Of a stretch of 64,000 nt of DNA, positions 1-64,000 are shown one piece after another. How positions within the stretch are numbered: the first letter of the stretch is position 1; each line of letters begins with the position of its first letter. Source of the stretch: Gammaproteobacteria bacterium (GTDB taxonomy: Bacteria > Pseudomonadota > Gammaproteobacteria > Eutrophobiales > Eutrophobiaceae). Where the stretch lies: positions 72,199 to 136,198 of the forward strand of contig CBDCSC010000006.1 in the NCBI GenBank assembly GCA_965221335.1, in the 5' to 3' direction. The notes under the pieces were generated by a model, which saw only the letters and a list, made by a program, of their open reading frames with translations, made no database searches and was not told where the DNA came from. The translations under genes and the position numbers were made by a program.

Positions 1-561
1 CATCTCCGGATCGCGGCCGCCCTCAGCGCTTAACAAAGGTTTCCACAGTGCCTCATCCAGGGTGCTGAATCCGGTATCCGGTAATGGTTGTTCATCAAAC
101 CACAAGTAACGACTCTGAGTGCGGCGTTGGGCCAAACGCAATTTTTCGTCACTGTTCATTCGCCGCTTGGTGGCGCCAACCCTGATGAAGCTGCGTCCGT
201 CACGTTCATATAACGCATCGCCCTTGGGTATAATGACCTGCAGCAGGTTTTTACCGCTCACTTCGCTGTGCCGGGTAGCGATACGCACCGGCGGCTTGAT
301 ACTATCCGTGCAAAGTGCAACCAAAAGGCTATCCAATGCTTTCATTTGTTCGACGGACATACCTGTAACATTGCCATCGTCAGTAACACCGCACAAGAGC
401 ACGCCCCCATCGGCATTGGCAAAAGCTATAATTTCATCTGCCAGTTCGTTGGGGCGCGGCTTTTTCGGCTCATTACCTGAAAACACGATCTGCTTGAATT
501 CCCAGAGACTGTCTTCACCCAACCGCAACTGCTGCTTGATATCGTTATCACTGCTTGTCAT
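1..561 (-). CDS. AlbA_2/Schlafen-like DNA-binding domain protein (RecG-like/divergent AAA type), 5' part; runs off the window
   Basis: Not in the ORF track. Translated by hand from ATG at 561: MTSSDNDIKQQLRLGEDSLWEFKQ...ELADEIIAFANADGGVLLCGVTDDG. The GE..EFK and AFAN..GG.L..GV.D motifs are typical of AlbA_2. No stop before position 1. Confidence 0.8.
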   Translation of the reverse strand, partial: MTSSDNDIKQQLRLGEDSLWEFKQIVFSGNEPKKPRPNELADEIIAFANADGGVLLCGVTDDGNVTGMSVEQMKALDSLLVALCTDSIKPPVRIATRHSEVSGKNLLQVIIPKGDALYERDGRSFIRVGATKRRMNSDEKLRLAQRRTQSRYLWFDEQPLPDTGFSTLDEALWKPLLSAEGGRDPEM

Positions 562-697
562 TATGAGCAAAACTCCCAGGCCTCAGGATTATGTGCACGT
601 TTGTGTAAACCATGCCAGTTTATCACGCTTGCAATGGTCTCAATACTGCTTGTCCTCGCCTGCCGGCGGAGCGCTGATATCAGCGTCGTCTGAATGA

Positions 698-946
698 TCA
701 AGCAAGCTCTGTTTGAGCTTTCTGTATAAACCGGTTATTGAACTGGCCAGCGCTTCCCTGTGTTTATCTCTGTCCAATGTCAGTTGGTGGATATCAGTCG
801 GCAGGAATCGCCTCATCTGGTTTTGAAAGGCATCCCCATCTATGATAGACGGGCACTGGTCGAATTACGGGTCCCATGTGAGCAACATGTGTGTCAAGCA
901 TTGCCCTGTCGACGAGCGCATTGAAATCCACTTCAGTCATCTTCAT
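698..946 (-). pseudogene. Internally deleted AbiEii-type nucleotidyltransferase toxin remnant
   Basis: The start overlaps the abiEi stop. N-terminal MTEVDFNALVDRAMLDTHVAHMGPVI is joined out of frame to C-terminal-like DQCPSIIDGDAFQNQMRRFLPTDIHQLTLDRDK...AQTELA*. No GGT catalytic core is present. Confidence 0.6.
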
Positions 947-1469
947 AAAGCGCCACTTCATCAATCAGTTCTGTGTTGCGTCCTACTCGTCTGAGGTCGC
1001 GACATGCCTTGTGCTTACCGGCTAGCTTGAGTGGCCTGTCAACATCATGAATATCATCAAGAATGTCATGGACTGGACGTGCTGTGTGTGTGAATTCAAT
1101 CGTACCAAACGGGGTGTCAACCTCGGCTTTCCGTCCTGTGGTCATGATTGTAAGACGCATCGGAATCTGCGAGATCACTCCGTGTTCAGATAATGCAGAC
1201 TCAAGACTGACATAGCTGTATTCGCCCCTTCGCATCGTCTTGGCAATTTTTTCCAGTGTGTGCGTAAACCCGTTGGCCGACAATACATTTACATAGATAC
1301 CGTTCACAGCGCGCATCAGTACACCGTTCTTGACTAGCCTGTCCAGGCCGGCATTAAGTGCGCGCGGTGTATCTTCAGGGAACAGTGTGGCGAGGTCTTG
1401 AAGCGTGAATACCTGCCTGCCCTGCCTGTCCTGAGCCATTAACTGGTGAAAGGCATGTGTCTGGTTCAT
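933..1469 (-). CDS. Type IV TA AbiEi-family antitoxin
   Basis: N-terminal wHTH (VFTLQDL...LDRLVKNGVLMRAVNGIY) plus the YVSLESALSEHGVISQIP...TIMTTG motif. ATG at 1469 preferred over the TTG in the track. Confidence 0.8.
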   Translation of the reverse strand: MNQTHAFHQLMAQDRQGRQVFTLQDLATLFPEDTPRALNAGLDRLVKNGVLMRAVNGIYVNVLSANGFTHTLEKIAKTMRRGEYSYVSLESALSEHGVISQIPMRLTIMTTGRKAEVDTPFGTIEFTHTARPVHDILDDIHDVDRPLKLAGKHKACRDLRRVGRNTELIDEVALYEDD

Positions 1470-1491
1470 CAATTCTGACGCTAATATCTAA

Positions 1492-1523
1492 ACATTAATA
1501 TCATTATTATGTGTAATTAATGT
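1492..1523. promoter_or_regulatory. AT-rich inverted repeat upstream of abiEi (possible operator)
   Basis: ACATTAAT...ATTAATGT just upstream of the antitoxin start; AbiEi proteins autorepress via inverted repeats. Confidence 0.35.
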
Positions 1524-1610
1524 CCACTTGTAAACTTCAACCAGCAATGCTGGGGCAAAACAGGCGCTGGATTCAAGATTTCGGTATGGCGAGTCAAAAC
1601 TGACGCATCC

Positions 1611-1676
1611 TGGGAGCGTGTGCATTCCGCCCGCAGGCAGGACGCCTGCGATCCCAGGGTCGCCGGTGCTCCCTGG
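1611..1676. repeat. REP family A (GGGAGCGCRGGCGTCCCGCCYGC-like palindromic pair)
   Basis: Similar to copies at 8039, 25644, 33867, 34019, 44119, 54932 and 56115. Confidence 0.6.
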
Positions 1677-1734
1677 GTGGTCCGTACTGCCGGGTGGGCT
1701 ACTTATTTTAGCTCTGGTCGCTCGTTAACAGCTA

Positions 1735-2988
1735 TCAGGAATCATAAGACGGCTGGTTGTTCAGTGTGTCGACCGCGAAGCCGGTTCGTTCCTTGAATGC
1801 GTCGATTACTGCTTGTAAACGCGCTTTTTCTACATAGTCATGGACATTCTCTGCATCCTCGGGGCACTCTCGTCGGACGATTTCCAGGACCTCGTCGGGA
1901 CCGTTCTGCCGGCTGGCCAGAACCACCCTGTTTGCTTTTGGCAGGCGGTCGGCTTCGTAGGCTTTCAGTCCTTGCTCAGCATCGTCGTGTCCGGCAATCG
2001 CATAGGCCAGCGCCCGCCCGTCGATGATGGCATGCACCGCGCCACTGGAGCTCACCGGGATCAGCGGATGCGCGGCGTCGCCCAGCAAGGTGACTCGGCC
2101 GAATGTCCACTGTTCGAGGGGATCACGGTCGTAAACCGGAAATTCAAAAATCTGCTCCGTTGATGCGATGAGTTCGGGGACATTCAGCCAGTCGAAGTCC
2201 CACTCCCGGTATAGTTGCAGCAGGTTGTCCGCAGTGGTTTGCTTGTTCCAGTCTTCTTCCTGTGGTTCGTCGGTCTCAAATGCAATCGCGGCGATCCAGT
2301 TGTTCAGGCTTTTGCCCTGTTTGCGTAATTGCGCTGAAAGCGGGTAGGAGACGAGTGTCTGACGCTGATCACCGCAGACGACCATGGTTTGACCATCGAG
2401 GTACGGCGCGCCTTCCAGCGCGCCCCGAAAGCAGATCATTCCGCAGAATACCGGCGAACCCTCTCCAGGGTAAAGCTGCTTGCGCACCGTAGAATGCAGC
2501 CCGTCAGCGCCGATCAGCATGTCGCCTTTTTCCTCGTGAATCACATCATCGGAGCCGGGGCCGGCAAAGCGTGCGACAACACCTGCGCCATCCTGATCGA
2601 AATCGACCAGGCGATGGCCGGTCATCACACTGCCGTCTCCTGCGCGGGATCTCAGCACGCGCAGCAACATCATCTGGAATTCACCGCGGTGTAATGAGTA
2701 CTGCGGCCAGTGATAACCGGCATATTCGCCGCAGGGATAGCTGATAACTGCCTTGCCGCGTCGGGTGAAATAACTCATCGCGCGGGTGCGTATAGCAAAA
2801 TGGTCGAGTTCGTCCTGCAGGCCCAGTGCGAGCAATTCCCGGCTCGCGTGGGGCAGAATATTGATGCCCACACCCAGCGGCGCGATTTCCCTGACACTCT
2901 CAAATACCTTCACGTCCATGCCCACCCGTTGCAGGCTGAGCGCTGCTGTCAGGCCACCCACACCGCCACCGGTGATCAGGACTTTCAT
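1735..2988 (-). CDS. FAD-dependent monooxygenase (group A, salicylate hydroxylase/PhzS-like)
   Basis: GGGVGGL Rossmann motif, LIGADGLHS DG motif, VTLLGDAAH GD motif. Confidence 0.85.
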   Translation of the reverse strand: MKVLITGGGVGGLTAALSLQRVGMDVKVFESVREIAPLGVGINILPHASRELLALGLQDELDHFAIRTRAMSYFTRRGKAVISYPCGEYAGYHWPQYSLHRGEFQMMLLRVLRSRAGDGSVMTGHRLVDFDQDGAGVVARFAGPGSDDVIHEEKGDMLIGADGLHSTVRKQLYPGEGSPVFCGMICFRGALEGAPYLDGQTMVVCGDQRQTLVSYPLSAQLRKQGKSLNNWIAAIAFETDEPQEEDWNKQTTADNLLQLYREWDFDWLNVPELIASTEQIFEFPVYDRDPLEQWTFGRVTLLGDAAHPLIPVSSSGAVHAIIDGRALAYAIAGHDDAEQGLKAYEADRLPKANRVVLASRQNGPDEVLEIVRRECPEDAENVHDYVEKARLQAVIDAFKERTGFAVDTLNNQPSYDS

Positions 2989-3009
2989 TTCACACGGCTA
3001 AAGTAAAAG

Positions 3010-5127
3010 TCAGTGGGCAGTTATGTTGCACATCAGGCCTTTCAGGTTGGTGGCGCCCATGCCCGGGTCCAGGGGGCCGGCGTCGTTGGTGAGGACATTG
3101 ATATTGGCGCTGAGTTGTTCTTCGCCGTTCGTCCTGTCTTTTTCCGGAAACCACCAACCGAATTCTGCGCTTACCACGCGCGGGTCGATGCCTTCGGTGA
3201 GCCTGGCGCGAAAGCGTACCTTGCCCCGGGGTGACTCGATGGTTACCCAGTCGCCGTCTTCAATGCCGCGTTCCCTGGCTGTGTCGGGGTGTATCTCCAC
3301 CAGCGGGTCCGGATGCGATTTTCTCAGGTATTCAGATTGCCGGTGTTCCGAACCAAAGAAATTGAAGATGCGGGCGCCGGTAATCAGCACCAGCGGATAT
3401 TTCTCGACAAACTCCGGTTCCCGTTCGGGACTTTCGGGCGGCTCGATATAACCGGGCAGCGGGTCGTATCCCCACTGTTCGTATTGTTCCAGGTAAAAGT
3501 CGAGCTTGCCCGATTTTGACTTGAATCCCTCTGTCTCATACTTGCGGAATTTCGGTTCTGTTTGCAGGTACGGCATGTCCTTGAATCGCTCCCAGTCCAG
3601 TCCGATGGGTTCAAGGATATGGTCCAGGGAATCGTAGTAGTCCTCCCAGAAGTACTCTTGGAAGCCGAGTTTCTTTCCCAGCTCATTGAGGATCATATGG
3701 TCGGAGCGGGCTTCCCCTTCCGGTTCCACCGCCATGTTGCGCGGGAAAACATAGCCGTGCACCTTCCAGTAATCGGCGATATTGTCATTTTCAAGCCAGG
3801 TTGCCGCCGGCAACACCAGGTCGGCGAGTTCCGTCGTTGGGGTAGGAAACACATCGCAGGCGGCAAAGAATTCGAGCTTGTTCTTCAGAATATCGTAGAC
3901 ACGCCGGGAATTTTCACGGGCATTAAGCTGGTTACTGGCAAACACCACCAGCGCCCTGACCGGGTAGGGGTCCGCATGTTCAATCGCGTCCCAGACTACA
4001 TGCGGGGTAATGCGGTTGATACTGGCGCCAAGCTTGTATTTGTCCCCACCCAGCAGCTTGGCCTTCTGTTCGGGCGGCAGCTTGTGAAACAGGGAGAACT
4101 CGGCCCGCGTCAACCCCGGGGGTAATCCGAAAATCACGTTGCCCCCCGGCACATCCAGGTTGCCGGTCAGCGCTACCAGGTAGATGAGCGCACGATCCGC
4201 ATCCACGCAATTGATGTTCTGTTCCACACCCACACCCCATTGCAGCGCCGCGGGCTTGGTGGTGGCGTAGATGCGCGCGGCTTCGGCGATCTTTTCCTTT
4301 GGCACCCAGGTGATCTTTTCCACCCGGTCCAGCGGGAATTGCTGCAAGCGTTCAACGAGCTTGTCGAAGCCGGTGGTGTATTTTTCCACGAACTCCTTGT
4401 CGTAGAGGTCCTCGTCGATGATGACTTTCATCATGCCCATGGCCAGCGCCGAGTCCGTTGCCGGGCGCAGTTGCAGCCAGAGATCCGCACGATCCACGAG
4501 TTTTGTCCGGCGCGGATCGATGATGATATGTCTGGCGCCACCTGTCAGCGTATGTGCCAGGTTGATGCCCTTGTTTTCATCGGCATTGGAAACGAGGTGG
4601 TTCGCCCCCCAGGAAATCACGCACTTGGGCCGGTTGTCGTAATCCACCATCGGTATCTCCATGCCCATGAGCTTGGAGATAGCGATGCGCGGCAGGTAGC
4701 ACATGTGTCCGGGCGTGAGCACATTCGGGGTGCCGAAGAGATTGGCGACGCGGTAGACAAAGCGGTGAAAGTCCCGACCCGTGCCATGTCCGAGAACCAC
4801 GGATTCGGCGCCGGATTCCGCCTTGAACCGGTTCATCCTGTCGGCCAGCATGGTCAGCGCCTCGTCCCAGGAGATACGCTCCCACTTGCCCTCGCCGCGG
4901 GCGCCGACCCGCTTCTTCGGGTATAACAGGCGATCAGGATGGTATTGCAGGTCCAGGAAACCATGGGCTTTCTTGCAGGTATAGCCCTTGCTGACCGGAT
5001 GCTCCTTGTCCGGCAGGAACTTTGTGACCCTGCCTTCATCCACAACGGCATAGACACCGCAACCACCGTGACCGCAGGAACGGCAAATCGTGCGTACTGT
5101 GTTACCGGTTTCGTTCTGTTTGCCCAT
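3010..5127 (-). CDS. Bis-MGD Mo/W oxidoreductase, acetylene-hydratase-like subfamily
   Basis: N-terminal CRSCGHGGC...CKK [4Fe-4S] motif, RLLYP, WERISWDEAL, GHMCY putative Cys ligand, DPRRT, ADLVLPAAT and the C-terminal VEIHPDTA...GDWV domain. No Tat signal. Confidence 0.85.
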   Translation of the reverse strand: MGKQNETGNTVRTICRSCGHGGCGVYAVVDEGRVTKFLPDKEHPVSKGYTCKKAHGFLDLQYHPDRLLYPKKRVGARGEGKWERISWDEALTMLADRMNRFKAESGAESVVLGHGTGRDFHRFVYRVANLFGTPNVLTPGHMCYLPRIAISKLMGMEIPMVDYDNRPKCVISWGANHLVSNADENKGINLAHTLTGGARHIIIDPRRTKLVDRADLWLQLRPATDSALAMGMMKVIIDEDLYDKEFVEKYTTGFDKLVERLQQFPLDRVEKITWVPKEKIAEAARIYATTKPAALQWGVGVEQNINCVDADRALIYLVALTGNLDVPGGNVIFGLPPGLTRAEFSLFHKLPPEQKAKLLGGDKYKLGASINRITPHVVWDAIEHADPYPVRALVVFASNQLNARENSRRVYDILKNKLEFFAACDVFPTPTTELADLVLPAATWLENDNIADYWKVHGYVFPRNMAVEPEGEARSDHMILNELGKKLGFQEYFWEDYYDSLDHILEPIGLDWERFKDMPYLQTEPKFRKYETEGFKSKSGKLDFYLEQYEQWGYDPLPGYIEPPESPEREPEFVEKYPLVLITGARIFNFFGSEHRQSEYLRKSHPDPLVEIHPDTARERGIEDGDWVTIESPRGKVRFRARLTEGIDPRVVSAEFGWWFPEKDRTNGEEQLSANINVLTNDAGPLDPGMGATNLKGLMCNITAH

Positions 5128-5248
5128 AACGCTTTCTCAATACGGTGAAACTTCCCACGGAACAGGCTGCTGAAAATCAATTGTCCGCGACTGTTGCTGC
5201 CAGTTTATCACGCTTGGAATAATGGAGATAAAAATGGAGATAAAAACC

Positions 5249-5276
5249 TTGATAATTTATTTTTTGTAACTACAAT
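5249..5276 (+). promoter_or_regulatory. Putative sigma70 promoter of brnT with overlapping palindrome
   Basis: TTGATA-16 nt-TACAAT. The palindrome TTGTAACTACAA (5264-5275) overlaps the -10. Confidence 0.5.
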
Positions 5277-5282
5277 AAGTCG

Positions 5283-5564
5283 GTGCAGATAGAATTCGAC
5301 CTGAAAAAGCGTGACAAGACCCTGAAGGAACGGGGATTGGACTTTGCGCGTGCGGGAGAAGTCTTTAATAGTCATCACTTCAGTGCCGAGGATACCAGGC
5401 AGGATTACAAGGAAACGCGTTATATCACGGCAGGAAAACTGGATGATCGCATGGTAGTTCTTACTTGGACGCCACGGGGTGATGCACGCCGTATTATCAG
5501 TATGAGGAAAGCAAATGAACGCGAACAAATACGCTTCAGACACAGACTGGACAGACCCGGATGA
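5283..5564 (+). CDS. brnT: BrnT family ribonuclease toxin
   Basis: IEFD..K...TLKERGLDF, DY.E.R...G, RRIISMRKANERE motifs. Confidence 0.9.
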   Translation: MQIEFDLKKRDKTLKERGLDFARAGEVFNSHHFSAEDTRQDYKETRYITAGKLDDRMVVLTWTPRGDARRIISMRKANEREQIRFRHRLDRPG

Positions 5565-5784
5565 TGCGCCGGAACTGACTGACGAGTTTTTTGAAAAAGC
5601 CGATGAGTTTGTCGGAGAGAGGCTTGTGCGTCGTGGCCGTCCGAAAGCCAGTACCACCAAGCAATCTTTGACAGTTCGTTACGATCAGGACATAGTCCTG
5701 GCATTCAAAGCTACCGGCAAGGGTTGGCAGTCCCGCATGAATGATGCCTTGCGTGATTGGCTCAAGGTGCACCGGATGATTTGA
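5515..5784 (+). CDS. brnA: BrnA antitoxin
   Basis: DPDDAPELTDEFF...RGRPK...TVRYD.DIV..FKATGKGWQSRMNDALR; overlaps brnT. Confidence 0.9.
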   Translation: MNANKYASDTDWTDPDDAPELTDEFFEKADEFVGERLVRRGRPKASTTKQSLTVRYDQDIVLAFKATGKGWQSRMNDALRDWLKVHRMI

Positions 5785-6339
5785 CTATCTTTGGGAATTC
5801 TTCAGCAGCACGTAGATGGCGCCGGTTCCGCCGTCCACCTGGCGGGCGGAGCAGTAGGCAAGCACTTCCTGTCGCTGTTGCAGCCATTTGCCGATGCGGC
5901 TCTTGATGGTCGGTCTGCCTTGTCTTGAGCGCAGGCCCTTGCCGTGGATGATGCGCACGCAACGGTGGTTGCGGATCATGCATTGCTTGAGAAACTCTGA
6001 CAGGCAGTCCTTCGCATGTTGTACGGTGTATCCATGCAGGTCCAGTTCCGCGCTGACCGCGAACTGGCCCCGGCGCAGCTTCCTGAACACCTTGTCCTGG
6101 ATGCCTTGCTTTTTGTACAACAGTTCATCCCCGGTTTCCATCGCTTCGGTGTCGAAAAAGCCTTCGGCCATTTCCTTGATGACTGCGGCCTCATCGGCGA
6201 GCCTTTGGGTCGCGATCGGCGCTGGTTTTTTTGCTTGTGGATGAACTTTGTCCTGTCTGACCGGCGTGACCTCGCCGACCGAGCGCCGGAACAGGTCGGT
6301 TTCATCGCGTTCGTATACCGGTTTTTTCCCCCTCATCAT
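5785..6339 (-). CDS. Smr domain endonuclease (SmrA/B-like)
   Basis: ELDLHGYT, VRIIHGKG and DGGTGAIYVLL. Start trimmed to the ATG after the msrQ stop. Confidence 0.85.
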   Translation of the reverse strand: MMRGKKPVYERDETDLFRRSVGEVTPVRQDKVHPQAKKPAPIATQRLADEAAVIKEMAEGFFDTEAMETGDELLYKKQGIQDKVFRKLRRGQFAVSAELDLHGYTVQHAKDCLSEFLKQCMIRNHRCVRIIHGKGLRSRQGRPTIKSRIGKWLQQRQEVLAYCSARQVDGGTGAIYVLLKNSQR

Positions 6340-6349
6340 CCCAATCCCA

Positions 6350-6949
6350 TTATGTGTGCCGCAACGCCGGCTTATTCCCCAGTTTGAAACCCGGCCACCG
6401 CAGGACCAGCAGCAGGCACAGGATGAGGCCGTAGATGAGTGGCGGCAGGATATCCGCCTTGACCAGCCACAGGTAATGGAGGATGACCAGGATCGCAATC
6501 GGATAGATTAGGGAGTGCAGCCGCCGCCAGTTGTTTCCCAGCCGTTGCGCCATTTTGTTCGTGGACGTCAGCGCCAGCGGGATGAGCAGCACAAAAGCGC
6601 TGAAACCGACGGTGATATAAGGCCGTTTCGCCACGTCCAGGATGATCTCGTTCCAGTCGAAGAACTGGTCCAGTACCAGGTAGGTGGAGAAGTGCAGGCA
6701 GGCGTAGAAAAACGCGAACAGGCCGAGCATCCTGCGGAATCGGATCAGCGCGTTCTTGCGGGTGATTTTTCGCAGCGGGGTGATCGATAATGTAATGAGC
6801 AGGAAGCGCAGCGCCCATTCCCCGGTGAAATGGGTGATCTCCTTAATCGGGTTCGCGGTCAGGTTATCGGTAAAACCGTTATACACCAGCGCGCAGAACG
6901 GCAGCATGCAGAGCAGGAACAGCGCCGGCTTTGACCAGGGAGAGTTCAT
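6350..6949 (-). CDS. msrQ: Heme-binding membrane subunit MsrQ
   Basis: RRMLGLFAFFYACLH and WRRLHSLIY; follows msrP. Confidence 0.92.
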   Translation of the reverse strand: MNSPWSKPALFLLCMLPFCALVYNGFTDNLTANPIKEITHFTGEWALRFLLITLSITPLRKITRKNALIRFRRMLGLFAFFYACLHFSTYLVLDQFFDWNEIILDVAKRPYITVGFSAFVLLIPLALTSTNKMAQRLGNNWRRLHSLIYPIAILVILHYLWLVKADILPPLIYGLILCLLLVLRWPGFKLGNKPALRHT

Positions 6950-6967
6950 TCCGGTAAGGAATCCGCG

Positions 6968-7915
<948 letters not shown>

Positions 7916-8038
7916 AAGTCTTATCTCGTACAGTATTCAATGTATGGACAACGGATACGGTTTAGAGTTCAGGTGTGAGTATACACGGGTTAGCCGAGTT
8001 ACAGGACAACCGCATACTTTTGTTTTACCGCTTTTGCT

Positions 8039-8093
8039 GGGAGCGCAGGCGTCCCGTCCGCGACAGACTGGCGGGCTGGCGCCCGCGCTCCCG
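8039..8093. repeat. REP family A inverted pair
   Basis: GGGAGCGCAGGCGTCCCGTCCGC...GCGGGCTGGCGCCCGCGCTCCC. Confidence 0.7.
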
Positions 8094-8149
8094 GGGAAGC
8101 CAAATAACGTTTTAACGGCATTATGTAAGTGAGGATTCAAAGTATGCGC

Positions 8150-11100
8150 TTACCCTGAGCCGAGCCATTGCCGGGCATTATGGAACATTTGCATCCAGGG
8201 GCTATCTGCGCCGGGATGATCGTGCTCGATCCAGGATACTTGTTGCGCCAGGAATACCCGTTCCGGGTGCGGCATCATGATGGTAAAGCGTCCGTCCGTG
8301 CTGGTGAACCCGGTCAGTCCCTGTGCCGAGCCGTTGGGGTTGTACGGATAGGTTTCCGTCACCGTTCCCCGGTTGTCCACGAAGCGCATGGCGCCCAGGG
8401 GCGGTTGCCCGGCGCTGTTGAACAGTGCCTGGCCTTCTCCATGGGCCACGACGATGGGCAGTCTTGAGCCGGCCATGCCGCGAAAAAACAGTGAGGGCGA
8501 CTCGGTAATCTCGACCATCACCACCCTGGATTCGAACTGTTCTGAGCGGTTGCGTCCGAAATCCGGCCAGCCGTCGGCGCCGGGGATGATGGCGCGCAGC
8601 CGGGACAGCATCTGGCAGCCGTTGCAGACGCCCAGGGCGAAGCTGTCGGGACGGTTGAAGAAGCGTTCGAACTCGTTCCTCAGATAATCGTTGTAAAGGA
8701 TGGATTTGGCCCAGCCGCCGCCGGCGCCCAGGACATCGCCGTAGGAAAAACCGCCACAGGCCACCAGGCCGGACAGGTTGGCCAGTGACGCAGAGCGGCT
8801 CAGCAGGTCATTCATGTTGATATCGATGCACTCGAAACCTGCCCGGTCGAAAGCGGCCGCCATCTCCACATGGCCGTTGACACCCTGTTCCCGCAGAATC
8901 CCGATGGCGGGCTTGTCTGCCGGCATACCTGACCCCGGCTTGCTTAATCCCGGGGCAGGCTCAACCTGGAGTCCGGGGTGGCGATACATGATTGACAGGC
9001 CTGGATCGGTCATGTCCTGTAGTGCGGCAAATTCTTCGGCGGCACAGGTTGGGTTATCGCGTAATGTCTGCATGTGGTAACTGGTGAGTGACCAGAGTCG
9101 GTGCAGTTGCTCGAGTCCGGCTGCGTATACCGGTGCGCCCCTCTGGCTGATGCGTATTTTTTTCTCCCCGTTCGGGTGCGCAACCGTGATTAGACAGGCT
9201 TCGGGCAGACCTGACCGCAACAGCGTTTCCCGCACTGTCTGCAAGTGTTCCGCGCGCACCTGCAGTGCGACTCCGGGTTCTTCATTGAGCAGGAAGGCCG
9301 CCAGGTCATCATCTTCCACGTCAATGTCCAGGCCGCAACGGCCGGCAAACGCCATTTCACACAGGGTCACGAACACGCCGCCGTCTGAACGGTCGTGGTA
9401 CGCGAGCAGATAACCGGTTTCATTCAGTAACTGCACGCCGTTGAAACAGGCAGCCAACAGGGCCGGGTCGTCCAGGTCGGGCGTAGTGAGGCCGGTCTGT
9501 TGCGTGACCTGTGCCAGCGCCGAGTCACCCAGGCGGTTTTTTCCGATGCCCAGGTCGATGAGCAGCAATACGGAGTCCTCCATCTGCCGTAACTGCGGCG
9601 TGAGGGTCTTGCCGGTGTCCGCTACGGGGGCAAACGCGGTGATATTCAGCGACACCGGCGCGCTGACCCGTTTCTCCCGGCCGCGGTCCTGCCAGGCCAC
9701 GCTCATGGACATGGAATCCTTGCCTACCGGTATCGGGATGCGCAACTGCTGCGCCAGCGCCGAGACTGCTTCCACGGTCGCATACAACGCTGACCGCTCT
9801 GCCGCAGTACCGGCGTCCGCCATCCAATTTGCCGACAAGGCCACATCCTCCAACCGCAGGATGCGGCTGGCGCAGAGGTTGGTCAGGGCCTCGGATACGG
9901 CCAGCCGCCCGGATGCCGGCGCGTTATCGACGGCTACAGACGGGCGTTCACCCAAGGCCATGGCCTCGCCGGTACGGGCGCCGAATGTGGCGGCAGTGAC
10001 CGCGCAATCGGCCACCGGTGTCTGCCAGGGGCCGACCATCTGGTCGCGCACCACCAGGCCGGAGACACTGCGGTCACCGATGGTTACCAGGAAGCGTTTG
10101 TCGGCCACCGCCGGCAGTTGCAGCACCCTGGCTATGGCTTCGTCCAGGGTAATCATCAGGTTGCCGGCTCCAGTGGCATGTTGCAAAGCCGTGCCTTCCG
10201 GGTCAGGAGTTGGCATGGGGATTGAATGCGAACCTATGTCCTCCGGGTCGGGAGTCGGCGCGGGGATGGAATGCGAACCTGTGCTCTCTGGGTCGGGAGT
10301 CGGCACGGGGATGGAATGCGAACCTGTGCTCTGTGGGTCGGGAGCCGATACGGGGGCGGAATGCGAATCTGTGCCCTCCGGGTCGGGAGTCGGCGCAGAG
10401 ATAGAATGCTTACCTGCTTTGTTCCGGCGTTGTTTGTCGCTCTCGTAGGCTTGTGTCTTGAAAGACAGCCCCGGCGTTTTACCGAGGATCACGTCGAGCG
10501 GCACATCGACGGGCTTGCCGTCGTTGAGCTTGTCGGTGACAACCAGCCGCCCGCTGTTGTTGGTCTTGCCGATGACGGCATAGGGCGCCCGTTCCCGTTC
10601 GCAGATGACGCCGAAGCATTGCGTATCCGCCGCGCTGATGGCGAGCACATAGCGTTCCTGGGCTTCATTACACCACAGCTCCATCGGTGACATGCCCTGG
10701 TCGGCGCTGTGGATCGCACGCAGGTCGAACACGGCGCCGGCGCCGCCCTGGTGCACCAGCTCCGGCAATGCGTTGGACAGGCCGCCGGCGCCCACATCGT
10801 GGATGGACAGTATCGGGTTATCCTCGCCCAAGGCCCAGCACTGATCGATGACCTCCTGGCAACGGCGCTGGATTTCCGCGTTGTCACGTTGTACCGATGC
10901 AAAATCCAGCTCCTGGCTGCTGGTCCCTGCGGTCATCGAGGACGCCGCGCCGCCGCCAAGTCCTATGAGCATGGCCGGGCCGCCCAGTACCGCGATTTTG
11001 CAGCCGTCCGGCAACGGTTTTTTGTTTACATGTGCGGGCCGAATTACACCGTAGCCGCCGGCCAGCATGATGGGTTTGTGATAGCCCCTGGTGCTGCCGG

Positions 11101-12304
11101 GGTCGGCGCCGGGTTGTTCAAACGTCCGAAAATAGCCTGTCAGGGCAGGGCGGCCGAACTCGTTGTTGTACGAGGCCGCGCCAATAGGCCCTTCCAGCAT
11201 GATGTCCAGGGCCGAGGCAATGTGATCCGGCTTGTGCGCACCCTGTTCCCAGGGTTGTGGCAAGTCAGGGATGTTCAGGTTGGAGACGGTGAAGCCGGTG
11301 AGACCGGCCCGGGGTTTCGCCCCGCTACCGGTCGCGGCTTCGTCGCGTATCTCGCCGCCGGAACCGGTGGCGGCGCCAGGAAACGGCGCGATAGCGGTGG
11401 GGTGGTTGTGGGTTTCCACCTTCATCAGAATGTGGACATCTTCCTGAACATAACGGTACCTGCGGTCTGCGGGCGCGGCGTAGAAGCGCACCGCGCGCGA
11501 GCCGCGTATGACTGCGGCATTGTCCGAATACGCGGAGAGTACCCGGCCAGGGTGCGCGGCATGGGTGTCCTTGATTAACCCGAACAGGCTCTTCTGCTTG
11601 GCCTTCCCGTCTATCTCCCAGCGGGCATTGAATATCTTGTGGCGGCAATGCTCCGAGTTTGCCTGGGCGAAGGTCATCAGCTCCACGTCCGTGGGGTCGC
11701 GCGCCAACCCGCGGAACGCGTTATCGAGGTAATCGATCTCCGCTGCTGACAAGGCCAGCCCCATTGCCGAGTTGGCTTTCAGCAATGCGGCTTTGCCGTC
11801 TGTGCTGATCGGGACGGTGGCCAGCAGGCCGGGTTTGCGTGCGGCAAACAGGGACGCGGCGTCGTTGATATTGGTGATGACCGCCTGGGTCATCCGGTCG
11901 TGCAGGCAATGCGTGACCTGTTGCAGTTGTTCCGCTACCGGTGAGAAACCTTGCGCGTATTCCGCGAACCAGCAGATCCCGCGCTCGACTCGTTTGACCA
12001 ATGCCAGGCCGCAATGATGCAGGATGTCCGTGGCCTTGCTGGACCAGGGCGAGATCAGTCCCGGTCTGGGAATGACGATAAAAGCAGGGATGTTGCTGTC
12101 ATCGGTGTCCGGCGGCAGGCCGTAAGCCAACAGTTCGGCCAGGCGCGCTTCCTCTGCCGTGTCCAACGTGGCGTCAAGCTCCAGAAAATGCACAAACCGG
12201 GCCTGTAGCGCATTGATCTCCGGCGCGATGCAGGACAGTTCCGCCAGCTTCTTGTCAAGCCGGAATTGCGACAGGGCAGCAGGGCCGGGAAGGATGCGTA
12301 TCAT
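8150..12304 (-). CDS. purL: Phosphoribosylformylglycinamidine synthase (large form)
   Basis: QANSEHCRHKIF, KVETHNHPT, GGFSYGD, GVCNGCQ and MPHPER; carries an internal repeat insertion. Confidence 0.97.
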   Translation of the reverse strand: MIRILPGPAALSQFRLDKKLAELSCIAPEINALQARFVHFLELDATLDTAEEARLAELLAYGLPPDTDDSNIPAFIVIPRPGLISPWSSKATDILHHCGLALVKRVERGICWFAEYAQGFSPVAEQLQQVTHCLHDRMTQAVITNINDAASLFAARKPGLLATVPISTDGKAALLKANSAMGLALSAAEIDYLDNAFRGLARDPTDVELMTFAQANSEHCRHKIFNARWEIDGKAKQKSLFGLIKDTHAAHPGRVLSAYSDNAAVIRGSRAVRFYAAPADRRYRYVQEDVHILMKVETHNHPTAIAPFPGAATGSGGEIRDEAATGSGAKPRAGLTGFTVSNLNIPDLPQPWEQGAHKPDHIASALDIMLEGPIGAASYNNEFGRPALTGYFRTFEQPGADPGSTRGYHKPIMLAGGYGVIRPAHVNKKPLPDGCKIAVLGGPAMLIGLGGGAASSMTAGTSSQELDFASVQRDNAEIQRRCQEVIDQCWALGEDNPILSIHDVGAGGLSNALPELVHQGGAGAVFDLRAIHSADQGMSPMELWCNEAQERYVLAISAADTQCFGVICERERAPYAVIGKTNNSGRLVVTDKLNDGKPVDVPLDVILGKTPGLSFKTQAYESDKQRRNKAGKHSISAPTPDPEGTDSHSAPVSAPDPQSTGSHSIPVPTPDPESTGSHSIPAPTPDPEDIGSHSIPMPTPDPEGTALQHATGAGNLMITLDEAIARVLQLPAVADKRFLVTIGDRSVSGLVVRDQMVGPWQTPVADCAVTAATFGARTGEAMALGERPSVAVDNAPASGRLAVSEALTNLCASRILRLEDVALSANWMADAGTAAERSALYATVEAVSALAQQLRIPIPVGKDSMSMSVAWQDRGREKRVSAPVSLNITAFAPVADTGKTLTPQLRQMEDSVLLLIDLGIGKNRLGDSALAQVTQQTGLTTPDLDDPALLAACFNGVQLLNETGYLLAYHDRSDGGVFVTLCEMAFAGRCGLDIDVEDDDLAAFLLNEEPGVALQVRAEHLQTVRETLLRSGLPEACLITVAHPNGEKKIRISQRGAPVYAAGLEQLHRLWSLTSYHMQTLRDNPTCAAEEFAALQDMTDPGLSIMYRHPGLQVEPAPGLSKPGSGMPADKPAIGILREQGVNGHVEMAAAFDRAGFECIDINMNDLLSRSASLANLSGLVACGGFSYGDVLGAGGGWAKSILYNDYLRNEFERFFNRPDSFALGVCNGCQMLSRLRAIIPGADGWPDFGRNRSEQFESRVVMVEITESPSLFFRGMAGSRLPIVVAHGEGQALFNSAGQPPLGAMRFVDNRGTVTETYPYNPNGSAQGLTGFTSTDGRFTIMMPHPERVFLAQQVSWIEHDHPGADSPWMQMFHNARQWLGSG
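10184..10408 (-). repeat. In-frame 45-bp x5 tandem repeat inside purL (HSIPxPTPDPExTGS)
   Basis: Units HSISAPTPDPEGTDS, HSAPVSAPDPQSTGS, HSIPVPTPDPESTGS, HSIPAPTPDPEDIGS and HSIPMPTPDPEGTAL. Confidence 0.92.
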
Positions 12305-12332
12305 GGCCCGTTTTTCTCAAAATGTGTCCTGG

Positions 12333-14778
<2,446 letters not shown>

Positions 14779-14900
14779 GTATCCGAATCATATACCAGTT
14801 TTTATGCTCCTACGGATATTTTTGGTGGCGGGGTTAGCGGGAGTGGTATTGTGGCGATTGGCGGGTGTCCAGGGTTTAGTTGATACTAACTGTGTGTTAA

Positions 14901-15051
14901 GGAAACTCTGAACAAGTCCATCCTGGACTTGTCAGAGTACGGAAAACAAAAATGCGATTTTTGTTTTCCTCACAATATCAATGCCTTACAGTCATTGATA
15001 TTGACGATACATCCCTGTATCGTAGGAACCTCTGACTTAATCAGAGGTTCC
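14901..15051. mobile_element. Multi-hairpin MITE family M1, copy 1
   Basis: Ends GGAAACTCTGA / TCAGAGGTTCC with TTAA on both sides and five consecutive hairpins. Near-identical to 34885-35020 and 41125-41276. Confidence 0.8.
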
Positions 15052-15083
15052 TTAAATTAATAACTGACCTGTGGGGCCTGTTC

Positions 15084-16124
15084 TTGGATACGATTACCCT
15101 GATAAAACCGGATGACTTCCACCTGCACCTGCGCGACGGTGAGGAACTGGCCAGTGTTGCCGCTGACAGCGCCCGGCGCTTTGTGCGGGCGATTATCATG
15201 CCGAACCTGTCGCCGCCGGTGGTGTCCGTGCGGCAGGCGCTGGCATATCGGCGCAGGATCCTTGACTGCCTGGCAGATGATACGGACTTCAATCCGCTGA
15301 TGACCTTGTACCTGACCGATAATACCTCCAGGGATGAGGTGGATCGGGTTGCGGAAACCGAACATGTGTTTGCGTTCAAATATTATCCGGCGGGGGCAAC
15401 CACCAATTCCGCTTCGGGCGTGACCGAAATCGGGAAAGTCATGCCGATACTGGAATATATTGCGCAAAAGGATGTGCCGCTGCTGGTGCACGGTGAGGTG
15501 ACGGATGCCGATGTGGATGTGTTCGACCGGGAAAAGGTGTTTATCGATCAGATATTATCGCCGCTGGTTGAGAACATCGACACGCTGCGTGTTGTGCTTG
15601 AACATATTACCACTTCCGATGCCGCGCAGTTTGTCCGCGGCGCCCCGAATCGGGTTGCCGCGACGATTACCCCCCACCACCTGGCGCTGAACCGCAATGC
15701 GATGCTGTCGGGCGGGATCAACCCGCATCATTACTGCTTGCCTGTTTTGAAACGGGAGCGGCACCGGCAGGCGCTGGTTGCGGCGGCGATTAGCGGCAAT
15801 CCGAAGTTTTTCCTCGGCACCGACAGCGCGCCCCATCGGGCGCGGGCAAAAGAACAACCCCCTTGCTGCGCCGGCATCTACAACGCCGCCGGCGCGCTCG
15901 AGTGGTACGCAACCGTTTTCGACGCGATGAACAGCCTGGATAACCTGGAGCGCTTTGCCAGCAGGAACGGCGCGCGGTTTTACAGGTTACCCTTGAATAC
16001 ACAGACGATCCGCTTGCGCCGGGAACAATGGCGTGTTCCGGCCGTAATCGACTTTGCCGGTGAGCCGCTGGTCCCGTTCCGCGCCGGTGAGTTATGCCAA
16101 TGGACGCTCGTGGATGAATATTGA
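15084..16124 (+). CDS. pyrC: Dihydroorotase
   Basis: PDDFHLHLRDG, MPNL, KYYPAGATTNS, FFLGTDSAPH. Confidence 0.95.
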   Translation: MDTITLIKPDDFHLHLRDGEELASVAADSARRFVRAIIMPNLSPPVVSVRQALAYRRRILDCLADDTDFNPLMTLYLTDNTSRDEVDRVAETEHVFAFKYYPAGATTNSASGVTEIGKVMPILEYIAQKDVPLLVHGEVTDADVDVFDREKVFIDQILSPLVENIDTLRVVLEHITTSDAAQFVRGAPNRVAATITPHHLALNRNAMLSGGINPHHYCLPVLKRERHRQALVAAAISGNPKFFLGTDSAPHRARAKEQPPCCAGIYNAAGALEWYATVFDAMNSLDNLERFASRNGARFYRLPLNTQTIRLRREQWRVPAVIDFAGEPLVPFRAGELCQWTLVDEY

Positions 16125-16731
16125 CAGGAAGAACCTGGTTGCCGGCCGCTTCAGGGGATATTATCCCGTGGTCGTGGATGTGGAAACAGCGGGTTTCAAT
16201 CCGGCTCAGGATGCGTTGCTGGAGCTGGCGGTGGTGTTCCTGCAGGTCGATACCGATGGTGTCTGGAGCACACTGGAGAGCGTATCCAAGCATATCCAGC
16301 CGTTTCCCGGCGCCAACCTGGACAAGGCGGCGCTGGAGTTTACCGGCATCGATCCGGATCATCCTTTCCGCAAGGAGATTGCCGTGCCCGAGAAACAGGC
16401 GTTACGCGATGTCTTTCAGGCCACCAAGAGAATGATCAGGGAATATGGTTGCAGCCGCGCCATCCTGGTGGGGCACAACCCGGCTTTCGACCTGAGCTTC
16501 ATCAACGCCGCGGCCAACCGGTCCGGCCTGTCGCGCAACCCCTTCCATCCTTTCAGCACCTTTGATACGGCCACCCTCGGCGGCCTGGCCTACGGTCAGA
16601 CCGTACTGTCCAGGGCAGTACAGGCCGCCGGGCTGGACTGGGAGGAGGAAGAAGCGCATTCGGCCCTGTACGATGCCGAACGCACCGCCGAACTGTTCTG
16701 CAATATCGTCAACCTCTGGCCATTGCACTAA
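16114..16731 (+). CDS. rnt: Ribonuclease T
   Basis: RFRGYYPVVVDVETAGF, LVGHN, HSALYDAERTAELFC. Start set at ATG 16114, overlapping the pyrC end. Confidence 0.95.
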   Translation: MNIDRKNLVAGRFRGYYPVVVDVETAGFNPAQDALLELAVVFLQVDTDGVWSTLESVSKHIQPFPGANLDKAALEFTGIDPDHPFRKEIAVPEKQALRDVFQATKRMIREYGCSRAILVGHNPAFDLSFINAAANRSGLSRNPFHPFSTFDTATLGGLAYGQTVLSRAVQAAGLDWEEEEAHSALYDAERTAELFCNIVNLWPLH

Positions 16732-16767
16732 CCTGTATTTCTCCTCGTTTTGATAAAACATTTATAA

Positions 16768-16852
16768 ATATCCGCATTTTATACGGAATTATATGAATGA
16801 ATCGCTATATTTCAGCAAATCATGTTAATATATCCGCATGTAAAACGGATAT
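16768..16852. promoter_or_regulatory. Two tandem inverted-repeat operators upstream of abiEi
   Basis: ATATCCGCATTTTATACGGAATT (16768) and ATATCCGCATGTAAAACGGATAT (16830-16852). Confidence 0.6.
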
Positions 16853-16858
16853 TTTCTT

Positions 16859-17686
16859 ATGATTTATAATCGGCGCTCAAATTTATCAACATATGCTTCC
16901 GGCTTGCTATCCGAAGGACGCATGGTCTTCTCAGCAGAAGAAGCCGCGCGTGTGCTTCGAATCGGACGAGGCGCTTTTCTGGATGCTGCAGAGCGACTTC
17001 AGCGCCGTCAATATCTCATCAAGCCGCGACAGGGATTCTATGTCGTGGTTCCGCCTCAATATGCTGCCTGGGGAGCGCCTCCACCAAGTTGCTATATCGA
17101 TGCTCTGATGCTACACGAAGGATGCAGATACTATGTCGGTCTTCTCAAAGCAGCGGAACTGCACGGTGCATCGCACCAGGCAGTGATGGAGTTTCAGGTT
17201 GTCACTAACAAGCGACTGCCGAAAATTCATGCCGGCAGGTCTCTGATTTCTTTCTATTATCGCAGGCGTTTGGATGACGTCATCAATCATACAGAAGACC
17301 ACAAGACTGAGACGGGTCTAATGAAGGTCTCATCTGTTGAACTCACTGTATTTGATCTTGTGCGTTACCCTAATGCTGGCGGCGGCATCGACAACACCGC
17401 TACGGTTATTGCTGAACTCGGTCCAAAACTTGAACCACAGGCGCTGGCCCGGCTTGCATCGACTGTGGAGCGCCCGGTCATTCAACGCCTCGGTTACCTG
17501 CTGGATTACCTGGGATACCGGGATAGCACCGGACTGCTGGCCGACGCACTGTCAACTCAAGGACCTGTTTCCTGGATTGAACTCGACCGCAAGGAAAGCC
17601 GTCATCCTCAATCCATACCACCCTCATTGGAACACAATGAGCGTTGGCGTGTGACCGTCCGTCGCTTGCCAGAGGTTGACGAATGA
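16859..17686 (+). CDS. Type IV TA AbiEi-family antitoxin
   Basis: GFYVVVPPQY, YYVGLLKAAELHGASHQA and E.T.FDLVRY; ATGA-coupled to the next gene. Confidence 0.85.
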   Translation: MIYNRRSNLSTYASGLLSEGRMVFSAEEAARVLRIGRGAFLDAAERLQRRQYLIKPRQGFYVVVPPQYAAWGAPPPSCYIDALMLHEGCRYYVGLLKAAELHGASHQAVMEFQVVTNKRLPKIHAGRSLISFYYRRRLDDVINHTEDHKTETGLMKVSSVELTVFDLVRYPNAGGGIDNTATVIAELGPKLEPQALARLASTVERPVIQRLGYLLDYLGYRDSTGLLADALSTQGPVSWIELDRKESRHPQSIPPSLEHNERWRVTVRRLPEVDE

Positions 17687-18543
17687 TTCCCAGGATGAAC
17701 ATCGTCGCTTGGGGAAATTTCGTTCCTTGGGTGGAGCAACGACAGGTTGAGCAAGACCTCATCATCAGCCGTACACTTATAGAGCTGTTTTCCGACGCCA
17801 GATTGTCCCGGCAACTGCGAATTCGAGGTGGCACGGCACTCAACAAACTCCATTTTCCCGAGCCTTATCGCTACTCGGAAGACATTGATCTCGTCAGGAC
17901 TGAAGCCGGACCGATTGGGCCTGTTCTTGATACCATTCGATCAGTTCTTGAACCATGGTTGGGGCATGCTAAGTATTACCGGAGCCCCGTTGCGCCCAAA
18001 CTCATCTTCCGGGTAGATGCTGAGGGTCCAGATGTACTGGCCCCGATACGGCTTAAGATCGAAATTAACACGCGGGAGATTGAAGCATTTGATCCGCCGC
18101 GTTCAGTTCCTTACAAGGTGTATAACCCATGGTTCAATGGCGCGGCCTTGATACCGACATTCTCGCCTGAAGAGATGCTGGCAACGAAGCTCAGAGCTTT
18201 CCTGCAAAGGAATAAGAGTCGCGACTTGTTCGATCTCGATTATGGACTGCGCACGTTTGAAGGATTGAAAAACGCGCGTATCATAGAATGTTTTACATGC
18301 TATCTTAAGGCCTCAGGCATGAGAATTTCACGGGCCATGGCGCAGCAACAATTATTTGCCAGGATGGCTCATCCTGATTTTCTTGGAGACATACGGCCAC
18401 TGGTTCCTGCTGAGTTTGCCCAAAGCCTGAATGAGGTAAAGATGAAAGCTACGTTCAAGAGGGTCTTACTGGAACTTATCAGTCTTATACCGGGTGATGA
18501 TTGGATACAGACTCCGGATATGATCGAACGATTTGCACTTTAA
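17683..18543 (+). CDS. AbiEii/AbiGii nucleotidyltransferase toxin
   Basis: QVEQDL, RGGTALNKL, RYSEDIDL, KIEIN, KLRA..QR.K.RDLFDL motifs. Confidence 0.88.
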   Translation: MIPRMNIVAWGNFVPWVEQRQVEQDLIISRTLIELFSDARLSRQLRIRGGTALNKLHFPEPYRYSEDIDLVRTEAGPIGPVLDTIRSVLEPWLGHAKYYRSPVAPKLIFRVDAEGPDVLAPIRLKIEINTREIEAFDPPRSVPYKVYNPWFNGAALIPTFSPEEMLATKLRAFLQRNKSRDLFDLDYGLRTFEGLKNARIIECFTCYLKASGMRISRAMAQQQLFARMAHPDFLGDIRPLVPAEFAQSLNEVKMKATFKRVLLELISLIPGDDWIQTPDMIERFAL

Positions 18544-18792
18544 CTCGTCCTGCCTGAAAACCTCGATTATTGAGTATAACATATAGGTTAGCCCGTACTT
18601 GTTCAAGGTGAATGCACGCTACTGATTGCGGTCATGAAACTGGTTCTTTATCCATCCGGCGTCTTGGCAGAAATAGGCAACGACAGGCTATCGTAAGCCG
18701 TGGGATTGTGGTAAAATTTCCGCTTTTAACGTGGCCGGTGGATACCGGCTACAGGCAGCAAACAATCCTGTTTATCTGCCGGATCAGAGAGA

Positions 18793-21396
18793 GTGATGCC
18801 TGAAGAAATCGCCCGGTCGATAATGCCGGTGAACATTGAAGACGAGATGCGTCAATCCTACATGGATTACGCTATGAGCGTCATCGTCGGCAGGGCGCTG
18901 CCGGACGTGCGCGATGGGCTGAAACCGGTGCATCGGCGTGTCCTGTTCGCAATGAACGAGATGGGCAATGACTACAACAAGCCCTACAAGAAATCCGCCC
19001 GTGTCGTCGGCGATGTCATCGGTAAATACCATCCTCATGGAGATTCTGCTGTCTACGACACCATAGTACGGATGGCCCAGCATTTTTCCTTGCGCTATGT
19101 GCTGGTGGACGGGCAGGGCAATTTCGGTTCGGTGGACGGCGATGCGCCGGCGGCGATGCGCTATACCGAAGTGCGCATGTCCCGGATCGCCCATGAACTG
19201 CTGGAAGACATCGACAAGGAAACCGTCGATTTTGCACCCAATTATGACGGTACGGAACATGAACCCGTGGTGTTGCCCACGCGCCTGCCCAACCTGCTGG
19301 TCAACGGCTCCAGCGGCATTGCGGTCGGCATGGCAACGAATATCCCGCCGCATAACCTGACCGAGGTCATCAATGCCTGTATTGCCCTGCTGGAGAATGA
19401 GAACCTCAGCATAGATGAATTGATCGAACACATACCGGGACCGGATTTCCCGACCGCCGGCATCATCAACGGTTCCCGGGGAATCCACGAGGCCTACCGC
19501 ACCGGTCGCGGACGCATCTACATGCGCGCCCGTTCACACATCGAAACAGACGAAAAAAACGGGCAGCACGCGATTATCGTCACCGAACTGCCCTATCAGG
19601 TGAACAAGGCCCGGTTGCAGGAAAAGATTGCGGAGTTGGTGAAGGAAAAGAAACTCACCGGCATTCGCGAGCTGCGCGATGAATCCGACAAGGACGGCAT
19701 GCGCCTGGTCATCGAGTTGCGCCGCGGCGAGGTGCCGGAGGTGATCCTGAATAACCTGTACCAGTTCACCGCGTTGCAGAGTGTTTTCGGCATCAACCTG
19801 GTGGCGCTCGATGATGGCCGCCCGCGCCTGATGACGCTGAAGGAAATACTGGATGCGTTCATCCGGCATCGGCGTGAGGTGGTGGTCCGGCGCACCTTGT
19901 ACGAGTTGCGTAAAGCCAGGGCACGCGCCCATATTCTCGAAGGTTTGGCTGCGGCGCTGGCAAATATCGACCCGATGATAGAACTCATCAAGGGTTCCGC
20001 CACCCCGGCAGAAGCAAAACGCGGGTTGCTGGCGTCGCCCTGGGAACCGGGGGTGGTCACCGCGCTGTTGCAACGGGTGGGCGCCGATATGTCCCGGCCG
20101 GATGACCTGCCGCAGGAACTGGGCCTGGGGTCCGACGGTTATCGCCTGTCCGACGCGCAGGCCCAGGCCATACTGGACCTGCGCTTGCAGAAGCTGACCG
20201 GACTGGAGCAGGACAAGATAATCAGCGAATACGAAGAGATATTGGACAGGATCGGTGATTTGCTCGATATCCTGGCGCGCCCGCAACGGCTGATGGATGT
20301 GATCAGGACCGAACTGGAAGAGATCCGGGAACGTTACGGTGATGCGCGGCGCACGCAGATCATCGAAGATCAAAAAGACCTGACCATCGAAGACCTGATT
20401 ACCGAGCAGGATATGGTGGTTACGCTGTCCCACGCCGGCTATGCAAAGACGCAGCCTTTGGATGCTTACCGGTTGCAACGCCGCGGCGGCCGGGGCAAGT
20501 CAGCCACGGCTGTCAAGGACGAGGATTTCGTTGATAAACTGTTTATTGCCAGTACTCACGATACCTTGCTGTGTTTCTCCAGCCTGGGCAGGTTGTACTG
20601 GCTCAAGGTCTATGAACTGCCCCAGGCCAGCCGCGCGGCCAAGGGCAAACCCATCGTTAACCTGTTGCCACTGAGCGAGGGCGAGCGCATTAACGCGGTA
20701 TTGCCGATTAGGGAGTTCAGGGACGATTTGTACGTGTTCATGGCCACCCTGAACGGCACCGTGAAGAAAACTTCGCTGATGAATTTTTCCCGCGCCCGGC
20801 CAAGCGGCATCAGGGCGATAGAACTTGTTGAGGGCAACCGCCTGGTCAACGTTGAACTGACCGACGGCGAACACGAGGTAATGCTGTTCAGCGATGCCGG
20901 CAAGGTGGTGCGCTTCCGAGAAGCGGATGTGCGCCCGATGGGGAGAACGGCAAGAGGTGTAATAGGCATTCGTATGGGGCCGGACGACAAGGTGATCTCC
21001 CTGATCATCGTGCGGGAAAACAAGGCCATACTGACTGCCACCGAAAACGGTTATGGCAAACGCTCTCCGCTGGAGGACTATCGTTTGCAGTCCCGTGGCG
21101 GTCAGGGCGTGATATCGATCCAGACCAATGAACGCAACGGGCGAGTGGTTGGCGCGCAGGTGGTTGATGAAGATGATGAAATCATGCTGATCAGCGACCA
21201 GGGCACCTTGATCCGAATGCGGGTTAGCGATGTCTCGGTTGTCGGGCGCAATACCATGGGGGTCACGTTGGTCAATCTCAATGAAGGCGAAAGACTTGCG
21301 GGACTGGAACGGATCATCGACTACGGGGATGTCAATACCAATGGAGTCGATGACGATGCGGATGGCGCTGAAGATGGCGGCGGCGCCGACCTATAA
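18793..21396 (+). CDS. gyrA: DNA gyrase subunit A
   Basis: [17 protein letters not shown] and the GyrA box QRRGGRG. Confidence 0.98.
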
Positions 21397-22474
21397 TTTC
21401 AGCCCCGGCCCGGCCATGCTGCCGCAGGCAGTGATGCGGCAGGCACAACAGGAATTTCTTGATTGGCGCGGCCTGGGGGTCTCCATCGCGGAAATCAGCC
21501 ACCGGAGCCGGGCCTTCACGGAGATAGCGGAGCAGTCGATCCGGGATTTATCGGCGCTGCTCGGCATACCGGAACATTACCGGATACTGTTTGTGCAAGG
21601 CGGCGCCACCCATGTGATGAGCATCGCGCCGCTGAACCTGAGCCGGAAGACGGATTGCGTTGACTACGTGATCACCGGCAACTGGTCAAAACGGGCGGCC
21701 ACCGAGGCCGGCCGGTTCGCCCGGTTGAATATTGCCGCCTCGTCTGCTGAGGTCAACCACACCACCATTCCCGACGCGGACGGCTGGCGCCTCAGTGAGA
21801 ACCCCGCCTACCTTTATTTCTGCGACAATGAAACCATTGCCGGGGTGGAGTTTGAAGCTGCGCCGGCGCTGCCGGATTCCCATGCCGATACGCCGTTGGT
21901 CTGTGATATGACCTCCAATTTTTTGTCGCGCCCGATACAGGTGGATCGTTACGGCCTTATTTTCGCCGGCGCCCAGAAGAACTTCGCGCCGGCCGGGCTG
22001 ACCATCGTGCTGGTGCGCGAGGACCTGCTGCACCGGGCGCGTGCGGATGTGCCGTGCCTGTACGATTTACGCGTGCTGGCCGAACATGATTCCATGTTCA
22101 ATACGCCGCCTGTGTTCAACTGGTACATGGCCGGATTGACCTTTGCCTGGATCAGGGAACAGGGCGGGGTGGAACGGATGCACGAGAACGCACTGCGCCG
22201 TGCCGGCAAGCTGTATGACTTTATCGATGCCAATGATTTCTACACCAATCCCGTGGACAAACCATATCGATCCAGGATGAACGTGCCGTTCACGCTGGCG
22301 GACGGGAACCTTGACCGCGTATTTCTTGATGCGGCCGCGGACAATGGCCTGGTCGAATTGAAAGGACATCGGAGCGTAGGCGGCATGCGCGCCAGCATGT
22401 ACAATGGAATGCCTGAAGCCGGGGTGGATGCGCTGATAGAATTCATGGCGCATTTCGCCGCCCGCCACGGTTGA
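21374..22474 (+). CDS. serC: Phosphoserine aminotransferase
   Basis: [28 protein letters not shown]. Start trimmed to ATG 21374. Confidence 0.95.
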
Positions 22475-22495
22475 TTTTCAGGCCGGAAATAAACG

Positions 22496-23611
22496 ATGAA
22501 CAATTCTAACCTGGAGGCCCGTTTAAAAGCGCTGAGAAGTGAGATCGACGCGCTGGATGAGCGGCTGGTCGAGTTGCTGAACCAGCGCGCCCGCCGGGCA
22601 TTGGAAATCGCGCAGGTAAAGCAGCAGAACAACGGGAACAGCCTGTACCGGCCTGAGCGTGAAGCCAGGGTGCTGAACAGCGTGAAAGCGCTTAACAAGG
22701 GTCCGTTGCCGGACGCGGAGATAATCCGGCTGGTGCGGGAGGTTATGTCTGCCTGCCTGGCCCTGGAAGCGCCGCTGAATATTGCCTGCCTCGGGCCTGA
22801 AGGCACTTTTACGGAGCTGGCGGCGCTGAAGCATTTCGGAAAATCGGTCCGCTTGTCGCTGTTGGCGAGTATTGACCAGGTGTTTCGGGAGGTGATGGCA
22901 GATTCATGCGATTACGGTGTGGTCCCGGTGGAGAACTCGATAGAAGGCGCGGTGAACCATACCCTGGACATGCTCCTGGTTTCCGACCTGAAACTCTGTG
23001 GCGAGGTGGAGTTGCGCATCCACCAGCAGTTGCTGAGCCATGCGGAAGATCCGCAAGCCATCCAGACCGTGTATTCCCATGAGCAGTCGCTGGCCCAGTG
23101 CCGCCGCTGGCTGGATACCCACATGGCCAACGCCCGGCGGGTGCCGGTAGCCAGCAATGCGGAGGCTGCCTTGCAGGCCAGTAACGATGCGCGCAGCGCA
23201 GCCATTGCCGGCGCGCGCGCCGGAGAGCTGCATGGCTTGCCGGTTCTGAGGAAAAATATCGAGGATAACCCCGACAACACCACCCGTTTCCTGGCGCTGG
23301 GCAAGGAGGTTCTGCCTCCCAGCGGCAGGGATAAGACTTCCCTGCTGTTTGCAATGCCGAGCAAACCCGGTTCCCTGGTGAGCATGCTTGCCTGTTTTGC
23401 CGAGCACGGCGTGAATATGACCCGGATAGAATCGCGGCCGTCACCGCAAGGCATCTGGGAATACGTGTTTTTTGTGGATATCCTCGGCCACGCAAATGAT
23501 GAGAACGTGGCCCGGGCGCTGGCTGAATTGCGGGACAAGGCCGCGATGATGAAATTGCTGGGTTCGTATCCCGAAGCGCAGCGGGTTCCTGATTCAATAA
23601 CAGAGAGTTGA
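22496..23611 (+). CDS. pheA: Chorismate mutase/prephenate dehydratase
   Basis: CM domain LRSEIDALD, LGPEGTFT, NTTRF, IESRP. Confidence 0.95.
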   Translation: MNNSNLEARLKALRSEIDALDERLVELLNQRARRALEIAQVKQQNNGNSLYRPEREARVLNSVKALNKGPLPDAEIIRLVREVMSACLALEAPLNIACLGPEGTFTELAALKHFGKSVRLSLLASIDQVFREVMADSCDYGVVPVENSIEGAVNHTLDMLLVSDLKLCGEVELRIHQQLLSHAEDPQAIQTVYSHEQSLAQCRRWLDTHMANARRVPVASNAEAALQASNDARSAAIAGARAGELHGLPVLRKNIEDNPDNTTRFLALGKEVLPPSGRDKTSLLFAMPSKPGSLVSMLACFAEHGVNMTRIESRPSPQGIWEYVFFVDILGHANDENVARALAELRDKAAMMKLLGSYPEAQRVPDSITES

Positions 23612-23621
23612 AAGCTGAACT

Positions 23622-24743
23622 ATGAGCATCGATTTTAGCAAACTGGCAACGCCCGGCATTGCCTCCCTGCCGACCTACAAGCCGGGCAAATCCGCAGACG
23701 AAGTCTGCCGCGAGCTTGGCCTTGAACGAGCCATCAAGCTCGCATCCAATGAAAACTCCGTTGGCCCCAGCAGTAAAGTCCTGGAAGCCCTGGCGAGCGG
23801 CTCCCTGACGAATGACAGTTTTTGCCGTTATCCGGATGGTTCCGGCGCCTCGTTGAAACGCGCCCTGGCAGACTTTCACGGTATCGACCCCGAGCGGATA
23901 ACACTGGGCAACGGCTCGAACGATGTGCTGGAACTGGCTGCCCGCAGTATCGTCACCGGCGACCACGAGGTGATCTATTCCGAAAACGCATTCATCGTCT
24001 ACCACCTTGCAACCCATTCAATCGGCGCGACGCCGGTTGTTATCCCCACGCGTGACCATAAGCATGATCTGGCGGCAATGCTGGATGCCATTAGCGCGCG
24101 CACCCGCCTGATCTTCCTCGACAATCCGGGCAATCCAACCGGCTCCTGGATTGATGGGGACCAGTTACGCGCGTTTCTGGCATCCGTGCCGGACGATGTG
24201 ATCGTAGTCGTTGATGAAGCCTATTATGAGTATGCGGAGTCCCTGGGCGCGGGCTACCCGAATTCGATCGCGCTGCAAGCGGATTTTCCCAACCTGGTTA
24301 CCACGCGGACTTTTTCCAAGGCTTACGGCCTGGCCGGGTTACGCGTCGGCTATGCGGTCTGCGACCCGGATCTGGCCGACTTGATGAACCGGGTGCGCCA
24401 GCCGTTTAATGTCAATACACTGGCTTTACTTGCCGCGGAGCTGGCATTGAAGGACCAGGAACATTTGCGCCGCTGCGTGGCCATCAACGACCAGGGTATG
24501 CTGGCCTTGACCACGGCGTTTGCCGACCTGGGACTGGGATGGTTCGATTCGATCGCCAACTTCGTCAGCTTCGACCTGGGAGAGCCTGCCGATGCCGTCT
24601 ACCAGGCGCTGCTGCGGGAAGGCGTGGTAGTCAGGCCGATAATCGAATATGGCTTGCCCAACCATTTGCGGGTGACCATCGGCCAGGAACACGAGAATGC
24701 CGAGTTCATCCGGGCATTGAACAAGGTAGTGAACACAGGGTGA
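23622..24743 (+). CDS. hisC: Histidinol-phosphate aminotransferase
   Basis: KLASNEN, GNGSND, NPGNPTG, RTFSKAYGLAGLRVGY. Confidence 0.93.
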   Translation: MSIDFSKLATPGIASLPTYKPGKSADEVCRELGLERAIKLASNENSVGPSSKVLEALASGSLTNDSFCRYPDGSGASLKRALADFHGIDPERITLGNGSNDVLELAARSIVTGDHEVIYSENAFIVYHLATHSIGATPVVIPTRDHKHDLAAMLDAISARTRLIFLDNPGNPTGSWIDGDQLRAFLASVPDDVIVVVDEAYYEYAESLGAGYPNSIALQADFPNLVTTRTFSKAYGLAGLRVGYAVCDPDLADLMNRVRQPFNVNTLALLAAELALKDQEHLRRCVAINDQGMLALTTAFADLGLGWFDSIANFVSFDLGEPADAVYQALLREGVVVRPIIEYGLPNHLRVTIGQEHENAEFIRALNKVVNTG

Positions 24744-24761
24744 TCTCTGTGTTAGTTCAGC

Positions 24762-25634
24762 ATGTTATTTGAACACATCAGTATAGTTGGCCTGGGACTG
24801 ATAGGCGGTTCGCTGGCGCGGGCCTTGCGGCGAGAGTCCTTGTGTGCGTCAATCACCGGCTACGGGCGGCGCGAAGCGGCCTTGCGCCAGGCGGTCACCG
24901 ATGGTGTCATCGACCGTTACAGCCTGGACCTCCGGGAAGCCGTGGAGGGCGCCGACCTTGTGGTGCTCGCGACACCACTGTCCACCACCGAAACGCTGAT
25001 GCGGGTAATGAGCGACAGCCTGAAACCGGGTTGTATCATTACCGATGTGGGCAGCGCCAAGGGGGTGGTGGTTGCCGCGGCAAGAAATGCGTTGGCTGAC
25101 AGGTTGCCTTTTTTCGTGCCCGCGCATCCTATCGCCGGCACGGAGCAAAGTGGCGTCGAAGCCTCGTTTGCGGAATTGTTCGAGAACCATGTCGTCATCA
25201 TCACGCCGCTTGCCGAGACGGACCGGAACGCCAGCGAAACAATAGCCGGGATGTGGCGCGCGGTGGGCGCGAGGGTTGTTGAACTGGACGTTGAGCGCCA
25301 TGATGAAGTGCTGGCGGCAACCAGCCACCTGCCTCATGTGCTGGTGTACACCTTGATCGACTGTCTTGCCCGGATGCAGGACAAGCAGGAGATATTCGAC
25401 TACGCGGCAGGCGGGTTTGCGGATTTTACCCGTGTCGCCTCCAGCAGCCCCGAAATGTGGCGCGATATATGCCTGGCCAACAGCGCGCCGCTGCTGGCCG
25501 TGTTGGACAGGTTTGAGCAGCGCCTGGACCGCGCCAGGCAGGCGATTGCAGCAGGCGATGGCGCCAGGCTGGAGGAAATCTTTTCCCGCGCCAAGCAAGC
25601 CAGAGATGACTATGCCAGGAACAGGGGATACTGA
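24762..25634 (+). CDS. tyrA: Prephenate/cyclohexadienyl dehydrogenase
   Basis: GLGLIGGSLA, DVGSAK, HPIAGTE, SHLPH. Confidence 0.92.
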   Translation: MLFEHISIVGLGLIGGSLARALRRESLCASITGYGRREAALRQAVTDGVIDRYSLDLREAVEGADLVVLATPLSTTETLMRVMSDSLKPGCIITDVGSAKGVVVAAARNALADRLPFFVPAHPIAGTEQSGVEASFAELFENHVVIITPLAETDRNASETIAGMWRAVGARVVELDVERHDEVLAATSHLPHVLVYTLIDCLARMQDKQEIFDYAAGGFADFTRVASSSPEMWRDICLANSAPLLAVLDRFEQRLDRARQAIAAGDGARLEEIFSRAKQARDDYARNRGY

Positions 25635-25643
25635 CCGCACTCC

Positions 25644-25750
25644 GGGAGTGCGGGCGTCTCGCCCGCAGGCAGGTGGGACTCCTGCGATTTCAGGTTGGCG
25701 CGGAGCTTCACCGGCGCGGCGCCTGGCTGAAACCAGGGCGATGTCCGGGC
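25644..25750. repeat. REP family A, degenerate cluster
   Basis: GGGAGTGCGGGCGTCTCGCCCGCAGGCAGG...CCTGCGAT. Confidence 0.6.
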
Positions 25751-25754
25751 GACT

Positions 25755-27086
25755 GTGACGGACAAGCCCATACAAGCCGGGGTTGATTATCATGTTGTTC
25801 CCGCAACCAGGGGATTACAGGGCAGGGTGCGGGTGCCCGGAGACAAGTCCATTTCGCATCGGGCGGTGATACTCGCAAGCCTGGCCGATGGCGCCAGTGA
25901 ATACAGCGGTTTTCTCAACAGCGCCGATACCCGGGCGACCATGGCCGCGTTCCGGCAAATGGGGGTGGACATGACCCTGGAAGGTGAATGCCTGCGCGTC
26001 AATGGAGTGGGATTGAACGGCTTGCACGCGCCTTCCGGCATCCTGGACCTGGGAAATTCCGGCACTTCCGCACGGTTACTGCTGGGCGTTTTGGCCGGCC
26101 AGCGGTTTTCTTCCACGCTGTCCGGAGACGAATCCCTGCAGCGCAGACCGATGCGGCGCGTGGCTGACCCGCTGATCGCAATGAACGCAGATGTGCAGAC
26201 CACCGCTGAGGGGACACTGCCCGCACAGGTAACGGGCAACAGGCAGTTGCGTGGCATTGACTACGAATTACCCGTTGCCAGCGCACAACTGAAATCGGCG
26301 CTGTTGCTCGCGGCTTTGTACGCGCAGGGTAAAACGGTGATAACGGAACCGGCGCCGACGCGTGATCACACGGAGCGGATGCTGGCCCATTTCGGTTGCC
26401 CGGTTACCCGTTCGGGTGCGCGCATAACAATGCAAGCCACTGGTTTGCGTCCCGGCCGGTTGCGCATTCCGGGCGATATATCCTCGGCTGCGTTCTTCCT
26501 GGTCGCGGGCAGTATCGTTCCGGGGTCAGACCTGGTTATCGAACGCGTCGGGGTCAATCCGACACGCGCTGCCGTGATTGAAATTCTCAAGCGAATGGGC
26601 GCGGACATCAGCGTCTCGAACCGGGTCGAAGACGCCGCAGAGCCGGTGGCGGACCTGCGGGTAATATACCGGCCGTTACGCGGGATACGGATCCCGCGGG
26701 AATTGGTCCCGATTGCCATCGACGAATTTCCGGCGATCATCGCCGCCGCCTGCCATGCGCAAGGTGAAACCGTGCTGGAAGGCGCTGCCGAGTTGCGCGT
26801 GAAGGAGAGCGACCGTATCCTGGCCATGGCCGAAGGGCTGGAACGTATCGGCATCGGGGTTGAGACCCGCGCGGACGGCATGCGCGTCATCGGCGGCCGT
26901 CCCGCAGGGGGTGTGGTGCGCAGCCACGACGACCACCGCATAGCCATGGCATTTTGCGTGGCCGGCCTGGCCGCGGCGGGTCCGATCACCGTGCAGGACT
27001 GCAAAAACGTCGATACGTCCTTCCCCGGGTTTATCGATTGTGCGCGGCAACTGGGCTGTGAAATGCGGAGTGCGAATGCAGCCTGA
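25755..27086 (+). CDS. aroA: EPSP synthase
   Basis: PGDKSISHR, LGNSGT, SAQLKS, RVKESDR, DHRIAM. Confidence 0.96.
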   Translation: MTDKPIQAGVDYHVVPATRGLQGRVRVPGDKSISHRAVILASLADGASEYSGFLNSADTRATMAAFRQMGVDMTLEGECLRVNGVGLNGLHAPSGILDLGNSGTSARLLLGVLAGQRFSSTLSGDESLQRRPMRRVADPLIAMNADVQTTAEGTLPAQVTGNRQLRGIDYELPVASAQLKSALLLAALYAQGKTVITEPAPTRDHTERMLAHFGCPVTRSGARITMQATGLRPGRLRIPGDISSAAFFLVAGSIVPGSDLVIERVGVNPTRAAVIEILKRMGADISVSNRVEDAAEPVADLRVIYRPLRGIRIPRELVPIAIDEFPAIIAAACHAQGETVLEGAAELRVKESDRILAMAEGLERIGIGVETRADGMRVIGGRPAGGVVRSHDDHRIAMAFCVAGLAAAGPITVQDCKNVDTSFPGFIDCARQLGCEMRSANAA

Positions 27087-27783
27087 TGCGCCCGTCATCA
27101 CCGTGGACGGGCCCAGCGGCACCGGCAAGGGTACGTTGTGCGGTCGCATCAGCCGCTGGCTCGGCTGGAACCTGCTGGACAGCGGCGCCCTGTACCGTAT
27201 CCTGGCGCTGTTGGCGCAACGCAGCGGTATTCCCGTTGCCGAGGCTGCGCGGGTGGCTGACCTGGTACGGGATCGGTTGCCTGATGTGCGCTTCCTCAGC
27301 GCCGGGGAGGACGAACCGGTGACGGTGATCTTGGATGGCGCTGACATCGGCCCTGTGATCAGGCAGGAGAATTGCGGCAGCGACGCCTCGACCCTGGCTG
27401 CGCACGGTACCATACGCGAGGCCATACTCGACTGGCAACGGCGCTTCCGGCGCGCCCCGGGTCTGGTAGCGGACGGGCGCGATATGGGCACCGTGGTGTT
27501 CCCGGATGCCGAAATAAAGGTGTTTTTGACCGCAAATCCTCAAGCACGCGCAAAAAGAAGATATAAACAGTTGAGAGAAAAAGGAATTTATGTTAAATTC
27601 AGCGATCTTGTCGGGTCTATTGCCGAACGGGACAGGCGAGATACGGAACGTGTTCTTTCTCCTTTGAGGGCTGCAGACGGCGCTGTCGAGATCGATACCT
27701 CGGCCAGCGGGAGAGACGATGTGTTCGGGCAGGTTGCGGAGATTGTGAGGGAACGTTTCGGTATACCAACCGATCACACATAA
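27076..27783 (+). CDS. cmk: Cytidylate kinase
   Basis: [35 protein letters not shown]. Start trimmed to ATG 27076. Confidence 0.95.
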
Positions 27784-27817
27784 CGTAAAACATAATAAAA
27801 GAGAGAAAACTTACTGT

Positions 27818-29500
27818 ATGACTGAAAGTTTTGCTGAATTATTCGAACAGAGCCAAATTGAAGCAAAAATGCAGCTTGGCGCTATTCTTAATGGGGTCGT
27901 CGTTGATGTTTACCAGGACAATGTGATTGTCAGCGCCGGTTTGAAATCTGAATCCTGGATACCCATCGCCCAATTTTATGACGAAAAAGGCGAGTTGGAG
28001 GTTGCCATCGGCGACGAGGTCGAAGTGGCGCTGGACGCGGTGGAAGACGGTTATGGGGAAACCCGTTTATCGCGAGAGAAGGCCAAGCGCTTGCTGGCAT
28101 GGAACAACCTGGAGCAGGCACACGACTCTGAAGAATCGGTGACCGGGGTGATTACCGAGAGGGTGAAAGGCGGTTTTACCGTTGACGTCGAAGGGATCAG
28201 GGCGTTTTTGCCCGGTTCGCTCGTGGATGTCCGTCCGGTCAAGGATACGGTTTACCTGGAAGGCAAACCGCTTGATTTCAAGGTCATTAAAATTGACCGG
28301 AAACGCAGTAATGTGGTGGTGTCCCGCAGGGCCGTGGTGGAAAGTGAAAACATCGCCGAGCGGCAAGTCCTGCTGGAGAAACTGAAGGAAGGTCTGACCG
28401 TAAAAGGCGTGGTCAAGAACCTGACGGATTACGGCGCTTTCCTGGACCTGGGTGGTATCGACGGTTTGTTGCACATTACCGATATGGCCTGGAAACGGGT
28501 GAAAGACCCGTCTGATATTGTCAGTATCGGCGATGAAATCGACGTCAAGGTACTGAAGTTCGACCGCGATCGCAACCGGGTATCCCTGGGTCTCAAGCAG
28601 ATGGGAGATGATCCCTGGGGTGACCTGACCAAGCGTTTCCCCGAAGGGTCACGGTTACGGGGCGCGGTGACCAACCTGGCCGATTACGGCTGTTTCGTTG
28701 AACTGGAAGAAGGTGTTGAAGGACTGGTGCATGTATCGGAAATGGACTGGACAAACAAGAACATCCATCCCTCGAAACTGGTGCAGACCGGCGATGAGGT
28801 TGACGTTGTCGTACTTGATATAGACCAGGAGCGGCGCCGCATTTCACTTGGCATGAAACAATGCCAGCCGAATCCCTGGGAGGAGTTTGCGGCCTTGCAT
28901 AACAAGGGAGACAGGGTTAGCGGCCAGATTAAATCCATCACCGATTTCGGCATATTTATCGGGTTGCCCGGTGGGATAGACGGCCTGGTGCACTTGTCGG
29001 ATGTTTCCTGGGTTGATGAGGGTGATCTGGCCCTGAGAAACTATAAGAAAGGCACTCAGATTGATACGGTCGTACTCGCTGTGGATACCGAAAGAGAGCG
29101 CATTTCCCTGGGGATAAAGCAACTGGAAAAGGATCCGTTCACCGCTTATGTTGCGGAGAATCCCAAGGGCGCGATAGTCAGCGGTAAGGTAACAGTCATT
29201 GAAACCAGGTATATTGTGATGGAACTGGCAGAAGGTGTCGAGGGTCAGTTGAAGGTCTCAGAGTTGTCCGGGGACAGGAAAGGCAGGGACGCCAAGAGCA
29301 GTGGGGTAAAAGAAGGCGATGAAATGGAGGTCAAGATCACTGCCGTTGACAGGAAGAAGCGAACCATCTCCGTTTCCGTGAAGGCAAAGGAATCAGATGA
29401 AGAATCGGCAGCCATCAAGGAATATACGCCTGATACGTCATCCGGAGCGAAATTGGGCGACTTGTTGAAAAAGCACCTGGACGGTGGAGGCAGTGACTGA
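27818..29500 (+). CDS. rpsA: 30S ribosomal protein S1
   Basis: [10 protein letters not shown] start and repeated S1 domains (DYGAF, GLLHITD). Confidence 0.97.
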
Positions 29501-29529
29501 TATTCGCGCCAATCTGCGGGATTAAAACA

Positions 29530-29811
29530 ATGACCAAATCTGAACTGATTGAGGCTTTGAGCAGGCGCCAGCCCCAGTTTACTTCCAAGGATATCGAGTC
29601 CGCGGTGAAAACGATACTCGAATCCATGGCCCAGAGTCTGGCTAACGGGGAGCGGATTGAAATTCGCGGGTTCGGCAGTTTCTCTCTTCATTATCGGACG
29701 CCGCGGGTAGGCCGCAATCCCAAGTCCGGCGAAGCGGTTTCACTGGCGGCAAAATATGTCCCATATTTCAAACCGGGCAAGCAGATGCGGGAGCGGGTTG
29801 ACCGGCCTTGA
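29530..29811 (+). CDS. ihfB: Integration host factor beta
   Basis: [28 protein letters not shown]. Confidence 0.96.
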
Positions 29812-30098
29812 AGCCCGTTTTTTACGCTAAACTCGCGCTTATCCTGCTTGTCGTCCTGCTTGGACTGGCATTTCATCTCCGCAACGAGCAACTGGTCGTT
29901 GTCGATTTCTATCTTGGCAGTATTGAAACCCCGTTGTCTTTGACGCTCGCCGTTACCCTGCTCGTCGGTGCAATGCTTGGTGTGCTGGCCGGGTTGCCGA
30001 TATGGTTGAGATTGAAACGTGACAAGGCGGGACTCAGCAAGGAACTGAAAAGATTTCAGCAGGACGGGCAGGATAATTCGCCCGATAACACAGATTAA
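29808..30098 (+). CDS. lapA: LPS assembly protein LapA family (DUF1049)
   Basis: Two TM segments flanking N...V.VDFY; canonical position after ihfB. Confidence 0.75.
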
Positions 30099-30101
30099 CC
30101 C

Positions 30102-30372
30102 TCGCCCCATACCATTCCCGCGTAAACGGGAATCCAGAGGAACAAAGGGTCGCCCTGCGGGCGACACGGTGTTTGACTGGACTCCCGCTTTCGCGGGAGT
30201 GGTTATGGTGGCGGTGCTCACGCAGTTGCCTCCGCTCCCATTCCCGTGTAAACGGGAATCCAGTGAGACAAAGGGTCGCCCTGCGGGCGACACAGTGTTT
30301 GACTGGACTGCTGCTTTCGCAGAAGTGGTTCGGCGGTGTTTCGCGGGAGTGGTTTGGGGGCGGCGCCCATGG
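30102..30372. repeat. REP/REPIN family B (dRS3-like ATTCCCG-N-CGGGAATCCAG module), two tandem modules
   Basis: CATTCCCGCGTAAACGGGAATCCAG, then hairpin GTCGCCCTGCGGGCGAC, then CTGGACTCCCGCTTTCGCGGGAGTGG; the module occurs twice. Confidence 0.85.
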
Positions 30373-30388
30373 GAGTGGTGCGCGTAAT

Positions 30389-33300
30389 ATGCTTGTAAGT
30401 CCCCTGCAGCCTGAGGTTCCTGCGTTAAAAGGACAGAGCGTCAACTGGGAACAGCTTCCCGGGTGCAGCAAGGCGCTGGCCATCGCTTCTGCGGCAACGA
30501 AAATCCCGTCGCTGTTCGTGGTCATCACGGCTGACCAGAACGGCGCCCACCGTCTGCTGGAGGAACTGTCCTTCTTCAGCTCGTCCCGGTCCGGACAGAG
30601 GCTGTTGTTTCCGGATTGGGAGACCCTGCCTTATGACCGGTTTTCCCCTTACCAGGATATCGTCTCCGACCGGCTCGCGACGCTGGTCGCATTGCACAGC
30701 CTGACCGCGGGGATCCTGGTTGTGCCGGTATCCACGCTGATGCATCGCCTGCTGCCCGCGGACTACCTGCTTGCGCACAGCCTGGTATTACGCACAGGGC
30801 AAACCATCGAGCCTGGCGTTTTTCTGCAGGAACTGAATAACAACGGCTATCGCAGGGTATCCCAGGTCATGGAGCATGGCGACGTGGCAGTGCGGGGTTC
30901 GATTATCGATATTTATCCGATGGGTTCTGACATGCCGTTCCGGCTTGACCTGTTTGACAACGAGATCGACAGCATCCGTGTGTTCGATATCGAAACACAG
31001 CGCTCGCAGCAGAAAATGGACGGGATCAAGGTGCTGCCCGCAAGGGAAGTTCCACTGAGTCCTGCGGCTATCGATGTGTTCCGGAGTAACTGGCGTCTGA
31101 AGTTTGCGGGAAATCCCGGCGCCAGCCCGGTTTACACCGATGTCAGCAACGCCATCGCGCCGGCCGGAATCGAGTACTACCTGCCGTTGTTCTATTCCCA
31201 TACAGACAGCCTGAAAGCGTATTTTCCCGAAGACCCGACCGTGATCCTGGACGAAGGCGTGCACGACGCGGCGCTGAAGTTCTGGGACATCGCGCAAAGC
31301 CGCTATGAACAGGGCAGAGACGACCGGGAACATCCGTTGCTTGCGCCGGATGAATTGTTCTACCGGCCGGACGAGATCTTCGAGCTGCTGGAGCCATACC
31401 GCCGTATTTACACCGGCCATACCGGCGAGGGCGAGGGCACGGGCGCGGGGAGGACTGTCCGTTTCTCTGCCGGTCAACCGAAAAAGTATCCCGTTAATGC
31501 GCGTGCCCAGGAGCCGCTGGCTTTATTCAGCCGCTTCATGCAAGACTATACCGGACGGGTGCTGATCGTGGCTGAGTCGCTGGGCCGCAGGGAGATGATC
31601 GTCGAATTGTTCAACAGGGAAAAGACCCGCCCGGCGCTGTGCCGGGACTGGGACGACTTCATCACCGGGGAGACGCGTTTTGGTTTGACCGTGGCGCCGT
31701 TGGAACGGGGCGCGGTGCTGCAACGTCCTGATATTGCCATCTTCAGCGAAACCCAGTTGTTCGGCGAGCGCGCGCAACAGCGCCGTCTGCGCAGGAAACG
31801 CCGGCAACTCACCGATTCCATCGTAAGTAACCTGACCGAGCTGTCCATCGGCGCGCCGGTCGTCCACGAAGAACATGGCGTAGGCCGCTACCAGGGGTTG
31901 CTGACACTGACGGTTAACGACGTGGAAGCTGAATTTATCTGCCTGGAATATGACCAGGGCGACAAGTTGTACGTGCCGGTGACGGCGCTTGACCTGGTCA
32001 GCCGTTTTGTCGGCGTGGATGCCGAACATGCGCCCTTGCACCGTCTTGGCAGTGGTAATTGGCTGAAGGCAAAACGCAAGGCCCTGAAGAGAATTTATGA
32101 TGTGGCTGCGGAATTGCTGGAACTGCACGCGCGCAGGGCCGCGCTGAAAGGTCATGCATTCGGCATCGACGATAATGCTTACCAGGCGTTTTCCCAGGAA
32201 TTTCCGTTTGAGGAAACACCGGGTCAGGCGGAGGCCATTGCCGGTGTGTTGGAGGATATGCGCGCCACGGTCCCGATGGACCGGCTGGTATGCGGTGATT
32301 CCGGATTCGGCAAGACCGAAGTGGCGATGCGCGCCGCGTTTGTAGCCGTGGAAAACCATAAACAGGTGGTGATGCTGGCGCCGACCACGCTGCTCGCGCA
32401 GCAGCACTACCGTAATTTCAGGGATCGCTTTGCAGAGTGGCCCGTGCGCATTGAAGTGCTATCCCGGTTTGTTTCCGCCAAGCGCCAGGCCGGGATTTGT
32501 GAAGACCTGCACAGCGGTAAAATCGATATCATCATCGGTACGCACAAGTTGCTGCAGGACAGTATAGGCTTTGCCAACCTGGGCCTGGTCATCATCGACG
32601 AGGAACACCGTTTCGGTGTCCGGCAAAAGGAAAAACTCAAGTCCTTGCGCGCCCAGGTGGATGTGTTGACGCTGACGGCCACGCCGATCCCGCGCACGCT
32701 CAACCTGGCGTTGTCGGACCTGCGATCCCTGTCCGTGATCGCGACGCCACCGTCAAAAAGGTTGCCAATCAGGATATTTATCAGGGAATGGGATGATGCC
32801 TGGTTGGCGGAAGCGATGTTGCGGGAGATCCGGCGCGGCGGGCAGGTTTATTTTGTGCATAATGAGATCAGCAGCATAGAGAAGATCGCGGCCGAGGTCG
32901 GCAAGCTGGCGCCCGATGCGAGGATCCGTATCGCCCACGGGCAAATGCCGGAAAAGCAACTGGAGCAGGTGATGTTGGATTTCTACCATCTCAGGTTCAA
33001 CATCCTGGTGTGTACGACCATCATTGAGACCGGCATCGATGTGCCCAGCGCCAACACTATCATCATCAACCGTGCAGACAAGTTTGGCCTTGCACAGTTG
33101 TATCAACTGCGCGGCCGGGTCGGGCGCTCCCACCATCGCGCCTATGCCTATTTGGTCAAACCGGACAGGGGCGCCGTCAGCGACAGTGCGGCCAAACGCT
33201 TCGAAGCGATTGAAACGCTGGAGGAGCTGGGTATGGGGTTTACCCTGGCGACCCATGACATGGAGATCCGCGGCGTGGGAGAGATCCTGGGCGAAGAGCA

Positions 33301-33856
33301 GAGTGGCCAGGTCCAGGAGATAGGATTCGGACTGTACATGAACCTGCTGGAACGGGCGGTGGCTTCGCTTAAGACCGGGCGCCAGCCGGAGCTGGATCGC
33401 CCGCTGGATCATGGCACCGAAGTGGACTTGCGCGCGCCTGCGTTGATACCGTCGGATTACCTGCCGGATGTCCATGCAAGACTGGTGATGTACAAGCGCA
33501 TTGCCGGTGCGCGCCAGGCGCGCGCGTTGTGGGACTTGCAGGAGGAGTGCATAGACCGCTTCGGCCTGTTGCCGGATGCGCTGAAAAACCTGTTCCGCAT
33601 TGCGGATATCAAGCAACGCACGCGTCCGATGGGGATACGGAAAATTGAACTGGGAGAGAAGGGGGGCAGAATCCACTTTGATGATAATGCCGATTTCGAC
33701 AGGGTAAAACTCATCAACCTGCTGCAGGCCGCGCCCGCTGAATATAAACTTGATGGCGGCAGCAGGTTGAAAATTAACCGGGAGTTTGCGGATGCCGGGG
33801 AACGTTTCAGTTTTCTCGAAGACTTCCTGGACAAACTGGAAGGGCAGGCGGCCTGA
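30389..33856 (+). CDS. mfd: Transcription-repair coupling factor
   Basis: FPDWETLPYD, CGDSGFGKTEVA, DEEHRFG, TATPIPRTL, QLRGRVGR. Start trimmed to ATG 30389 because the upstream part of the track ORF is REP DNA. Confidence 0.96.
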   Translation: MLVSPLQPEVPALKGQSVNWEQLPGCSKALAIASAATKIPSLFVVITADQNGAHRLLEELSFFSSSRSGQRLLFPDWETLPYDRFSPYQDIVSDRLATLVALHSLTAGILVVPVSTLMHRLLPADYLLAHSLVLRTGQTIEPGVFLQELNNNGYRRVSQVMEHGDVAVRGSIIDIYPMGSDMPFRLDLFDNEIDSIRVFDIETQRSQQKMDGIKVLPAREVPLSPAAIDVFRSNWRLKFAGNPGASPVYTDVSNAIAPAGIEYYLPLFYSHTDSLKAYFPEDPTVILDEGVHDAALKFWDIAQSRYEQGRDDREHPLLAPDELFYRPDEIFELLEPYRRIYTGHTGEGEGTGAGRTVRFSAGQPKKYPVNARAQEPLALFSRFMQDYTGRVLIVAESLGRREMIVELFNREKTRPALCRDWDDFITGETRFGLTVAPLERGAVLQRPDIAIFSETQLFGERAQQRRLRRKRRQLTDSIVSNLTELSIGAPVVHEEHGVGRYQGLLTLTVNDVEAEFICLEYDQGDKLYVPVTALDLVSRFVGVDAEHAPLHRLGSGNWLKAKRKALKRIYDVAAELLELHARRAALKGHAFGIDDNAYQAFSQEFPFEETPGQAEAIAGVLEDMRATVPMDRLVCGDSGFGKTEVAMRAAFVAVENHKQVVMLAPTTLLAQQHYRNFRDRFAEWPVRIEVLSRFVSAKRQAGICEDLHSGKIDIIIGTHKLLQDSIGFANLGLVIIDEEHRFGVRQKEKLKSLRAQVDVLTLTATPIPRTLNLALSDLRSLSVIATPPSKRLPIRIFIREWDDAWLAEAMLREIRRGGQVYFVHNEISSIEKIAAEVGKLAPDARIRIAHGQMPEKQLEQVMLDFYHLRFNILVCTTIIETGIDVPSANTIIINRADKFGLAQLYQLRGRVGRSHHRAYAYLVKPDRGAVSDSAAKRFEAIETLEELGMGFTLATHDMEIRGVGEILGEEQSGQVQEIGFGLYMNLLERAVASLKTGRQPELDRPLDHGTEVDLRAPALIPSDYLPDVHARLVMYKRIAGARQARALWDLQEECIDRFGLLPDALKNLFRIADIKQRTRPMGIRKIELGEKGGRIHFDDNADFDRVKLINLLQAAPAEYKLDGGSRLKINREFADAGERFSFLEDFLDKLEGQAA

Positions 33857-33866
33857 ACAATGGCCT

Positions 33867-34061
33867 GGGATCGCAGGCGTCTCCTCCGCGCTCAAAGGGG
33901 CACAGTACCACTCCCGCGAAAGCGGGAGTCCAGTTGAATACTGTGTCGCCCGAAGGGCGACTCGTTGTCCCACTGGATTCCCGCTTGCGCGGGAATGGGA
34001 TGGGGCTTAGCGCTGGCCTGGGATCGCAGACTTCTCGCCTGCCTGCGGGCGGGACGCCCGT
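33867..34061. repeat. Composite REP cluster: family A - family B module (33905-34007) - family A
   Basis: GGGATCGCAGGCGTC..., CCACTCCCGCGAAAGCGGGAGTCCAG...GTCGCCCGAAGGGCGAC...CTGGATTCCCGCTTGCGCGGGAATGG, GGGATCGCAGAC... Confidence 0.8.
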
Positions 34062-34140
34062 GAGATGATGTTTACTGAACTTGATTCTGTCGGGACATTT
34101 CCGTATGTTGCTGGTGATGCAAAGTAGCGTTGATCTTTCA

Positions 34141-34884
34141 ATGTTTTCATCAGCCGGGCGCAGACTGGCGGCGGTTGCCGGCAGTTTGCTGTTGCTGTTC
34201 AGCGCCCCGGTGTTTGCCGAATGGTACCGGGTGGAAGTGGTGCTGTTCGCATATACGGAACCCGATGCCGGTGGCGAATGGTGGTATGAAAATCCCGGGT
34301 TGCCGGCACGCACGCAAAGCATCGGCTTGATCATGCACGCACCGGACTCCGAAGCCGGCGCGGCGGCTGACCTGCCGCGTGAGCAGGACTTGAAGCCGTA
34401 TCTTGCTCTGCCGAAGCGGGATTACCTGCTTGCGGGTGTCAGCAGGGCGCTGGCGCGATCCGGCGATTACCGTCCGTTGCTGCATATCGCCTGGCAGCAA
34501 CCCGGGCTGGATCGGCGCAATGTACGGGCGGTCCGCCTGGATAACACCCGGTTCCCAACCAAGACCGGAGAACAGACTGAAACGGGAGCGGGTGATCCGA
34601 CTGAAATCCAGGAATACACCCCTCCGGTAAAGGTCTTTGACGGTACCGTCCGGCTGCGCAAGTCGCGTTTCCTGCACATCGACGTGGACTTTGCCTATTT
34701 CCCCGACACGCTGGAGCAGCCTCGCCCGCACCTGCCGGAACCGGCTGGCGGGTACCGGCGCCCGCCGGCGGACTACGTAAGGCTGACCGAGAGCAGGAGG
34801 ATAAAACCGAACGAACTGAATTATTTCGACCATCCCCTGTTCGGGTTGCTCGTCGAGGTCAGGCGGATTGAGATTCAGGAATGA
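34141..34884 (+). CDS. CsiV-family peptidoglycan-binding periplasmic protein
   Basis: Signal peptide, WYRVEVVLF, LLHIAWQQP, GTVRL..SRFLH and SRR....ELNYFDHPLFGLL; typical position after mfd. Start uncertain. Confidence 0.75.
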   Translation: MFSSAGRRLAAVAGSLLLLFSAPVFAEWYRVEVVLFAYTEPDAGGEWWYENPGLPARTQSIGLIMHAPDSEAGAAADLPREQDLKPYLALPKRDYLLAGVSRALARSGDYRPLLHIAWQQPGLDRRNVRAVRLDNTRFPTKTGEQTETGAGDPTEIQEYTPPVKVFDGTVRLRKSRFLHIDVDFAYFPDTLEQPRPHLPEPAGGYRRPPADYVRLTESRRIKPNELNYFDHPLFGLLVEVRRIEIQE

Positions 34885-35020
34885 TCAGAGGTTCCTACGA
34901 TACAAGGATGTATCGTCAAAATCAATGACTATAAGGCATTGATTTTGTGAGGAAAACAAAAATCGCATTTTTGTTTTCCGTACTCTGACAAGTCCAGGAT
35001 GGACTTGTTCAGAGTTTCCC
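34885..35020. mobile_element. Multi-hairpin MITE family M1, copy 2 (reverse orientation, lacks the outer arm)
   Basis: Reverse complement of 14901-15036; fills the whole gap between two convergent stop codons. Confidence 0.8.
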
Positions 35021-35866
35021 TTAAATTGATTTAGCCAGTAGCGCTTTGCCGGCCCAGTCGCGGGCAAACTGCTCTGCGCTCCTGCCGCTGCGTGTGCCTT
35101 TTTCCAGCGCCCATTGCAGCGCAGCCTGCCTGACCTGGTCCGGATCGCCGAGTGTGACACCGGTTCGGTCCAGCCAGTGAAACGCGATTTGCAGGTACTG
35201 TTCCTGGTTGAACGGCTGGAACGACAACCAGATACCGAAGCGTTCCGATAGGGACAGCTTTTCTTCCACGGCTTCGTGGTGGTGGATCTCGCCTTCGATA
35301 ATGCCTGTTTCCCGGTTCTCCGACCGGTATTCCGGCAGCAGGTGACGGCGGTTGGAGGTCGCGTAGATGAGCATATTTTCCGGCATGTCACTGACGGAAC
35401 CATCCATCAACACCTTCAGGGTCTTGTAACTGGGATCGTTGACGTCAAACGACAGGTCATCACAAAAAATGATGAATTTGCCGGGCAGCCGGCCCAGTTC
35501 GTTACAGATGTCATGCAGGTCGGTCAGGTCGTCCCGCGCCACTTCCAACAGGCGCAGTCCCTGTTCCCGGTAACTGCCGAATACGGCCTTCACCAGGGAA
35601 GACTTGCCGGTGCCCCGCGGTCCCCACAACAGGACATTGTTCGCGGGAAAATCGTTGAGGAACTGTTCGGTGTTCGATTGCAACGCCTGCTTCTGTTTTG
35701 CTATGCAAAGCAGGTCATCCAGCCTGATTTCCCGGGAATGCCCGATGGGTTCCAGCCGCGGCTGCGCGCCGTGGCCGCGCCAGCGCATCAGCGCCGCGGC
35801 CTGTTCCGAACCCGTGGAGGAGGTGTTGAATTTGAACCGGTTGAAAAAGGATGAAAAGCGTGACAC
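35021..35866 (-). CDS. DUF815-family AAA+ ATPase
   Basis: NNVLLWGPRGTGKSS, FCDDLSF, YATSNRRHLLPE, EEKLSLSERFG, RSGRSA. Confidence 0.88.
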   Translation of the reverse strand: MSRFSSFFNRFKFNTSSTGSEQAAALMRWRGHGAQPRLEPIGHSREIRLDDLLCIAKQKQALQSNTEQFLNDFPANNVLLWGPRGTGKSSLVKAVFGSYREQGLRLLEVARDDLTDLHDICNELGRLPGKFIIFCDDLSFDVNDPSYKTLKVLMDGSVSDMPENMLIYATSNRRHLLPEYRSENRETGIIEGEIHHHEAVEEKLSLSERFGIWLSFQPFNQEQYLQIAFHWLDRTGVTLGDPDQVRQAALQWALEKGTRSGRSAEQFARDWAGKALLAKSI

Positions 35867-35976
35867 CGGTTTGCCCCTGTTGTTATTGCCTGAATATATT
35901 TATTGTTACCGACCCTGCCATTATACGCCTATCAGCTTTATAATGTGCGTTTGACTTGAATACATTAAGGTGAAGT

Positions 35977-37230
35977 ATGTTTGATAAAGACATGAAAATT
36001 GCAGGCTACGATGACGTACTGTTCCAGGCCATGCAGGGGGAGAGGACCCGGCAGGAAGAACACATTGAGTTGATCGCATCGGAAAATAATGTCAGTCCCC
36101 GGGTGCTGGAGGCGCAGGGGTCGGTATTGACCAATAAATATGCCGAGGGCTATCCTGGTAAACGCTACTACGGTGGCTGTGAATTTGTCGATGTGGTTGA
36201 GCAACTCGCGATCGATCGCGCCAGGGAATTGTTCGGCGCCGATTATGCCAACGTACAGCCCCATTCCGGTTCTCAGGCAAACGGCGCGGTGTACCTGGCG
36301 CTATGCCAACCGGGTGACACGATCATGGGCATGAGCCTGGCCCATGGCGGACACCTGACCCATGGGGCATCCGTGAATGTTTCCGGCAGGGTGTATAAAG
36401 CCGTGCAATATGGCCTGGATGCGGATACCGGCGAAATCGATTACGCTGCCGCGGAACGGCTTGCACTGGAACACAGGCCGAAGTTGATCATGACCGGTTT
36501 TTCTGCGTACTCGCGCAGGCTGGATTGGCAACGGTTCAGGGAGATTGCGGACCAGGTAGACGCTTACCTGGTCGCCGACATCGCCCATGTCGCTGGGCTG
36601 ATCGCAACGGGACTGTACCCCAGCCCGGTCAATATCGCCGATGTGACGACGACTACGACCCATAAGACCTTGCGCGGTCCCCGCTCCGGCCTGATCCTGG
36701 CCAGGGCCAACCCGGAGCTGGAAAAGAAACTGAATTTCACCGTCTTTCCGTGTTACCAGGGCGGGCCGTTGATGCATGTGATTGCGGCAAAGGCCGTTGC
36801 CTTCAAGGAGGCGATGGAACCGGCGTTCAAGCACTACCAGCAACAGGTTATCGAAAATGCGCGGGCGATGGCGGGAGTCTTCATGCAGCGCGGTGTCGAT
36901 ATCGTCTCCGGCGGGACCGACAACCACCTGTTCCTGGTCAGCCTGATCAGCAAAGGGATTACCGGCAAGGATTTGGATGCCGCGCTGGACCGGGCCAATA
37001 TCACCGTGAACAAGAACGCGGTGCCGAATGATCCGCAGTCGCCTTTTGTCACCAGCGGCATCCGCATCGGCACCCCGTCGATCACCACCCGCGGTTTCGG
37101 CAAGACCGAGTCGGTGCAGGTTGCCTCGTGGATTTGCGACATCATCGACAACATGGGCGATGAAACGCTGATTGAAAAGATAAAAGGAGAAGTGAAGACC
37201 CTGTGCAAGCGTTTTCCGATGTATGAATGA
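35977..37230 (+). CDS. glyA: Serine hydroxymethyltransferase
   Basis: [34 protein letters not shown]. Confidence 0.97.
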
Positions 37231-37236
37231 TATTTT

Positions 37237-37297
37237 CCACAGAGCGCACAGGGATTTTGAGGGCAGGTAACGGGATACCCGGAGTGTCCTCTGTGGC
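37237..37297. repeat. Family C element (CCACAGAG...CTCTGTGGC), short copy
   Basis: Inverted ends shared with 46034-46175 and 50489-50620. Confidence 0.6.
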
Positions 37298-37360
37298 TAA
37301 CCCGAAAATCTCACCAATTCGCTTGTTATCATCGCATCAATTGGTGAGATTTCCGGGCTA
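37298..37360. mobile_element. MITE family M2, 63-bp internally deleted copy
   Basis: TAACCCGAAAATCTCACCAATT...AATTGGTGAGATTTCCGGGCTA. Shares termini and adjacent internal sequence (CGCTTGT / ATCATCGCATC) with 59017-59260. Confidence 0.8.
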
Positions 37361-37398
37361 AAGTAAACAAACCGCTTTTTTAACGTATAATCAGCGCT

Positions 37399-37905
37399 AT
37401 GCGTTGCCCGTTCTGTTCATTCGAGGATACCAGGGTCATCGACTCCAGGCTTGCCGACGAAGGAGACCAGGTCAGGCGCCGGCGGGAATGTATGGAGTGC
37501 CGGGAACGCTTTACCACGTATGAGGCGGCAGAGTTCAATTATCCCCGGGTTATCAAGTCCGACGGCAGGCGGGAAACATTCCGCGAGGATAAACTGCGTT
37601 CCGGTATTTTGCGATCTTTGGAGAAACGGCCGGTTGCGATGGAGAAGGTGGAAATTGCCATTGCCCGTATCAAGCACAGGTTGCGGTCGCTGGGCGACAG
37701 GGAAGTCAATTCGAGGAAAGTGGGAGACTGGGTGATGGATGAATTGAAAGCCATGGACCAGGTAGGTTACCTTCGGTTTGCTTCCGTCTACCAGAGCTTT
37801 GCCGACGTCAGGGCGTTCCTGGATGAAATAGAAAAGCTGCAGGATGAGATGCCGCCGGAGCTGAAAGAAGCCCAACTGGACCTGCTCAACGGGCGCAAGA
37901 GCTGA
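37399..37905 (+). CDS. nrdR: Transcriptional repressor NrdR
   Basis: MRCPFC...VIDSR...RRRREC..C..RFTTYE, ATP-cone, YLRFASVY. Confidence 0.97.
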
Positions 37906-37906
37906 A

Positions 37907-39004
37907 GTGAACTGGAGTGCAGCAGACACCGCGCTTATGACGCGCGCGCTGGAACTGGCGGAAAAAGGCCGTTTCACCACCCACCCGAATCCCAGGGTCG
38001 GCTGTGTGATCACGCGGGGTGAGCAGGTTCTGGGCGACGGCTGGCATCACAAGGCCGGTGAACCCCATGCGGAGATCAATGCGATGAATGAGGCAGCCTG
38101 CAACCTGCACGGCGCGACCGCATACGTGACGTTGGAACCCTGCTCTCACCACGGGCGCACCCCACCCTGTACCGAGGCGCTGATCGGCGCAGGCATCAGC
38201 CGGGTCGTGATAGCTTCGCAGGATCGGAATCCGCAAGTCGCGGGCGCCGGGATAAAAGCATTGGCGGGCGCCGGCATCCGGGTTGAAACCGGTTTGCTGG
38301 AACGGCCGGCTACGGAACTCAACAAGGGGTTCTTTTGTCGGATGACGCACGCCCGGCCTTATGTGCGCGCCAAATCCGCGATCAGCCTGGACGGCAAGAC
38401 CGCGCTGGCCGGCGGCGCGAGCCGGTGGATTACCGGGGACGCTTCCCGGCGCGATGTGCAGGAGTTGCGTGCCGCCAGTTCGGCGGTAATGACCGGTATC
38501 AATACCGTGCTGGCCGATGATCCGCGCCTGGATGTGCGCGCGGTGAACACCGGGGGCAGACAACCGCTGAGGATAGTACTGGACAGGGACCTGAGATTTC
38601 CGCCCGGTGCGCAAATGCTCAGCCGCGATGGCATAACCGTCCTGTTCACCCGGAACGGGGACGATCAGGTTCATCAGAGATTGGAACGCGCCGGAGCAAG
38701 GGTCCGGTTCATTGATGGCGATGAGAGCGATTTCCTGCACAAGGTGTTGCGGGAACTGGCGCTGGACCTGGAAGTAAATGACTTGCTGCTGGAGGCGGGG
38801 GCGACATTGACCGGCAACATGCTGCACCACAACCTGATCGATGAACTGGTGGTCTACCAGGCGCCGACCATACTGGGCGATGCTGCCGCAGGCATGATGA
38901 AATTGCCCGTCATGCATGCGATGGATGAACGCCATGAACTGGAACTGGTGGATTATCACCGCTTGGGCGAGGACTGGAAGTTTGTTTATCATGTTCGCAG
39001 ATAA
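37907..39004 (+). CDS. ribD: Riboflavin biosynthesis deaminase/reductase RibD
   Basis: PNPRVGCV, HAE, TLEPCSHHGRTPPC, SLDGK. Confidence 0.95.
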   Translation: MNWSAADTALMTRALELAEKGRFTTHPNPRVGCVITRGEQVLGDGWHHKAGEPHAEINAMNEAACNLHGATAYVTLEPCSHHGRTPPCTEALIGAGISRVVIASQDRNPQVAGAGIKALAGAGIRVETGLLERPATELNKGFFCRMTHARPYVRAKSAISLDGKTALAGGASRWITGDASRRDVQELRAASSAVMTGINTVLADDPRLDVRAVNTGGRQPLRIVLDRDLRFPPGAQMLSRDGITVLFTRNGDDQVHQRLERAGARVRFIDGDESDFLHKVLRELALDLEVNDLLLEAGATLTGNMLHHNLIDELVVYQAPTILGDAAAGMMKLPVMHAMDERHELELVDYHRLGEDWKFVYHVRR

Positions 39005-39019
39005 TGCCGGATAACGCGG

Positions 39020-39487
39020 ATGGTGGCCGCGGCAGACAATTCCCCCGGTTCGCGGGTGCGCGCGCGGCGCTCTGCCGTGCAGGCCCTGTACCAGTGGTTC
39101 CTGACCGGGGAGCCTATGAGCCTGATTATTTCAGAGTTTGAACAGGACAGAAAGGAACTGAAGAAGGCCGACAGGGACTATTTCCGCGAGCTGCTGGCCG
39201 GCATCTCCGCCAATTCGGAAGAGATACTGGACGCGTTGGTCCCAGTCCTGGATCGTTCCCCGCATGAACTGGACCCGGTCACCCGGGCGGTACTGCACCT
39301 GGGCATCTATGAACTCATCCACCAGCCGCTATTGCCGTTACGCGTGGTGCTGAACGAGGCGGTCGAACTGGCGCGCATGTTCGGGGCCGAAGATTCCTAC
39401 AAATACATCAATGGTGTGCTCGATCAAGCTGCGCAACGCCTGCGCCCCGAGGCGGCTGCGGATAGCCCTGCCCAACCCCGCACGTAG
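39020..39487 (+). CDS. nusB: Transcription antitermination factor NusB
   Basis: RARRSAVQALYQ, VVLNEAVELARMFG, YINGVLD. Confidence 0.95.
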   Translation: MVAAADNSPGSRVRARRSAVQALYQWFLTGEPMSLIISEFEQDRKELKKADRDYFRELLAGISANSEEILDALVPVLDRSPHELDPVTRAVLHLGIYELIHQPLLPLRVVLNEAVELARMFGAEDSYKYINGVLDQAAQRLRPEAAADSPAQPRT

Positions 39488-39494
39488 GGAGCAA

Positions 39495-40442
39495 ATGTCC
39501 TTAACCGAATTTGGCGCGATCGTAAACTATTTTGCGGGGCTGACACCCGACGGGGGCGGGGTCGTACTCGGCGTCGGGGATGATGCGGCGCTACTCGCTC
39601 CGGACCCGGATACACACCTGGCAATTTCGACGGACAGCCTGGTTGCCGGTGTCCATTTTTTCCCTGACGCCGACCCGGCCGATATCGGTTACAAGACCCT
39701 GGCCGTGAATCTCAGCGACATGGCAGCAATGGCAGCCGTGCCGCGCTGGTTCACCCTGGCGCTGACCCTGTCGAAAACGCAGATGACCGATGCCTGGATG
39801 GGCGGATTTGCCCGCGGCCTGGAGCAGGTAGCCGGCGAATTCGGTGTTGCATTGGTAGGCGGCGACCTTTGTCAAGGTCCGCTGGCGGTGACCATCCAGG
39901 TCATCGGAGAATGCCCCAGGGGCAGGGAAATCCGGCGCCGCGGCGCCGCAGCCGGCGATTATATCTGTGTCAGCGGCGAGTTGGGCGCCGCAGCCCTGGC
40001 GCTGGAGATGCTCAAATCCGGACGAACTCCCCACCCGGATTGTCTTGCCCGCCTGTTGCGGCCGGTTCCACGGGTCGAGTTGGGAGTCTCATTGCGCGGC
40101 ATCGCAAGTGCGATGATCGACATCTCGGACGGTTTGCTCGCGGACCTGCGCCACCTGCTTGAAGCAGCCCAAACCGGCGCTGTTATCAACATCGACAGCA
40201 TCCCGGTTACCAGCCGCCTGGATACCGCGTGCGCACCTCGGGAGAAGTGGCGCCATGTACTCAGCGGTGGGGATGACTATGAATTATGTTTTACCGTTCC
40301 GCCGGACAAACTGCAGCAACTTCAGAACATCGGCCATACGGTTTATCGCATCGGTGAAATCACCGCGGATAAACGGTTGCGCTGCATCCGCAGCGATGCG
40401 AGCGAATACGTTCCCGACGGCGCCGGCTATGCGCATTTCTAA
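39495..40442 (+). CDS. thiL: Thiamine-monophosphate kinase
   Basis: GVGDDAA, AVNLSDMAAM, GGD, IDISDGL, GGDDYEL. Start trimmed to ATG 39495. Confidence 0.95.
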   Translation: MSLTEFGAIVNYFAGLTPDGGGVVLGVGDDAALLAPDPDTHLAISTDSLVAGVHFFPDADPADIGYKTLAVNLSDMAAMAAVPRWFTLALTLSKTQMTDAWMGGFARGLEQVAGEFGVALVGGDLCQGPLAVTIQVIGECPRGREIRRRGAAAGDYICVSGELGAAALALEMLKSGRTPHPDCLARLLRPVPRVELGVSLRGIASAMIDISDGLLADLRHLLEAAQTGAVINIDSIPVTSRLDTACAPREKWRHVLSGGDDYELCFTVPPDKLQQLQNIGHTVYRIGEITADKRLRCIRSDASEYVPDGAGYAHF

Positions 40443-40473
40443 CCCGATCTGTTCCTGGGATCGCGCGCGGTGT

Positions 40474-41112
40474 TCAGCCGGCTTTGTTTTCCAGGGCGGC
40501 CGCTTCCCTGGCGCGGGCCTGTTGCAGTGCATCCCGGGCCAATATCAGTTCGGCATAGTCGTTGATGTTTTGTTGCTCCACGGGTTGTTTTGCGACCCGT
40601 GCCCAGAGCAGGGTCTGTCCTATCAGTATATCCGCGGCGCTGAAGGCATCTCCCAGGATATACCTGTTTCCGTCCAGTCCCCGGCTGAGTATGCTCAATG
40701 CCTTTTGGAATTCCCATTGGGCGGTTTCAATCACCGCCGGCACACGTTTGTCTGAAGGCAGTATGAATGTATGTTTTCCCTTGGTCCATAGCGGTTGCTC
40801 CAGCTCCGTGAGCACGAAATAGCACCACTGGTCGTACTGTGCGCGCGCGGCCGTCCCCGCAGGCGGAACCAGTTTTTTATCCGGGAATCTGTCGCCGAGG
40901 TAGGTGACGATAGCCGCCGACTCGGTGAGCGTCATGTCTCCGTCACGCAGCGCCGGCACTTTCCCGGCCGGGTTGATGTTAAGATAGTCCTCGGAGGCAA
41001 AGCGGTTGGCGCCGAATGGCACCAACTTGAATTCGTAATCCGCGCCCAGTTCCTCCAGCATCCAGGTGACTCTCAGGCCGCGCGTGTTCGGGTAGTTGAA
41101 GAGTTGTAGCAT
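40474..41112 (-). CDS. Glutathione S-transferase family protein
   Basis: RVTWMLEELG, INPAGKVPAL, ESAAI, FSAADI. Confidence 0.9.
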   Translation of the reverse strand: MLQLFNYPNTRGLRVTWMLEELGADYEFKLVPFGANRFASEDYLNINPAGKVPALRDGDMTLTESAAIVTYLGDRFPDKKLVPPAGTAARAQYDQWCYFVLTELEQPLWTKGKHTFILPSDKRVPAVIETAQWEFQKALSILSRGLDGNRYILGDAFSAADILIGQTLLWARVAKQPVEQQNINDYAELILARDALQQARAREAAALENKAG

Positions 41113-41124
41113 TATTTTACCTTA

Positions 41125-41276
41125 GGAACCTCTGATTAAGTCAGAGGTTCCTACGATACAGGGATGTATCGTCAAAATCAATGACTGTAAGGCATTGATT
41201 TTGTGAGGAAAACAAAAATCGCATTTTTGTTTTCCGTACTCTGACAAGTCCAGGATGGACTTGTTCAGAGTTTCCC
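41125..41276. mobile_element. Multi-hairpin MITE family M1, copy 3
   Basis: Full-length reverse complement of 14901-15051, flanked by TTA on both sides. Confidence 0.8.
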
Positions 41277-41316
41277 TTATTCAGGAAACTTCGTGTTTAG
41301 GATACAATCCGGCGCG

Positions 41317-42051
41317 ATGAATGGCAACTGGCAGTCGGCGCCTGATAATCTCGAACTTTCCCGGCGCCATGTCGATGTCTGGCTGACATCAACCAACGCG
41401 GGGGAGGCGCAGGTTCGGGCTTATACAAAACACCTCTCCCGGGAGGAACGGGCGCGCGCGCAAAAGTTCGGGTCGAAAACCGCACGCACGGAATACATCA
41501 TCACCAGGGGATTGTTCAGGCGAGTGTTGTCGGACACGGCCGGACTGGACCTGGCCGGCACTGATTTCCTCTATGCCGAACATGGCAAGCCGTACCTGGA
41601 CGGGCGTATCACCGGTCGGGACATCGCCTTCAACGTGTCCCATTCCCACGGCCTGGCGCTGGTGGCGCTTGCCTTGGGGGGCAGACTGGGCGTTGACCTG
41701 GAGAAAGTCAGGCCGGAAGTCGCGTGGCGGGACCTGGCGAAGCGTTATTTTTCCGTGGCTGAATGCCGGGCGTTGCAACGGTATCCGGAGGAAGACGGGC
41801 GTAACGCCTTTTTTGCCTGTTGGACCCGCAAGGAGGCTTTCGTGAAGGCATTGGGGGCTGGTGTTTCCTATGGTCTCGGGGGATTTGACGTCAGCGTCGA
41901 CCCTATGGAGGATTATGCGGCCCTGACCCTGCGCAGTCCGGATGAGAATGCCGGCGGCTGGCTGATACGGAGCCTGCCTGTGCCGGCCGGTTATGCCGCT
42001 GCGCTGGCGCTAGACCGGCCCGCGTGCAGCTTCAGGCTATGGCGTGTTTGA
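41317..42051 (+). CDS. Sfp/HetI-type 4'-phosphopantetheinyl transferase
   Basis: HGKP, FNVSHS, GVDLE, WTRKEAFVKALG. Start is 41293 (GTG) or 41317 (ATG). Confidence 0.9.
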   Translation: MNGNWQSAPDNLELSRRHVDVWLTSTNAGEAQVRAYTKHLSREERARAQKFGSKTARTEYIITRGLFRRVLSDTAGLDLAGTDFLYAEHGKPYLDGRITGRDIAFNVSHSHGLALVALALGGRLGVDLEKVRPEVAWRDLAKRYFSVAECRALQRYPEEDGRNAFFACWTRKEAFVKALGAGVSYGLGGFDVSVDPMEDYAALTLRSPDENAGGWLIRSLPVPAGYAAALALDRPACSFRLWRV

Positions 42052-42065
42052 AGGACGCAGTTCGG

Positions 42066-43496
42066 TCATAAACCGTAGACCCAGCTTACCAGCGCATCCA
42101 TCAGTTCCTTGCCATGTCCCTTGTGAGCGAGTTTGCGGTTCATCATCCCGACTACGATATATTTGCGTCCGGACCTTGCATGCACGTATCCCGCGGCGGC
42201 GGAGACATCATCAATGGTGCCGGTCTTGATATGCGAGTATCCGGATGCCGCCTTGTGTTTGAGCCGGTTTTTTGCGGTACCATCCACGCCGGTGATGGCC
42301 AGTGAGGAAATGAATTCGGGGCGATAAGCGATGGTCCAGGCATGTTCCAGGATGTCTGCCAGCAGTTTTGCCGAGGCGCGCACCTCTCTTGACAGCCCGG
42401 CGCCGTTGTCTATGTTCAGGGTCTGTGTGTTCAGGCCCAGTTCGGTCAGATAGCCGTCAATCACCCGGATGCCTTTCCCGACCGTACCGGGCGGTTCCTC
42501 CAGCTCAGCGCCCAGGGTGAGCAGCAATTGCCGCGTCATGACATTATTGCTGAACTTGTTGATCAGCCTGATGATGTCCGACAGCGGCCTGGAGTGATGC
42601 ACGAGGAACGGCTTGCCTTCCGACGGCGCTGCGGCAAGTCTGACCTGCCCGGCGATGGCGCCGCCCAGTTGCCGCCAGAGGTTTTTGAACGCGCCGTAGG
42701 CGTAGGTCTGGTGGGTCAGCAGCGAACGGGAGAGGATATAATGGTTGCAAGCAGCCGGGAAGCGCCCGGAAAAGATGACCCGATCAGCGACTTTGCCGTT
42801 CAGGACATCCACTGCGATGCCGCGTTGGAAACCGCCGCAACGGCGGTTTCGCAAGCGCAACCGGTTGTCGATTTTGAGTCCGTCCAGTTCAGGTTCAGGA
42901 TAAATCCGCACGTCCCTGCCATTTGCCGCGGGATAAAAATGGAACCGGACCGCCTTGAAGTTCACCAGCAACGCGTTCGGCAGTACGTTATAGGTACGAT
43001 AGGGGTCATTATCGAAAGCGCCCGGGTCTTGTTCTGCAACATTGAACCAGGAATCATCGAGTAGCAGGTCGCCGGTGATATCCCTGATACCCCGGCGCCG
43101 GAGTTCCTCCAACAGCTTGCGGAATTCTTCGATCACGAGGTACGGGTCGCCGTAGCCCTTGAACAGCAGGTCGCCCTGCAATACCCCGTCGCTGATGTCT
43201 CCCAGGGTGTAAACCTCGGTCTTCCAACGGTAGGCCGGGCCCAGCAACTCCAGCGCGGCCAGTGTGGGTATGATCTTGATCACGGACGCAGGGTTCAGCG
43301 GCGTTTCCGGGTTTCGCGCCAGCACCGGTTCCCGTTTGCCGACTTCCCTGACGTAAAGGCTGTACGCATCGGACGGTATGCTGTGCCCGTTGACGACGAA
43401 TTTCACCGGCGGCGGCAACTCTGCCGCGATCCCCACCGGATGGCAGAAGGCCGCGGCAAGAATGAAAATAGCCTTTAATACAACTGATAATCTCAA
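42066..43496 (-). CDS. dacB: D-alanyl-D-alanine carboxypeptidase/endopeptidase PBP4
   Basis: PASVIK (SxxK), GYGDP, SNN (SxN), KTG. Confidence 0.92.
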   Translation of the reverse strand: MRLSVVLKAIFILAAAFCHPVGIAAELPPPVKFVVNGHSIPSDAYSLYVREVGKREPVLARNPETPLNPASVIKIIPTLAALELLGPAYRWKTEVYTLGDISDGVLQGDLLFKGYGDPYLVIEEFRKLLEELRRRGIRDITGDLLLDDSWFNVAEQDPGAFDNDPYRTYNVLPNALLVNFKAVRFHFYPAANGRDVRIYPEPELDGLKIDNRLRLRNRRCGGFQRGIAVDVLNGKVADRVIFSGRFPAACNHYILSRSLLTHQTYAYGAFKNLWRQLGGAIAGQVRLAAAPSEGKPFLVHHSRPLSDIIRLINKFSNNVMTRQLLLTLGAELEEPPGTVGKGIRVIDGYLTELGLNTQTLNIDNGAGLSREVRASAKLLADILEHAWTIAYRPEFISSLAITGVDGTAKNRLKHKAASGYSHIKTGTIDDVSAAAGYVHARSGRKYIVVGMMNRKLAHKGHGKELMDALVSWVYGL

Positions 43497-43530
43497 GACG
43501 ATCTCCTGCGTATTTCTATATCAGTGATTG

Positions 43531-43838
43531 TGTCGCCCTGCGGGCGACGTTTTGTTTCACTGGATTCCCGCTTGCGCAGGAATGGGATGGGGGCGCTTCC
43601 GTGAGGCCCGCCACCGTACTACTCCCGCGAACCCTGCCACCGTACCACTCCCATGAGGCCTACTCCCGTGAGGCCCGTCACCGTACCACTCCCGCGAACC
43701 CTGCCACCGTACCACTCCCGCGAAAGCGGGAGTCCAGTCTGATACTCTGTCGCCCGACGGGCGACCCTTTGTTCTACTGGATTCCCGCTTGCGCAGGAAC
43801 GGGATGGGGCGCTCACGTGAACGCCGCCATACTACCAC
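43531..43838. repeat. REP/REPIN family B cluster with amplified CCACCGTACCACTCCC half-units
   Basis: Two CTGGATTCCCGCTTGCGCAGGAA ends, two GTCGCCC-GGGCGAC hairpins and about five tandem half-units. Confidence 0.85.
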
Positions 43839-43905
43839 TCGCTCCTCCGTTTACCACCATACGGGGCATATTTTTTCTGCGGAATAGTTTCTGGGGGATT
43901 ATTAC

Positions 43906-43982
43906 TGGTCGGGGTGAGAGGATTTGAACCTCCGGCCCCTGCCTCCCGAAGGCAGTGCTCTACCAGGCTGAGCTACACCCCG
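43906..43982 (-). tRNA. tRNA-Pro(CGG)
   Basis: Reverse complement CGGGGTGTAGCTCAGCCTGGTAGAGCACTGCCTTCGGGAGGCAGGGGCCGGAGGTTCAAATCCTCTCACCCCGACCA: 77 nt, anticodon CGG, encoded CCA. Confidence 0.97.
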
Positions 43983-44118
43983 ATACTGAAATACGGGTCA
44001 ACCAAGAGATTGCTTACACCCGTTTGGTGATGAAAGGCATGGACTCTACCTTACTATATGCGTTGAGTCCATTTGAACTTGCCGGCAAGCGCACATCGGG
44101 TAGTCTTGGCGCCGGCCT

Positions 44119-44305
44119 GGGGACGCCCGCGCTCCCGGGGGAGGATGTGCTCCCGGGGGACGGGGACTCGCGCGCACTTCGGAGAACTGTGGCGCCGGCC
44201 TGGGTCGCAGGTATCCCGCATGCCAGCGGGCGGGACTTCCGCGCTCCCAGGGGGCAGCGGCCCTCCCGGGAGTGGGCGCGTTTCCTGTGGACGTGGGTGC
44301 TCGCT
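44119..44305. repeat. REP family A degenerate cluster
   Basis: GGGACGCCCGCGCTCCC, GGGTCGCAGGTATCCCGC...GCGGGCGGGACTTCCGCGCTCCC and similar units. Confidence 0.6.
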
Positions 44306-44318
44306 TGCAATGTGTTGG

Positions 44319-45311
44319 TTAAAAATTACGCTTGGTAACGAAGCGGGTCAGGTTGAACAGCGCGTCGAGGTAGTCCGATTGGGGCAGGTGTTCAAGGGCG
44401 TTTAGCGCGAGTTCGGCTTCCTGGCGGGCGCGCTCCCGGGTATATTGAATCGCCTGTGTCTCTGCGATCGTGGTGCGGATTTGCTCCAGGTGTTCCAGGC
44501 TGCCGTGCGTGATGGCTTGCCTGATAAGATTTACCTGTTCCGTAGAACAATGCCAGAGCGCGTACAGCAGCGGCAGGGTGGGTTTACCCTCGGCAAGGTC
44601 GTCGCCTATGTTCTTGCCCAGGATGTCGCTGGGAGCGCTGTAATCCAGCGCATCGTCGATAAGCTGGTAGGCCACGCCCAGGTGCCTGCCGAACTCAGTC
44701 ATCGTCTGTTCGGTCTGCCGGTCCTGTCCGGCGACCACCGCGCCCACCCGGGCCGCGGCTTCGAACAGTTTTGCTGTTTTGTTATGGATAACCTGCAGGT
44801 AGCGCTGCTCCGTGGTTTCCGGGTCATGCCGGTTGATAAGTTGCAGCACTTCGCCCTCGGCAATGATATTGGTCGCGTCCGCCATGATTTCCATCACGTG
44901 CATATCTTCTGCTTCCACCATCATCTGGAACGCGCGGGAATAGAGAAAATCGCCTACCAGCACGCTTGCCTCATTGCCCCAGCGCTGGTTGGCAGTGGCC
45001 TTGCCCCGGCGCAGCATGGAGGCATCGACCACATCGTCGTGCAGCAGCGTGGCCGTGTGAATGAATTCGATTACCGCGGCGAGTTTGATGTGCAGGGTTC
45101 CGCGGTAGCCAAAACAGTTGGCGCTGAGCAGCACCAGCGCCGGCCGCAATCTTTTGCCGCCGCTGTTGACGATGTAGTGGCCCAGTTGGTCGATAAGCCC
45201 GATATCGGAATGCAGCTTTTTCTGTATCAGTGAGTCCACCGCCTGCATATCATTCCTGATCAGCGCCTGTATCGGTTCCAGACCTGTTTCTGCTATGGGC
45301 ACTGCACTCAT
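44319..45311 (-). CDS. ispB: Octaprenyl diphosphate synthase
   Basis: GGKRLRP, LLHDDVVD, QLIDD, GDDLAEGKPTLP. Confidence 0.95.
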   Translation of the reverse strand: MSAVPIAETGLEPIQALIRNDMQAVDSLIQKKLHSDIGLIDQLGHYIVNSGGKRLRPALVLLSANCFGYRGTLHIKLAAVIEFIHTATLLHDDVVDASMLRRGKATANQRWGNEASVLVGDFLYSRAFQMMVEAEDMHVMEIMADATNIIAEGEVLQLINRHDPETTEQRYLQVIHNKTAKLFEAAARVGAVVAGQDRQTEQTMTEFGRHLGVAYQLIDDALDYSAPSDILGKNIGDDLAEGKPTLPLLYALWHCSTEQVNLIRQAITHGSLEHLEQIRTTIAETQAIQYTRERARQEAELALNALEHLPQSDYLDALFNLTRFVTKRNF

Positions 45312-45430
45312 GATTGTTTCATTAAGGTGTAAAGATGTTTGAACAGGGAAGAATTATGTTATAAAATTCGATGCTTGCGGCGCGTGATCATTGCGTCTGT
45401 CTGAATTTTATCATAACAGGTATCAAGTAT

Positions 45431-45745
45431 ATGTATGCGGTTATAAAATCCGGTGGCAAACAGTACAAGGTGCAGGAAGGCGACACGATCCGGGTCGAGA
45501 AAATCGATGCCGAGGAGGGCGGTGACATCAACCTGGAGCAGGTACTGATGGTTGCCGACGGCGATAACGTGTCGGTGGGCGCTCCGATGGTGCAAGGCGC
45601 ATCCGTCGCGGCAAAAGTCGCGTCCCATGGCCGTGGCGCCAAGATCAAGGTGATCAAATTCAAGCGGCGTAAACATCACCGCAAGCAAATGGGGCACCGG
45701 CAAGCGTATACGGAATTGGAAATCACCGGCATCAACACTCAATAG
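45431..45745 (+). CDS. rplU: 50S ribosomal protein L21
   Basis: [14 protein letters not shown]...GHRQ. Start trimmed to ATG 45431. Confidence 0.97.
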
Positions 45746-45762
45746 ACTATCGGAGCAACCTA

Positions 45763-46023
45763 ATGGCGCATAAGAAAGCAGGCGGCAGTACACGTAACGG
45801 CCGCGATTCCGAATCCAAACGCCTGGGCGTAAAACGCTTCGGCAGCGAGATCGTACGCGCGGGGAATATCATCGTCAGGCAACGGGGTACCCGTTACCAT
45901 CCCGGGGTCAATGTCGGTTGCGGTCGCGACCACACCCTTTTCGCAAAGGCTGACGGCATGGTGGTGTTTGAACGTAAAGGAGCAAAAAACAGGACTTTTG
46001 TCAGCGTCAGGGCTACAGATTAG
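45763..46023 (+). CDS. rpmA: 50S ribosomal protein L27
   Basis: [16 protein letters not shown]. Confidence 0.98.
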
Positions 46024-46033
46024 CCACTGATTA

Positions 46034-47311
<1,278 letters not shown>

Positions 47312-47323
47312 AGGGGCAAACTT

Positions 47324-48448
47324 ATGTCCGGTGCGGAAACTGCGGAACTGGGAAAACAGCGCTGGGTCGTCAAGCTCGGCAGCGCCCTGCTGACTGACGA
47401 CGGTTGCGGCCTGCGCAAGAAGGCCATCGCCGACTGGGTGGCGCAGGTGGCGCAACTGCGAGGGCGCGGGTTGCGGTTTATCATCGTCTCATCCGGCGCG
47501 ATTGCGGAGGGCAGGGCGCGCCTGGGCTGGAACCTGCGGCGCATCAGTTTGCATGAACAGCAGGCCGCGGCAGCGGTCGGCCAGATGGGCTTGATCCAGA
47601 CCTACGAGTCCGCATTCCAGGAGTATGGCATACAGACCGCACAGATACTGCTTACCCACGATGACATAGCCGACCGGAAACGCTACCTGAATGCCCGCTC
47701 CACCTTACTTACCTTGCTGGAACTGGGTGTTGTGCCCATTATCAACGAGAATGACAGCGTCGCCACCGATGAGATTCGTTTCGGCGACAATGATTCACTG
47801 GCCGGACTGGCGGCAAACCTGGCGGAAGCGGATCGACTGGTGATCCTCACTGACCAGGCGGGGCTGTATGATCGCGACCCGCGCGAGTTTCCCGACGCCA
47901 GGTTGATCCGGAGCGGCCAGGCCGGCGATCCGTCCCTGCTCGACTATGCCGGACCGGGGGGAGCGCTGGGCCGCGGCGGCATGCTGACCAAGCTCAAGGC
48001 CGCGGCGACCGCGGCAAAATCCGGAACGGAAACGATTATCTGCTCAGGACTGGAGGCAGATGTGTTGCTGAGGATTGCAGCCGGGGAACAAGCGGGCACC
48101 GTGCTCGGTGTCACCCGCTCCCCATTGGCCGCGCGCAAACAATGGCTGGCCGGGCACAGGCAGCCGGCGGGTACTCTGGTGCTGGATGACGGCGCCTGCA
48201 AGGTCCTGGCTGAGCGGGGCGGGAGCTTGTTGGCCGTTGGAGTAGTCGCTGTTCACGGCGAGTTCAATCGGGGCGAGATTGTCAGTTGTACCAACCGCGA
48301 CGGCAACGAAGTCGCCAGGGGCCTGGTGAATTATGACGCCGGCGAGACGCGTAAAATCATCGGCAAGCCCAGCGGCAGGATCGAAGAATTGCTGGGCTAC
48401 GTGGATAATGAAGAGCTAATCCACCGCGACAATTTAGTGGTCTTTTAG
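47324..48448 (+). CDS. proB: Glutamate 5-kinase with PUA domain
   Basis: VVKLGS, VSSGA, NENDSV, FGDND, GGMLTK. Confidence 0.96.
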
Positions 48449-48460
48449 CGGTATAGCCAA

Positions 48461-48490
48461 GGAACCTCTGTGGTCTTAATCAGAGGTTCC
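48461..48490. repeat. Minimal M1 terminal palindrome (possible bidirectional terminator)
   Basis: GGAACCTCTG-TGGTCTTAAT-CAGAGGTTCC followed by TTAA, between convergent proB and rpsT. Confidence 0.65.
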
Positions 48491-48495
48491 TTAAG

Positions 48496-48762
48496 TCAAT
48501 CTCCCAGTGCGCGTAGCCTGGCGTTGAGCCGGCTTTTGTGCCGGGCGGCTTTGTTCTTGTGAATCAGTCCTTTGTTCGCCATTCTGTCGATGATGGGGAC
48601 CGCGGCCTGGTAGGCGGCGGTTGCCGCTTTTTTGTCGCCGCTGTCCAGGGAGTCTACCACCTTCCTGATGTAAGTCCGTAACATGGACCGGTGCGAGTTA
48701 TTGTGCAAACGGCGCTTGGCGGCCTGGCGGGCGCGTTTCTTTGCTGATGCAATATTGGCCAA
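48496..48762 (-). CDS. rpsT: 30S ribosomal protein S20
   Basis: (TTG)[12 protein letters not shown]...[13 protein letters not shown]; start at TTG 48762. Confidence 0.96.
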
Positions 48763-48928
48763 ATCTAGCTCCTGATAATCGATTATTTCAAAAGACCGCA
48801 TACTATGCGGACATGACGCTGTTTTGTCAATCCGTGACACGCATGATTTTGCCACAGATGGCAGGGGGATCATAACGTTTTTTGTGATAAATCCTGTATA
48901 TGCTGCCCATCCATGTTAAATTCCACCG

Positions 48929-50482
48929 ATGCGGAACAAGTTGTTCAAATCCACCCTGGTAGTCGGCCTGATGACGACGCTGTCGCGTATTTTGGGGCTG
49001 GTACGGGATGTGCTGATCGGCGCGCTGTTCGGTCCCGGCGCCGGGGTTGACGCGTTTATCGTTGCGTTCCGTATACCGAATTTTTTACGGCGGATATTTG
49101 CGGAAGGCGGCTTCTCCCAGGCGTTCGTGCCGGTGTTGTCCGAATACCGGGAACAGCGCAGCCGGGAGCAGACCAGGGCGCTGGTGGAGCATACCGCCGC
49201 GGTGCTGGGCGCCTGGTTATGCGCAACCACGATTATCGGCGTCCTGGCCGCGCCGTTACTGATATGGGTCTTTGCCCCCGGTTTTGGCGGGGATGTGGAA
49301 AAACAGACCCTCGCGTCCGCCATGTTGCGCATTACCTTCCCCTACATCCTGTTCATTTCGCTTACCGCCATGGCGGGCGGTATTCTGAATACCTACCGGC
49401 GTTTTGCGGTGCCCGCGTTTACCCCGGTATTGCTCAACCTGTCACTGATCGGTTGCGCGTTATGGTTGGCGCCGTATTTTCCGCCCGAACAGCGGGTTGT
49501 TGCGTTGGCCTGGGGTGTGTTTATCGCCGGCATCGCGCAGTTGCTGTTCCAGTTTCCGTTTCTGTTCCGACTCGGATTATTACGCGTTCCCCGGTTCAAC
49601 CGGGACCGGAAAGGCGTCGGCAGGATTATCGCGTTGATGATACCGACCCTGTTTGCCGTCTCCGTGACCCAGATCAACCTGCTGGTCGATACCGTTATCG
49701 CGTCGTTCCTGGAGACGGGCAGTATCTCCTGGCTGTATTTCTCCGACAGGCTGGTGGAATTTCCTCTTGGTGTGTTCGGTATTGCACTGGCCACCGTGAT
49801 CCTCCCCAGCCTTTCCGCGGAACATGCCGGCAAGGATAACGCCGCGTTCAACAGGACCCTGGATTGGGCGCTGCGCTGGGTTGTACTGGTGGCCCTTCCT
49901 GCCGCCGCGGGCCTGATGCTACTGGGCGCGCCGCTGTTGACCGCGCTGTTTCAGTATAATGAATTTTCACGGCATGATGTGCTGATGGCGCATCGCAGCC
50001 TGGTGATGTATGCAATCGGGCTGCCCGCGTTTATCCTGGTAAAGGTGCTGTCTTCCGGTTTTTTCTCCAGGCAGGATACCAAGACGCCGGTAAAAGTGGC
50101 CGTGGTCGCAATGGTGGCCAACGTCATTTTGAACCTGCTACTGGTGTTCCCGCTGGCTCATGCGGGGCTGGCGCTGGCCACATCGCTGTCAGCGTGCATC
50201 AACGCGGCGTTGCTGTTCTGGCTGTTACGCAAGAAAAAAGGTTTTGCGCCCGGCGCCGGCTGGCTGCGCTTGCTGGGCGCAATTATGCTTGCGCTGGCGG
50301 TCATGGCGCTGGGCCTGGCATACTTTGTTCCGGCGCAACTCTCCTGGTTTCAATGGGATATGTATGCGCGCGCCGTTAATGTAGTATTATGCACGTTTGC
50401 CGGCGCCCTCGCGTATTTTGCCGTGTTGTGGCTTGCCGGCATCCGATTGCGAAACATGGCGCTGGATCATCCACGCGGGTGA
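48929..50482 (+). CDS. murJ: Lipid II flippase MurJ
   Basis: SRILGLVRD, AFRIPNFLRRIFAEG, DRLVEFPLG; many TM segments. Confidence 0.96.
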   Translation: MRNKLFKSTLVVGLMTTLSRILGLVRDVLIGALFGPGAGVDAFIVAFRIPNFLRRIFAEGGFSQAFVPVLSEYREQRSREQTRALVEHTAAVLGAWLCATTIIGVLAAPLLIWVFAPGFGGDVEKQTLASAMLRITFPYILFISLTAMAGGILNTYRRFAVPAFTPVLLNLSLIGCALWLAPYFPPEQRVVALAWGVFIAGIAQLLFQFPFLFRLGLLRVPRFNRDRKGVGRIIALMIPTLFAVSVTQINLLVDTVIASFLETGSISWLYFSDRLVEFPLGVFGIALATVILPSLSAEHAGKDNAAFNRTLDWALRWVVLVALPAAAGLMLLGAPLLTALFQYNEFSRHDVLMAHRSLVMYAIGLPAFILVKVLSSGFFSRQDTKTPVKVAVVAMVANVILNLLLVFPLAHAGLALATSLSACINAALLFWLLRKKKGFAPGAGWLRLLGAIMLALAVMALGLAYFVPAQLSWFQWDMYARAVNVVLCTFAGALAYFAVLWLAGIRLRNMALDHPRG

Positions 50483-50488
50483 AATTCA

Positions 50489-50620
50489 GCCAGAGAGGAC
50501 ACAGAGGATACGGAGTTTTATGTTTGCTAGTGGAATGGATTCAAAGTTTAATTCTGATGCGGCGGCACGGCACTGTCATAAGAGTGAATTTCAAACAAAA
50601 ATTTCTGTGTCCTCTGTGGC
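50489..50620. repeat. Family C element, reverse-orientation copy
   Basis: Reverse complement aligns with 46034-46175 in the ends and in the interior (TCTT.TGACAG, GCCGCATCAG, GCAAAC). Confidence 0.75.
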
Positions 50621-50637
50621 AATAAGTTACAAACACT

Positions 50638-51576
50638 ATGGAATTAATCAGGTATTCATATAATCTCAAGTCGCGGCATCGTGGTTGTGTCGCCACTATC
50701 GGTAACTATGACGGGATCCACCTGGGGCACCAGGCCGTGCTCAGGCAACTCAAGCGGCACGCAGAGGTAATGGGGCTGCCGGCCCTGGTGATAACCTTCG
50801 AACCCCATCCGCAGGAGTTTTTCAGTGCGGTCAGCACGCCGACCAGGATTACCAGTTTCAGGGAAAAACTGGAGATACTGAAACAGCAGAATATCGACAG
50901 GGTGTTGTGCCTGAGGTTCCAGCAGAGTATCGCAGACCTGCAGGCCGAGCAGTTTATCGAACAGGTGCTGGTCGGCGACCTGTCGATCAAGCGACTGATC
51001 ATCGGCGATGATTTCAAGTTCGGCAAAGACCGGCGCGGCGATTACCGGATGTTGCAGAAGTACGGTAAACGCTTGGGTTTCGAGGTAATACTTACGGAGA
51101 CCCATAAATTGGATGGCGACCGGGTCAGCAGCAGCATCATCCGGGATCGGCTGCAGGAAAGCCGTTTTGAAGAAGCACAGTTGTTGTTGGGACGCTATTT
51201 CAGCATCAGCGGACGTGTGGTGCACGGCGCCAAACGGGGGCGCCAACTGGGCTTCCCGACCGCAAACATCAATCTCAGCAGACGCGCAGTCCCGTTGCGG
51301 GGCGTATTCGCGGTGAGTGTGAAGGGTGCGGATGCGCTGACACACCTGGGGGTCGCCAACCTGGGCACGCGCCCGGTGTTTGAGGAAAAGAAACTGCTGT
51401 TGGAAGCGCACTTGTTCGACTTTGACAAGATGATTTACGGCAAGCATATCAGCGTCGAATTCTTCAAGCGCTTGCGTGATGAGCGCAAATTCTCTTCCAT
51501 CGACGAGCTGGTGGCGCAGATCGCGTTGGATATTGAGGCCGCCAGGGAATTTTTCCGCGGGATTAAACATGACTGA
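50638..51576 (+). CDS. ribF: Riboflavin kinase/FAD synthetase
   Basis: IGNYDGIHLGHQ, TFEPHP, VSSS.IR, GRQLGFPTAN. Confidence 0.96.
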   Translation: MELIRYSYNLKSRHRGCVATIGNYDGIHLGHQAVLRQLKRHAEVMGLPALVITFEPHPQEFFSAVSTPTRITSFREKLEILKQQNIDRVLCLRFQQSIADLQAEQFIEQVLVGDLSIKRLIIGDDFKFGKDRRGDYRMLQKYGKRLGFEVILTETHKLDGDRVSSSIIRDRLQESRFEEAQLLLGRYFSISGRVVHGAKRGRQLGFPTANINLSRRAVPLRGVFAVSVKGADALTHLGVANLGTRPVFEEKKLLLEAHLFDFDKMIYGKHISVEFFKRLRDERKFSSIDELVAQIALDIEAAREFFRGIKHD

Positions 51577-51581
51577 GTTTT

Positions 51582-54392
51582 ATGGATTATAAAGATACAT
51601 TGGCCTTGCCGAAAACGGACTTTCCGATGAAGGGCAAGCTGGTGCAGCGCGAGCCGGAGATGCTGCAGCGCTGGCAGCAACAGGATATCTATGCCCGCAT
51701 CCGGCAGCGCAGGGCCGGACGCGACAAGTATATCCTGCATGACGGCCCGCCCTATGCGAACGGCGACATTCACCTGGGCCATGCCGTCAACAAGATTCTG
51801 AAAGACATCATTGTCAAGTCCCACAGCCTGGATGGATTTGATTGCCCTTACGTGCCCGGCTGGGACTGCCATGGTCTGCCCATTGAGCTCCAGGTGGAGA
51901 AGAAAATCGGCAAGGCCGGCGTTCGGGTTGACGCGCGCAAGTTCCGTGATGCCTGCCGCGAGTATGCGCAGAAACAGATAAGCAGGCAACGGGCCGATTT
52001 TGAACGCCTGGGGGTGTTGGGTGACTGGGATGCGCCCTACCTGACGATGAATTATCACACCGAAGCCGGCATCGTAAGAACGTTGGGCAAAATGATCGAA
52101 GCGGGCCACCTGGTGCAGGGCTTCAAGCCGGTTCACTGGTGTATGGATTGTTCCTCGGCCCTGGCGGAAGCCGAAATCGAATATATCGACAAACAGTCGC
52201 CCGCGGTGGATGTGTGTTTCCCCATTGCCGATGAACAGGCATTGTACCGCGCCGCGTCGGGACCCTGGGACGACCGTGGGGAAGGCAATATCTCCGTGGT
52301 CATCTGGACCACCACACCCTGGACTCTGCCTGCGAACCAGGCGGTGGCCGTTAATCCCGCATTTGCTTACGCGGTCGTGCAATGTGAATCGCAACGGGGC
52401 CGGGAACGGCTGGTTGTAGCCGAGAAACTGGCGGCCTCGGCATTGCATCGCTACGGCGTTGAGAATTATCGGGTACTGGCCTTGCTGCAAGGTTCGGAAC
52501 TCGAGGGGCTGCAACTGCAACACCCGTTCTACGATTACCGGGTGCCGATCGTGCTGGGCGATCACGTGACCCTGGAAACCGGCACCGGTGCGGTGCATAC
52601 CTCTCCGGGCCACGGCGTGGATGATTATAACGTGGGCCTGCAATATGGCTTGCCGGTAACCAACCCGGTGGCCGATAACGGCTGTTTCCGCGAAGACACG
52701 GAACTGTTTGCCGGCGAACATGTGTTCAAGGCCAATTCCCATATCATAGAAACCCTTATCGACAGAAACAACCTGCTGGTGGAGACGACGGTGGGCCACA
52801 GTTATCCCCATTGCTGGCGCCACAAGTCCCCCGTGATCTTCCGCACCACGCCGCAGTGGTTTTTCGGTATGGACGAGCAGGGGCTGCGCGCCGGCGCGCT
52901 GGATGCGATCGCCGGGGTGCGCTGGACACCCGAATGGGGCTGTCAGCGTATCCATGACATGGTCAATGAACGCAGCGACTGGTGTATTTCCCGGCAACGT
53001 ACCTGGGGTGTGCCGATCGCGGTGTTCGTGCACAAGGATTCGGGGGCATTACACCCCGATACCCCGCGTTTGATCGAGGCGGCCGCGCAGAAGATAGAAC
53101 AGACGGGAATCGATGGCTGGTTCGAACTCGATGCCGCGGAGCTGCTTGGCACCGATGCCGCGCATTACCGGAAGGTAACGGATATCCTGGACGTGTGGTT
53201 CGATTCCGGCGTTACCCATGCCACCGTGCTGGCGCATGACGCGCGGCTGGCTTACCCGGCGGATCTCTATCTCGAGGGATCGGACCAGCACCGGGGCTGG
53301 TTCCAGTCCTCGTTGCTGACCTCGGTCGGGATCAACAGGCAGGCTCCTTATCGCGGCGTGTTGACCCACGGTTTCACCGTCGATGCCAAAGGCAGGAAAA
53401 TGGCCAAGTCCGAGGGTAATGTCATCGCGCCGCAACAGGTCCTGCGCAAACTGGGCGCGGATATCCTGAGGTTGTGGGTATCAGCCACCGACTACCGGGG
53501 CGAGATGAGTGTGTCTGACGATATCCTGGATCGGATGGCGGATGCTTATCGCCGTATCCGCAACACGGCCCGTTACCTGCTGGCGAACCTGGACCGCTTC
53601 GAGCCGGCAACAAGCCGCATACCCGACGCTGACCTGTTGGAACTGGACAAATGGGTGCTGGCAGAAACCACCCGGTTACAGGAAGAGATTATCCGCGCTT
53701 ACGGCGAGTTCCAGTTTCACCTGATTTACCAGAAACTGCACCATTACTGTGTCGTGACCCTGGGCGGTTTCTACCTGGATATCATCAAGGACCGCATGTA
53801 TACCCTGCCGCGGGACAGCATGGCGCGCCGTTCGGCGCAGGTTGCGATGTACCACATTATCGAGGCTTTAGTGCGCTGGCTGGCGCCGGTACTGAGCTTT
53901 ACGGCCGAGGAAATCTGGCAACACCTGCCCGGCGAGCGCAGCGAATCCGTGTTCCTGGAAGAGTGGTACGGGGATTTTCCAGAGGTGAGCGTCGCGGACT
54001 GCTGGCCCGCTATCATCAACGCGCGTGAACAGGTCAGCAAGGAACTGGAACGCCTGCGCACGGACGGCGCGATTGGTTCATCCCTGGACGCGGAAGTCGA
54101 ATTGTATTGTAACGGCGCGCTGAGGAAGGCCCTGGACTATCCCGGCGATGAACTGCGCTATATCTTCATTACTTCGCGTGCAGCGGTCTTCGCAGATACG
54201 CAGCGGCCGGATGATGCCCGGCACAGTGAATTGGACGGACTCTGGTTAAAGGTAACGGCTTCGACGCATGCCAAATGTGTGCGTTGCTGGCATCGTTGCG
54301 AGGATATCGGCGCAGACCCGGCACACCCGGAGTTATGCGGACGCTGTGTGCTCAACGTGGACGGCGCCGGTGAAACCCGCTCTTTTTCCTGA
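51582..54392 (+). CDS. ileS: Isoleucyl-tRNA synthetase
   Basis: HDGPPYANG.IHLGH, GWDCHGLP, KMAKS (KMSKS variant), C-terminal Zn finger. Confidence 0.97.
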   Translation: MDYKDTLALPKTDFPMKGKLVQREPEMLQRWQQQDIYARIRQRRAGRDKYILHDGPPYANGDIHLGHAVNKILKDIIVKSHSLDGFDCPYVPGWDCHGLPIELQVEKKIGKAGVRVDARKFRDACREYAQKQISRQRADFERLGVLGDWDAPYLTMNYHTEAGIVRTLGKMIEAGHLVQGFKPVHWCMDCSSALAEAEIEYIDKQSPAVDVCFPIADEQALYRAASGPWDDRGEGNISVVIWTTTPWTLPANQAVAVNPAFAYAVVQCESQRGRERLVVAEKLAASALHRYGVENYRVLALLQGSELEGLQLQHPFYDYRVPIVLGDHVTLETGTGAVHTSPGHGVDDYNVGLQYGLPVTNPVADNGCFREDTELFAGEHVFKANSHIIETLIDRNNLLVETTVGHSYPHCWRHKSPVIFRTTPQWFFGMDEQGLRAGALDAIAGVRWTPEWGCQRIHDMVNERSDWCISRQRTWGVPIAVFVHKDSGALHPDTPRLIEAAAQKIEQTGIDGWFELDAAELLGTDAAHYRKVTDILDVWFDSGVTHATVLAHDARLAYPADLYLEGSDQHRGWFQSSLLTSVGINRQAPYRGVLTHGFTVDAKGRKMAKSEGNVIAPQQVLRKLGADILRLWVSATDYRGEMSVSDDILDRMADAYRRIRNTARYLLANLDRFEPATSRIPDADLLELDKWVLAETTRLQEEIIRAYGEFQFHLIYQKLHHYCVVTLGGFYLDIIKDRMYTLPRDSMARRSAQVAMYHIIEALVRWLAPVLSFTAEEIWQHLPGERSESVFLEEWYGDFPEVSVADCWPAIINAREQVSKELERLRTDGAIGSSLDAEVELYCNGALRKALDYPGDELRYIFITSRAAVFADTQRPDDARHSELDGLWLKVTASTHAKCVRCWHRCEDIGADPAHPELCGRCVLNVDGAGETRSFS

Positions 54393-54418
54393 CTGTTTTA
54401 GCCACATAGGCCACAGAG

Positions 54419-54916
54419 ATGAAATTGAAAACTTCCAATCTTAGCTGGCTGTTGCTCACGTTGCTGATCATCGTTCTTGACCAGGTAAGCAAACACGCGG
54501 CATTACAGTGGTTGAGCTTGAACCAGGCGCTGCCGGTAGTACCGGGCTTCAACCTGACCCTGGTGTACAATTACGGCGCCGCGTTCAGTTTTCTCAGCGA
54601 TGCGGGTGGCTGGCAGCGTTATTTCTTTATCATATTGACGGCCATCATCAGCGTGGTCCTGCTGATCTGGCTGGCGCGTCTGCCGGCCGGCCGCGCAATG
54701 CTGGCTTCTGCCCTGGCGCTGGTGCTTGGCGGGGCAGCCGGCAACCTGTGGGACCGCCTGCAATACGGCTATGTCGTCGATTTTATCGAAGTGTATTACG
54801 ACAAGTGGTCCTGGCCGGTGTTCAATATTGCAGATTCCGCGATCACGGTCGGCGCTGCGCTGTTAATCCTGGATGCATTCAGGAAACCTCCCGATACGTC
54901 CGCACCGACTGTATAG
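54419..54916 (+). CDS. lspA: Lipoprotein signal peptidase
   Basis: DQVSK, NYGAAFS, GNLWDR, VVDF, FNIADSAI. Confidence 0.96.
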   Translation: MKLKTSNLSWLLLTLLIIVLDQVSKHAALQWLSLNQALPVVPGFNLTLVYNYGAAFSFLSDAGGWQRYFFIILTAIISVVLLIWLARLPAGRAMLASALALVLGGAAGNLWDRLQYGYVVDFIEVYYDKWSWPVFNIADSAITVGAALLILDAFRKPPDTSAPTV

Positions 54917-54931
54917 CCTCGGTATCAGCGT

Positions 54932-55060
54932 GGGATCGCAGGCGTGCCGCCTGCCTGCGGGCAGGACGCCCGCGCTCCCGGGTGTTGTGGCGGCATACTT
55001 TGTCATCAGCCCGGGATTGCAGGCGCCTCGCCTGCTTGTGGGCGAGACGGCCGCGCTCCC
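54932..55060. repeat. REP family A, two inverted pairs
   Basis: GGGATCGCAGGCGTGCCGCCTGC..GCGGGCAGGACGCCCGCGCTCCC and a similar second pair. Confidence 0.75.
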
Positions 55061-55129
55061 AAAATTGGTTTCCTCTGCGGCAGTGAAAACATGTATAATA
55101 GGGGCAATTAAATTACTGATCGTTATCAA

Positions 55130-56092
55130 GTGCAGATTACCCTTGCCAATCCCCGTGGTTTTTGTGCCGGCGTAGACCGGGCGATAGAAATTGTTGAGCG
55201 CGCGCTGGAACTGTTCGGCATGCCGGTCTACGTGCGCCATGAAGTGGTGCATAACAAGTACGTGGTAGAAACCCTGCGGGACAAGGGTGCGGTATTCGTC
55301 AATGAACTGGATGAAGTCCCTGATGAATCCGTGGTCATCTTCAGCGCCCATGGGGTTTCAAAGGCAGTACGGGAAGAGGCTGTACGGAGGAATTTACGGG
55401 TCTTTGACGCGATCTGCCCATTGGTGACAAAGGTGCACATGGAAGTTGGCCGCTACCAGGACGAGGGCAGGGAATGTATTCTCATCGGTCATGCGGGTCA
55501 CCCCGAAGTGGAAGGGACGCTGGGCCAATATCGCCCCAGCAACGACAGCGGTGCGATGTACCTGGTGGAATCGGTGAAAGATGTCGAGAGCTTAAAGGTA
55601 AAGAATCCCGAATTCCTGGCGTTTGTAACACAGACCACGTTGTCCGTGGACGACACCTCTGAAGTCATCGACGCGCTGCGCCGGCGTTTCCCGAAAATAG
55701 TCGGCCCGAAAAAGGAGGACATCTGTTACGCGACGCAAAACCGCCAGGACGCGGTAAAGAAACTGACCGGAGACTGTGACCTGATCCTGGTAGTGGGTTC
55801 GCAGAACAGTTCCAATTCCACCCGCCTGATGGAAATATCCCAGAAGAAAGGGGTGCCGGCCTACCTGATTGACAACGTCACCGAGATTAAAAGGCAATGG
55901 CTGCAAGGCAAGCGCAACATCGGTGTGACCGCGGGCGCCTCCGCGCCGGAAGTCCTGGTCGAGGAGGTTGTTGAAAAGCTGAAGCAATGGGGCGTTGACA
56001 CCGTGACGGAAGCGCCGGGGATACAGGAAAGCGTGGTATTTTCATTACCGCGTGAACTTTATGCCGGCACGGCAAGAAGCGGGCAGGCATAA
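55130..56092 (+). CDS. ispH: HMBPP reductase
   Basis: [39 protein letters not shown]. Confidence 0.97.
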
Positions 56093-56114
56093 ACCCCCAT
56101 ATACACTATCCCCC

Positions 56115-56146
56115 CGGAGCGCGGGCGTCCCGCCAGTCCCGCCCGC
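56115..56146. repeat. REP family A half-unit
   Basis: GGAGCGCGGGCGTCCCGCC. Confidence 0.55.
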
Positions 56147-56201
56147 TGACACTTGTGCTGCGTATGGCTGACCCCAAAGACTCCATGTTCGCCGGTTCTG
56201 A

Positions 56202-57134
56202 TCAGTTGTTCTCCACCGCGGGAACGGAGAGAATGTAGGCAACCAGCGCCTGCAAGTCTTCCGCGGTCATGATGCCGGTGGAGTTGTCAATCACGTCCAC
56301 CATCGCACCGCCGGCATAGTCGCCGTCCGGCATTTCCCCATCTTCCAGGTAGAGCAGCAGGTCATACTCATCCCAATCGCCGATACCGTCCGCTTTGGAT
56401 TGCGTGATATTGGGCACCGGGTCGCCGTCCGGCCCGTTTTCAGTGCCGGCGAGGAACAGTTCCGGGCGGGTCGCGCCGAGCAGGTTCCTGGGGGTATGGC
56501 ACTCACTGCAATGGGTGAGGGCATTGGCGATATACGCGCCCCGGTCCGGGGATGCGTCGTGACCGGCCGGCCGGTACACACCGGGCCTGAAAAACAGCGC
56601 CTGCCAGGCCGGCAGCAGCAGGCGGTTGATATACCAGGGCGTTTCATGGGGCCTGTTCCGGCTTTTCACCGGCGGTATTGATTGCAGGTATGCGAACATG
56701 TCGCGCAGGTCCGCAATATGCATCCGGGTATACGAGGTATAGGGAAACACGGGGTAATAGCGCGCGTTATCAGGCGTGACTCCAACGTGCATTGCGCGCA
56801 CAAAATCCGTGAATGTCCAGGCGCCGATACCGGTTTCCTGATCCGGGGTGATATTCGGGGCAAAGAACGTGCCGAGCGGGGTTTCCAGCTCCAGTCCGCC
56901 GGCAAGGTAGGCGCCCTTGTTGCCGGCATCCGTATGACAGCTTACGCAACCGGCGATATTCACCAGGTACTCACCGTGCCGGATGTCGGCTGCGGCGAGG
57001 TCGTGTTTCGTTATCGCAAAGTCGTCAGGAAGCAGTTCGGGGCGCAGCAACCACCAGCACAGCGCCAGCAGAAAACCTGTGCAGAGAAGCGCGGGAAGAA
57101 ACCGGCGGCGCACCGGATAGTCAGTTTGCGGCAA
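56202..57134 (-). CDS. Diheme cytochrome c (gluconate-2-dehydrogenase cytochrome-like)
   Basis: CVSCH and CSECH, APNITPD.ETGIG.W, N-terminal membrane anchor. Confidence 0.88.
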   Translation of the reverse strand: MPQTDYPVRRRFLPALLCTGFLLALCWWLLRPELLPDDFAITKHDLAAADIRHGEYLVNIAGCVSCHTDAGNKGAYLAGGLELETPLGTFFAPNITPDQETGIGAWTFTDFVRAMHVGVTPDNARYYPVFPYTSYTRMHIADLRDMFAYLQSIPPVKSRNRPHETPWYINRLLLPAWQALFFRPGVYRPAGHDASPDRGAYIANALTHCSECHTPRNLLGATRPELFLAGTENGPDGDPVPNITQSKADGIGDWDEYDLLLYLEDGEMPDGDYAGGAMVDVIDNSTGIMTAEDLQALVAYILSVPAVENN

Positions 57135-57375
57135 TTGGGGGAGGACCGGTTTTATCGATATCCCAGGCTTCGATCAGCAATGATAATTGCCCTTCGATAC
57201 GCGCGGTTCGTTGTTGCAGATCCGCTATATCGCCCTTCATCCCATAAATTTCGTCCTTGATCCCATATATTTCACCTTTTATTCCATGTTGTCCCGTCAA
57301 TATCAGCCCGGCCAATAAAGCACCGACACCGATTATGCTTACAATGATGCTGGTTACATCCGTCAGTTTGTACAT
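57121..57375 (-). CDS. Small TM plus coiled-coil hypothetical protein (84 aa)
   Basis: Strong RBS AAGGAGGT before ATG 57375; hydrophobic helix followed by heptads GIKGEIY-GIKDEIY-GMKGDIA. Confidence 0.65.
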   Translation of the reverse strand: MYKLTDVTSIIVSIIGVGALLAGLILTGQHGIKGEIYGIKDEIYGMKGDIADLQQRTARIEGQLSLLIEAWDIDKTGPPPIAAN

Positions 57376-57479
57376 AAGTACCTCCTTAGACATCATGTTT
57401 TGACCTGCCCATCTCAACACACGTGGATTATGTTGAAATGGGACACTTCAACACAGAGCCATTATTGAGAGGACAGGTC

Positions 57480-58688
57480 ATGAAAGAGTTTACAGTACAA
57501 GCGCATCAGATCGAAACAGTCACCGCACGTAAAGTGATCAACAGCACGTCGGCAGACGGTCGTTATCCGGCCTATATTGGGCTTGACGTGCATAAAGATA
57601 CGATAGCCTATGCCGTTGCGCGAGCTGGTCGGGGCGAGGCCGAATCGAGGGGAGAGATTGGCAACAAGCCGAAGAGCATTGCCAGGCTGGTTGAGCGCCT
57701 GAGCACAGAGTTCGGTGGTGAAATGCTGTTGTTTTGCTATGAGGCGGGTCCCTGCGGGTACAGCATCTATCGTCAACTCATCGCATTGGGTCATGACTGC
57801 CAGGTGATCGCGCCATCGCTGATTCCGCAGAAACCGGGAGATCGCATCAAGACTGACCGGCGTGATGCACGCAAGCTGGCGCAGTTGTTGCGTAGTGGCG
57901 ACTTGACAGTCGTCTGGGTACCGGATGAAGAACAGGAGGCGATGCGGGATCTGACCCGGGCGCGAGATGACATGAAGTCCCAGGAGCGCAAGGCACGTCA
58001 GCAGCTCAATGCCTTTGTCCTGCGACATGGTCATGCCTGGCCCTCACACAAGACGCGCTGGACACAAAGCCACTACAGCTGGCTGGAGTCACTCCGGTTT
58101 GCCCATGACTGGCAGCAGGTCGTGTTGCAGGAGTACATTGATGCGGTTAAAACGGCGACCCGGCGTGTGGCTGATATCACGGCACAGATGGAGCGGGTAC
58201 TGCCGCACTGGTCGTTTGCCCCGGTCGTGGACTCACTGGTGGCACTGCGCGGCATCGACAAGCTGGCGGCGATAGTCTTACTGGCTGAGCTGGGTGATAT
58301 CAGTCGCTTCGAATCCGCTCAGCAATTGATGGCTTTTTTGGGACTGGTGCCAAGCGAACACAGCAGCAGTACCCGCCGTCGTCAGGGGGCGATTACCAAG
58401 ACAGGGAATGCCCATGCCCGGCGGATGCTGGTCGAATCGGCCTGGAGCTATCGCTTCCCGGCACGACAGACGGCCCATCTCAAACGCAAGGCTGCCGGCG
58501 CGTCCGATGAGGCCAAAACCATTGCCTGGAAGGCCCAGAAACGACTCTGTGGGCGCTATAAGACACTGACCCAGGCCGGTAAGAATACCAAGCTGGTCTG
58601 CGTCGCTGTGGCGCGGGAATTGGCTGGATTTATCTGGGACATTGCCTGCCGAGAGATGCCGAAGGTCGATGGCCGGGTGACTCGGTGA
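57480..58688 (+). CDS. IS110 DEDD recombinase/transposase
   Basis: IGLDVHK, CYEAGP, KTDRRDA (DEDD) and GLVPSEHSS (catalytic Ser region), GAITKTGN; RBS GAGAGG before ATG 57480. Confidence 0.95.
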   Translation: MKEFTVQAHQIETVTARKVINSTSADGRYPAYIGLDVHKDTIAYAVARAGRGEAESRGEIGNKPKSIARLVERLSTEFGGEMLLFCYEAGPCGYSIYRQLIALGHDCQVIAPSLIPQKPGDRIKTDRRDARKLAQLLRSGDLTVVWVPDEEQEAMRDLTRARDDMKSQERKARQQLNAFVLRHGHAWPSHKTRWTQSHYSWLESLRFAHDWQQVVLQEYIDAVKTATRRVADITAQMERVLPHWSFAPVVDSLVALRGIDKLAAIVLLAELGDISRFESAQQLMAFLGLVPSEHSSSTRRRQGAITKTGNAHARRMLVESAWSYRFPARQTAHLKRKAAGASDEAKTIAWKAQKRLCGRYKTLTQAGKNTKLVCVAVARELAGFIWDIACREMPKVDGRVTR

Positions 58689-58736
58689 AGCTCATCCAGG
58701 TGAAGCAGCCAATCATATCCACAGAATAGAGGAGAC

Positions 58737-58974
58737 GTGAAACCTGTTGAGTCAGGGCATGGTCAAGCCGGTGTGGAGAACCCTTGTTCGGGCTATACCG
58801 GCATCGGCCATGACGGGATAACCTCAAGCGAGCATTCCCGGTCGATGATCCCTGACACTAGAGAAAGGTCAGCTCCGCGATGCAGTGAAGTCCAGTCGGT
58901 AACCAATCCACGTATATCAGCATGATCCACCATCGCAAACTGCTTGGCCTTGTCCTGACCCAACAGGCGTTCAC
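58737..58974 (+). ncRNA. Putative bridge/seek RNA of the IS1111-type element
   Basis: Closing stem GTGAAACCTGTTGAGTCAGGGCATGGTCAAGC / GCTTGGCCTTGTCCTGACCCAACAGGCGTTCAC. Contains target-complementary TTCGGGCTA (58787-58795) and donor-matching ATATCAG (58914-58920). Confidence 0.75.
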
Positions 58975-59016
58975 AACAGAGTATGAAATTTAACGATTGA
59001 CAGGTCAAAACATATC

Positions 59017-59260
59017 AGCCCGAATATCTCACCAATTCGCTTGTCAGCATCGGATAGATGTTTACTGTCAATGAGTTATGATAATTTGCCGAGTATGTTG
59101 CCATTACACACTGCGCTTGATGCGCCCTCGCTGGTCTTTTTTGCGTTAGCGGGCACATGCTCCCTCAACCAGAAGAACCACTATGCTTTCGGTCGCGAGT
59201 ACCCGCTAACACAAAAAATCCTCAGCGATCATCGCATCAATTGGTGAGATATTCGGGTTA
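59017..59260. mobile_element. MITE family M2, long copy (left end split by the IS)
   Basis: TIR (T)AGCCCGAATATCTCACCAATT / AATTGGTGAGATATTCGGGTTA; internal stem TTTTTTGCGTTAGCGGG / CCCGCTAACACAAAAAA. Confidence 0.82.
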
Positions 59261-59331
59261 GTTGTAATCTGTTTTCCGTATTGAAGAGTATACCTGACGG
59301 GAGGTAGAGAGCAATCTTTTTTGTGTGCCTC

Positions 59332-59778
59332 TTACTTTCTGAAGGGACGGTGGCACGCTTTACAGGTATCCGTCAACTCGCCGAACCTGGCATCGATCGC
59401 CGCGCCGTCACCGGTTTCTACCGCTTCCAGTAATGCTTGTGCTGCTTGTTGGCTTTCGGCAGCGCGGGCTTCAAAGTCGGCCCAGTTTTCCCAGATCTCC
59501 GCTTTTGCGTCGGTTTTCCCTTCCAGTGTCCCTTCCGGGAACAGCAGGGTGATATCCCGAGCCAGTTTTGCCAGCGCCTCTGCGTGCATCTGCATATGCC
59601 CTTCGGCGCTGAACAGGCCGTCTTTCAGCCGCCGCAGCGCGCCGGTATGGCCGCTGATGGCATTCATGTAGTTCTGGCGGTATTTGATGGTTCCGTTCAC
59701 GTCTGCGGCGCCTGCGCCATACGGCAACAGGTAAAATGCCGGTAACAGGGCAATGATAAATAGGTGTTTCAGGTTCAT
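59332..59778 (-). CDS. Class II cytochrome c (cytochrome c'/c556)
   Basis: Signal peptide, IKYRQNYM, AKAEIWENW.DF, C-terminal CKACH..FR. Confidence 0.9.
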   Translation of the reverse strand: MNLKHLFIIALLPAFYLLPYGAGAADVNGTIKYRQNYMNAISGHTGALRRLKDGLFSAEGHMQMHAEALAKLARDITLLFPEGTLEGKTDAKAEIWENWADFEARAAESQQAAQALLEAVETGDGAAIDARFGELTDTCKACHRPFRK

Positions 59779-61898
59779 TGTGCAATTCCTCCTGCGGTTG
59801 TGGTCAGCAGCGAGCTACCTGCTGTGTCAATCCCGTTTGCTGCCTGCCGCACCGGTACGACCAGGTCGTACAGTATCCTGGCAGCTTCATCCAGAAACGG
59901 GTCTAGCTGTTCGAGTTTATCCTCATCCTCGGGTTCATCGGCGCCGGGAGAAATGGGTTCCAGACCTGCTGCGACGCGTAATTCATTGTGGGCAGCCTCC
60001 GCTTCCATGCGCAGTTTCTCACGTTCTGCCTTGCGTTTATCCATTTGCAGGCTCACGCTCTTGATATTTTCGTTTGCGTGAGAGGTTTCCATCTCCTTGA
60101 GCAGCAAGGCGATCAGCCGGTTATCCTTGATCCGCTGCTCATGCAACTCTTTTGCCCGGGCAAAGTTCTCGACCGGCGCGCTGGCGGAGATGAAATTTAT
60201 CGGCCGCAGCTTATCCCAGGGCAGGGCGTTGTCGAGAACTCGCTCCCCATAGTCCCGGCCATAGCGGGCAGTGGGATAAATGATATCCGGCACCACCCCG
60301 CGGTACTGGTTGCTGCCGCCGCTGATGCGATAAAACTGGGCAATGGTGGCCTTCAACCGGCCGTGGTCTTCATCCGAGGATTCGGTAAAATGATTCAGGT
60401 CGATAACGTTCTGAACGGTACCTTTACCAAAGGTAGGCTCACCGATAATGATGCCGCGCCGGTAGTCCTGGATCGCGCCGGCAAAGATCTCGGAAGCCGA
60501 TGCGCTGTTGCGATTGACCAGTACCGCCAGCGGGCCGCCGTAGCTGATATTCGGGTCGGGATCCCTGTTGATCTCGACTTTTCCGGAATAATCCCTGGTC
60601 TGGATGATGGGTCCTGCCTCGATGAACAGGCCGGTCAGTTCCAGGGCTTCGCCCAGCGAGCCGCCGCCGTTGCCGCGCAGGTCAATCACCAGGCCGTCCA
60701 GGTTCTTGTCTCTCAAGCCGGCAAGCAGTGCCCGCACGTCGCGGGTTGTGCTGCGGTAATCCTTTTTTCCTTGCGCCTGGGCCATGTAGTCACTGTAAAA
60801 TGCGGGGACCTTGATGATGCCGATTTCAGCGCCGTCCTCAAGCAGGATGGTTTCTGCCTTGGCGGCCTGTTCTTCGAGCCTGATCTCATCCCGGGTAAGA
60901 GAGATAATTTTGCTGATGTCCGCGGCGCCGGCCGTTTCGGACAAGATCTCCAGCCTTACCACGGACCCTTTCGGCCCGCGTATCAGGTCCACCACATCAT
61001 CCAAGCGCCAACCCACCACATCCGTGATTTCGCCGCCGACACCCTGGCCGACACCGATTATCTTGTCTTCCGCACGCAGTTCGCCGCCAAGCTCGGCCGG
61101 TCCGCCGGGGATAATTTTCTGCACTACCGTGTGATCATTTTCTGCGCGCAATACCGCGCCGATGCCTTCCAGGGAAAGTTTCATCGTAATGTCGAAGTTC
61201 TCCGAGGAACGCGGGGTGAAATAATACGTGTGCGGTTCTATCGCCGAAGCATAGGAGTTGATGAACGACTGGAACACATCGTTGGTATTGAACTGGAACA
61301 CGCCGGTGCGTATGCGCGCATAGCGCTTGCGCAGGATTTCCTTTATTTCCTCGTCCTCCTTGTCCGCCAGCAGCAACATCAGGTAATCGTTCTTTACCCT
61401 TTTTCTCCATAATTCATCCAGGTCTGCCGGGCTGCGCGCCCAACCCGAATCCTGCCGGTCAAACAGGTAGTCTTCGTCGGTGCTGAAATCAAATCCGGTC
61501 TCAAGCAGTGCGCCGGCGTAGTCGGTACGTTCCGCAACCCGTTGCCGGTAGGCCTTGAAGATGGTAAAAGCAGGCTCCAAGTCCGGGGCCTGCAGCGCGT
61601 CATCGAGCAGGTAGCGATAACGCTCAAAGTGGCTGATGTCCTCCTCCAGGAAGAAACTGCGGTTACCGTCGAGCCTGTCCAGGTAGGCATCGAGTATGCG
61701 CGCCGACAACGCATCATCCAGGGGTTTGTTGCGGTAATGGTATTTTTCCAGGAGCTGGGTGATGATCACCGTGGAGCGAATGTGACGTTCCTCCGCCTGC
61801 AGCGCTTCATCCGTTACCAGCGGTGGGGCCGCGACCGCTGCCATCGCCAGCATGGATAAGGGCAGGGCCAGCCTAATCAGTGTTCGTCTCGCGCGCAT
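59775..61898 (-). CDS. prc: Carboxy-terminal processing (tail-specific) protease
   Basis: SLEGIGA (PDZ), DLRGNGGG, SASASEIFAG, TFGKGTVQ. Start trimmed to ATG 61898. Confidence 0.93.
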   Translation of the reverse strand: MRARRTLIRLALPLSMLAMAAVAAPPLVTDEALQAEERHIRSTVIITQLLEKYHYRNKPLDDALSARILDAYLDRLDGNRSFFLEEDISHFERYRYLLDDALQAPDLEPAFTIFKAYRQRVAERTDYAGALLETGFDFSTDEDYLFDRQDSGWARSPADLDELWRKRVKNDYLMLLLADKEDEEIKEILRKRYARIRTGVFQFNTNDVFQSFINSYASAIEPHTYYFTPRSSENFDITMKLSLEGIGAVLRAENDHTVVQKIIPGGPAELGGELRAEDKIIGVGQGVGGEITDVVGWRLDDVVDLIRGPKGSVVRLEILSETAGAADISKIISLTRDEIRLEEQAAKAETILLEDGAEIGIIKVPAFYSDYMAQAQGKKDYRSTTRDVRALLAGLRDKNLDGLVIDLRGNGGGSLGEALELTGLFIEAGPIIQTRDYSGKVEINRDPDPNISYGGPLAVLVNRNSASASEIFAGAIQDYRRGIIIGEPTFGKGTVQNVIDLNHFTESSDEDHGRLKATIAQFYRISGGSNQYRGVVPDIIYPTARYGRDYGERVLDNALPWDKLRPINFISASAPVENFARAKELHEQRIKDNRLIALLLKEMETSHANENIKSVSLQMDKRKAEREKLRMEAEAAHNELRVAAGLEPISPGADEPEDEDKLEQLDPFLDEAARILYDLVVPVRQAANGIDTAGSSLLTTTAGGIAQ

Positions 61899-62319
61899 AA
61901 TGCAGTTGTTCCAGCCGTTGTTGCAGGCGCTGGGCTTCCTGCCTGTTCCCGCCCATGAACGCGGGCGCGGTTTCCAGGTATTCCACCAGGTCGCGTAAAG
62001 CCTCATAGTTGTATGCGTCCAGTTGCACGGCCTTGCGAAATTGTTTAAGGGTTTTCTTTGCATAGGAGTACGCACTGAACCAGTTGCCATGTTCTGCAAT
62101 TCTGCCGTAAGACTTGCCGAGCCAGTGGTGCAGGGTGGAGTCCTGCGGCGCAGTGCGCAGGGCTGCTTCGAAACTTGCCGCGGCCGCCTTGTAATTGCCG
62201 TCTTCATAGGCGCGGACGCCGGCTTCAAGCGCGCTATCCTGCGCGCGGCTGCCCGGTGCGGCAAACAGCGCGCACTGCAGCGTCAGGCAAATCAGGGCAG
62301 TGGAATTAATGAACCTCAA
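61873..62319 (-). CDS. Exported tetratricopeptide-repeat protein
   Basis: Signal peptide; TPR-like helices, HHWLGKSYG, AVQLD..N..A, APAFMGG. Confidence 0.75.
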   Translation of the reverse strand: MRFINSTALICLTLQCALFAAPGSRAQDSALEAGVRAYEDGNYKAAAASFEAALRTAPQDSTLHHWLGKSYGRIAEHGNWFSAYSYAKKTLKQFRKAVQLDAYNYEALRDLVEYLETAPAFMGGNRQEAQRLQQRLEQLHYARETNTD

Positions 62320-62977
62320 TTAATTCGATCTCGAATATCAGGGTCTCATCCGGGCCGATTGCACCTGCCCCGGCGGTACCATAGGCCAGTTCCGAGGGGA
62401 TATAGAGTTCCCACATCGCGCCCGTATTCATCAGCGGCAACGCTTGTTGCCAGCCGCGAATTACCCGGTTCAGGGACAGTTTCGCCGGCTCATTGCGTTT
62501 GTATGAACTGTCGAATTCATTACCGTTAATCAACGTGCCCCGGTAATGCACGGTAACCTCGCTGCCCGGTTCCGGTTTCGGGCCATTGCCGGATCGCAGT
62601 ATTTTGTATTGCAGGCCGTTATCCAGTTCCACCACGCCTTCCTGCTCCCTGTTTTTTTCCAGGAACTCTTTTCCCGCCTGGCTGTTGGCCGCAGCCAGCC
62701 TGCTCCTGTTCTGCTGTTCCTGTTGCTGAAATTCCGCAAAAATGGTTTGCATCTCTTCAACGGACAGTTTTGGCGGTTTGTTGTTGAGTATGTCGGACAC
62801 GGCCGCAAGGAAATGGTCCGCATCCATATCGATATTCTGCTGGGCTATGCTCTGCGCAAAAAACACGCCCAGGGCATAACTGAGTTTTTGCTTATCGGTC
62901 ATGGCCGGTTCTTCGGCCCTGATCGGACTGAACATAAAAATAAATATAATAACAACAAGTAACAGATGGTTCTTCAT
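62306..62977 (-). CDS. FKBP-type peptidyl-prolyl isomerase (Mip/FkpA-like)
   Basis: SYALG dimerisation domain, GLQY, VHYRGTL, FDSSY, IPSELAYG, LIFEIEL. Confidence 0.93.
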   Translation of the reverse strand: MKNHLLLVVIIFIFMFSPIRAEEPAMTDKQKLSYALGVFFAQSIAQQNIDMDADHFLAAVSDILNNKPPKLSVEEMQTIFAEFQQQEQQNRSRLAAANSQAGKEFLEKNREQEGVVELDNGLQYKILRSGNGPKPEPGSEVTVHYRGTLINGNEFDSSYKRNEPAKLSLNRVIRGWQQALPLMNTGAMWELYIPSELAYGTAGAGAIGPDETLIFEIELIEVH

Positions 62978-62986
62978 GTATTTTCT

Positions 62987-63967
62987 CTATCCTAGCATTG
63001 CTGCCGCCTCGTTTATGATTTCGATGCCGGCGTTCGTGTCGGCGGCTTTTGCAGTCAGGTGGCGCCGGTATGCGCGGGCGCCGCGCTGCCCGTGAAACAG
63101 GCCCAGTATGTGCCGTGCCAGCGCGTACAGCTTTTCGCCGCCGTCCATCTCCTGTTCCATGTAACGCATGTAATGGCGCAGCGTTTGCATGCGTGTAACC
63201 GGTATATTGTTCACACCGAACAGGCATTTGTCCACCCCTGCAAGCAGATAAGTGTCATTGCACATCGCCCGGCCGAGCATTACGCCGTCGACATGGCGCA
63301 GGTGGTTACGGGTCTCGTCGAGATTGGTGATACCGCCGTTGATGATAATTTCCAGTTGCGGAAAATCCTGTTTCAGACGGTACACCCGGTCGTATTGCAG
63401 CGGCGGCACCGAACGGTTTTGCCGCGGACTCAAGCCTTGCAACCAGGCCTTGCGGGCATGAATGATAAAGGTACGGCAGCCAGACCTGGAAACGGTCGAG
63501 ACAAAACGGTGCAGGTGCTCATAATCGTCCTGCTCATCGATGCCGATGCGGGTCTTGACCGTGACCGGCAGCCTGGTTGCCGCGGCCATCGCAGCCACGC
63601 AGTCGGCGACAAGTCCGGGTTCGGCCATCAGGCAGGCGCCGAAACGGCCGGACCTGACCCGTTTGCTCGGGCAACCCACGTTCAGGTTTATTTCATCGTA
63701 GCCGAAGTCTGTGGCGATGCGCGCGCACTTTGCCAGTGCGCCGGGGTCGCTGCCTCCCAACTGTATGCCGACAGGATGTTCCGCGTCGTTGAACCGGGCA
63801 TGTTTCTCCGCGCCTCCGTACAGCAGCGCGCCCGTGGTCAGCATTTCAGTGTACAGCATCGCATGTGCCGACAGCAGCCGTAACAGGTAGCGGAAGTGCC
63901 TGTCCGTATGGGCCATCATCGGCGCCACGCATAACTTATGATTTAATTTCATGTTCATCGGCCGCAT
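62987..63967 (-). CDS. dusA: tRNA-dihydrouridine(20/20a) synthase
   Basis: VAPMM..TDRHFR, QLGGS, NLNVGCPS, HARKAWL.GLSP.QNR. Exact start uncertain. Confidence 0.93.
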   Translation of the reverse strand: MRPMNMKLNHKLCVAPMMAHTDRHFRYLLRLLSAHAMLYTEMLTTGALLYGGAEKHARFNDAEHPVGIQLGGSDPGALAKCARIATDFGYDEINLNVGCPSKRVRSGRFGACLMAEPGLVADCVAAMAAATRLPVTVKTRIGIDEQDDYEHLHRFVSTVSRSGCRTFIIHARKAWLQGLSPRQNRSVPPLQYDRVYRLKQDFPQLEIIINGGITNLDETRNHLRHVDGVMLGRAMCNDTYLLAGVDKCLFGVNNIPVTRMQTLRHYMRYMEQEMDGGEKLYALARHILGLFHGQRGARAYRRHLTAKAADTNAGIEIINEAAAMLG

Positions 63968-64000
63968 ACTCTTTCAGCAGCATGTTGGTAAAGCGGGTGC

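Follow-up and report, generated by a model that had tools for sequence, protein, structure and literature searches.

The 64,000-nucleotide stretch of gammaproteobacterial DNA analysed here (the window) very probably carries an active insertion sequence (IS) of the IS110 family, IS1111-like in layout, whose 3′ non-coding region (NCR) encodes a predicted two-loop bridge (seek) RNA of ~225 nt that guides the element to the tip of a MITE. This reading was built from the anatomy of the element, its site specificity, covariation between guide and target and within the RNA fold, and an empty-site variant; production of the RNA, its binding by the recombinase and the chemistry of recombination would follow by analogy with characterized systems. 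An earlier note on the same DNA had proposed an RNA-guided element with a readable guide for a MITE end and an AG core, and this is borne out by all seven genome copies, covariation over 13 target classes, the fold, the empty site and the MITEs that are free of the IS.

Anatomy of the insertion sequence and of the MITE

The IS occupies positions 57390–59016 on the forward strand (1627 bp, or 1629 bp with one copy of the core). Its left junction (57387–57389) consists of the T of the MITE's flanking TA and the left copy of the AG core, reading TAG in all seven genome copies, and the right copy of the core (59017–59018) duplicates the AG at 57388–57389. In all six full copies AG stands on both flanks, which is the duplicated dinucleotide of the IS110 family. 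The coordinates confirm the claim that removal of 57388–59016 rejoins ..CCTCCTT to AG-CCCGAATATC. The restored 22-bp MITE end had been said to match the far end at all but one base, and so it does: the near end (T57387 + AG + 59019–59037) and the reverse complement of the far end (59239–59260) are identical at 21 of 22 positions, with G against A at base 3. Inside the IS, a left subterminal inverted repeat (sTIR), ATGTTTTGACCTG (57395–57407, forward strand), begins 5 nt inward of the end and is kept in most relatives, and its right partner, CAGGTCAAAACAT (59001–59013, forward strand), is followed by ATC and then the core, which places it 3 nt inward. At 13 bp this repeat falls within the 7–17 bp by which the IS1111 group is defined in the available text of PMC11208160. 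Moreover, the non-coding DNA lies mainly downstream of the recombinase gene (328 nt vs 90 nt upstream), as in the IS1111 group. Extra CATATCAGCCCG 12-mers at C1:613943, C4:949632 and C4:953018 have no sTIR upstream and are unrelated. On the reverse strand, a small ORF of 84 aa (57121–57375) without a Pfam match has its ribosome-binding site (57380–57387) adjoining the MITE/IS junction.

The MITE (59018–59260; 245 bp) has its body at 59018–59258 and its far flanking TA at 59259–59260, the near TA being made up of T57387 plus A. It is short, non-coding, bounded by terminal inverted repeats (TIRs) and multicopy, the genome containing 14 full-length copies along with 7 shorter derivatives. At the orthologous site in the genomes G008 and G007 the MITE is absent. 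Among IS-free MITE ends, TA flanks 10 of 11 right ends and T-A flanks 8 of 10 left ends, and the MITE-free site in a divergent relative reads TT, not TA. From these TA flanks an IS630-like superfamily is only a guess. As for an autonomous partner, the genome has no DDE_3 (IS630-type) gene, none of the 10 DDE_3 loci of the genus is bounded by the MITE repeat, three larger TIR-bounded intervals contain ordinary genes, and a plasmid search for the MITE gave no match.

Genome copies, insertion sites and the empty site

The genome contains seven copies of the IS, six full (99.9–100% identity) and one truncated. All of them have TAG on the left and AG-CCCG on the right and lie at MITE-type ends, and the right flank after the core is CCCGAA in five, CCCGGA (a G-U wobble) in one and CCCGCT in one. 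Thus the expectation that every copy would sit at T|AG|CCCGAA holds for TAG and CCCG (7/7), and not for the complete CCCGAA (5/7). The statement that only AG-containing ends are struck, made for one locus, is true genome-wide for 7/7 insertions: free TIR-like ends begin with TAG in 30 cases (plus the 7 occupied) vs TAA in 34, a split under which all seven insertions would fall on TAG ends with a probability of 0.010. In 8 other assemblies, too, ends of this type are hit by related elements. In addition, one contig of run X1 skips exactly 57388–59016, so that 57387 adjoins 59017 within an ambiguity of 2 nt, the joint being seen in this single contig with a shorter side of 28 nt. The locus L078, the best MITE match in G004, was considered as another empty site and proved to be a different locus.

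The IS and the MITE are adjacent in 6/7 copies, as would be expected if the two were a single element or if the repeat were merely the extended end of the IS, so that no targeting took place. This composite-element explanation, which we regard as hardly credible, is refuted by the at least 10 full-length MITEs without the IS. Against it stand also the IS copies themselves, which adjoin either MITE end in either orientation with left flanks that all differ, and the IS-free form of the same locus in run X1. The two elements are moreover unequally distributed, the MITE being present in 20 of the 22 other genomes of the genus and the recombinase in 1 of 22.

The recombinase and family membership

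The recombinase gene (57480–58688, forward strand) encodes 402 aa with DEDD_Tnp_IS110 and Transposase_20 domains (PF01548, 4.6e-18; PF02371, 5.5e-20), which assigns it to the IS110 family. It scores 270 bits against the NCBIfam model NF033542, ‘IS110 family RNA-guided transposase’ (cut-off 140), and weakly resembles the ISCro4 and IS621 transposase chains. As given in the accessible part of PMC11187229, transposases of the IS1111 family have 330–350 aa. The 402 aa found here lie outside this range, and in place of the group motif GL-P----S(T)G the protein has GLVPSEHSSS, with S, not G, after the serine; the recombinases of its relatives have 376–432 aa. The label ‘IS1111-type’ in the earlier note therefore stands for the layout, namely the sTIRs, the 3′ NCR and a top-strand match located 5′ of the bottom-strand match, and does not extend to the recombinase.

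The predicted RNA and its target guides

The predicted bridge/seek RNA domain spans 58742–58968 on the forward strand and is closed by a stem of 58751–58762 with 58948–58959; the window sequence has a minimum free energy of −96.2 kcal/mol (z −5.8). The consensus fold of the 3′ regions contains 40 pairs, 19 of them with compensatory changes on both sides, and 95.1% of its paired cells are occupied by pairs vs 34–47% with slid partners, values of which none is attained in any of 500 shuffles. In this fold the right- and left-target patches face each other across one internal loop, and a second internal loop matches the IS's own ends, so the region appears to encode a structured non-coding RNA with target and donor loops, as is characteristic of the IS110 family. 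A scan of 57000–59600 against Rfam 15 gave no family match, only a chance miRNA match (E = 0.97). No sigma-70-like promoter was found directly upstream of 58742 on the forward strand (3 sites found vs 1.4 ± 1.3 expected), and the accompanying terminator scan gave no usefully placed signal. The sole signal in RNA libraries comes from four contigs, 90–99% alike, of the mangrove metatranscriptome run X16, spanning 58634–58965; these are a weak hint of transcription in relatives, too few and too divergent to speak for expression, and DNA carry-over could account for them.

The right-target guide, TTCGGGCTA (58787–58795, forward strand), lies in the target-binding loop, on its 5′ side, and would pair with the top strand at T-AG-CCCGAA, while the left-target guide, ACTAG (58857–58861, forward strand), lies on the 3′ side, reads like the left flank followed by the core and so would pair with the bottom strand, although at the window locus TAG alone matches. 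The former had been read as the 11-nt TGTTCGGGCTA (58785–58795). That sequence is present and its final 9 nt are exactly reverse-complementary to T-AG-CCCGAA, but the guide comprises 9 nt rather than 11, because the TG at 58785–58786 is kept in relatives of any target and is part of the adjoining stem. The description of a single guide was also incomplete, as the shorter left-target guide and two donor guides accompany it. The order of the two target guides, 58787–58795 being 5′ of 58857–58861, is that of IS1111-family seekRNAs, in which the top-strand match precedes the bottom-strand match (available text of PMC11187229). Both guides include the core, as do the guides for both strands in IS621 according to the part of PMC11208160 at hand.

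Taken alone, the 9-nt match is marginal, since 97 of 3000 shuffles of the 328-nt NCR gave a run of at least 9 nt when runs were counted against the 30-nt rejoined site on both strands. It is the genome copies and the covariation that make it more than chance. The covariation set consists of 21 relatives that among them have at least 13 distinct targets, and the alignment takes in 22 of 32 distinct 3′ regions. It excludes ten others (L023, L027, L030, L031, L032, L033, L038, L046, L049 and L051), which are near-duplicates, contain long insertions, have a broken ORF or lack a flank; their guides were read separately. The right-target guide tracks T + AG + 6 nt of each element's own right flank, with 72 matched positions vs 23.4 in shuffles (0/20000), or 50 vs 10.9 with one representative per target class (n = 13; 0/20000), and the left-target guide tracks the left flank with 45 vs 26.3 (0/20000), although such shuffles overstate independence because the relatives share ancestry. 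The check on homologous 3′ regions that the earlier note had called for thus turned out in its favour, the guide changing with the right flank. Targets on the right flank in relatives include, for example, TAG-CAGGC, TAG-CCCAGG, TAG-TGGGCC, TAG-CACGAA and TAG-GAGTC, and in L012, L013 and L024 GGTTA replaces GGCTA and the right junction is AA. The pairing is not strict: in a relative with the same guide, represented by five loci of one genome (L033, L038, L039, L052 and L062), the sites match 6, 3, 4, 1 and 4 bases past the core, the guide and flank agree at just 2 bases in L022, L047 and L063, and L036 is mismatched at the core.

If the recombinase alone recognised the MITE repeat, the RNA complementarity would be incidental, and both the match in the single sequence, barely above chance, and the fact that the bridge RNA is known by prediction would fit such a view. 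We consider it very improbable, since across 13 or more target classes the guide patch varies with the flank, among recombinases that remain 57–85% identical, and a second patch follows the left flank, the two lying in one loop of a covarying fold.

Donor guides and the left-end hairpin

In the second loop, the left-donor guide ATATCAG (58914–58920, forward strand, 3′ side) repeats exactly the terminus of the right end and the core. It changes to ATAACAG in L002 and to ATATAAG in L036 in step with the right ends, which is donor covariation in two lineages, with one mismatch each in L018 and L050. A candidate right-donor guide, GAAGTC (58887–58892, forward strand), on the 5′ side of the loop, is complementary to the G of the core and the start of the left end, ACATC, at 5 of 6 positions. 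Its counterpart is an exact complement in L040 and misfits in L011, and L029 and L036 have GAC instead of GTC, with left ends that start with T; support for this guide is weak. Furthermore, a hairpin at the left end (57408–57442, forward strand) has a loop, ACGTGGATT (57421–57429), complementary to 58905–58913 in the 3′ RNA. All nine pairs are present in 13 of 22 elements, a modest signal in shuffles (661/20000 with wobble, 297/20000 with Watson-Crick pairs only). This complementarity is mostly conservation. The contact is not described in the available portions of the IS621 and seekRNA papers (PMC11208160, PMC11187229).

Proposed route of insertion and what else may be recognised

By analogy with IS621 and the IS1111-family seekRNAs, one RNA would hold both the target and the excised circle of the element (junction ..ATC-AG-ACATC..). 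The right-target guide would pair with three stretches in a row, namely the final base of the TA flank, the AG core and the six bases inward of the core in the MITE terminal repeat. In the second loop, ATATCAG would match the right end of the element together with the core, and the match to the core plus left end would be less clear. Recombination at the AG dinucleotide would then leave AG on both sides of the insertion. Since the long guide would face into the MITE and the short one would require only (C)T ahead of the core, MITE tips should be recognised whatever the DNA outside them, and only those with TAG, not TAA. Efficient insertion into TAACCCGAA or scrambled targets would not be expected.

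It is conceivable, though we think it rather unlikely, that RNA pairing is necessary and not sufficient and that the MITE terminal repeat adds something, whether through more of its sequence (..ATATCTCACC), through a hairpin or cruciform that it forms with the far repeat, or through a contact with the protein; the full 22-bp terminal repeat and a bare 10-nt CTAGCCCGAA would then differ in insertion frequency. The genomic sites that pair with the guide fully or with a single wobble (TAGCCCGRA) point this way, as the 57 free ones comprise 23 TIR-like and 34 other sites and the occupied ones are all TIR-like (6/6; P ~0.007). Moreover, the seventh copy fits the guide at just 7 of 9 positions and still sits in TIR-like sequence (..TTTTCTCACC), L010, L011, L002 and L025 are in TIRs despite a mismatch at guide position +5, and recognition of sequence plus structure is reported for ISPpu10 in the accessible text of a preprint (10.64898/2026.03.19.712850). 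Restricted to perfect 9-mers, however, the bias is not significant (5/5 occupied sites TIR-like, 18 of 27 sites TIR-like; P ~0.11). The same-guide relative in another genome has 3 of its 5 copies at non-TIR-like sites, and the alignment shows no conserved RNA patch complementary to ATATCTCACC.

Guidance to the MITE tip by the RNA is thus the explanation that we prefer. A broader reading, which we hold to be more doubtful still than the added role of the terminal repeat, is that the element belongs to an uncatalogued IS110-family clade of MITE-tip hyperparasites whose members share recombinases of ~400 aa, the sTIR ATGTTTTGACCTG and a bridge RNA encoded at the 3′ end. Their landing sites appear to be the tips of one TA-flanked MITE superfamily in many Gammaproteobacteria. 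The target loop would be asymmetric and retunable, with a 9-nt guide inward and 3–5 nt outward, where single U/C changes would switch between TAG and TAA tips. Through the third, conserved 9-nt RNA contact (58905–58913 with 57421–57429, in the left end/5′ UTR), the guide RNA could also regulate the recombinase mRNA in antisense fashion, or the contact could be a subterminal donor guide.

Comparison with known systems

In a literature search that covered few subscription journals, no member of the IS110 family turned up whose target is the tip of a MITE's terminal repeat. IS4321 and IS5075 are known to target the TIRs of transposons (Tn21), and their target is an internal position in the 38-bp repeat of autonomous Tn3-family transposons. 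They share with the window element the subterminal inverted repeats and the orientation-specific insertion in another element's terminal repeat, whereas the window element strikes a non-autonomous 245-bp MITE at its tip. The core of IS621 is CT, unlike the AG of the window element. Like the RNA predicted here, the IS621 bridge RNA has a target and a donor loop, each with two guides for opposite strands that include the core, and both recombinases are of the DEDD-plus-serine kind (available text of PMC11208160; PDB 8wt6). The same text places the IS621 RNA in the left end, with the bottom-strand guide (8–9 nt) ahead of the top-strand one; the RNA of the window element would lie in the right end, where the top-strand guide (9 nt) both leads and is the longer of the two.

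The available descriptions of ISPpu9 and ISPpu10 of Pseudomonas putida show IS110-family elements that, like ours, sit in multicopy repeats and in which the transposase is followed by a gene for a small RNA, an arrangement that can be likened to the layout in the window; their targets are REP palindromes, and not MITE tips. The seekRNAs of ISEc11, ISPa11, ISKpn4 and ISPst6 derive from the 3′ NCR, have the top-strand match 5′ and matches that overlap in the target, and belong to elements with sTIRs, all as here, according to the accessible text of PMC11187229. They were purified with the transposase and reprogrammed, whereas the window RNA is a computational prediction, their targets are REPs, attC-like or other sequences, and their transposases have 330–350 aa.

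Against the suggestion that this choice of target might be undescribed, it does not form a new category, since targeting of a MITE has been published: in Coxiella burnetii, 20 of 21 copies of IS1111 lie in the MITE QMITE2 (available parts of PMC5896051 and PMC10969869). The two systems have in common a member of the IS110 family whose 3′ non-coding region is long and which inserts into a MITE present in many copies. The site of IS1111, in contrast, is a GTAG palindrome (REP) within QMITE2, 10–20 bp from one end, while the window element takes the outermost base of the MITE terminal repeat plus the flanking TA, and guide-target pairing is not described for IS1111 in the available text of PMC5896051. 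In addition, the window recombinase is ~60 aa longer than that of IS1111. The element or its clade may be listed in Supplementary Table 5 of PMC11208160 or in the target logos and source data of PMC11187229.

Significance

The mechanism is already known, and no new one is opened here. The locus is a readable natural example of the less studied 3′-encoded kind of bridge/seek RNA, as predicted, with four guides, defined ends, seven near-identical copies, an empty site and relatives at no fewer than 13 other targets. The panel of relatives is useful for the guide rules of IS1111-like elements, namely order, length asymmetry, core wobble and tolerance of distal mismatches. In biological terms, the locus illustrates how one selfish element exploits another, whose terminal repeat offers it safe insertion sites in many copies, a point for which IS1111 in QMITE2 and IS4321 in Tn21 are the precedents.

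Anatomy of the element and its recombinase

The IS110-family element (IS) is 1627 bp long in the window sequence (57390-59016) with AG on either side (57388-89 and 59017-18), as the earlier note had described it. Its 13-bp subterminal inverted repeats (sTIRs) lie at 57395-57407 and 59001-59013, and the ORF at 57480-58688, encoding a 402-aa recombinase with DEDD_Tnp_IS110 and Transposase_20 domains, is followed by a 328-nt non-coding tail. The recombinase scored 270 bits against NCBIfam NF033542 'IS110 family RNA-guided transposase' (cut-off 140); compared directly with the ISCro4 and IS621 transposases of solved structure, it shows only weak similarity. The designation 'IS1111-type' fits the architecture but not the size/motif definition, since the 402-aa recombinase exceeds the 330-350 aa of IS1111-family transposases stated in section 6 of PMC11187229. 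In an excised circle, TTGACA (58997-59002, right end) would lie 17 nt from CATCAT (57391-57396, left end), and the two motifs would form a putative junction promoter driving the recombinase only once the element is circularised.

The adjoining repeat behaves as a non-autonomous MITE

Next to the IS, on its right side, lies a unit of 245 bp whose 22-bp terminal inverted repeats (TIRs) differ at one base (TAG.. vs TAA..). The source genome (6 contigs, 3.49 Mb) has 14 full-length copies, whose CCCG..CGGG ends are 239 nt apart in 13 and 242 nt in one, together with seven shorter derivatives (46-197 nt) and many solo ends. TA flanks the copies, and its duplication by the MITE is likely but not proven. 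Among the other genomes of the genus, the MITE family occurs in 20 of 22; it was not found in two other genera of the same taxonomic family, and a search of 16 other families of the class gave one weak match. At the orthologous site of two congeners, G007 and G008, there is neither MITE nor IS, and the conserved ..CCTCCTT is joined directly to the post-MITE window sequence. In the search for an autonomous partner, no DDE_3 gene was found in the source genome, none of the 10 DDE_3 loci of the genus is bounded by the MITE repeat, larger repeat-bounded intervals contain ordinary genes, and there was no plasmid match. Because it is multicopy, TA-flanked, absent at the congener site and without a partner found, the repeat behaves as a non-autonomous MITE.

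Beyond this family, dozens of units in the source genome, solo or of other sizes, have in common only the terminal TA[A/G]CCCG.A..TCTCACC, a search for which gave 217 loose matches, 34 TAA-prefixed and 30 TAG-prefixed hits among them; the shared tips suggest a MITE superfamily of several subfamilies. A conserved minus-strand 84-aa ORF (57121-57375), membrane/coiled-coil-like and with no Pfam match, has its ribosome-binding site (57380-57387) adjoined by the MITE and now also by the IS, and is cut off from any upstream promoter.

Insertion sites in the source genome

Of the seven IS copies in the source genome, five are 100% identical, a sixth is 99.94% identical, and the seventh is cut short after base 1275. 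Their left flanks are all different and all end in TAG, and CCCG follows the AG core on the right in every case (CCCGAAT five times, CCCGGAA and CCCGCTT once each); the proposed common site T-AG-CCCGAA therefore holds for TAG and CCCG in 7/7 and for CCCGAA in only 5/7. A recognisable MITE end, of either side of the MITE, adjoins six copies, and the remaining one adjoins repeat-like sequence. Since TIR-like ends with TAG number 30 free and 7 occupied, and those with TAA 34, the chance of 7/7 insertions on TAG ends is 0.010, which bears out the claim that only the AG-containing end is hit. In addition, 57387 is directly followed by 59017 in one contig of sequencing run X1 (shorter side 28 nt), which lacks the 1629 bases in between; the joint is ambiguous by 2 nt. 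This is a precise empty site, so the insertion at this locus is polymorphic or precisely excised.

In the truncated copy (G000:C6:285498-286772) the last 352 bp are missing, so that neither the right sTIR nor any of the 3' RNA region is left. The copy retains an open frame without a guide RNA, and the MITE end directly follows an AG that belongs to the end of the recombinase gene (..GCCGA-AG/CCCGAAT..). This deletion at an AG beside a target half-site may reflect RNA-guided 'half-site' recombination or simple microhomology. At G000:C1:469740-469765, CTAG-ACATC-AG (left-flank-type CTAG, the 5 nt with which the IS left end begins and a second AG) stands before an IS-free MITE end and resembles the 7-bp footprint that an imprecise loss of the IS, between the ATC triplets at its two ends, would leave; at C1:259922 another IS-free MITE end is preceded by CATATC-AG, resembling the IS right terminus. 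Two inverted copies with left ends inward (G000:C1:157390-163112) surround 2.47 kb of sequence in which two genes have a sulfotransferase domain (Pfam PF00685), with MITE remnants on the outer sides of the copies.

Target guides covary with the insertion sites

The 9-nt guide complement is marginal in the window sequence alone (97/3000 shuffles as good), and therefore relatives' loci were collected from public genome contigs, 65 with recombinases up to 85% identical (most 56-85%) and one from a congener. Both sTIRs could be located in 37 of the 66, and most of these read ..CTAG / ACATC-sTIR ... sTIR-ATC / AG.. with differing right flanks. Ten loci in eight other assemblies sit at a repeat like that of the MITE (A[G/A]CCCG.A..T.TCACC), and in six cases an inverted end that matches follows 160-830 bp downstream. 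The remaining relatives sit at unrelated sequences, palindromic in some.

Of the 32 distinct 3' regions, 22 were aligned, and they are conserved almost throughout, bar a few patches. One of these, homologous to 58787-95, is the reverse complement of T, AG and the first 5-6 bases of each element's own right flank: GCCTGCTA for TAG-CAGGC in L015, CCTGGGCTA for TAG-CCCAGG in L026, GGCCCACTA for TAG-TGGGCC in L050, TTCGTGCTA for TAG-CACGAA in L055 and GACTCCTA for TAG-GAGTC in L040. The covariation proposed in the earlier note was thus found: contiguous matches sum to 72 vs 23.4 in shuffled pairings (0/20000; relatives share ancestry), and to 50 vs 10.9 (0/20000) with one representative per target class (n=13). 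Of the 11-nt guide proposed at 58785-58795, 58787-95 tracks the flank, whereas 58785-86 stays conserved across targets. The left flank is tracked by another patch, ACTAG at 58857-61, which has the same sense as that flank plus core (ATTAG, AATAG, GCTAG, TGCAG) and scores 45 vs 26.3 shuffled (0/20000). As the relatives are not independent, these shuffle figures are upper bounds on support.

Within the relatives' alignment pairing never extends past +6, and distal pairing is loose: one of the seven own copies matches at 7/9 positions, sites of the same guide in another genome match 6, 3, 4, 1 and 4 bases beyond the core, L022, L047 and L063 match 2 bases, and L036 has a mismatch at the core. A determinant in the MITE repeat beyond guide pairing is possible, because all 6 occupied wobble-compatible sites are TIR-like and 34 of 57 free ones are not (P about 0.007), but the TIR bias is not significant when only perfect 9-mers are counted.

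Some guide variants were also observed. L012, L013 and L049 (one assembly), L024 and L023 have GGTTA instead of GGCTA in the right-target guide and AA instead of AG at the right junction (TAA-CCCG tips), with TAG kept in the left guide and left junction, which implies that a core mismatch between donor and target is tolerated; since U can pair with A or G, this variant may accept TAG and TAA tips alike. On one chromosome (OZ251569.1; L029-L032, L059) two guide variants coexist and some copies occupy sites fitting the other variant's guide, which suggests that the guide RNA is able to act in trans. Only in L032 does the left guide read TTGAAG rather than TTGCAG, and only there is the left flank GAAG. 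L015, L044 and L026, with other guides, have short, palindromic, REP-like targets (a 50-bp inverted pair CAGGCTGTTGAAAAAC in L015; CCCAGGGCGTAACCCTGGG in L026).

A predicted RNA with target and donor guides

The region 58742-58968 has a predicted fold of -96.2 kcal/mol (z = -5.8). The consensus fold of 22 sequences contains 40 pairs, 19 with compensatory changes, and 95.1% of cells are paired vs 34-47% with slid partners; none of the shuffles reached any of these measures. Two domains are predicted within a 12-bp closing stem. In domain 1 the two target patches face each other in one internal loop, with the top-strand guide 5', the order reported for IS1111-family seekRNAs in section 9 of PMC11187229. 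Domain 2 is closed by GCGATG/CATCGC; on its 3' side ATATCAG (58914-20) equals the right-end terminus plus core and changes in step with the right ends of L002 (ATAACAG) and L036 (ATATAAG), and on its 5' side GAAGTC (58887-92) is complementary, though not perfectly, to core-G and the beginning of the left end. The counterpart of GAAGTC is exact in L040, changes to GAC in elements whose left end begins with T, and is without fit in L011. The predicted RNA follows the same logic as the IS621 bridge RNA, which in the description in PMC11208160 has two loops, both carrying a pair of opposite-strand guides, core included.

A conserved left-end hairpin loop ACGTGGATT (57421-57429) is complementary to AATCCACGT (58905-58913) in the donor-binding domain, pairing 9/9 (G-U included) in 13 of 22 elements, with one position switching between A-T and G-C (shuffle test modest, 661/20000). 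This complementarity could put the recombinase mRNA under antisense control, provide an additional contact with the donor or mark a second site for the protein. A weak hint that relatives transcribe the 3' RNA comes from four of their metatranscriptome contigs, which cover 58634-58965 only. A promoter scan upstream of the predicted RNA found no promoter, and Rfam gave no match for the region.

The readable guide against a MITE end seen in the earlier note is confirmed and its interpretation supported: the IS is very probably a bridge/seek-RNA-guided element, its RNA being predicted, that is aimed at MITE tips.

Relation to known systems

IS4321/IS5075 reportedly land in Tn21-family terminal repeats, and others target REPs or attC sites. 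Both the class of mechanism and the landing in another element's repeat are already known. The target choice, perhaps undescribed according to the earlier note, is not a new category: PMC5896051 and PMC10969869 place IS1111 in the MITE QMITE2 (20/21 copies). Different from the known systems are the exact site, the outermost base of the MITE repeat plus the flanking T, and the asymmetric target loop, which fits this MITE-tip site. The clade may already be in ISfinder or in supplements of the cited papers. The locus is a well-resolved natural example and provides a useful comparative set, with no new principle.
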